This document shows, piece by piece, positions 1-64,000 of a stretch of DNA of 64,000 bases. Under the pieces are notes generated by a model. That model did no database searches. It worked only from the letters and a program-made list of their open reading frames with translations, and had not been told where the DNA came from. Within the stretch, counting starts at the first letter, position 1; every line of letters starts with the position of its first letter. Position numbers and translations under genes: made by a program. The DNA comes from Lytechinus pictus (lineage: Eukaryota): NCBI RefSeq assembly GCF_037042905.1, contig NC_087248.1, positions 3,410,001 to 3,474,000 of the forward strand, read 5' to 3'.

Positions 1-111
1 ACGGTCTACACAATGTAGACTACACGTACGTACTTCGCATCAACAGGTTTCTCAGCTCACCTTTTGACCTCGCGAGTTCAATCTAAACAAACGAAGAGTA
101 GTCAAGTGTTG

Positions 112-307
112 CATTGGGATTGTATCTTCGTTATGTTTTACTACAGGCCTATATTTAACCCCGCATTGGGGTTGCATCTTCGTTATGTTTTACTATAGGC
201 CTATATTTAACCCCGCATTGGGGTTGCATATTCGTTATGTTTTACTATAGGCATATATGATTGCATCTTCGTTATGTTTTACTATAGGCCTATATTTAAC
301 CCCGTAT
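112..307. repeat. Tandem repeat, 52-bp unit, ~3.7 copies
   Basis: Unit gcattggggttgcatcttcgttatgttttactataggcctatatttaacccc; ttatg at 131, 183, 235, then a partly deleted unit. Confidence 0.85.
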
Positions 308-3300
308 TAAACAAACCCTGTTTTATATCGTAGAACCTGCTCTGAAAGTAATCGTTTTTCTCTTCGCCCTTTCCCTTCATGCTTGGCTGTAGACAGAATG
401 GTGGTGGCCGTCTGTTTAGAGTTTTAAATATTTTTGGTCTAACTTTTTTTTCCAATTTCTCCTCTGTACTTTGCGAGTGGATCTAAATAATCTGAAACTG
501 ACTGAAACATTCAGGAAAGATAAAAAAACACCAAAATATCAAATTAGGGTATGTTGTATCCATATCCCTTTATGATGGCTCTCCTGATTCTCTTTCACCA
601 ATCCACTTCTATCTTTCTTCTCTCTCCTCCCTCCCCCTTTCCTTTGGGGAGGGCCAAGGAGTCAGTATACAGAGTATACATACAGTGAGCTGCGCTATAG
701 CGCCTCGCTGTAGTTCCCGTATATGTATCACGCCAAGCTATACATGAAGGGAAAGGTGCATAAAAGAGCTACAATCCACATGAATAAAGATCAAACTCGG
801 AACTCGGCCCTTGCCCATCTCTGGGATTCTCGTATCTCTTTTAGTCTTGGAGTACTTTCAGATTCATGACATAAGAGTCCGAAAGTAAGCCGTATTGGGC
901 AATCCTTTGCTTCGTCATTCACGTCAGCTAATCAACGTGTCTGAATCCTTTTTCACGCGTACGATACATTTATGGATATAGCTCAATATAGTATTCTTAT
1001 CCTGTGTGTGCTATCGCAAATAGTGGATTATATCTGAAACTAATGCAGAGCGCAAGCATGTCGCTAGCCGCCTAGCATCGGCTCATTGAGCTTGCACGCA
1101 CCGTTCGATGTTTGCTTTCTACTCAGCTACACACACAGAGTACTGCACTTTGTTGATACGGGGATTTCTTGATACTGCGCATGCGCCATGACGTATTTCA
1201 TCAATATGCATGAGTCGTAATGAATATGCATGATTCGAACGGTGTTCTAATATCAATTTATTTTTTAACCCGAGAGGGCGTCAATAAGAAAGTTCAAACT
1301 TTTATCGTTTAACCGAGATTTGTTATAATATATGTTTCACCCCTCAATATCATGAGAATATAAAAGTTATGCAAGTTTCTTTTCCGTGATAAAATAGAGC
1401 AATAATATAGGTATTTAATGAATGTAATAATTTCAAAATTGATTCATTGCCCTTGTCTGAGATCAACCAATCATACACTATACCTTTAATATACACCAGC
1501 TCACATTCAACCTGATAATGTACATACAAATAAATACATATACATTATCAGGTTTGACGTGCATAATTATGATACATATCTTATACTTATACAAACTTGT
1601 TATTTCCTTATATTGATTTATCTTCAGTTCATAGTTCGTGAACACAAAAAGGCATAATAAATTTTACCATGGTTGGTTGCACACAAGAGATTAAACTACA
1701 TTTATTAAACTCCAACGTTAAGAGTTTTATTCCCCCAGATGGAGCATATATAAAGTGACTGGATGCAAGTAAGAAATGTCTTTGTATGTTTAGCATAATA
1801 TCAAAGCTGCAATCCTATTAATAAGCATACTTTTGTCATGTTAAGTACTCAGGCAAAATGTTATAGCACTAGTATAAAGTTGCAACAATATACTTGTTTA
1901 TTGTTATCTCATGTTTATAATCCCATGTTCAATCGACTTTAAATCTACCCTTTTCTGACATTAGTATATACTACCTATAGGTATATGTGAGGTCGGTCTG
2001 ATATGTTATGATTGTTGAAAATTATGGTAATGAATGAATAAAATTGATTGATATATAAAGCTAACAGTTAGAAACCGATCCGAATTATATGGCCTTGTTA
2101 TTGTTTGTTTGTTTGCTTGCATTTATTTCTGCGTTCAAAAACACAATACAAAAATATTTACAATTACAATATTCAAAATAATTCACAATATAAACAATGT
2201 AGTCATATAACATGATAAATACAAATAAGGGTGTGAGTATAAATTAATCTTTTATAAATGTAAACATATATATATAATGTAATAAATGAACGCAGGAGAC
2301 CGCCATCGTGAGCGGTTAGGCTTGAATTGATGGCGGCCTCAATTATTGTCTAGATATCAAATCAAATTTTCAAAGAAAGAATCTTTCGATTGATGAGTGA
2401 ATGCTAGACATCATTATGTCACTTTTTTAGTATTTTTTAAGTTTGGGTAAATGATTAACTATGTACGCATTTGAATAGTACACTGATTTTTTGTTTACCA
2501 AAACTTAAACACACGACAAAATTGATGTTTTACATTAAATATTTTATATGGATTTCATTTCAATTCAATTCAAATTCTTCTTTATTCACATAAAAATGCA
2601 CATTCAAAGATAAAAAAACAATATTTTCCTGTTTAAAAAACAAGCATAAAATATCCTGTATACAACAGTATACAAAGTAATTTATTTTATACATTCATAT
2701 TTTATTATGAAGATGCTCTCCCTTAAATAACAGTAAACTCAATGATAAATTTTCCGCGAAATACCAGCAAACAATAATTGCAGAAATGAACATATTTGAA
2801 ATTTCATAATTCAAATTAGCAATTAGATCATTCTTTCCATACCACTCATGGTTACTGTTTGTGAAAGTGCAAAATTAATTTTCTTAATTTCAGTTATTCC
2901 ACATTAAAAACATCGAAAACACTAAAATACAATATTGTTCAATGTATGAGAATTATTGAACATAAAACTTAAATCAAACATGTACATAAAAAATAGGAAA
3001 AGAATCTTGGAAATATCAGAGCTTTACATTCGATCTTGACTGTCTTTCAAATCAAAATATTGTTTAGATGGACTTTAGCTTCCTCATTTGTCGTGGTTCT
3101 GACTATTGTCGGACATTATTCCTTTTATTCCGTCCATAGGTCTATGTTTTATTTGAAGAGACTGCATACTTGTACGATTTAGCTAAATTATGCCGAGCAG
3201 CCGAGGTATAACAAGCAAGGTAACAATCCTACTTCTTGTAAAAGAAATCAATTCTTGATGCCTAAAAATCGAATTATTGATCTCAGGAATTCATTCTTGT

Positions 3301-3596
3301 TATATAAAGAGATAAATTTGAATGGCCCACAACAAAAACGCATCGTCACATGGACGTACGTTTGCATATGCAGGGTCAATCAGGTGTGACCTCCCCCTTG
3401 ATAAAAGCAAATACTGTTATCTAACGTTTATTGACTTGCTCAATGAACTACTTCGATCGGCACAGACACTCCAAAGGCTTCCTTAAATGTTGTTTTCACG
3501 ATACAGCAAACTCATTTTATTTTAGTATTTATGTACGTACAGCGGAATGTATAACCCGCTTGAAAAATAAATTGGAGAGGTAAAACAGGCGATAAA

Positions 3597-6500
3597 ATGG
3601 AAACTTTAGGATTTAGTCCTGCAACTTTGGTACTCTTCACGGTATTAGTAAGCATTGTAAGCTATAGATGTCTAGTCTGCATGGTCGCAGTATGGAGAGA
3701 GGTCAAGAGAATCATGCACATTCGGCGAACCCTTCCAGGCCCCAAACCTCACTGGTTGTTCGGCAATGTCTTGCAGGAACCTGGACCGCTAACTCCTGGG
3801 TTTGAGTGGTATCGTAACATGGCAAAGACCTATCCAAAACTCCACGTATTCTGGGCTGCTTGGAAACCGGTTGTTACCCTAAATCATCCAGACTCCGTGA
3901 GAAATGTCCTTAATGGCAGCGTAGGAACTGTGAAAGTAAGTCTTGTATACAATAGACCCCGAGTTGACCAATTACGATCCCCAACATTTTGATATGATGT
4001 ATAATTTACCTAAATATATATGTATATAAGCCCGGATATAAACGTACTTAAAACAATACTTATCTTTGAAGTATTTGCAGCTATGTTACCATTAAGGGGC
4101 GGATCCAGCTTGTGTCCAATAGGAAAAGAGTACGCCAATGGGAAGGGGGGGGGGGCGAAAAAATGTTATACCCGTATTTTCCCCGATCGGCCGCTCAAAG
4201 TTGATTTTTGTTTCTTTGAAGGGCGGGGTAGTCCTAAAATAAATAAATAAGCCCTAATTGAATAGTACATGCGCGAAGCACGAACAGTTTTTGAAAGGAT
4301 TATCATGTATTTTTTCCTGATAATTGAACATTCTGAGCAATGATTGTGATCGTGAACAACGTACATGTGTAGGCCTATAAATAATTACTACGAGCGCAAA
4401 TATCGAGCAGAAATTTTTAATATACGTTCTGGCCTGATCGAAAAGGGACCTGTTCAGGACTGTTTGCAGTTACGCATGAAACCGATACATTTCAACAATC
4501 AAATTAGACGAGCGCGAAGCGCGAGCTGAAATTTTTTGGCATTCTGACCTAACAATTGGACATTCTAAGCACTTTTTTAGTCATGAACAGGATAGGTTTT
4601 CATCATGCGACCGGGGGGAAAAAAATGAAATTTAGACCTAAAAACGGGACACACTCTTCATGTTTTGTAAATCATGAAATGGATGACTAATTTTGGTATC
4701 TTCTATAATGCGAGCTCAGCAAGAAGCGCGTGAGAAAATTTTTTGATATTCTGATATGAAACGTTTGGAATAAAGAACTGCGTATCTCAATAAACATGTG
4801 TGCGCGTGTTTTTGAGATTTGAATCTGGGCATTCTATAATACATTTCTTTTATTATGAAAATCAATAATGCGCGAGCTGAAAAATTGATATAACGATCTG
4901 AAAAGGGTCAATTTTAGCACTATTTCAAGTATCGCAGTAAAATTGTGAAGCGGATATGGATCGTACATCGAGTATGATGCGAGCGCGAAGCGCGAACCGA
5001 TTTTTTTCGTTATTATTTAGACCTAGCACCGGGGCGCTGTAAGGACATCTTGTCATCATATGAAAAAACTTTTCGATATCCCATTCTGAACAAGGGACAA
5101 TTTTACTGTTAGGAATTCATAAAACTGTTATCTTATCAATCTAATATTAACGAGTGCGAAATCATCTGTTGATATTAAGGCCTGAAAACCGGACATTTAA
5201 GCATTTTTAAAGATATTCTTTTACGGCCTACTTGTGTGCATAATTATGATAATCCTCCTATGCAGAGCTACTCGGCCGTTGATGGAGTGCAGAAACCCAA
5301 GTGCAGGAGAATGTCTTTCATTGAGGCCGTAAATTAAACATGGGTATAATACCTCCTTCGTACTCTTCTTTCTGTTTTCAGCGTCTCTCTTAAGTTAAAA
5401 AGGACACTTTTTGGTTGCCAAAGGGGGGGGGGACGGGTCGCCCCCCCCCCCTTGGATCCGCGCCCGCCATAACCAATTGTTTATCCCTTCATACATATTT
5501 TGCTTATCTTATACGTCCGTTCCCATTTCCTTGACCCATTTACCTTTGTAACCTAAGTTCTCATATTTGCTTTGGTAGCCTCCAAATTATCATTTATTTC
5601 AGGGTAGACCTACTTTACCTCACAAAGCGACATTTGGCTTTATTTTAAGTGCTCCTTTTTTATTTCTTATATTATATCATTTGTACTCATTGGCCCGTAT
5701 TCGGAAGTCGGGTTTTAATTGTGGTTAAAGTATGGATAGCCATTTTGCCACAAATCTCTTCTGGTACAAGTTCCATTTATACTCTCAGTTGACTTTCAAA
5801 TTATTAAGAACTATCTGGAAGATTTAAGTAAAACCGTTTTCTTAATCATTAAAGCATAGCAAATGAGCACAGCAAAAATTAGATATATAAAATGTAAACA
5901 AACTTTTACATTTTTGGCTTCCAATAACTTTAGCACAGACTTTAGCACTTTAGCACTTAGACTATGGCCTAAGTTAAACCAAACTTCATAATACAGGCCT
6001 AAAATTAAAGAAATGATATTTTGCTTTCATGAATTTGAATGTCAAAGTTTGTTATGTTTTGGCTCCGGTCACAAGCTACGACTGTAGGGGTAGCCCAACC
6101 ATTTTTTTTAATGATCGATTGATACATTATGTTATATTGTATCTTCTGTGGTTGAATTAATTTACACTTAATTTAATTTTTCTCTTCCCGAATATATTGG
6201 GCGATTTTCCACCCCCCCCCTCCTTTCCATCCGAAGCATGAACAACACATCTGGCTGTATATGTTTTTGTTTTTATGCTCCACTGAGGGCATATTATCCG
6301 CAATGATGAAATGCAAGAGCAAAAAAAAATAGTTTTGTGAGTTTTATGTCCCGTCATCGATTCAGTAGTATGTAGTATTATTATCAGACTATTTTTTCCA
6401 TAAATTTTCAACTGCAGGCTATCATTTGATTGGATTCGAGTATTATTTCAGAACAGAAGCTGAAGAGTATGATAGAGTCTGAATTATATTTCCGATAGAG

Positions 6501-9500
6501 AATTTGTTTCATCCGCTGATCGGGCCAAGGGTGATTATTTGCATTATATATCGGAAACAAATCGATTTAACTATTACAGAAAGAATGGGGATACATTTCA
6601 CTTTTAAAAAAATCTAATCTGAAATCACATGAGGCAAAGCCAAGAAGCAAAAAGTTTAATCTCTCATAAGAATTTCATTTTCATCAATATTTTTGTCTTT
6701 TGAGTTGTCATATTGAATTTTCCTTGAATTTGATTGGCTGAGAATGACGGTTACTAAGTCAACTGTCGGATAAAACAGTTCCTTTCATGAAATGCTACCA
6801 TGTAAGGTTTTACTTCCAATTCGTCTAATGCCAATTCGTCCAACTGCCGACTCGTCTACTATCATTCGGTCTACCATCAGTTCGTCCACTATCCATATGG
6901 TCTAATTGCCAATTCCTCCACTCACAATTTCGTCTAATAACCAGTTGGTCCAATAGCCATTTAGTACATATACCGTTTGGTCTAATTGGGCTAAGTGTTA
7001 ATGTGCAAAATGAATGAAAATGAAATGGATATTAGACCAACTGGTTATGAGACGAAATGGTCATAGACGAAAAAAAAATAAACGAAGTGGTGATTGGAGC
7101 AAATGGTTGTTAGACGAAATGTTGATGGACGGAATGGCATTAGACTAAATGAAAGTAGACCATGTGGTGAGTGGACGAGCTGGCAGTAGACGAATTAGCA
7201 ATTTACCCCTAAGTAATTAAGCGGGCCTTGGAAGTTTGGTTTCTCTCTATCTCTCTCAACCCACATACACACCCTCCCACAAACTCCATCCGCACACATA
7301 CCCTCACGCTCCCACAGCCTTGTTTTCTCTACCTTTAACAAACACACAAACGCCCACACATGCGTCTATCAAACGATGATTCAGTATACTCAATTTCTTA
7401 TATATTAATGTAAATTTTTTCAGTCTTATTTTTCGGAGTTTTTGTGGGTTTTTATGCAGAGTTCACTTTATGGTCTGTTTGAAGAGTGGCTAGGTCAAAA
7501 TATGGTTGCCACAGATGGAAAGGTGTGGAAGAGACACCGAAAACTAATTACTAGCACTTTCCATTTCAACGCTCTCAAGAACTACATCCCCAAGATAAAC
7601 CAGGTACGTATTCGTAAAATATTTTCCAAAAGTTTATCCACGAAATATGACACTAAGGTAAAACTAAATTAATTGCACGCTTATTGGAGATAATCGAAAT
7701 ATTAGGAACAATGCACTTTCAGTAAAATAGTACACAGTTACCCACAATACAACTTCATTTGGAGAATTAACTTGTGAAGGTGAAAGCCATTTAGTTTTAA
7801 CGTACGGTGTCTATTTAAAAAAATATCAAATTAAGGCATGCGTTTTCTCCATGCATGGTATCCCATATCTTTCGCAACAAATTTATTAGAAAATGCCACA
7901 ATAAGTCATGTTCGAAGCCCCTTGCCCCGAATCCTCCCGATGATCATTCAGTCAATCTGCATTATATAAACAATCGCATTTACAAGATACATGGGCCCGT
8001 ATTCTGAAGTCGGGTTTAACTTAAACTCAGGTTTAAAGTTGTGGTCTAAGTATGGACAGCCAATTGTTACATAAATCACTAACAGAAGGGATATACTATT
8101 TCAGCTCATTTGGCTTTCAAATCATTCATAATTGTCAAGGAAGTATGTATGGATTATTGTCTTCACCATCGATGAATCAGGAAAGAGCACAGCAAACATA
8201 AGAAACGTACAACTTAATAAAAAAAATTGATACTTTTGGCTGTCCATACTTAAACCACAACTTTAAACCTGAGTTTAACTTAAACCTGACTTCAGAATAC
8301 GGGCCATGGAATATAAGAAAATATAAGCTGGGTAGATTACAATATAATAAACAAAACTGACCAATTAAACATCATGTTCTTGTCCAGGTAGCAGAGACCT
8401 TGGTTTCTGTGATCACGCAGAGATGTGAGGAAGGAAAGCCCCTAGAACTCTATAAATCAATGGGTTCATTTTCCAGTGACGTCATCCTTCAGTGTGCATT
8501 TTCCTACAAGTCTGATTGTCAAAAGGTCGAGTCACAATTCGTACAGCATGCTCACAACTTGATGGATATCGTTACGAAGAGGTACAGTACAATAGTTCTG
8601 AAAGTGGCACAGAAAACTCTAGTATGGTAACTTCACGTCAAATAGTGCGTTAATTCTATGCATTATTGTGTGAAAGTTTACCTCTGGAAGTGCATTTTTA
8701 TTCCCAATAAAATTAATTACCAACAAAAATACTGTCAATGATCCATTTTTACCAACCATTTGGTACAGCTTTACTCAACCGTGACGTACCTTTTCAGTGT
8801 ATACAATAACATAGGCCTACTCCCGGTTGCAAGACGTCTGTGACATCATTCTAAAAGCTACATTATTCGACGATATTATATGGGAGTATTGAGAACTGGT
8901 CATATGCAAATCACTCCCGTCTAAGTTTATGAGCTCGCCATTCTCGCCTGCCTTACAAAAGGTAATTGATGGTATTTTGGGGGGAAAGAGATGACACGGA
9001 TCCCTGCAATGAAATTCCCTCCTGTATGCTGAATGTGCAAAACTTCAAATTGGTATGTGGTACATGGTACATGGTGGAACGGAGCAAACCAAACGGTATA
9101 TCGCATCATCAGATCACGGAGTTGATCTGATCCTCCCAGCAGTCGCAAAGAGCATCTACATCAACATCGTTTTTCAATATCTACATCCTACATGAGGATT
9201 TCGCATCGTCCTGCGTCTTACAGGCGATTCAGAGTATCTACATCAACATCGTTTTTCAATATCTACATCCTACATGAGGATTTTGCTTCGTCCTGTCCCT
9301 TACAGGCGATTCAGACACAACCAGGTATACAGGCTATGCCTCAATGAGTAAGTCCTGGTTTAAATATGGTTATAACATGTGGGGTGATCTTTCGACCGTG
9401 AGTGGAGCCCCCGGGGTGGAGCCATCATGGGATTCGTAGAGAACTAGCAAGAAAATTTTAAATTTTTGATTGTACAGTAGATCAGTATATATCTCCTCAT

Positions 9501-11773
9501 GTACCGCTGTTCACTTCAACATAACTGCAAGTCGCAAATTATTTGAGTGTGATCGTGTTGAAGACTGTAACTAAGTAAACCTCTTTTATCAATTTATTAT
9601 ATTTACTATACAGATCCTTTAGCCCGTTCTTACCGTTTAAATTCATCTTCCGGAGATCTTCACTTTATAAACCATGGAGAAGGGGGATTGATGTTCTTCA
9701 TAAACTTATAGAGAAGCTCATTTCAGAACGAAGAGGGGAGCACAACACGAAGGGATCTAACTTGGTAAGTCGATCGCCTGAGCAGGAAATTAATATTTAT
9801 CTTGAGATCACATTGACACTAGATGGAATAGTTTCACTTGCACATGCATTTCAGTATGATTTCTAACAGATGACTGGAACAAAATCTATTTAAAATTCGA
9901 AATGAATTATTCATCGTTCTCATCTTTCATCTAGAGTTATGTTTGAAAGCAAAGGCTTACAGGCTTACACAGATTAGTAACATCCTCCCTTTTTTAATAT
10001 GATTTTAAGAGATGAATATTTTTGCTCTTTCAGGAATACTTCAAAGGGATGGACTTTCTTGACACTATCATGCTAGCCAAAGACTCTGACGGAGGACTAA
10101 CGGATGAAGAGATCAGGGACGAGGTATTACCTGACAGTAGTTACTATTAAAAACATAGAATATAGTCAATTTGTACCTCGCAATCCCCTTTTAAAGTGAT
10201 ATGGATCCATGTGAAGAATCAGAGATGATGTACAACTTGCACCTTGCAGTGTTTAGGGGTAGGAGAGAGGTCCTGGGGAGTGTTTCATGAAAGGACTTGT
10301 CAGACATTTTATCCGACAGTTACTATGGTAACAGTGCCTCTCAGCCAATCAGATTCAAGGAAAGATGTCAGACCTGACAACTCGTCGCACGAAAATGTTG
10401 ATGAAACACTCCCCGGTCTTGACAAACTTCGATCGGAACAGTTCATGTTCTAACCTTGGTTGATTTTTTTTAATTTCAACTCAAGAAAGGGTTGTACCTT
10501 TCCACCTATATTGCCAAGTACAAAATTGCCAATTGTTGTTCATAATTGCTCGTTGAACAATTCAATCTAATAAGGTAAACTTGACTGTATGAAATAAAAA
10601 CGAGCCAGAAGACTGACAGTGATTCAGCTGGTTCTTCGAATATTAGCGAAAATATTTTTTATGATAATGAACAGGAAATGAATATGGAACGCTGAAGTAT
10701 AAGCAATTTTGTTTTCCTTTGTTTTACAATTAGGCAAATACCTTCTTGGTTGCCGGAATTGATACGACATCCAGCGCCCTCACTTGGCTTATATACTTGT
10801 TGGCTACTCATCCAGAATACCAGACCATGGTTCAGGAGGAAGTTGATGAACTCTTCAAAGATCGTAAGAATCGAGAGACTTACAGGTAAATTAAGGATCT
10901 AGACGGAAATCTGAAGATGGGATTACATACTTAGATGATATTGATGAGGTCTGGTGACTGGGACATCTGAAATCCTGAGAGGAACTTACGTACCAAGGGT
11001 GTCCCCTGATAGAATGTTGAAGACCTACATTATTGGGAGGGGGGTTCCGGGGGGGGGGGCCTTCTCCTGACGAATTTTATCAGCAGGTACAACACTGCTT
11101 GGATAGGCTGTCGGATATTTAAAGGCAGGGGTATTCAGGTAGATTTATAATATATGCTCCAAGTTATTATCCTAAACAGAAAATATTGACCCCATCATGA
11201 TTCTTTTAGATTTTATGCCATTTAATCCCTATTAAACAGGATGCCAGATGTTGTGTAGTTAGAACTTGTCCCAACAGCTTGTAACCAATTAGAATTTAAA
11301 ATGTAAAATTTTGTTCATTTTACAGCGAAGACCTCCATGATACTCCGTTTCTGATAAAATGCATCAAAGAAAGTCAGCGTATGTACTCGTTTGTATCGCC
11401 TAGCCGCCTCTTAACCGAGCCGTTGGTTGTTGATGGTCTAACTATTCCGGCTGGGACCGAGATTACCATCTTCGTCTACCAACTCCATCATAACCCTGAT
11501 GTATGGGGAGATGATCACATGACATTCAAACCAAGCCGCTTCGACCGTGAGAACATAGAGAGTCGAGATTCATTCGCTTTCATTCCTTTCTCCGCTGGTG
11601 CGCGTAACTGCATCGGCCAACAGTTCGCGCTTCAGGAGATGCAAATAGCCGCGATTCGAATGTTCGACAAGTTTAGCTTTACGTTACTCCAAGATTCCAT
11701 TCCAGTCTTTAAAGTAATTAGCGCGCCACAAGATGAAATACTACTTGGTATTCATCCACGGAATGAAAAATAA
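3597..11773 (+). CDS. Cytochrome P450, CYP4 clan (paralog 1), 505 aa; join(3597..3935,7460..7603,8388..8581,9614..9764,10034..10123,10734..10885,11326..11773)
   Basis: All introns GT-AG with consistent phases (0,0,2,0,0,2), 1518 nt in total. N-terminal TM anchor, PGPKPHWLFGN proline hinge, WxxxR (WKRHR), DFLD..M.AKD..G.LTDEEIRDE, I-helix AGIDTT, ExxR (ESQR), PSRF, heme motif FSAGARNCIG. Confidence 0.93.
4095..5466. mobile_element. Degenerate non-autonomous DNA transposon (AGGGGCGGATCC termini, hAT-like) with GCGCGAAGCGC repeats
   Basis: aggggcggatcc ... ggatccgcgcccg; internal sequence shared with 30700-31414 in the opposite orientation (ttttccccgatcggccgctc). Confidence 0.6.
5692..5999. mobile_element. 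Degenerate copy of the GGCCCGTATTC MITE
   Basis: ggcccgtattcggaagtcgggttt ... cttcataatacaggcc; homologous to 7994-8305. Confidence 0.7.
6679..6800 (-). mobile_element. Degenerate X-box/CCAAT MITE copy
   Basis: Reverse-complement similarity to 41879-42041 (tgattggctgag ... aactgtcggataaaa ... tttcatgaaa). Confidence 0.55.
6806..7207. mobile_element. Fold-back MITE-like element with repeated ttcgtcta/tagacgaa subterminal motifs
   Basis: Left half has many cgtcta/cgtcca motifs; right half has their reverse complements. Confidence 0.65.
7994..8305. mobile_element. MITE with ~68-bp TIRs and 3-bp TSD (ATG); PIF/Harbinger-like
   Basis: atg|ggcccgtattctgaagtc ... gacttcagaatacgggcc|atg. Confidence 0.9.
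9040..9350 (-). mobile_element. Decayed non-LTR retrotransposon RT fragment containing an 82-bp tandem duplication (9154-9317)
   Basis: Minus-strand remnants WLCLNRL and WEDQINSVI resemble the C-terminal part of CR1/L2 RT; atctacatcaacatcg occurs at 9154 and 9236. Confidence 0.4.
10273..10416 (+). mobile_element. X-box/CCAAT MITE (GGGGAGYGTTTCAT TIRs)
   Basis: ctggggagtgtttcatgaa ... gatgaaacactccccgg; contains gttactatggtaac and ccaat. Confidence 0.8.
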
Positions 11774-12686
11774 CACTATTCTATAAATCAATTTCATCGC
11801 CCATTAACATATATCAATAAGTGAGCTAAGGATTCACCAGACAAGCTTTGAGGACGATAATTTGGAGAGCAATCGAACATGCACATCCTAGTTATTATAA
11901 TCTAACAACGATCCATTGTGGGGTTCTTTGCGTTCGAGGTGGGCCTATAGTCCACGCATGCGCAGACTGAGCAACCCAGTTAAATCGCTTTATTTTCCGA
12001 GCTTCTGTCTCCAAGGGTTTCTGGCAAATCGTAAAATAACATTTGACGACTCCATATAATTGGCCATGGTTTATATAATTCACTTCTGTGTAAATTTGTT
12101 TATTTTCATAAAGTAAGGATGGTAAGAATGTTTTAAGTTAAAATAAAAATAATAGGAGGTTTAACCTTCATTAGGATGGTGATTTTAATTATTTGCAAAA
12201 GTTAAATCTATTTTTTTTTAATCCAGCAAGAATTTGTCAGAAATGAACTACGCAGTGTTCTTGCAGAAATGCTGTATATATGGACTACATCCTACAAGTT
12301 TATATGACATTTGAAGGTTTGCACGGAGGTATAAACAAGCCCAGAAATGGTGTACGGTATACCATGATGTGCAAAGCCCTGGACAGGGCTAAGAGAAAGT
12401 GGATAATAAGTGAAATGAAGAGGCGAGAAAGTGGAGTTTAGAAAGTAGAGAATCTATCCTCTCATCTTGCCTACTAATCAAACTCTTCTACTCTTTCTGG
12501 TTACTCAGCCCTCTATAAAAAAGGACTACTCTCATTTCTGAAGATACTCTACTTTCAAACCAATCGTTCGATCTAAGATTTAAATACTTCTGCCGTTTAT
12601 TGGTTTTCAAAATAATCGATATAATGGCCCTAGTTGATTTTGAAATCAATAACTATTTATCCCTCAGATTGCGAATTGTACCCATT

Positions 12687-12808
12687 GGCCCGAATTTATA
12701 AAGGTGGATTCTGAAGAATCCGCGGATTTTACAGAATCCCTGGACTAAAAAATCCGCGGATTCAAAAATATGTAGATTTTGCAGAATCCACCTTTGTGAA
12801 TTCGGGCC
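12687..12808. mobile_element. Small MITE with GGCCCG termini and 3-bp TSD (ATT); Harbinger-like
   Basis: att|ggcccgaatttataaaggtggattctg ... cagaatccacctttgtgaattcgggcc|att. Confidence 0.85.
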
Positions 12809-13169
12809 ATTAAGTCTCTTCTCGACATCCCATTCCCCCAAATTGAATTGAATCATCCTCGTATAAAGTAAGCAAAACTCTATCATTTTTTAAACCACAA
12901 AATATAACTATCAATTTAAGCGTGGTTGCTTAATGACGAAACATTTCGTTCTTGCTCGGTTTACTTTTAATCATATGTTTTACAGGGTGAACCAGAACAA
13001 AGAAAACACAACTTTAAAATATTTTCCTGATAAAAATATAGAATCAGCGACATATTTCTATGAAGTACATCTCATAGGCATTCAAATGTTACCTCGATCA
13101 TGTTTCTAGGACCACGCATCACTGAACACAATATTTTTGGAAAAAAAGAAAATAATAAAAATTCACTTG

Positions 13170-14586
13170 GTTCATTTGTATGTATACCGCATAATGGACA
13201 TAGTCTGACAGTGAACGATGAAAAACGAAAAGGAACTAGAACTCTACAAATTATGCTTCATCATGTCTCGTAATCTTTTTTTTTTTTTATTTAAGAACAT
13301 TCTGCTGGGAAAATATTGAAATAAATGAAATTCAAACATTATGACAATAACTTCAGTTGAGTAATGTTTACAGAGTAAACGTATGATTCCAATCTGTTCA
13401 TTTGTATGTATACCGCATAATGGACAGTCTTATAGTGAACGATGAAAAACGAAAAGGAACTAGAACTTAACAAATTATGCTTCGTCATGTCTCGTAATCT
13501 GTTTTTGTCTCACCTGCATAGCAGAGTGAGACTATAGGCGCCGCTTTTCCGACGGCGGCGGCGACGGCGACGGCGGCGGCGGCGTCAACACCAAATCTTA
13601 ACCTGAGGTTAAGTTTTTGAAATGACAGCATAACTTAGAAAGTATATGGACCTAGTTCATGAAACTTGGCCATAAGGTTAATCAAGTATTACTGAACATC
13701 CTGCCTGAGTTTCATGTCACATGACCAAGGTCAAAGGTCATTTAGGGTCAATGAACTTAGACCATGTTGGGGGAATCAACATCAAAATCTTAACCTAAGG
13801 TTAAGTTTTTGAAATGTCATCATAACTTAGAAAATATATGGACCTAGTTCATGAAACTTATACATAAGGTTAATCAAGTATCACTGAACATCCTGCATGA
13901 GTTTCACGTCACATGACCAAGGTCAAAGGTCATTTAGGGTCAATGAACTTTGGCCGAATTGGGGGTATCTGTTGAATTACCATCATAACTTTGAAAGTTT
14001 ATGGATCTGATTCATGAAACTTGGACATAATAGTAATCAAGTATTACTGAACATCCTGTGCAAGTTTCAGGTCACATGATCAAGGTCAAAGGTCATTTAG
14101 GGTCAATGAACTTTGGCCAAATTGGGGTATTTGTTGAATTACAGCCATAAATTTGAAAGTGTGTTGGTCTAGTTCATAAAACTTGGACATAATAGTAATC
14201 AAGTATCACTGAACATCCTGTGCGAGTTTCAGGTCACATGATCAAGGTCAAAGGTCATGTAAGGTCAAAGAACTTTGGCCACGTTGGGGGTATTTGTTGA
14301 ATTGCCATCATATCTCTATAAGTGTATTGGTCTAGTTCATAAAACGTGGAAATAAGAGTAACCAAGTATCACTGAACATCTTGTGCGAGTTATAGTAGTT
14401 TTCAAAATCAGCACTGCTGCTATATTGAATCGCGTGATGCAGGTGAGACGGCCAGAGGCATTCCACTTGTTTTTTTATTTAAGAACATTCTGCTGGGAAA
14501 ATATTGAAATAAATGAAATTCAAACATTATGAAAATAGCTTTAGTCGAGTAATATTTACAGAGTGAACGTATGATTCGAATCTGTT
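13170..14586. repeat. 226-bp tandem duplication; the second copy is interrupted by the Helentron-like element
   Basis: gttcatttgtatgtataccgcataatggaca at 13170 and 13396; atttaagaacattctgctgggaaaatattg follows the poly-T in both copies. Confidence 0.85.
13507..14470 (+). mobile_element. Non-autonomous Helentron/HINE-like element with (GGC)n and 160-190-bp internal tandem repeats
   Basis: Inserted in poly-T with no TSD; subterminal inverted repeats gtctcacctgca (13507) / tgcaggtgagac (14438); 5' hairpin, GGC microsatellite, 4-5 core repeats, 3' end cacttgt-T. Confidence 0.8.
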
Positions 14587-15741
14587 TACCTACAGTGTTC
14601 AGTGATGCTCCGTCATAGAAAAACGATTCAGATATCTTTCGAATACTAATTTCTTTACTTAAGCTTTGAAAAAAATAACTTTAATAATTGTTAATGTAAC
14701 AATTCTTTCACAAACACTAACAAAACGTGTTATCTTTTTATTGTAAAAATCAAGTTTAAGTACGTAATATTAATTTCTTTGCTTCGAATTTTCTTGTCGT
14801 ATAATATTTTGTATACCACACCCTTGAGGACTACTTGTAAAAAAGTTTTTATTTTAATATAATTGTCCTCTTCATATACTAAAAGCTACAGAATTTGAAA
14901 TGTTTCATATTTAATGTAATGTAAAGAAATAGTGTTTGATTTCATTTACTCTCTCATCTGAAACTTCATTAGTTTCTTCTTTTGCAACCGATTTTGATGT
15001 TTTTATAATAAATTTGTTTGTTTCATCTTAATATCGTTTATTCACATTAATTTGATGGGGTAGACTTGCCATTAGTTTAGCGTGTACATTGAGGATTAAT
15101 CGATGCACACTCAATAGTAAAAGGAATGGGGGGGGGGGGGGGTAATAGACCCCTTTTCAACGTTCCACGCATTTTTTTTTCCGGAGCGCAGAAAAATAAC
15201 ATCGCAAAATGTCATGACTCTTTTCTGTTCGTAGTCTTGCGCAACTTTTGAAATTCGATTTACGACATACGTATATAGCATTGCGACGCCCAATGACTTT
15301 TTACGGGACATTGTCTAATAAAAAATACAACTTGAACTTCTTGTACAAATAAGACAATGGAAAATTAAATTAATAAATTGGTGAGTTATCTTTCATTCTA
15401 ATTGGTCCTAATGTAATTAAGGTTATTTATCTACATGATACAATACCCCGGTCAAAGACAAAACTTGGAAGTTGAACACACCTAAAACCCACCATTATCA
15501 ATCGTATCACCAGAAAGATTCATGCATTTAGGGCCGACTTCGACCCCTAGAACTTCAAGGTCATGTCTAACATGACTTGGCAAATTGAGAAATACTTAAA
15601 AAGCAAACATGATATATCACGGGGGCGTTTTTCTTGCTGACTCGTATATATACAAGGCCCTTGTGAAAAATATCAGTCAGCCGACATTAAACAGCTTCGA
15701 CGAGCAGTTTATCATCCGATTTTGTAACTAATTAGAAAAGA

Positions 15742-18700
15742 ATGGATATTGGCGGCATTAGTCCAGTAGCCACAGTGCTTTTGTCCTGCTTGGTAAGCTT
15801 TTTAGGATATCGATGTCTGATCTGCGTTTTTGCAACCTGGAAAGAAGTCAAGAGAATCCTTCATATTCGACGCACTCTTCCAGGCCCCAAACCTCACTGG
15901 TTGTTCGGCAATGTCCTACAAAAACCTGGACCACTAACCCCTGGGTTAGAGTGGAATCTTAACATGGCCAAGGCCTATCCAAGACTTCATGTCTTCTGGG
16001 CTGGTTGGAAACCGGTTGTAGGGCTGAATCATCCAGACTCGATTCGGAAAATTCTCACCGACAGTGTCGGAACAGTGAAAGTGAGTCATAACCCTGTCAT
16101 TTAAAGGGATGGTCCGGGCTGAAAATATTGATATCAAAATAAACAGAGTAAAATTCACAAAGCAAAATGCAAAAAAAAAAGTCATCAAAATCGGATAACA
16201 AATAAAGAAGTTATTTAATTTAAAGTTTATAAATATTTTGTGATAACAGCCATATGCATATTGTCTTGAATATTCATTAGGTCGGCTGATGTCACATCCC
16301 CACTTTTTTTTTTCTTATGTTGTTACATGAAATCATAAATGTTTCATTTTTCATACATGTGTAAATGACGTGTCTCCGTTATGATGAAATAAGTTGCGGC
16401 AATAAATAACTAATGCACGCAATCAGTTGCCAATTGTCTTAGTTCTTGGTAGACAATTTTTGAATAAACCTAATTTCATATAATAAAATACAAAAGAACA
16501 AGTGGGGATATGACATCATCAGCCCACTTAATGAATGACGACATGCCTAGAACTGTTTCGCCGGAATAATGCAAATCTTTAAAATTCAATAACTTCATTA
16601 TTTGTCATCCGATTTTGATCAAATTTTCAGCATTTTGCTTTGTGAATTTTACTCTATTTATTTAGGTGAAGTATTTTTAGCCTGGACCATCCCTTTAGCA
16701 GTGATAATGATCCTAACTATTGCTATCGCGTGACCAGTCATTATTTAAGCGAATAAAATTTGCAAATGAATGGTACCAATTCTATCATTGTATTCTAGAT
16801 TTATATGAATAATTAGTTCTAATTCATTCACCATCAAATGGGGGATGGGCACAAAATCCTCTTAATATATTTGTCTTTATTTCCCCCATTATCTATTTCT
16901 CTTTCTACATCCCCTCAATGCCTGTATTCTCATTTATTTCCTCCTATTTTTCGTTAATTTACGCCCCGTTAAAGTGCAACCTGGGGTGCGCCCCCCTTAT
17001 ACGATCAGTGCTAATTAACATAAATTTATATAAATTCTACACAATAGGGTTTATTTAGTCAGACTACGCCTAAGCCCTCATGAATATTCATAGAATGATG
17101 TAAAACAATGCAATTCTATACAAATGTTAAAAAAAGACTTAAATCATCTATCCTGAATGATTACTAAATATTGAATTCATCAATTACAAATTAAGCCTTC
17201 AGTGCTAATTAGGAAACCTTTGATTATTTGTAAACACTGTATGATTTTCTTTAAATATATGACGCATATGATTTGTATTATGATACATATTGCATAACTG
17301 TAAATATTGTTTTTTGTACAAAAGAACAATTCAGTTGCTATAAACACGTAATCATAATATCAGGGGGGGGGGGCTACATTATACAAGCTCTGCTTTTCAG
17401 TTGGCCCTCCCTCCCTTTCAATTATTTATATTTCAATTTTATAATTGTCTATTGTAATGCTATAATGTTATCAAGTTTTCTATTTACTTCAAATATGATT
17501 ATATGTTACTATGTCGATTATATCATAATTGTAAATATGAAAATGAAATTTAAAGTGGAAAATAAAAAGCAATTGAATTGAATTGAATTGAAAAAAGACA
17601 GCAGCTCGACTGGTGTGGCGCGATAATAAAACGACGCGCTAATCTGCTAATATCGAGAGTTTACTGCAGTTTATATAGATCATTTACTCTTGCTGGAAAC
17701 TAGCCTTGAACAACTTTTCAAAGACTCCAAAACAGAGATAGACCTCATCGTAAGTGGGAGAAAATATGCACCCGGATTACTTGCCCTCCCCGCCCCTATG
17801 CCCACCACTTGTGGTATATATAGGCATTGGGATATAGACATTTTGGTGTAATTGAGATTCAATATTATTCTTATCTATATGTCAATTTCTTGCTTTTTTT
17901 ATCCATGCAGAGTTCACTTTATGGTTTGTTTGAAGAATGGCTCGGTCGAAGTATGGCTCTAACAGATGGCGACCTGTGGAAAAGACATAGGAAACTCATT
18001 ACAGGCACTTTCCACTTCAACGTTCTCAAGAATAACATTCCCAAGATAAACCAGGTATTCAAATTACGCAAAGTAAAATAATCATACTCCACGAAAAATG
18101 GCTCTCAAGTCGGTGATACGACATTAATTTTGCTCCTTCGATAATTGCTCGAGGTTTTATTTCGTCTTAGATGTAAGGTTCGGGTTGCAATAGGGTTTTA
18201 TGTTAGGTTTATGGTAGGATAGAGTGAAACCTTAACTTTAACTTAAGCATGCTGATTGAAAAGGCATATCCTGAATCAGGATATCAAGCCAACAAAAACC
18301 AAGACCAGGAAAACTGTTCCTTTGTAAATGATCAGATGCGCCTTAGTAGTCGCTGCTGTCAAAACATCTTTATGTTCTTATTGAAGATGCATATGCATTA
18401 TCAGGTGACGGCGACTATCATTGTATCAAAGGAAGGCCTGTGTTAATCTTCCATCTCTTTATAGCTCCAAATAGCAAAACTGACCAGTTCAATTCATCGT
18501 GTCCTTTTCAGGTAGCAGAGACCTTGGTTTCCGTGATCACGCAGAGATGTGAAGAAGGAAAGCCCCTAGAACTCTACAAATCAATGGGTTCATTTTCCAG
18601 TGACGTCATCCTTCAGTGTGCATTTTCCTACAAGTCTAATTGTCAAAAGGTCGAATCACAATTCGTAGAGTCATCCCACAACTTGATGGATATCGTTGCG

Positions 18701-20362
18701 AAACGGTACAGTATGATACTCCTGAAAAGGACACTGAACTTGGGTTTAACTTAGAACATGATTTAACTCGGTGCTAAAATTATGTGGGAAGCTAAAAATA
18801 TCACAAATTTATTACATGGTATACTTCTTATGTCTACTGAGATCTTTGCCAATCCTTCAATGGTACCTTCCAGGAAAATTAAGAATGACCTGAGAGTCAA
18901 ATAAGCTAACATTAAACATGTTGAACCTCTTATTTTAAAGATTGATGTCACCATTTGCTATCCATAGCAGGGGCCGCGGAACCGGGGGGGGGGGGGGGCT
19001 GGGGGGGGGGGGCTTCAGCCCCCCCCCCCCCACTTTTTTCCAAAACCGTGTACAAAAGCGCAAAATGACCATACGATTGTAGATTTTCTGCATGGTCAGC
19101 CCCCCACTTTTGGCTCAGCCCCCCCCCCCCCACTTTGAAAACCGTTCCGCGACCCCTGCATAGTTAAACCACAACTTTAAACCAGAGTTTAAATAAAACC
19201 CGATTTCAGAATAGTTAATCATCTTGGCGTAAACATCAAGAGGGGAACGTGTATGTGGTAATCTTTCGAACGCACATTGAGTAAATTCTTAACCGGCCCC
19301 TTATATATTAATTTCTATCTATTTCTTGGACACCTTTCTAGCTTCTTTAATTTTTTTTATTTTGCCACGGGTTAAGCCACAAGGGAAACGTATAGGCCTT
19401 TTTTTTAAAACATAACTGATTTTTTTATAGTATATTTCAGTACACGTGAACCCTCACAATGCCAAAAGGCGAGGCCAGGCCTAAGGCAAGGTCGAAAAGT
19501 CCGAGGCCAAGAAAGAGGAATAGGTCTGCAACGCATAACTCTATCTTTCTCGAATAAATAGTAGGCTTGTCTCAATATTTCCAGCATGTCGGAGGGGGGG
19601 GGGGGGCGACTTTCATTTCTTGGTTGGCAAGACTGACCAGTGTCAATGGGAGATTCAGTGACGTCATACTAAATGTTATCTTTATTCAGAAGGAGTTGTA
19701 GTATTATTATTTACTCAGCAAATGAAGATAATAACAATGATACGTAACAGACTCGGAGAACGACGAATTGGTGATACCCAGATACCAAATAGAAAATAAC
19801 AACTGGAGTGCTGGGGGCAGAATAGTTAACTTAATAACTGGTAATAATCCTTCTGTCTCTCTGTATGATCATATATATATATATATATATATATAAACAA
19901 AGGGAGAGGGCCCTTTGCACAACGTGTATTGCAGCGCGTCATGTTCTACGTATAGGCGTAAATAAATCAAGCATTAACGCTAGACGTAGCTTCCAAGTAT
20001 CTCTTTTATTGCGAGCTTTCGGCCAGTAGGGCCTTCATCAGGCCTATAATGCATTGAAACAAACAAAATAGAACAAAACCATACAAATAAAATCGTAATA
20101 ACAACAAAGTAAATAATGTGTAACAAAGGGTACAGAACAGAAGGATTACACTAAGAGTAATCCTTCTTAGTGTAATCCTTCTGTTCTGTACCATGTTACA
20201 CATTATTTACTTTGTTGTTATTACGATTTTATTTGTATGGTTTTGTTCTATTTTGTTTGTTTCAATGCATTATAGGCCTGATGAAGGCCCTACTGGCCGA
20301 AAGCTCGCAATAAAAGAGATACTTGGAAGTTACGTCTAGCGTTAATGCTTGATTTATTTACG

Positions 20363-20397
<35 letters not shown>

Positions 20398-20432
20398 GTA
20401 ATATAAATATATATATTACCATAGTAAAGTGG

Positions 20433-20480
<48 letters not shown>

Positions 20481-22496
20481 CCACTTTGCCTCATTAATAT
20501 ATATATATATATATAATATATATCGGTTTATTTCATTGATATGAACATGAAAACCTCTTATAAGAACTTATATATCGATTATACAGATCATTTAGCCCGG
20601 TCTTACCGTTTAAATCCATCTTCCGGAGATCTTCCCTCTACAAACCATGGAGAAATGGGATTGATGTCCTTCATGAATATATAGAAAAAATAATTTCGGA
20701 ACGAAGAGAGGAACACAAAACGAGGGGATCTAACTTAGTAAGTATTGTGAGCAGAAAAATAATGCTTGTCTTGTAAACACATTTATATTTTTAAAGTTAG
20801 ATTTCACAAGCAATCCGGTATATGTTTCTAACAGATGATTGATACTTTAAATAAAGCATATTCAATATGACTAAATAATTTTTTAACTTTTCCATCTCTC
20901 ATCTAGATTCTGATTAATTCCGAAAGCAAATGGCACACTGTCCCTTTTGTCCAAATTAATTAACCGTATGATTTTTTTTGCTGTATATTAATCCAGGAAT
21001 ACTTTAAAGGGATGGATTTCCTTGACACAGTAATGTTAGCCAAAGACTCTGCAGGAGGACTAACGGATGAAGAGATCAGAGACGAGGTAAGTAATTAGCC
21101 ATTAACTTCAGAACAAAAGACAAACAGGCAATTTGTCCCTACAAGCTCCACGCTGTTCTATGGAGTCCCGCAAGGCTCCATCATCTGACCGTTGATGTAC
21201 ACTTTGTCCACCGGTCCTTTTAGAAAGTAATATCACCTTTCATTTAGCAACCAAACGTCTCCGCACATTTAACACTTCTCAAGATTTTTTTCTTAATACA
21301 CTCGACACACAGAAACGACAAAAAATGGACATGGGCGAAAAGTGCATTTTCAACAGACTCTCTTGGACCCCTTTCGGGATTGTTTTGTAGGCTTACTTGT
21401 CATAAAATGGTTCGTTCATTTTGATAATTTTCTTGGTTGTGCACTCTGAAACCTACTTATTAAGCGGAATGTAAACGTTATCTATTAATAAAATGATGAG
21501 TGTACGTTGAATAAATTGTCAGAGGTTCTTTCATTTTCTTAAAAAAAGGCAAATACCTTCTTGGTTGCCGGAATTGATACGACATCTAGCGCACTCACTT
21601 GGTTGTTGTATTTGTTGGCAACTCATCCAGAATACCAGACCAAGGTACATGAAGAAGTTGATGAACTCTTCAAAGATCGTACAAATCGAGAGATATCCAG
21701 GTAAATTTTGGTTCTAGACGGCAATCTGAAGATGGGATTACATTACAGTTACTGTAGATTAATGGTGATATTGATTAGGTCTGGACCGTCTGTTGTCTGG
21801 GACAACTTAACCGTCTAATTTAGTCAAGATTTCCTGGCATTAAAGCCTTCCGACATTGTTAAGACAGGGGTGTTCATATAGGCCTATATACCTGACACGT
21901 TTTTCTTTTGATGGGTGCTTTTTTTATGCCGCATGATCACCTAAACCCGATGCTAGATGATGTGTTTTGAAAACTTAACCCAACATGTCGAATTAAAATC
22001 AGGTTAAAACATTACATATATATATATATAAATGTTATTCATTTGCAGTGATGATCTTCGCAATACTCCATATCTGTTGAAATGCATCAAGGAAAGTCAG
22101 CGTATTTACTCGACTGTAGCACCAGGCCGCCTCTTAACCGAGCCATTGGTTGTCGATAGGCTAACCATCCCAGCAGGAACCGAGATTACAATCTACACGC
22201 ACCAACTCCATCACAATCCTGATGTATGGGGAGATGATCACATGGCTTTCAAACCAAGCCGCTTCGACCGAGAGAACGTCGAGAGTCGAGATTCATTCGC
22301 TTTCATTCCTTTCTCCGCTGGATCGCGTAACTGCATCGGCCAACATTTCGCGCTTCAGGAGATGCAAATAGCCGCGATTCGAATGTTCGACAAGTTCAGA
22401 TTTACATTGCTCCAAGATTCCATTCCAGTCTTCAGATTAGTTAGCGCACCACAGGATGAAATATTACTTGGCATTCATCCAAGGAATGAAGAGTAA
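15742..22496 (+). CDS. Cytochrome P450, CYP4 clan (paralog 2), 505 aa; join(15742..16080,17911..18054,18512..18705,20587..20737,20997..21086,21549..21700,22049..22496)
   Basis: Same exon sizes as paralog 1 (339,144,194,151,90,152,448), GT-AG introns, intact frame, same motifs; heme motif FSAGSRNCIG. Confidence 0.93.
16105..16694. mobile_element. Kolobok-like non-autonomous DNA transposon (TTAA site, AGG...CCT termini)
   Basis: ttaa|agggatggtccgggctgaaaat ... cctggaccatccct|ttag; long imperfect TIRs; related to 52309-52912. Confidence 0.8.
17360..17590 (+). mobile_element. Probable LINE 3'-end remnant with (AATTG)n tail
   Basis: GC-rich stem-loop, AT-rich UTR, AATAAA, then aattgaattgaattgaattg. 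Confidence 0.4.
18741..19212. mobile_element. Old GGCCCGTATTC-family MITE hosting a nested insertion
   Basis: tgggtttaacttag ... ttaaaccacaactttaaaccagagtttaaataaaacccgatttcagaata matches the TIRs of 7994-8305. Confidence 0.6.
18968..19158. mobile_element. Nested GC-rich MITE with CAGGGG termini and 5-bp TSD (CATAG)
   Basis: catag|caggggccgcggaac ... gttccgcgacccctg|catag. Confidence 0.85.
20013..20041 (-). ncRNA. Minimal hammerhead ribozyme-like motif, antisense copy
   Basis: Exact reverse complement of 20278-20306. Confidence 0.5.
20278..20306 (+). ncRNA. Minimal type I hammerhead ribozyme-like motif (Penelope type)
   Basis: CUGAUGA-A-GGCC-cuacu-GGCC-GAAA-GC-UC; helix III reduced to the palindrome AGCU; helix I weak. 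Confidence 0.5.
20365..20523. repeat. Interrupted (TA)n microsatellite
   Basis: Long TA runs; another at 19871-19895. Confidence 0.9.
21110..21245 (+). mobile_element. Decayed L2/CR1 LINE reverse-transcriptase fragment
   Basis: Translates LFYGVPQGSII*PLMYTLSTGP (GVPQGS at 21162-21179), with an in-frame stop. Confidence 0.75.
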
Positions 22497-22844
22497 TATT
22501 CTAAAAGTCAATTTAATCGTACAAGTCTGCCCCCCGTGTAATACTCTGTGTTCAAGGAACTCTTGGACTTGTTGGATATGCTATATTAAGGGTGGTGCCA
22601 AGGTATTCATTAGGGGCAGGACGACCTAAGGTTTACGTCAATGTTTTTTCAATTGACTTGCTGGAATATTCAAATTCAAATTCATTTATTTCACATCTCT
22701 AAAAACATACAAGTTACAGTACATCGAAATTTAATCAAATTGATAAAAATGACTCCATAGTAATGGAGTAAATATGAATATTGTAAAATTATGGCAAAAA
22801 TAAGAAAATACATAAAGTAATGAATGGGATGTGAGGGAGTAGCA

Positions 22845-23820
22845 CAGGGGCGGAGGGAGCGAAGTTGAAAGGGGGCACAGAGAGAAAAAAGGGCAATTTT
22901 TCTTTCGAAAAGGACACTATTTTAAACATGGCCGTATGCATAAATTTTTCGCATGGGGGGCAGCACGCGTGAACTTTTTGGTAGAAAACTCAAAGCGAGG
23001 GAGCGAAGCGACCGAGCTTATCTTTGATGCGCTTTTGCATTTTTAAAAGTGAAATTGATGGATTTTGTGCATACTTTTAGTGAATTTTGTGAAAATCTGC
23101 AGTTAAAAAAAAATCGGGAAGGGGGAGCAACTGCCCCCCCCCCCATGCGTATACTGCCATGATCTTAAAACAAAGAAAAATAAGACTTATCTTCCCAACT
23201 CACATGACTCATGAACTTAAGGCACATAGGATTATTTTTCATTATATGCACTTGCAGGAGGAACAGAACGGCGCTACATAAAGAAACCGGGCGCTCATCG
23301 GGCACGGAAAGAGTGGGTTTTCTGGACAACCTATCTGATATGAAGAACGGGCACCTATAAGAGAGCGAAGATACGCTCGTTAACACATAAAACAGGTCCT
23401 TCTCGGGTGAAAGGGGCACAGGAACGTTCGTGGGGGCACTTTCCTTAGGTAAAAGGGGGTACTGATACGAGAAAGGGCACCTATAAGATAGCAAAGGGTA
23501 CTTTCTAACGGCATAAGACGGATCCTTCTCAGATGAAAGGGGCACAGGACATGTTCGTGAGGGGATTTTGGGGGTAAAATTTGGCACTGATACAAGGAAT
23601 GGCACTTGCTAACAGGTCCTTGTCAGGTGAAAAGGGCACAAAACACGTCCGTGAGAGGTCATTTTTTTTTTTTGGGGGGGGGGGTTTGGAACTTATACAA
23701 GAAAGGGCACTTGGTAACACCTAAAACGGGTCCTCTTCCGATGAAAGGGGCACAGTACACGTTCGTGAGGGAGCATTTTTCTTGCGTAAAAAGGGCACTT
23801 TTTCAGTACCGTGTGAAAGG
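22845..23820. mobile_element. Degenerate CAGGGGCGG-type element with repeated aagggcac motifs
   Basis: caggggcggagggagc start; (a)agggcac recurs about 10 times; right end not identified. Confidence 0.45.
22927..23161. mobile_element. Nested hAT-like MITE with 8-bp TSD (1 mismatch)
   Basis: attttaaa|catggccgtatgc ... gcgtatactgccatg|atcttaaa. Confidence 0.7.
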
Positions 23821-23904
23821 GTGGTATGATAGGCAGATTTCAAAGATATTATGTAAGCATGCCTTACATAGCAGGATGTAGAAATTGTAGACCAGGTGAA
23901 TACC

Positions 23905-24421
23905 CGCACTTTCACACGTGTGAAAAGTCCGATGACTCTGCAGACTGCAGTCATCATTACAATGATGATTCAAGATTCACGTGTGAAAAGGCCCTTGAAT
24001 AGCACGCCAATAAACGCTCTATGAAAGTATTTGTTGCGTTTTTACTTTGAATGCATTATCAAGTTGCTATATTAACAATAGTTGGCCAACTGTGAAAAAC
24101 CTCTCGCTAGTGGATGCATTGTTGTTTTTGTGTGGATGTAATGAAAAACAAATTCAAAAGAATATATGAATAATCAAGACATCAAATGTGGTGTTTATCT
24201 CATTATATTAAACCACCATGCCACTTTTACCGCCCTTTTCACACGGTAAAGAAATCGTAATTTGAATGATTCCAGTGAAAAATAATGCTAGTGACGAATA
24301 TTTAGCACGTGTGAAACCAAACTAGAAAATTATTAGAATCACGAACGCTTATCACAGTCACGATTACATTAGCAATAATTATTGCATTGATGATTCAAGA
24401 TTCACGTGTGAAAAGGCCCTT
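23905..24421. mobile_element. Two related short MITE remnants (tttcacacg ... cgtgtgaaaaggcc)
   Basis: atgattcaagattcacgtgtgaaaaggccctt occurs at ~23965 and ~24390; inverted ends at ~23905 and ~24232. Confidence 0.55.
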
Positions 24422-25389
24422 AGTAAGAATTACCTTCTTCTAATCATGCGCAGAATGGAACTCCGAACAGTACGTCAGTGTTCGTATTTGAAAATCGTCT
24501 ATTGCATTCTCCGCTCTTTGGTACATTGATTATTACTTGGATGTGATGAAAATAATTATTTTTTTAGAAGAAATATATGAACATGATAAAATAATCATCA
24601 AATCACGAATGCGTATTCAACATTGTCACTTATCACTTACTAATAAGAAGTGAAAAGGGATCCACAATAACCAGTCAACCCATTTCCTAAATCATTTTGT
24701 TTGCACTTGTATAAGTCAAATCAAAATATGAAGTAAAAACAGTCATTTTAGTTTAAAAATATGATTAATATGATTTGCATTATATTTCTAGTTTTACAAA
24801 ATTTCGTCTGATTTATAATGTTTACCTAAGTCTTAGTTTGCTTTGTTATTTTGTATGCCATCTGTCGAACCAAACATATGTCCCTACTCAATTTCTGGTT
24901 CATACCCCTTACATTACGGGTCTTCGACTTCACACCAAAAAAAATTCTCAGTAATCACTTTTTATTCAAGATTTTATTTTTTATAAATTGATTAATCAAA
25001 ACATAAGAAACTATTAAACAAGTTCAGATCTATAGTTTTATATTGTAAGTCATAACATATTCCGACTTCACCAGAAACATCACATCATTTTCAGCAAATA
25101 GTTTGACTTCATTTGTTAGGCAATATCACTGTAATGTTTTTAGCTATCAAATAAAGAGATATAAATCTGAGCTATTGTTGTAAGAGATATTGGACACGGC
25201 AGGACAGACAGGTGGGCAACAATTGATCCAAATGTCCGCAGCAGAAAGAGTTTTCATCAAACACAAAGTCGTGAAATTAAACGCAATTTAATCTTCATTC
25301 GTTGAAATGTGGGCTCTTTGGTCTCGCATTCGGTTTTCTAAATTGATGGGGTTATTGATATCACACACAAATCTAGTTGCCATGGACTC

Positions 25390-25628
25390 CACAGCAAAAA
25401 CTGTGGTGTTAACCGGTGTACATAGAGGACCAAACCAGTTATTTTACTCCTGTGTTAAATTAATGGTGTTAGTTTAACACCTATAGGTGTTATTACAACA
25501 CCTTTGGTTGTTACATTTACACTCTTTGGTGTTATGTTCAATCTCCAGGGTGTAATTTTAACACCTCGGGGTGTGGTCCTCTATTAACACCAACTGGTGT
25601 CAGTTTTAACACCACAGTTTTTACAGTG
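25390..25628. mobile_element. EnSpm/CACTA-type MITE, 239 bp, 2-bp TSD (TC)
   Basis: tc|cacagcaaaaactgtggtgttaa ... ttaacaccacagtttttacagtg|tc; near-identical to 31716-31954. Confidence 0.9.
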
Positions 25629-26820
25629 TCCTGCTTGTTGATTCTAGGTGTCAATTGCATCTGTCAAATTATTAAAAGTATTATATGTGCATCTACCTAT
25701 AAAGACAGGACATTATTATATATAGGCTTTCTTTAGTAGTTCAACTCCATATTCATCATCTACATAATTATCTTAAAGCTTTCAATTTGCATTCAGGATA
25801 TCGTGTAAACTATCATCATTGTCATGCCTCATGTACCATCGTTTACCTTTTAGTTTACTATTGTCATAATTATTTGAGCATTTGATATTAATATAGAGGT
25901 GTCATATTTTTCGTATTGCCTTCATATTTGTCATTATCATGATATGCATTTACGTAATCGTATAAGTTACTATCGTTATTTACTCTTAGAGTATATCCGA
26001 CCATGTACCCAGTTAAATAATCAAATTTAATTAAGATCTTAAATATCAGAACGAATATATTATGATTCGTTGATTTCAATCACAATTCAACTCCTATTAT
26101 TAATTCGAGGTGTGAACACTATTACCATTTAATGATTTTATATTTCATATTAAATTTATTTTTAAATTTTGTGATTATTCTATAATATGAGATTTTCATT
26201 TCCAGATGAGGGGGTTTATTTAAAAGTCTTTATCTGTATCAATATAATATAAATGTCTGTCCTTATGCTTCATTTTTACAGGTCTTCCCAGTGCATTGGT
26301 TGAGGTTGGACATCTTCACTGGCCGGTACTATGCACTGGGTGAATGTTATAAAACGTTGCGTGTACCCGTGTATAGTAATCTCTGCATATTGTTTGTATC
26401 GAGATTCGAGAATGATAATTTGTAATTTAAGTGTTTTAAAGTGTCGAATAATAAATAAATGAATAAAGGGATGATATGTAAATGGTTAATATTGCCATTG
26501 ATCATGTTGATCTTACCCAGTCTTTTACTGAAAGATAACAAGATCCTCTATTATGCCAATTCTTTTTTTTTTATAGATCATATCATGATTTTCATTTCTT
26601 CATTTTCGCCCTAGATTAAGTTGGCATTTGACATTATCACATTTCAGATCTAGTAATCTTTAAGGGCATGCACCCGGTTACACAACTTTGTTTTGTGTAA
26701 CAAGAGGTAAGAACTTGAAGGACAAGATCTATGCAATGCCTCGATTTGAATTTATTGCACGTCTGTTAACAAATTCATCTAATATTCCACCATTTGAGTC
26801 AGTTTACACGAAAACCATCG

Positions 26821-29800
26821 TCATCTTACATCACTGTCTTTTAGATGTAACTCGTCAAGAAGCATATCAAATCTTAATTTAGTGTACTCGTAGAACTCAT
26901 ATTCCAGTTTCATCTTTTCCTTCATCAGTGACCTGACCTCAGGGGAGGGAGGTACATACCGGTAAGCGTGAGTCTTTGCCTGGTAATCTAGAAATCAAAT
27001 GCAAGATAGACATGATATGAGTTAGAGAGAGAAATAGAACGAGAGAGAGCGTAAATGAGAATGTAGAAACAGATGAAGATAAAGTAGTCACGGGTATAAT
27101 TCTTTAATCAAAATTGGACTTTGAATAGTTATGGATGTAAAATTGTTAACGCCCGAGTCTCACCGATAAACACAGATCCTCAAGCTTTCACATGATAATC
27201 CCTTGTCTAGAATGGAAGTTCTCTTTCCCAAAGCCAATTAGGAGGGCCTCCTGATTCCTATTCCCTTACCCCGTGCCAATCCCCTTATCTCTCTTCCGCT
27301 CCCAATCAATGTATTCAGAGTGGAAATACTTCAGGTATTTTGCTTCCCTATCATACATTCTATAATAAAAGAAAAAACATTGTACCCTCTCACCGTCCTC
27401 CAAGTTACCCATGTTCAGGGTCCCGTTTTATGGAGACTTGTTATCGTAACAAATGCAGAATTTCTATAACAAATTTACTATTAGCCAATCAGATAGAAGG
27501 ATTTCAGTAGCTTTAAACTGTTATTGTAAATTTGTTATTAGAACAAGTTTTATGAAACAGGCACCAGATTCGGAAGAACCATACGGTACCCCTACCGATC
27601 CAGCTTTGTATTGATGTCTTTTCGCTCTTACCTGTCCCCTGATGTGAGTAGTATTTCTTCACCAGACCAGAAAACATTGATGGGAAAAGAAACTCCAACG
27701 CTCTCATTGATGAGTTATACTGTTCCACGATACCCACTACGGTGTAGTAGTCGAGGTTCCGTTTTGCCTCTTCCAATGTCCATTGAGTAGGTTTCCTGTA
27801 TGGTGGTGATGACGATAAGGAGATAATTGTAATGAATGATGATGCTGATGCTGATGATTGTGGTGATGATGTTGGATTGTTGGTGGTGGTGATTACGATT
27901 AAGGATGATAGATTGTGATGATTATAAAGTTGCTAATTATGGTGTTAATGATGACGATGTTGGTGGTGATAATACATGTAATTATGGTGGTGGTGTTGGT
28001 CCTAATGTTGTTGTTGATGGTGGTGGTGATGATGATGACGATGATGATGATGTGATGATGATTTTGACGATGGTAATGATTATGATGATGATCACTTCCG
28101 TAAAGGGGATTTCAGCAAAATAACCATAATTTATCACATGCCAATGCTCTGTCTTTTTCGCAATCTTGACGCAAAGGGTCAACCAGTAATTCGAATAATA
28201 AATTGAAAAAACAAAATCATATGCATCTAAAAAAAATGATGCCACAATACTGTGGGCTAATATTTCGTGAAGATTATTGCCCTACATGATGTTCTTCCAC
28301 AATGGCCAAACAACACAAATTCACAAGATTGTTAATCCTTTTTAATTGAAAAGATTACCTGCACATTGGATGGTAACCACAGAAGAATCCCATCATGTAA
28401 CCGAGCATCTTAGGCCCCGTACATGACAACCTCTCATGGTGAACGCATTCATCAAAGGTCTACAGAGGAATGAAAGGAAAGGGACAAGAACAACATCTGT
28501 CTTCACATCAAAATGCATGATTATACCAGGGAGTCTCCTCACAAATCTCTGATTTTACCGTATATTGTCACAAATGTTGATATTTTTTTAGTATAGGCCT
28601 ACTGTTAGCATTCTCAGTGTGCATGCCAATGCATTACATAGCCCTTGGTATAATTCACGAGTTTGTTTTTATCCCACCTGCGTGTCCTCCCAGCATTCCC
28701 GGCTGAGGTCAGACTCCGTGTCCTTCTATTACGTAACGGTAAGCATGGTAAGTACAGCACGTCAGTCGCGTGCGACGTGACCACTGATCTCTCCCCTATC
28801 AGTGGACGAGACCTCACGCTGAGGACAAATCGGTTTCTTGCTTATCAGCAGAATCTGCGCTTGTATTATGTAACGGCCCTCGCGTGCGACTTCGCCCAGC
28901 GATGACAGATCTTAGGCGCGTGCGACCTCGCCTGACCTCAAGCTGAGGACAGATTTGTTATTTTGATTTGGATAAATCCAGGGTCTCGCTTGTAGTCCGC
29001 CCTTGTGATATGTAACATCAAGGTCCCTGGTTGCACCTAATCCGAGAATAAAATGTTCTTGGGTATAAACTAGCTCAAAGATAGAAACTGGTAAATGAAG
29101 CATGTGAGGTTAGTTTATCAGGACAAGGCCATATTGGAAAGTGATATAAAGATGGGATTGCACTCATTAATGATGATAGTAATTGGGTCTGGTGCATGGG
29201 TCATCTTCACCGTCTAATTTAGTCGATATTTACTGGCATTCGTGAAGGGATTAAGACATTCGTCTTTACCATGGTGACGCCCCTTTTTTACACTTACCTC
29301 ATCAATGACTTCTGGATGTGTGTTTTTCCTGAGTTCTTCGAGTTGTTTAGGACTAAGCAATCCATCTCCATGTCTGTTGAAATAAAAGCTGGAGACTAAA
29401 CGATCCAACGGATCTCGCACCATGTTGAAGAAGTACACATTCTCACTGTGGAAAAAAGTGCACATCATTTTCAATTCAGTGTAAACTTTTTCTATCCCTA
29501 ATTTCAGTTTGGTTATAATATATCATTTCAGTCATTTTTCGATCATGATTTAATTCATGTTCTTAAGAGTTAATCAGTGCAGCAGAGAATTTAATTGAAA
29601 CCAAAAGTGTGTGTGTGTGTTTTTACAAACAAGTCTTTATGAACGTTTCCAGTACATTTCTTCACACTCTCATGTGGGTGTTTCTCTAGTTTAATAATTT
29701 TGATTTTGTCATCCTTTACAGATCAAGGAAATATTTAATGAAATGACTTGTCGGACGTTTTATCCGACAGTTGTCATAGTAACAGTGTCTCTCAGTCAAT

Positions 29801-32800
29801 GAAAATCAAGGAAAGATGTCAGATCTGACAACTTGTTGGACAAAAATGCTGACGAAACGTTTCCCAAGACCTGGGTGGTTAGAACTATGCAGTGAACTTT
29901 GTTGTTGATATTGACAATCTCTCAAGTAAAGCTTGACTATTAATTGGTCATCGATAAGTGAACTGGACACCGGTATTGACGCGGTTTCTCGGTTTCTATC
30001 AAACATGAAAATGAAGAACTTCACATAACCAACTCCATCTCCATCGTAGCCTCACAAAATATCCTGACAATGTTTGTAGAAAATATTTCGAGAAGCAAAC
30101 TTACTTTTGAAAATTGTTGAATCTGACATGACCTTCAAGGAACGCCCTTTTACGTGATTTGACCCCATCCACGGAGCGTGTCAAGAGAGGCAGCTCATCC
30201 TAGTGATAAGGGAAAAGGAAAGTGGTTTGAAAAAGTCAGAATAAGCCTAACAATCGACGTGAAATGACGTTACTTTTGGACTTGAGGGGGTGGGACGAAA
30301 TAGATAATGATTGTCCTGCGACCATGTATTCAAGATGAGACAGACATGATTTTTTTGCGTCTTCGTTTTGTATCAATGTGTAATGTGCTTTCGTCTAATA
30401 TTAGGTCTTGGTATAAAGACAAAATTACAATATAGATATCTCACTGCGAGAAGGATGCTTTCATATATCTCTTTATAATCCAAACACGGCACTTGAGACG
30501 GGGGCCGAAGATATCGAGATGGATGAATAAGAATGATCTATGTATTTAGCATGCAAAATAAATCGTCAATTTTCGTAATCAACATGATCAAGATAGGAAT
30601 GAGAAATTCGCATCCCGGATCCGCATCTTAAAGCACTTTTTATTTTGATAAAACGCCATCTTCAAGGATGAAGAGGGGTCTATCGGTTACAACAGATGTT
30701 GTCTAGGGGGCGAGGGGCCCGCCCTCCCCTATTGGCGGAGCAATAAAAGGGAAAAGGAAGAAAGAAAAAAGGGGGAAAAGAGGGAAAAGAGAGGAGAAGA
30801 AAGAAGAGGAGGAAGACGAATGAATATAATAAGATGACGAGAAGACTTGGAAAATAGTAAGAATCTTTCATGTCACTATATACAATTTCCGCTCGCTTCG
30901 CGCTCGCATCAATTATTTATTTATATACATATTATGTTTAAGTTACAAAAAAGTGCTTAGAATTTCCATTCTTTAGGTAAAAATGTCAAAAAATTCAGCT
31001 CGCGCTTCGTACTCGCATTATTTGATTTTTAAATATATAACGTCTTCATGGATAACTGTATGCAGTCTTTAATAGGTATATCTTTTCCATCAGTTCATTT
31101 CTGCTCGCGCTTCGCGTTCGTAGTAATTATTTAGTTGCATACACATCTTTTTCAGGATAACACACATTGCCCAGAATGTTCAAATTTTAGGAAAAATACA
31201 TAAGATTTCCCCAAAAAATTAGCTCGCGCTTCGCGCTCGCATTATATAAATAAGGATTATGATATCATTATATTTATGCTGATTTATAAGAATAAAGCTA
31301 AGAAGTGACTTCCCCTTTAAAGAAACCAAAAATCATCTTCGAGCGGCCGATTGGGGGAAAATATGGCTGAAAATTCCGCCCCCCCTCTATTAGCGAAGGC
31401 TGAATCCGCCCCTGCATGTAACGGATATGAAGGAATATCAAGATCTCGATATTTTTTCTAGTATCTGATATATCATGTATATGTGCTTGAATAGTGTCAT
31501 TAAGGTAAATAGTACTGAATTTGTCATATAAAACTTACGATTATGGTAAATACACTGGTAACCTTGATTTTGATTGGCTGCTGGATCATGTTACTTGCCT
31601 GATTGCATTTTTTTTTTTCAAGAAATAGCCCCCTTGTATTCACATTGTACATATTCTGAAGGACAAGGATGATATTTCCTTTTAGCTGGTATCGTTTCAT
31701 ATGTATAATATACAACACAGCAAAAACTGTGGTGTTAACCGGTGTACATAGAGGACCACACCAGTTATTTTACACCGGTGTTAAATTGGTGGTGTTAGTT
31801 TTACACCTATAGGTGTTATTACAACACTTATGGTTGTTACATTTACACTCTTTGGTGTTATGTTCAATCTCTAGGGTGTTATTTTAACACCTCAGGGTGT
31901 GGTCCTCTATTAACACCAATTGGTGTCAGTTTTAACACCACAGTTTTTACAGTGAAGTATAACAAATTGTTATTGCATGTAATCCATATAGCTCGTATTT
32001 TTACCAAAATGATTATTATACTATAGAAAACTATGATGGAGAAAACTACTAAGTCTTGCATTTAGAGATAAAATATTTAACCAATAATTACTTTTATTGT
32101 GTGGTATGGACTATGGAGAATTATGATGGCAACACGCATTGCTGATGATAATGACGTGAGCATTTATCTTTGTAATGTTCAACAAATTCAATAAAGATTG
32201 TTTACTTGCATTTTTGCATAAATAAATGATTCATTGCCATGAATACACTGGCGTACTGATGGGGATCTTGGGGTCATAGTCCTCAAAAGTCTGTCTCCCA
32301 GGAAAAAAACGAGAAAATAGGAGAGAAAAGGAAAGGGGAAAAGGGTGAAATGTGATATCTTTCTTTGATCTATCATAATCTTTGCTCGCTTGCAACTTCG
32401 TAGAAATTTTGCCCCATAGGCCATATATGGCCCCCTCAAAATTTCTTGCTCGTTACGTTTCTGCATGAATAGACTAAAATCGATTACGATCTCTTGGAAT
32501 CGGCGGCAAAACGGAATCACATTACCATAACTGTGACATCCCACTGATATGAAAACTACCTCTCAACCCATCACCCCATGATCCCATTACCATTTACACT
32601 AACAATCGTAATTCAATTGAAATGTAACAGGTACCAAATATTATGCTAGAAGGGACGTGTTCTGCATGGAGGCAATGCCAAGGGGACAACGTCCCGTCCG
32701 AATGTTAACATCGAAAACATTAACAAAGAAGAATTCCAAATATGAGTTGAATGCAATTTATGGACAATGTTTTAATACAAGGCAAGACATGTCACTTCCT

Positions 32801-35800
32801 TTTGGCATTGCTTTGTAAATTCTGATTGATTTTGATTAAAAGAAACCTCTCCCACCCCACCCCCTTCATACCAGTGACCGTGTTTTCACTTGTTTTTAAA
32901 TATAGGTGAGCACGAGCCTCAGGGTGCCGATTTTGTCTCTACTGGATGATATACAATATGGAAACTATCCAAGTACCAGATATCAAATTCATGACTTATT
33001 CCTTTTGTCTTTATTTCTTAAATCTAAAATACCAACATGTTCTCATTTTCGCATTTCAATCTAAGCTGTCACGAGAGGGTTTCTCAATCCCGATTTTGCT
33101 AAAAAGCAACGATATGATATATTCAGTGGCGTACCGTGGGTCACGGCATTGGGGGGGCACCAGCAAAAATTTTGAGTCGCTCAGTGAGCGCGCAAAGCGC
33201 GCTCAATTACCAGATATAGGCCTATTGATCTTACATATACCGTGTTTACACTTAATCGGCATTTGAATCGGCTTGCGGTTCTGAACCGCGAGCTGTAACA
33301 ACGTGTAAACGCAAACCAAAAGCCGATTCTGCATCGGCTTTCGGTTCTGAACCAAATGCCGATTAAGTGTAAACACGGTAATAGAGACATTTTAAGGACT
33401 GTGCCATTAAACGGATATGTAATGTATCTCACTGATCAAATGATGCGAGCGCGAAGCGCGAGCTGAAATTTTTTGATATTTACATTAGAAAAAGAGACAT
33501 TTAAGGACCGATTTCAGGAATTCATGAAGAGCAGACAAATCTCATCAATCCACTAATTCGAACGTAAGCGCGAACACGAACAAGGATTTTTTTTATATAC
33601 AGACCTTAAAATGGGGCTATCACTTTAAGTAGTCATGAAAAGAAGCATATGTCACTACATAAAACAATAATAACTCGAAGTGCGATGATATATATTTGGT
33701 GCATATTGACTTGAAAACAGGACGTTTTGGTACAACATGATTGTACATGTATATCTCGTTAAACAGACAATGCTAGTACCAGGAATAATAAACAAATAGG
33801 CCCTGAGCACATTATGTTTCATAAAGTTATGAAAAAAAAAAATAATTCTTATGTAATATAACACAACATATAATATAATATAACATTATAATGTACAATA
33901 AACTCTTCTTTCCCACTACGTTTCTTTCTTCTCCCTCTTTTTCTCCCTTTTCTCCCGTTTTTTTTTTTTTTTTTTTGCCAGCCGATTGGGGGGGGGGGGC
34001 ACGTGCCCCCCCCCCATGCCCCCCCGTAGTTACGCCACTGGATATATTGTTTGATATATATACGGTTTTGCGAAAATACATCAATGAAACACAAATCAAA
34101 GGATTTGAAAGTGTTAAGTGTAAATTTTGGGACTTCTCGTAATCTTTGATGTGTCATTTTCTCCAGTGGTGTAATGAGCAATAAAAATAGGGGGCCAGAT
34201 CTGGCGTATAGGACATTATTTATAAAAATTCACGAGCGATCTAAGCGAGCGAGCAAAAATTTCGACATTTTGTATATTACAAAACTAGGGGTCAATGACC
34301 CCCACCCCCCCCCCCTCCCCCATATGTACGCCAGTGACTTAAAAAAAAATGGACAATTTTCCTTTTATCTGTTAAATAGATTGTGTCTCATAAAAACGGA
34401 TTTTATATTTCCTAAAATGCAAATCTGTAGCAATGAAAGCTTGAACCTTTATTGCCTGAAACACCCCAATATTTTAATTGCTTTGGTAGAACCAAAAAAA
34501 AAATCAATAAAGTGAATCGACAAATGGAAAGAAGACATTGTTACACTCACCTTATATTTCTGTGGTATCATTGATAGAGGACCGTGGATGTGGTTCTTTA
34601 AAGCTCTAACACAGTGGATCAGCATCCGACTACCACACTTCGGTACTCGGTTGTAGACCACAGTAATGTCCTGCCGATTCGGAAACAACACATGATCACA
34701 AATGAAAAAAAAATATTGAAAAGTTATTTAAAATCCAAATCTCAATTAATGAAAGCATACAAATCAATTAGTTCAAGCACCATGAGCATGAATTTCCATA
34801 AAAAATGTGTTTCCTCAATCTGACCATTAGAGGATAGAGGGAACACTAGCATATAATTATTGTGCATGCACCGTTCAGACAATTGAAACTAGACGATGGG
34901 AAATAAAAGGTCCATGGTTAATCCATTTTCATTTTTGCGAAACTCAAATCTTAAAATTTCACGCACAATACTTTAGGGTTATTCCTACAACACTACACAG
35001 TCAAATCAAGATATCTATTACAGTATATTTTCATTTTGACCCCCGTATGGAATAAGGTCAATCTCATTGCTTTAGGTCGTCTGCTCCAGTTTGTTTCATG
35101 ATGCCATTATGATCCCCCCCCCCCCCCCGCTTGAACTTTCACAAATCATCTACTCCGGATCTGTTTAACCATGGACGTACTAGTAGGTCCATGGTTTAAC
35201 CAACATCTGGGGCCCATAACACAAAGCTTAGCAATGATCGTAGAACATTTTACTACGATTGATTGCATTGACTACAATGTACAATCAATGATGAAAAATC
35301 AAGTGCGTACGATTGATTGCTAACCTTTGTGTTACGAAAGCCTGGGCTGGCTAAGAAGACTTTATGATGAGGCAATGGCAATTAAATTTTCTCACAACGA
35401 CATGCTCATGTAATTATTTCTAGAAATTATATAGGAATCTCTTATTTCTTTGATTTTTCTTTTTGTCATTGTACCATAATAGCTGTATTTATATAGCGGG
35501 GTGGGGGGGGGGGGGTTACCAGAGATTGATACAAAAGATACGTTTAAAGACATCAAATCTGGACCGCAATGAGCAAATGACATTCATTTTACCGTTTCAC
35601 ATGGCTAATGAAATTGATTTTGATCTCCTTTCCCAAAGACAATATTCAAATGAGCCTTGATCCTGCCAAAAACCACTAAACCATATAAACCGAGGAACAA
35701 AGCAAGATAGTACAAACTATTAACCTAGCACAAGCCAAGTAAACCCCTAAAATATGAAATATATTAATTTACTCATACAATATATTTTTACAATAGAAAT

Positions 35801-38008
35801 CGGCTACCCTAAACCTCGAGTCGACTTCGTGTTCGTTAAGTCATTTATTTATTCAACTCATGTACTCTACTTCAACAAAATTATTATATATATTTCTACT
35901 TACGTCACCTAAAACAGCTTTTCCGTAACGAGATCCACATGGCTTTACTATGGTCAGTCTCTGTGACTCTTCAGGGCTGTTGTAAGCCAAATTGGTATCA
36001 TTATAAACAGCTTGAATAGGGTCTTTTCTTGATCCAGAGACACATGGACATTGGTCACGTGACACATAGTTGTGGTTTTCTCGGAATAAGCCCACATCTG
36101 AAATTATGAAAATGCAGAAAAAGTAAAAATAATTAAAATCTATAACTTGAATTTTTGGGGGGTCCTTTCCAACGATCCCATGCTGTGGCGCAAATAAATG
36201 TTTTTGTCAAAGCGTTCTCTTTAAAAGGGCAGAGATTTGAGGGTGAATTTCACTGTCCAAGGAATGATCACACTTTAAAATGATGTTCTTGACGTTCGTT
36301 ATTCCGAATTGTCACTATTCCGAATGGTCATTATTCCGAAGGTTCGAATAGTCCGAAGGTTACAATAACTATGATAACGAAACATGCACATCGTGTATAA
36401 CAAAATGTTCGTTAATTAGTCCGAAAATTAAAAGGGTTCGTGAATCCCAATAACTGTGGCATTATCATGAAGTTTCGATATTACGATTATTACTATTCAA
36501 CTATCCGAACCTTAATTCATATTCGGACTATCAGAGCTATTCGAAATAACAACCTACTTTCGTTTTCGAATTAACGATAAAGATCCTTTGGAATAACAAT
36601 TTTTCGTTTTCGCAATGACCCAACCCTCGGAAAATACCGAACCATCAAGTATACCGAACTTGCGGAATATATCAAGCTGTAATCGGAAAGCTTCGATCTG
36701 TGTTCGACTTGAACATTCTTTCCTTGCCTTCGCCGTTATTTCACTTCACTTCATCGTCTGATTTATACATTAAAAAAAATCATAAAGGATGTATGTATTA
36801 CGCGAAGAGGAAATCTCTTTGTCATGTGGTTTTCTATTTGACTACGTCTCAAGTTCATATATAAATCACATCGACTTCACAGACAATTACATATCCTGAA
36901 CAGCTGAAAGTCTTTCCAAAATGATTTTGGAAAGTCAAAAAGGAAAACCATTACAAGAGTGCGTACTTTGCAAACTTGTCTTTAAATTAGGAAGGTAACC
37001 AAGATTTCTGGTTGTGGAGGGGTGTATTATGTATTTCGAAACTTAAATTGTAATATTTTAATAAAGATCTCCGCTAAGAAGCATTATTTCCCAGACACAT
37101 AAACAATGACACAACAGTAGGCCTTGTAAGCATGATTATTACCTATATTATTATGATTGAAGTACATTTACATTTTTGTAGAGGACTCGACAATAACCTC
37201 GATCATTTACGATGCAAATAAATAGGGGAATGATACCCCGGGTCCTATCTAATCAGTACTTACTTTCCGTATTTTCCTTCCTTTTTCATGCTTTTTTGTT
37301 ATTCTCGATCACTTGTCAAATCGAAGGGGGACGTACGTCGCCCTTACCCCAATGGCGTTACCCTTGATAAAGTAGGCTAGGTCAAACTATTTAACCAGGA
37401 AGTTAAGGGATGGAATTGATGTGAATTAAATGAATCCTGACAGAAGGGGTCAAGTATCATCAGATTGTCAAGTTCAAGCTATCGAACGTCAGTTGGAGGA
37501 CAGGAATAACATGGCACTCCAAGTTAAAAAGAATGTTTCTGAAACAAAGGGAATGTGTTCGGTTTACTTTAGATAACGACATTCGCTTTAATTCTTGAGA
37601 ACAGAAGAATTTCGTTATAAAATTATACATTCCACATTCATGGTATAAGAGCAATTTTGTCCATTTGAAATATAACCAGCATCAATGAATTTGTGAAAAA
37701 GGCGAAGAAATAAGAACATACAAACCTAGCAGAATAATGATATTGTCATGTAAAGATTATGCTTGACATCTTTCCACACTTCATTCGAAAATCTACATCG
37801 TGATATTGGTGTAGGGACCTATTTGTTACTATACTGCTGTGGCGTCCCCCTCATCCCCTCCCCCACCCCTCGCTCACAAGATATAATCCGTCTTACCTCG
37901 TTTGTGGTACAGGTTGATTGTGAACAAAATCGACAAAAGCAGCAGCACAAACATTACGATAACAATGGTTATCCGAGAAAGACGTGTACAACCGATCAGC
38001 CTGGTCAT
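26821..38008 (-). CDS. Uronyl/heparan sulfate 2-O-sulfotransferase-like Golgi sulfotransferase (UST/HS2ST family), 366 aa; complement(join(26821..26987,27632..27795,28359..28459,29298..29445,30105..30199,34551..34670,35904..36097,37897..38008))
   Basis: Type II TM anchor in exon 1 (ITIVIVMFVLLLLSILFTINLY); 5'-PSB motif YNRVPKCGSR; EGH catalytic His; 3'-PB motif RDPLDRLVSSFYF.R.GD; TFDECV, FFCG, AKRNL..Y.VVGIVE, EYEFYEY..LRF. Splice phases consistent, 1101 nt in total. Confidence 0.88.
27416..27567. mobile_element. Degenerate MITE with internal CCAAT
   Basis: gggtcccgttttatggagacttgtt ... aacaagttttatgaaacaggcaccag imperfect TIRs. Confidence 0.55.
27800..28093. repeat. (GAT/GGT)n low-complexity trinucleotide tract
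   Basis: Seen directly; abuts the acceptor of sulfotransferase exon 7. Confidence 0.85.
29725..29868 (+). mobile_element. X-box/CCAAT MITE copy (degenerate)
   Basis: gacttgtcggacgttttatccgacagttgtcatagtaac ... gatgtcagatctgacaacttg. Confidence 0.75.
30700..31414. mobile_element. Truncated CAGGGGCGGAT-type element, same family as 4095-5466
   Basis: Ends tgaatccgcccctg; four gctcgcgcttcgcgctcgc-like motifs. Confidence 0.65.
31716..31954. mobile_element. EnSpm/CACTA-type MITE, 239 bp, 2-bp TSD (AA)
   Basis: aa|cacagcaaaaactgtgg ... cagtttttacagtg|aa. Confidence 0.9.
33124..34040 (+). mobile_element. hAT non-autonomous element (CAGTGGCGTA TIR), 8-bp TSD GATATATT
   Basis: gatatatt|cagtggcgta ... 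tacgccactg|gatatatt; same family as 42840 and 55980. Confidence 0.92.
33238..33380. mobile_element. Nested 143-bp MITE with perfect 28-bp TIRs and 3-bp TSD (ATA)
   Basis: ata|taccgtgtttacacttaatcggcatttg ... caaatgccgattaagtgtaaacacggta|ata; absent from the sister copies of the host. Confidence 0.9.
35209..35344. mobile_element. Short degenerate MITE
   Basis: ggggcccataacacaaagcttagcaat ... attgctaacctttgtgttacg inverted ends. Confidence 0.6.
36293..36690. repeat. Degenerate fold-back element with ttccgaa/ttcggaa repeats
   Basis: Multiple attccgaa on the left; ttcgga/ttcgaa on the right. Confidence 0.45.
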
Positions 38009-38903
38009 AATAACAGTAACACAGAGCCTTAAAATGGTTTATTCCTTCAATCAGGGAGCTGCGTCAGCTCAGTGTAGGTTTATAATATGCACAATTCAGC
38101 GTCAGAGTTATCAAGAATACAGTTTATATCTTGAGTACAGCATTCCTGGGACAGCATTCCTCCTCAAGTTGTGTTAAAACGATATATACTGCAGTGAATA
38201 CCATGAATACCGTGGGGTACAGATCGAACCTCCCGATCCTATATTCAGGCAGGGAAGGGAGTCTTTCCTGATTCAATTCAGGTACTATTCCGTTCATTTT
38301 TTTAGAACTGCACTCATCCAGAACACATGCGATATGGACAATGTATCCTCGATCATTAAAGCACGGCAGAACCTACACAGTTGAACGCAGGATATGATTG
38401 AATATAATATTCACCGAATTCAATTGCCTGATGATGCATGGTTAGATGGCAGTGAAGAATCGTGTATAGTTATGCATAGGCCTATGTACAGCTCTTTTTT
38501 CGGCGCCTCATTACGACGTGTTTCCAATATAGTCCTGTAGGTCTCTCGCAAACGATATCCAACAATAGCCTTCCATGACATTCACTGACTGATATCCTTA
38601 CAAATATCAGCCAAAATGATGTAGCCTCCGCACACTCTCGACCCTGGAGTTTGTATTCAAAAGCCTGTAGAAATTATCTTTCACTGACTTGAGCATGTTC
38701 AGTTCATCGTGGCGAGCTCTGCGGAGAGAGCAAACACACACGCCAAGGTTTTTTTTATGATAAACAAAAATCATAATAACGATGATGCTACTTTAAGGTA
38801 TTAAGGTGAAATTTGCAGTGTCTGCGAGAAGTTAGGGTAGAGCCGAGCTGGTTTCCTATTGACGTCTAGCATTTTACCTGCTTCAAACCCGGGCTTCAAA
38901 CTT

Positions 38904-38985
38904 CTTCATTTTACCTCAGCTGAAAAAAATCTTCATTTTACCTCAGCTGATAAAAAAATATTCCTTTTTCCTCAGATGAAAGAAA
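38904..38985. repeat. ~27-bp tandem repeat x3
   Basis: cttcattttacctcagctgaaaaaaat repeated. Confidence 0.7.
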
Positions 38986-39065
38986 AATCACAGGTTCGGG
39001 TAAATGCGAATATCATGACATAACTTAGCATCCCCCAAATTTTCCGACATTTGCTTTATATTACC

Positions 39066-39234
39066 CAGGGGCGGATCCATGTTTGACTATAGTATACAGG
39101 GGGTGGGGGTCGGTGTGGCTAGTTTAAACTATTTCTGCCGAGTAAAAAAAATGAAGGTTACCACCACAAAAGCACCCCCAGAAAAAATGACAAAAAGTGG
39201 GTCTCACACCCCTCCCCCCTCAAATCCGCCTCTG
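39066..39234. mobile_element. Short hAT-like MITE with 8-bp TSD (7/8 match)
   Basis: atattacc|caggggcggatcc ... aaatccgcctctg|atattaca. Confidence 0.7.
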
Positions 39235-40479
39235 ATATTACACTACCTTTTTACTGTAGGCCTAAATGAAAATATAACTTTACCATGTGCAGGTCTAGTA
39301 CTGTAGTATGGAGATAATACTTGGCTGATGTCCATGCGCATTTTTATAGTTCACGTTTCAGTTCATTGTTTGGGATTTCCCCTTCAAAACAATCATTATT
39401 TCTCTATAAATCTGCAACAGCGCCATCACCACTTCTCTGTCAATTTTACGCCAGTCCCCAACAAATTCGAAAATTTTAAACAACGTCTGAATTAATACGC
39501 ATACACAGATCATGATATTTTTTATGTGCATCTTATGAATGGTGCTTGCACTTAATGATATAATTTTGATGATGAAAATAATTCTAAAACAATCTACTTA
39601 GATTTGAAAAGATACGTACTTGTGAGAGGGGTGCACTCAATATTATGTATATATCCCTATAATATATGTCATAATACTGTTGTAATTATGACAATGATCT
39701 AGTAATTTTTGATAAAAAAAATAATCAGTTTCAAGTAGGACAAGGTTAATTTTCACATTTGAGTAGATTGTTTTAGTCTGTTTTTCAGATTAAATGGCGG
39801 CTGGAACTGGAAATCTTCTTTTGAGAGTGCTGTCTGTGTCATATTTGAAGCCCATGCCTCGATCTTTACACACTAAAGAAAACATTATGATGAAATGATA
39901 TCATCATGGATATCTCTCCTCATTGTAACGTGTCAAAGTGCGTTCAATATCATAGCGTATTCTTATATCATAGACTGTGTGTAATCATTATGATATTTGC
40001 TTGAAGGTCACATAAAAAACAATAGAATTGCCACATTTTGCAAAGCCCTGAAATGACGTCATTGTCATAAACCTGCCCTGACTGTCATTTTCGACGGGGT
40101 AGGTGGAGAGGGGGTGGGGCTACGAAAGGGGGAACGCATGGTTACCAGGATTCCACTCACTATCGGTGTGAATATCACATCAGATTCTTTGTCAATTCGA
40201 CGGTTTTATCACGAGCTGACAGTTTTTGGAGACCTACATGACCGAGGTACCGTAGTACACCAAACAACAAATTTAGTCGCGAAATCAGGAGAGGCGCCAG
40301 AGGGGGTGGGGTAGAAGGTGACCGACCCCTATATTTTTTCTAATGGTGAAAGAAGAGAAAATGAAGAAAAGGAGAAAGAAGGCTCCTCTTCCATAAAACA
40401 TTTTGAAGGACAAAAATCTTCTGAGGGCGACTGTGACAAAACAAAATTATATGACAATGAAAATACAATGCCCTGAATG

Positions 40480-40750
40480 TTGGGTCGTGGTCTAATGGTT
40501 AAGACTCTAGTCTTTCAATTTGAGGGATGTGGGTTCGATTCCCAGCCAAGGCGTGTTTTTCTTCAGCAAGAAATTTACCCACAATGTGCTGCACTCGACC
40601 CAGGTGAGGTACATGGGTACCGGCAGGAAGTAACTCAAAAACCTGTGAGCACCGGAATAGATAGACTAGCTTAACCGGGGTAATATAGGAACGCATTGAG
40701 AAACTAACAAGGTGGGTACGTGCGCTATACAAATCATAATTATTTTATAA
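40480..40750 (+). mobile_element. tRNA-derived SINE with L2-like 3' tail
   Basis: A box tggtctaatggtt, B box gggttcgattccc, core shared with 44000-44288, tail gcgctatacaaatcataattatt. Confidence 0.8.
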
Positions 40751-41878
40751 AAGAATTAAAAAAAACAAATCAATCAATATTAATCAACACATGATAAATA
40801 AAGAACAAATAAATTACCAAATAGCAGCGCATTTTCTTCCTTTTACTTTTCTTTTATTTTTTTTTGAGCGGCGCCTTCGGCGCCGCTCAAATATTAGGGG
40901 GCGCGCGACCCCTGCGCCACCCCCCTGGATCCGCCACTGACTATCAACATGATCAAGTAGAACAGGTAGTTGATAGGCAACGGGAGAGATGTGTTGGCCA
41001 ATCAAGATCAATTATTTATTATAAAAAGGTTGCATTATATCTATCACTGTTCATTATCCGTCCGTAATATTGCATCATCGTTGGAATTTTTTTTAAAGTT
41101 GTAATTTTCATCATTATCAATATCAGTATTGAAAGTATATCATCCATTATCATTATCATTATCACCATTATACATATGGTAGATTTCAAATGATCTCATG
41201 CCAGCATGGTATACATAGTATTTATATACGACTTTTTTATATGAACTTGCCCAGAGCGCCATGCTCTCCAAGTGCTATATAACTAAAGAGGATATATTAC
41301 AGACATCACCATGTAGAATCATATTCAACTTCGAATAAATCAACTGAACACCGAGTTATTAGGTCTATGGTAAAATAAATCATTATATTGTTTTGAAGAA
41401 AGTTCAAGTGTAATTTCTTTTCATGGAAATCTCAGCATGTCAGTCATGAAGAAATCACTTTTCTCTGAAACGGTGGTTCAACTTATTTCCTCAAGTTATT
41501 AAATATTTGAATATTGGGTATGCTGGTCTTACTGGTAAGATTAATGTACCTGGTCGATACCATTGCCAAACATAATTAGTATCTATAATGTATTCATTGT
41601 ATGCATAACCCAAATATCTATTGTACACACCAAGAACTGACGATCACCCCCATTCTCACCCGGTTTCACAAACCGAACGCGTTTCCTGATTCTTTCCACT
41701 GCTACAAATAGGCAAATCAAATGTCTAATATAAAATTGGCGGAGCACCTGTAATAATAGCAAGTTTTCGCCATCGCGACGGGAATGGATTCTACAACATA
41801 GTAAATCTATTGAAAATGCCTGTCAAATCACAATAAACAGCTGAGAGGTCTTTGTCGAAAATTGGTGGATCGGGACAG

Positions 41879-42041
41879 CCGGGGAGCGTTTCATGAAAGG
41901 ACTTGTCGGACGTTTTATCCGACAAGTCCCATTTTATCCGACAGTTACCATAGTAACAGTACCTCTCAGCCAATCAAAATCAGAGAAAGATGTCAGATCT
42001 GACAACTTGTCGGATGAAAATGTTGATGAAACACTCCCCAG
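41879..42041 (+). mobile_element. X-box/CCAAT MITE (best-preserved copy)
   Basis: ccggggagcgtttcatgaa ... gatgaaacactccccag; contains gttaccatagtaac and agccaatca. Confidence 0.85.
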
Positions 42042-42839
42042 ATCGTCGTAAGAATCGGAGCTGACGAAAAATTGTAAATATGTCATTCGTCCAGAGTCCA
42101 GGAAACTGCTGTTTTCATTCACCGATTTTCTAAAAAAAAAATTAATTAATTAATAGTTTTGAAAATAGATTTTCAACGTCCCAGAAAACGTCTGCGTAGT
42201 GGTTGGGAAAACTCCCTTGTACCCTAGTTATACACAAGTGAAACGAACTCCAGGGATCCGTTTCGTAAAGAGTTTCAGCTTTTGTAACTTTGCCATTATG
42301 TCAACTACCATGGCAACAAATCGAAGAAATTTCAAGCTTATTCTTTTTTAACAATTATTTTGACCCCTTGAAATAAAGTTACTTAGCTTATTCAGGACAA
42401 GCAAAGTAATGAAATTGAATTACCGAAGTCATTGGGTTGGAATTACTGCTTCAAAACAGATCAACAAATTTCCTCTGACATGCATGACAAAATATTGCGA
42501 AAAGATAAATAGAGAGAGCATTTTGATGAATCAGATCAGGTCATTAAGTTTTAAACTCATGATTTTCCTAACTTATTTTCTCGTTATTTTTTATAAACAA
42601 GATAACCAGATGATTTTTTTAAGTATAGAGCCACACCATTTATGTTTCTCGGTAAAAGTAATGTTGTTCCTTAATTTAAAAAGAATGAAAAATTCTAAAC
42701 CGTTTTTAATCAAGTTTATGTACATTTGGATAAAGTAGATTGTGGTTCAATATATTTTATTTCCGAGACGTCGGTTTTATCAGTTGTAAAATAATTCTAC
42801 CTGCATGATTTTTTTTGAATAAATCTTAAACATATCAAA

Positions 42840-44613
42840 CAGTGGCGTAACTACGGGGGGCATGGGGGGGCACGTGCCCCCCCCCCCAATCGGCTGGCAA
42901 AAAAAAAAAAAAAAAAACGGGGAAAAGGAGAAAAAAGGGAATAAGGAAGAGTAACGTAGTGGGGAAAGAATTATTGTTCATTATAATGTTATATTATATA
43001 GTGTTATATTACATATTAAGAAGCATTTTTTCATAACTTTATGAAACATTATTTGCTTCATTGTGTCTTCATTGTTCCTGGTGCTCGCATAGACTGTTTA
43101 ACGAGATATATAATACTGTTGTACTAAAACCTCCCGTTTTCAAATCAATATACAACAAATATATTTTTCCTCGCAATTCGAGTTATTATTGTTTTATGTA
43201 GTGACATATTCTTCTTTTTCATGACTACTTAAAGTCATTGCCCTATTGTAAGGTCTTAATATAAAACATTTCCTGTCCGTGCTAACGTTCGCATTAGTGG
43301 ATTGGTGAGATTTCTGCTCTTCATGAACTCCTAAAATCAGTCCTTAAAATGACGATTTTTCTGATCTGAATATCAAAATTTTTCAGCTCGCGCTTCGCGC
43401 TCGCATCATTTGGTTAGTGAAATACGTAGGGTCTTAGTGAATTCCTACAAACAAGCCTTAGAATGCCCCTCTTCAGGTCTGAATTTCCTAAATTTTCAGC
43501 TCGCGCTTCGCGCTCGCAGTATTTGATTAGTGAGATGCGTATGATAATCATGATTACAATGACTTCAAAAAGTGCGTTATGTGTTTAGATGTAATTCTAA
43601 TTTCTAACAAAATCAGCAAGCGCTTGGCACTCGCATTAGATGACTATGGTGAGATATGTATACTCTTGATGGATTCCTAAAAAACATAGTCCTTAAAATA
43701 TCCATGTTTGGGGTCAATATATACAAAATTTTCAGCTTGCGCTTCGCGCTCGCATTATTTGGTTAGTGAAATACGTTCGGTCTTAGGGAATTCCTACAAA
43801 CAAGCCTTAGAATGCATCTCTTCAGGTCTGAATTTCCTAAATTTTCAGCTAGCGCTTCGCACTTGCAGTATATGATTAGTAAGATGCGTATGATAATCAT
43901 GATTACAATGACTACAATAGGTGCTTCATGATCTGTGTTTAGATGTAATTCTAACAAAATGGCACTAGCATTAGATGACTATGGTGAGATATTTATACTA
44001 TAATAATAATAATATAGGTATATTTACCCAGGGTAGCCACTTCAGTTTCGAAAACTGTTCTACCAGCGGGCCCTGCTATAATTATTACCCCGGCTTTAGC
44101 TGAGCTGCCTAGGCGCTCAAGCATTCAAGGAATTTCTTCCTACCGGGTACCCATTCACCTCACCTGGGTTGAGTGCAGCACAATGTGGATGAGTTTCATG
44201 CTGAAGGAAATTACGCCATGGCTGGGATTCGAACCCACGACCCTCTGTTTCAAAGTCAGAAGACTAATCCACTGGGCCACAACGCTCCACTCTTAATGGA
44301 TTCTAAAATATAGTCCTTAAAATTTTCCTTCGCGCTCGCATTGTTTGTTTAGCGAGACAGTTATGTATCATGACTACAAAAAATTGCTTATAATGTCCCT
44401 TTTTAGCTCTGAATATAAAAAATTTTCAGCTCGCGCTTCGCGCTCGCACTATTTAATCAGTGAGATACATATCCGTTTAATGGTACTGCATGTCCTTAAA
44501 ATATTTCTATTAGGTCAGTATACCTGACAACTGAGCGCGCTTCGCGCGCTCCCTAAGTGACTCGAAATTTTTGCTGGTGCCCCCCCAATGCCGTGATCCA
44601 CGGTACGCCACTG
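42840..44613 (-). mobile_element. hAT non-autonomous element (CAGTGGCGTA TIR), 8-bp TSD ATATCAAA, with internal duplication and nested SINE
   Basis: atatcaaa|cagtggcgta ... tacgccactg|atatcaaa. Confidence 0.92.
44000..44288 (-). mobile_element. tRNA-derived SINE with (ATT)n tail, nested in the hAT element
   Basis: Minus strand ggagcgttgtggcccagtggattag ... gggttcgaatccc (A/B boxes), conserved core, (att)n tail; the host sequence resumes at actcttaatgg. Confidence 0.88.
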
Positions 44614-46288
44614 ATATCAAAGAAGGCTTAGAATCTCAGGGATTCTCAAATGGTGGCGCGCGCGCCACTTGTGGCGCACCGAGCCTTGCGGAGTGGCGCT
44701 TGGGAGCAGGTATAAAAAAAAAAAAAGAACGTAAAAATAAGGAAAAATTGGTGAGAAAAAATGTATCTACCAGTAACCTGGAAATAAGGATTTGGTGATC
44801 ATTTTAATACAAAGAGAAAACAAAAACTCTTTACTTGACACTTAATTGCTAATTGATTTCCTCAAATTTTGTCCAATTTAGCACTTGATAACCCCTATTA
44901 TGGAGGGTCGATGGTGCATGTTCTCCTTTTTATTTATTCTATGCTGTACAAAGTTAATGTTCCACACAAGTGATTTGAAAACCCCGTTTGTAGGATTTCT
45001 CTTTCAACGGCGAGAAATTTTCCATTTCCAGAGTATACGTTTTGGTTAAGAGTTAAACATCAAATAATATGATATTCAAAGTACATCTGGATCATAAAAG
45101 ATTATGAATTTGGGACATAACAAGCAGAAACTTTGTTTCCGGAGCCGATTAAAATCCGAAGTTGTAAAAGTGAAATACATGTATGGTCAGATGTATTGCC
45201 TGCTGTGATTGCCTGCATGCACTCTTGCTTAACACGAGTTGTAGAGAGAGAGATCTATCGAGAGGGGCAGTTTGGGGCGTTAGTGCAGTGCAACGCCTAA
45301 TTTTCAGCCCTTGCAAAATCGGGGAACGTAACTTCAGCCACTGGCGTACAGATGGGGGTGGGGATTGGGGGCCCCCCAAGTGTTTCACGGCCAAGAAAAA
45401 AAAGGAAAATAGGAAAGAAAAGGAAAGGGAAAGAGTGGAACATTGTATTATTTTCTTAATATTATGTCAAAATATAGATTTTTGTATTGAAAAGTTCAAT
45501 ATTTTTGCTTCAGCTGCCATATCTTGCCCCCTCATTTTTTTTTACTCATTACGCCACTTTCTTCAGCCAATAGGTCTGGTGCAAAACAGTTTGAACTAGT
45601 GGTATCATTGGTATGTTGTGAAAAAGTCACTGGTAATTTTTCTTTTAATATTCATATTGTGTAGTTTGTTGGCATTTGTATTTCTTCTGTTGATATTAAT
45701 TAGAGCCCCTCTGGGCAATTTAAAAGGCCTCATATTCCAAAACTTCTGGGGGCTCTGCCCCCTCGACCCCCACCAGGGGCCTCTGGACCCCCTCAGCTGA
45801 TACATTGCTGGTTTGCGTAATGGATAGTGCGGGGGATAGTAGACTAAGTGGAGCATTACAGATTCTTAACAAGAAATGTGGCGCTTCAAAAAAAGTAATT
45901 GAGAATGGCTGGCTTAGATAATCAGTACAATGATTCTCAAGTACGTGGAAACAAGATAGAGCTCACAAATGCAATGATCACACCCTTAAAATTTTGTTGA
46001 ATACAAAACAAAAACCCAGATGAAAATACTATATACAAACAGTTTCTGAGCGGATTAGAACAAATCATTAGCATGATAAGCTTTTTGTTCTTCACAACAA
46101 GAAAGGCTAACATATATTTCATGCTGGTAGCACATTTCCACAGCAGCACCTGACAAAAAGGGTGATTGGACAATGCTCGTTGTATCTTTTTTTGCTTTTA
46201 TGGCCGTACTTCAAACAAAGGTTTGTTGCATCAACCGATTTTTAAATCTGACACCATCATTATTCATCGCCTCGACGTTTCACTTGGA

Positions 46289-46389
46289 GTTACTATGGTT
46301 CACGCCCTGTTCCTAGGTAACATGTAGTCATCCACGAAGCAGACGACAGCGTGTATCGATATAAATCCCCGATAGCCACCGATCATTCC
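46289..46389 (+). promoter_or_regulatory. Putative alpha-tubulin core promoter: two RFX X-box-like motifs, TATA box and Inr
   Basis: gttactatgg (46289), gttcctaggtaac (46309-46321), TATAAA (46360-46365), Inr-like TCATTC (46383-46388); about 270-370 bp upstream of the ATG exon. Confidence 0.5.
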
Positions 46390-46654
46390 ACTACATGGTC
46401 TCACCAGAACTCCTTGATTGTTTGGCCGTGAGAGTTCTCTCAACAATTTTCAAAATCTTCTCCTGTAAGCAGCGCTTGAAACACTGATATATCAAATAAG
46501 ACAAGTATTGCTTCTGAAAAAGAGAAATATCAGGTTTTCGATGAAAGAGTGAATGATTTTGGAGGAAATATAAAATAAGTTGATGTTTATCAGTGCTTCG
46601 TCGTTAATTTGACACCACTTCTTAGAATAGATCCTTTTCATCGAAACTCACAAA

Positions 46655-61251
<14,597 letters not shown>

Positions 61252-64000
61252 ATAAAAAACATTTCTCTCTGTAGATGTATGCATGCGATATTAATTTATT
61301 GAAGTTTTGAAATTATATTATGGAGGCACAAGGAGACTCTTTTTCTGCATTCCCTAGTGCCTTACATCTTTCTTTTGCTACTCCTTTTAAATCACTGTTC
61401 GTTAAAGTAATATTTATATTTTCTTTTGTAATACTGAATACATTTTAGAAAGAGTTTTCATCCAACTTAATCATACTCTGAAATTCCATGAGTAAATTTG
61501 TAGTGCGGAAGACCAGACCGCCACGGCCGAGGTCAGATTGTCCGTGGAAAATGTCAAGGACCGAAGGCCAATCACTTTACAGCTCCTCTGCCAAGTGCGA
61601 GGCCAATCAGACTACAAGTAGTCATCCGAGACCAAATGCAGGAATAAGGATGTTATCTTCGAGAGTCACAACGCTGAGACCATGCCAAATCTCGAAAAGA
61701 ACTATGAATTAACCTGCAGGAGGGGTGGTGGATCTATACCGCCTTTGAGATTGGGAGGATGTTAACCACATTTGCGCAATTATCACTTTATATGCGATTT
61801 GGATAGTTGTGAGGGCCGGTGTGAGGGATAAACAGGTTTGCTTATGCTGTAAAATATATAAGCATAATCAAGAATTGACGGAAGCTCTCCAACGTTACAA
61901 GTTGAGAGCATGGCGGGGGCAAACCAAAACAAAAAGGAATTATGTTAAATTCTGAATCATCAGAAATCTTCAATCTTTCCCTCACTTTCCTCAATCGAAA
62001 GGCTTAGAGGTCTATTAAGAAATAAAATTTGAGCAAAAAGTCATATTCCTAAAGGGTTACACAAGAATACCATACCATATATATAGGTTGGAGAAACCAA
62101 TTCCTTGCCTGAGTGTGATAAATTATTCCTTTTCGAACTGCCTCATCATGGCAAAGTTTGGGTTTCTTTTTAGTTTCTTAACAATGGTATTCCTAACCCT
62201 CAGCCATTTCTTTATTATTTAAGATTTTTTTTCTTCTAAAGAACAGCTTTATTAAATCGTGTTTATAACAATGATTTTATCGTAGATTATATCTTATTCT
62301 TGTCTGAAATAATATTGATGTCTGTATCCTTGCTATTATTTGTTCATCCATTCTAGTTTGCAATCGCATATATATTTTTTTTCGTTCTTAGATATTTTGT
62401 AGTTTTACTTATTAAATCTCCTTGTAAACAATGACCCCTCCCTTATCTCTTAATATTAGTGGTAGAAACATAGGAATTTATTTAGTAAATTATTTCATAA
62501 CATTCCATAAATTACCTGTTTTAGAGCAATCTAAACGCTTTTTTTTTAGGGAGCGCCCCATGTCTGTACATATTCTTATACAAAAAAATCATTAGACTGT
62601 TTTGTAAATGATGAATCATGGTAAGAATTTTTTGCTGAAAAAAACGTATATTGTTTTTGTTCAGAATTCAATAAAGCCAATACCTTGGAAATCATATATA
62701 TTACATGAAAATAATGATCTGACTACGTACGCTGACAATAACAAATCAAACATTCGATGTGCCCAAAGTTTACATTTATTTCGGCATGACATTTTATGCG
62801 AAAGAGATATAACAATCAGAATATTCTTACCTCCTAACTTCAATTTCTCTTTTTAATGCCTTTTATATTTATTTGTCGATATTATTTAAATTTGATTTGT
62901 TTGAATGTACCGCTTGACAATCGATAGGATCTTTGTGTTAACTATCATCTAATAAGTAGAATCTGTTGCGAAAAGGAAAAAAAAACCGCTTTCTTTTCAA
63001 ATTTTGCATGATTTGGTATGTTTGCTTACAACTCACAAGAGCTGCTCTGATGATACATTGTATGTCTTTTTTTACTAATAAAGCTATCCACGTTTTCATC
63101 ATTGATACATTCAAACTGATTTCATTATTCTGTTTCAATTATTTCCGTATATGAGTACAAATATGTACCGCACATCAGGAGCGGGTCCACGAGGGCCACC
63201 CACCCCCCCCCAAAAAAAAATGAACAGATGAATAAAGGGAGAGAGGTAGAGTGTTTGGGGGGGGGGCAGAGCAAAGCCACCTGTTTCACTTTTCTTTCAC
63301 CGACACTAAATTGGCAATGAATGCCTACTTCTGGCTGTTGGACAATTTTACCTTGGAAATCACAATTGATCAGTAAACATTGACAGAAAGTTTTATGCAA
63401 GAGACCAATCTGAATATAAGAACAGAAGGAAGATCAAAAGAGAGAGAGAGAGGAAGAAGACAGATGTTTTGTTCATATACTACTTAAATATATTCTTGAC
63501 ATTCTTTCTTATAAACAATGAACATATATATCTCCCTTTCGTTTCCCTCCTCTCCTTTTCACCCCCTTCTCTCTCTCTTTCACTCTCTCCATCTCTCGTA
63601 TCCCTTCTTCCCCCTCTCCCTTTCCTTTCCTTTTCTCTCTTTTCCTACTTTTTATTTTTTATTTGATAAACCTAAAGAGTAACCACATCCAGAAATATAA
63701 ATCTGATTCGCTTCAAAGAGTTTCTTTTCATCATTTTATTTTCATTTATTGGGTCACAGGACCAACATATTTCCATTTTCTACAGATAGAAGTAGATACG
63801 GCTCTGAGAAGAAAAAACAAAAATACAAACTAATCGTTTGTACATCATTTTGTCACATTTGTAAAAAAAAAAAAAAAAACAATACAAGACAAATATCTGA
63901 TCACGAAGGTTTTACAGATGATGGCTTGTCTCAATAGTCATTCAATAGAAATTGGATTTAAATGGTATACTGACTGCATAGTAGAAATTAAGATGCATGG

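What the first reader, a model, noticed from the sequence alone, without database searches (positions are those of the whole stretch)
19951..20368. Intronic ~205-bp-arm palindrome carrying sense and antisense hammerhead-ribozyme motifs
Seen: two near-perfect inverted arms (one substitution plus one small indel/substitution site) around an 8-nt spacer. The spacer re-copies adjacent sequence (gtaatcct), like a template-switch scar. Each arm has CUGAUGA-A-GGCC-cuacu-GGCC-GAAA-GC-UC then AATAAA, and the unit sits among (TA)n. Known: Penelope-like retroelements carry minimal type I hammerheads with a palindromic helix III that can work as dimers, and they produce inverted pLTRs. Inference: a young PLE relic that puts a long dsRNA hairpin (possible ADAR/Dicer substrate), a potential self-cleaving motif masked by its own antisense, and a sense-strand AATAAA (20309) into the CYP-2 pre-mRNA. 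Paralog 1 has none of this.
Basis: partly seen in the sequence, partly recalled or inferred. Interest (0 to 1): 0.78.

Follow-up and report, generated by a model that had tools for sequence, protein, structure and literature searches.

The report
Inverted twin Penelope retroelement tails in intron
The palindrome is real, but it is an ordinary, already-described kind of insertion: two head-to-head, 5'-truncated 3' ends of a Penelope-like retrotransposon, each with that family's usual minimal hammerhead motif, sitting in a (TA)n tract inside an intron of a cytochrome P450 gene that is still spliced normally.

Summary
The arms are 206 nt and 204 nt around the 8-nt spacer (20157-20164). The left copy also runs 55 nt further out, to 19896, so the element spans 19896-20368.

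The arm is the 3' end of a multi-copy Penelope-like element (PLE) family.
- Longer copies continue upstream into a GIY-YIG ORF.
- A ~90%-identical full-length relative has one 1,026-aa RT + GIY-YIG ORF, with the arm inside its terminal repeat (pLTR).
- Thirteen independent head-to-head pairs exist genome-wide. Their inner truncation points vary (154-1,663 nt). In every pair one arm carries the 55-nt "tail" and the other does not. All lie in (TA)n. This is the published PLE insertion signature.

The motif meets every published min-HHR criterion and recurs, with loop and helix I changes, in diverged PLE families here. Rfam models do not detect it, and its lowest-energy fold is not the hammerhead. 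A lone sense copy locked in a -372 kcal/mol hairpin should not cleave.

The intron (18706-20586) is spliced normally in one RNA data set. Any dsRNA, editing or polyadenylation effect is untested.

Verdict: a new member of a known kind, of low interest.

The parts
18706..20586 (+). Host intron 3 of P450 paralog 2 (G|GTACAG ... TATACAG|A), which contains the whole element
   Evidence: Paralog exon mapping and Pfam p450 hits on the exons. A spliced contig in run X1 has a loose 5' end that matches 18685-18704 and joins at 20586/7.
19872..19895 (.). (TA)n, left part of the target microsatellite
   Evidence: All family copies abut (TA)n.
19896..19950 (-). 55-nt PLE 'tail': extra 3'-terminal sequence present on the left copy only. 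It ends in an 8-bp stem-loop (19897-19918).
   Evidence: Aligns to parent positions 1664-1718. The same tail is on exactly one arm of all 13 pairs. The stem-loop is seen.
19951..20156 (-). Left arm: 5'-truncated 3' end of the PLE (206 nt), antisense to the host gene
   Evidence: 98% to the right arm; parent 1458-1663, 98.5%.
20013..20041 (-). min-HHR core of the left copy (CUGAUGA at 20041 to C17 at 20013). It is read as antisense in the host transcript.
   Evidence: Descriptor scan.
20157..20164 (.). 8-nt junction filler GTAATCCT. With the next 3 nt it duplicates 20171-20181.
   Evidence: The junction is unique in the genome.
20165..20368 (+). Right arm: 5'-truncated 3' end of the PLE (204 nt), 'short' end type, sense to the host gene
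   Evidence: parent 1458-1663, 97.6%.
20278..20306 (+). min-HHR core of the right copy: CUGAUGA, bulged A, helix II GGCC/GGCC with loop CUACU, GAAA, palindromic AGCU, C17. The predicted cleavage site is 3' of 20306.
   Evidence: The criteria are those of PMC4209133.
20309..20314 (+). AATAAA immediately 3' of the predicted cleavage site, in host-gene sense
   Evidence: It is conserved after the HHR in diverged PLE families.
20365..20515 (.). (TA)n-rich tract, right part of the target microsatellite. It contains a second small inverted repeat at 20401-20512.
   Evidence: (I2).

Best explanation
The feature 19896-20368 is a single insertion of a canonical Penelope-like retrotransposon, the type with a C-terminal GIY-YIG endonuclease, into a (TA)n microsatellite in intron 3 of a P450 gene. 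It consists of two 5'-truncated copies of the element's 3' end joined head-to-head. Shown here: the homology to RT + GIY-YIG elements, the family-wide pair architecture, and the one-sided tail. Inferred mechanism: the PLE endonuclease cut both strands of the (TA)n target, and reverse transcription was primed on both strands. One strand started at the distal start site, giving the arm with the 55-nt tail. The other started at the proximal site ~55 nt upstream, giving the short arm. This matches the two RT start sites and the extension of both strands seen in vitro for the Anolis PLE (PMC11167929). The two cDNAs, or one cDNA that turned around on itself, were then joined by a microhomology or template-switch step that left the 8-nt filler. 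Each arm carries the family's minimal type I hammerhead, which has no helix III loop and is expected to act, if at all, as a dimer or with PLE protein, followed by a conserved AAUAAA. At this locus the motif is most likely inert. Only one sense copy is in the pre-mRNA, and it is locked in a ~205-bp near-perfect hairpin. The insertion is young (about 1% difference between arms; 94-98% identity to other copies) and is most likely a neutral passenger of the intron.
For: The arm has at least 46 scored matches at 94-98% identity. Longer copies continue upstream into a GIY-YIG ORF on the same strand. [quoted passage not shown] The arm homolog lies inside its 356-bp terminal direct repeat, and an inverted fragment lies upstream. 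Thirteen independent pairs are all head-to-head, with inner ends at 154-1,663 nt, and each has one tail arm and one short arm. If the tail were assigned to arms at random, this would happen with probability 0.5^13, about 1e-4. All copies lie in (TA)n. The window's central junction is unique in the genome, so it is one event and not a mobile palindrome. A C1 copy has a 34-nt snap-back at its truncated end. The min-HHR descriptor hits only the two arms in the window. The same layout is found in PLE families whose endonuclease is ~61-76% identical. In these the loop 2 and N7 vary, and pair 2.2-1.2 changes G:C, G:U, A:U. The literature describes exactly this. Min-HHRs lie in pLTRs, and dual motifs occur on opposite strands 100-700 bp apart (PMC4209133). 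An inverted 5'-truncated copy, a one-sided tail and microsatellite targets are typical of PLE insertions (PMC8557442). Two RT start sites define the tail (PMC11167929).
Against: No Rfam hammerhead model matches, even at E<=10. The predicted lowest-energy fold of the isolated motif is a competing GGCC hairpin, not the hammerhead (-11.9 vs -7.9 kcal/mol), and the predicted dimer pairs through GGCC, not AGCU. No full-length copy of the window's own 97-98% subfamily was found. The nearest intact element is ~90% identical in nucleotides and 93% in endonuclease amino acids. Both window arms stop at the same parent nucleotide, unlike the other 12 pairs. The two-strand priming model does not predict this without an extra assumption, such as a common RNA 5' end or a snap-back. 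The tail is 55-59 nt, against the 30-40 nt reported. No read or contig spans the junctions of this locus.
Confidence: 0.9

Rival explanations
1. A single 5'-truncated PLE copy (the left, tailed one) inserted first. Its 206 nt were later duplicated in inverted orientation at the DNA level, by replication template switching or hairpin-mediated repair in the unstable (TA)n tract.
For: Both arms start at exactly the same parent nucleotide. The 8-nt filler re-copies adjacent sequence. This symmetry is unique among the 13 pairs. (TA)n tracts are prone to breakage and fold-back.
Against: The right arm ends precisely at the family's canonical 'short' end. The pair obeys the one-tail/one-short rule seen in the 12 other independent pairs, which have asymmetric arms and so cannot be DNA fold-backs. 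A snap-back made during reverse transcription explains the symmetry equally well (C1 copy).
Confidence: 0.06
2. The palindrome is an assembly artefact: a mis-joined or chimeric long read at a single PLE fragment.
For: No independent read or contig spans the centre or the flank junctions. The literature notes that PLE structures trouble assemblies (PMC8557442).
Against: The same architecture occurs at 12 other independent loci with different junctions. The arms differ at two sites, which a chimeric copy of one read would not produce. The arms have different outer ends (tail vs short). The assembly is highly contiguous, with contigs up to 70 Mb.
Confidence: 0.03
3. It is a foldback or MITE-type DNA transposon with ~205-bp terminal inverted repeats and a TA target duplication.
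For: It is a near-perfect palindrome flanked by TA repeats. Many inverted pairs exist in the genome.
Against: The inner ends of the arms differ from pair to pair, and the arms extend into RT + GIY-YIG coding sequence. The outer ends are asymmetric. The window's junction occurs only once in the genome. No transposase was found.
Confidence: 0.01
4. Whatever its origin, the intronic hairpin has been co-opted. It acts as a dsRNA source (endo-siRNA or ADAR substrate) or as a premature poly(A) site that modulates P450 paralog 2 or silences the PLE family.
For: If transcribed, the ~205-bp duplex is certain to form. AATAAA lies in the sense orientation. The family is transcribed elsewhere in the genome (3 RNA reads running into longer copies).
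Against: There is no small-RNA, editing or 3'-end evidence. The intron is spliced out and exons 4-5 are present in run X1. The insertion is young and unique, so there is no conservation to argue for function.
Confidence: 0.05

Closest known systems
Canonical EN+ Penelope-like elements (Neptune/Nematis/Penelope-Poseidon type) and their complex insertions (Arkhipova 2006; Craig et al. 2021, PMC8557442)
   Same: A single ORF with RT and C-terminal GIY-YIG, including the CCHH cysteines. Terminal direct repeats (pLTR) that hold the HHR. Heavy 5' truncation. An inverted 5'-truncated copy placed head-to-head. A 'tail' at one end only. Insertion into (TA)n / AT-rich DNA.
   Different: Here both members of the pair are short fragments (206 + 204 nt) truncated at the same nucleotide, which gives a nearly perfect palindrome. 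The tail is 55-59 nt, not 30-40 nt. The clade was not resolved by phylogeny. The linker reads CX4CxxH, not CX2-5CxxC.
Minimal hammerhead ribozymes of metazoan PLEs (Cervera and de la Pena 2014, PMC4209133)
   Same: CUGANGA and GAAA boxes. [quoted passage not shown] A G10.1-C11.1 pair. No helix III loop, with a palindromic 15.1-16.1 stretch (AGCU). Location in the pLTR. Occurrence as pairs on opposite strands a few hundred bp apart.
   Different: Helix II is only 4 bp (GGCC), where 6-8 bp is common in the published families. Helix I is weak (2 bp, an internal loop, then 4 bp). Activity was not tested. A third GGCC allows a competing hairpin.
Anolis Poseidon PLE (PAc) in vitro system (Frangieh et al. 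2024, PMC11167929)
   Same: Two RT start sites whose spacing equals the genomic 'tail'. Cleavage and extension of both target strands. AT-rich targets. An HHR that is not needed for insertion and needs protein to cleave.
   Different: That work is biochemical and on a vertebrate element. Here the evidence is only the genomic footprint. In this family the short end coincides with a UAUA that matches the (TA)n target, so microhomology cannot be excluded.
Metazoan non-LTR retrozymes (Cervera and de la Pena 2020, PMC7229834; bioRxiv 10.64898/2026.07.22.740005)
   Same: Non-autonomous, HHR-bearing sequences related to PLE pLTRs.
   Different: Retrozymes are head-to-tail tandem units that give circular RNAs. 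This locus is an inverted pair with one sense motif, so it cannot make a unit-length RNA by double cleavage.
L1 twin-priming inversions
   Same: A second priming event on the other target strand during target-primed reverse transcription gives inverted segments.
   Different: L1 twin priming inverts different parts of one RNA. Here both arms copy the same 3' end.

Membership tests
Penelope-like element (EN+ PLE) insertion | Sequence continuity with an element that encodes RT and GIY-YIG endonuclease in one ORF | tested here: met
   A GIY-YIG ORF lies directly upstream of the arm in longer copies. The C20 relative has a 1,026-aa ORF with RVT_1 (E 2.8e-8) and GIY-YIG (E 1.8e-4; 22.2 bits, just under Pfam's 22.6 cutoff; the closer copy scores 29.3). 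CCHH-type cysteines and histidines are present.
Penelope-like element (EN+ PLE) insertion | The arm lies in the pseudo-LTR (terminal direct repeat made by partial tandem) | tested here: met
   In L072rc, 886-1241 equals 6951-7306 (100%), and the arm homolog sits at 998-1182 and 7063-7247.
Penelope-like element (EN+ PLE) insertion | Variable 5' truncation and head-to-head inverted copies | tested here: met
   Thirteen independent pairs, all -/+, with inner ends at 154-1,663 nt from the 3' end.
Penelope-like element (EN+ PLE) insertion | [quoted passage not shown] | tested here: met
   One tailed arm and one short arm in 13 of 13 pairs, the window included.
Penelope-like element (EN+ PLE) insertion | Clade placement by RT/EN phylogeny | not tested
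   Only motif inspection was done (CCHH present, CX4CxxH linker). No reference PLE proteins were on hand.
Hammerhead ribozyme, minimal type I (PLE min-HHR) | Catalytic core C3-U4-G5-A6-N7-G8-A9, G12-A13-A14, A15.1-U16.1, H17 | tested here: met
   CUGAUGA ... GAAA-GC-UC is present in both arms.
Hammerhead ribozyme, minimal type I (PLE min-HHR) | [quoted passage not shown] | tested here: met
   A bulged A, then GGCC-CUACU-GGCC. The same is found in four diverged families.
Hammerhead ribozyme, minimal type I (PLE min-HHR) | No helix III loop, with palindromic 15.2-16.2 so that two copies can form helix III | tested here: met
   A-G-C-U at positions 15.1-16.1.
Hammerhead ribozyme, minimal type I (PLE min-HHR) | Helix I pairing, supported by covariation | tested here: inconclusive
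   Only 2 bp, an internal loop, then 4 bp in the window. Pair 2.2-1.2 changes G:C / G:U / A:U across families, but there are few independent sequences.
Hammerhead ribozyme, minimal type I (PLE min-HHR) | Match to the Rfam hammerhead covariance models | tested here: not met
   No hit at gathering score in the window, and none at E<=10 in 19850-20450. This is expected for a motif without helix III, but it remains a failed test.
Hammerhead ribozyme, minimal type I (PLE min-HHR) | Self-cleavage | not testable with these tools
   Thermodynamic folding favours a competing GGCC hairpin in the monomer and the dimer. Published min-HHRs cleave poorly, and only as dimers or with protein (PMC4209133, PMC11167929).
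Foldback / MITE DNA transposon | A fixed palindromic unit present in many copies with defined termini and target-site duplications | tested here: not met
   The central junction is unique in the genome. Arm lengths vary between loci. The outer ends are asymmetric.
Non-LTR retrozyme | Head-to-tail tandem HHR units on one strand | tested here: not met
   The two motifs are on opposite strands. No tandem copy is at the locus.

The most novel reading that the evidence does not exclude
The strict rule seen here may be an in vivo footprint of a dimeric PLE ribonucleoprotein. In 13 of 13 head-to-head pairs, one arm starts at the distal site (with the 55-nt tail) and the other at the proximal site. 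Such a particle would prime reverse transcription on both target strands at once, each protomer using a different one of the two start sites. The window's perfectly symmetric pair would then record both cDNAs running to a common RNA 5' end. Separately, the resulting intronic ~205-bp dsRNA could feed siRNA silencing of the still-transcribed family.
Probability: 0.15. Interest if true: 0.5.

Novelty: new member of a known kind. Interest (0 to 1): 0.2.

Why it matters
For this gene it matters little. The insertion is a young intronic passenger and the intron is still spliced. It does serve as a clean, well-bounded example of the inverted-twin form of PLE insertion. The family around it has 13 pairs with different junctions, each with exactly one tailed end. 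That gives genomic support for the two-start-site, both-strand priming model so far shown only in vitro for one vertebrate PLE. It also shows that near-perfect long palindromes carrying ribozyme motifs can be routine by-products of PLE integration and need not be new RNA devices.

Tried and rejected
- Rfam scans at gathering score and at E<=10 gave no hammerhead family, only microRNA-like noise from the hairpin and (TA)n.
- The DNA-transposon/TIR reading was considered after one search showed many inverted pairs. It was rejected once the arms proved to have variable, asymmetric inner ends and to continue into GIY-YIG coding sequence.
- The 692-aa RVT_1 + zf-RVT ORF inside L031 was first a candidate for the element's RT. 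It is a LINE-like insert lying between inverted PLE copies, not part of the family.
- An empty-site comparison with paralog 1 failed: the two introns do not align at all.
- The reads include no run on record as RNA that holds the stretch. The contigs break at the repeats. Nothing spans the centre or the flanks, so assembly and locus-specific expression stay untested. The 3 RNA reads on the arm run on into longer family copies.
- ViennaRNA monomer and dimer folding did not recover the hammerhead fold.
- A words look-up of earlier scan notes returned nothing. The one note near this place concerns another feature and did not bear on this report.
- The large protein searches, structure prediction and complex prediction were not used, because the family scans settled the identity of the element.
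- The host organism was not identified, because run and organism names are coded.

Full report
**Observation**

The palindrome is real. One search reports two sets of inverted arms around an 8-nt spacer at 20157-20164:
- 19951-20125 and 20194-20368 (175 nt, 99% complementary)
- 20129-20156 and 20165-20192 (28 nt, 100% complementary)

The arms differ by one substitution and one small indel/substitution site. As RNA, the region folds into one long hairpin of -372 kcal/mol, z = -44 against shuffles. The spacer plus the next three bases repeats 20171-20181.

Each arm holds CUGAUGA-A-GGCC-CUACU-GGCC-GAAA-GC-UC followed by AATAAA. I wrote a descriptor for the published minimal hammerhead. It hits the window's 128 kb of both strands only at these two places, with 0.04 hits expected in shuffles. 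(TA)n lies on both sides.

**What the arm is**

The right arm has at least 46 scored matches in the window's own genome, at 94-98% identity. Many sit as -/+ inverted pairs, with 23 bp to 5.5 kb between the matched arms. That first suggested a DNA transposon with terminal inverted repeats, but dissection of the longer pairs showed otherwise:
- The arms extend inward for different, asymmetric lengths in different loci. Examples are 392+263, 176+263, 173+224, 423+1,616 and 518+1,235 nt. This is the pattern of variable 5' truncation of a retroelement.
- In the longest copies the arm continues upstream into an ORF with a GIY-YIG domain on the same strand.
- A protein search of the genome with that ORF found a copy on contig C20, 93% identical, inside a 1,026-aa open frame.

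That C20 copy is a complete Penelope-like element (PLE):
- It has RVT_1 plus a C-terminal GIY-YIG in one ORF.
- Two cysteines lie inside the GIY-YIG core, histidines follow downstream, and a CX4CxxH linker lies upstream.
- A 356-bp direct repeat sits at both ends (the pLTR) and contains the arm homolog with its hammerhead motif.
- An inverted fragment lies just upstream.

No full-length copy of the window's own 97-98% subfamily was seen among the scored matches. Its source copy is either lost, or it was mobilised by relatives of the C20 type.

**Family-wide architecture**

Aligning the 3' ends of about 40 copies revealed two kinds of outer end:
- A 'short' end, where ...TTTACGCCTA runs straight into (TA)n.
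- A 'long' end, with 55 more nucleotides before (TA)n.

In all 13 independent pairs, exactly one arm is long and one is short. Segmental duplicates on C11 and on C6/C34 were counted once. Every pair is head-to-head.

The window obeys the rule. Its left copy carries the tail, so the element runs from 19896, not 19951, to 20368.

This matches the published description of PLE insertions. PMC8557442 (text and Fig. [quoted passage not shown] PMC4209133 already noted dual min-HHRs 100-700 bp apart on opposite strands. PMC11167929 showed in vitro that an Anolis PLE cleaves and extends both target strands and starts reverse transcription at two internal sites, whose spacing corresponds to the tail.

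My reading is inferred from these footprints. Both strands of the (TA)n target were primed, one from each start site, and the two products were then joined.

**The window's peculiarity**

Both arms stop at the same parent nucleotide, unlike the other 12 pairs. The central junction occurs nowhere else in the genome, so this is one event and not a mobile palindromic unit.

A copy on C1 carries a 34-nt snap-back at its truncated end, which shows that turn-around synthesis happens in this family. Three explanations for the symmetry remain open:
- a snap-back during reverse transcription
- two cDNAs that ran to a common RNA end
- a later DNA-level fold-back in the unstable (TA)n tract

I consider the third the least likely, because the right arm ends exactly at the family's canonical short end.

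**The hammerhead motif**

The motif meets every criterion listed for metazoan PLE min-HHRs in PMC4209133:
- the core boxes
- an unpaired base between positions 9 and 10.1
- a G10.1-C11.1 pair
- no helix III loop, with the palindrome AGCU at positions 15.1-16.1

The same layout sits at the same 3' position in PLE families of this genome whose endonuclease is only ~61-76% identical. In those families loop 2 and N7 vary, and pair 2.2-1.2 changes G:C, G:U, A:U. An AAUAAA follows the cleavage site in each of them.

Three things count against calling it an active ribozyme:
- Rfam's models do not match, even at E<=10.
- Helix I is weak.
- ViennaRNA prefers a competing hairpin between two of the three GGCC blocks, in both the monomer and the dimer.

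Published min-HHRs show no cleavage as monomers and only weak cleavage as dimers (PMC4209133). The Anolis motif cleaves only with the PLE protein and is not needed for insertion (PMC11167929). In the host pre-mRNA there is just one sense copy, and it is buried in the ~205-bp duplex. I therefore expect no cleavage at this locus.

**Host context**

Two tandem P450 genes lie on the + strand. A spliced contig in run X1 joins 20737 to 20997 (GT..AG). Its loose 5' end matches 18685-18704. The element therefore lies in intron 18706-20586 of paralog 2, about 220 nt upstream of the 3' splice site.

In that data set the intron is removed and the downstream exons are present. The sense AATAAA at 20309 therefore does not stop all transcripts. 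The individual behind X1 could lack the insertion, which I could not check.

Paralog 1 has no copy and no (TA)n run in the matching intron. The two introns do not align, so no empty site could be shown.

No read or contig spans the palindrome's centre or its flanks. Independent confirmation of the assembly is therefore missing, as is any locus-specific expression, editing or small-RNA signal. Three RNA reads on the arm run on into longer family copies, so the family is transcribed somewhere in the genome.

**Verdict**

The PLE origin is confirmed. The functional claims are unsupported. The structure is a known product of PLE integration, so this is a new member of a known kind and its interest is low. 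The one point worth keeping is the strict one-tail-per-pair rule, with a 55-59-nt tail. It is a tidy genomic correlate of the two-start-site mechanism.

Noticed in passing
Genome-wide pairs: L009/L010, L014-L018, L021, L024-L027, L029, L031, L035-L041; window 19896-20368: In 13 of 13 independent head-to-head PLE pairs, exactly one arm carries the 55-59-nt tail and the other ends at the proximal site. The tail's outer end varies by about 4 nt (...CCTTT or ...CCTTTGTTT). It is longer than the 30-40 nt quoted in the literature.
   Followed up: partly
L073:470-560 (G000:C1:43594070-43594160): A single 5'-truncated copy ends in a 34-nt snap-back hairpin (...CACTAAGATAACAAAAAAATTGTTATCTTAGTG...) and then joins unrelated DNA. 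This is direct evidence of turn-around synthesis at truncated 5' ends in this family.
   Followed up: partly
L031:2222-4300 (+): A 692-aa ORF with RVT_1 and zf-RVT (LINE-like) lies between inverted PLE copies. It is probably a nested insertion of an unrelated non-LTR element.
   Followed up: no
L072 minus strand, about 2043-3006 of the reverse complement (5' UTR of the full-length PLE): An array of ~114-bp tandem repeats lies between the upstream pLTR and the start of the 1,026-aa ORF.
   Followed up: no
L047-L063 and window 20307-20314: AAUAAA follows the predicted hammerhead cleavage site within 2-6 nt in all four diverged PLE families examined, inside the 3' strand of helix I. The element nevertheless continues ~55-110 nt beyond it.
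   Followed up: no
window 20401-20512: A second inverted repeat (56-nt arms, 88% complementary; GTGGTAATATA...TATATTACCAC) is embedded in the (TA)n tract just right of the element.
   Followed up: no
window 20269-20300: Three GGCC blocks (one in helix I, two in helix II) allow a competing 5-bp hairpin that sequesters CUGAUGA. It is more stable than the hammerhead fold in ViennaRNA (-11.9 vs -7.9 kcal/mol).
   Followed up: partly
window 19001-19158, 10278-10416, 29758-29865, 41884-42039: Other short interspersed repeats, 80-92% identical to the flanks of the C20 locus (L072), are scattered through the window. One lies in the same intron. They are unrelated to the PLE.
   Followed up: no
G000:C11 at ~142 kb, ~369 kb and ~894 kb; C6:28.336 Mb and C34:0.387 Mb: Identical PLE pair structures with identical flanks recur at these places. 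They indicate segmental duplications, or an uncollapsed haplotig in the case of C34.
   Followed up: no
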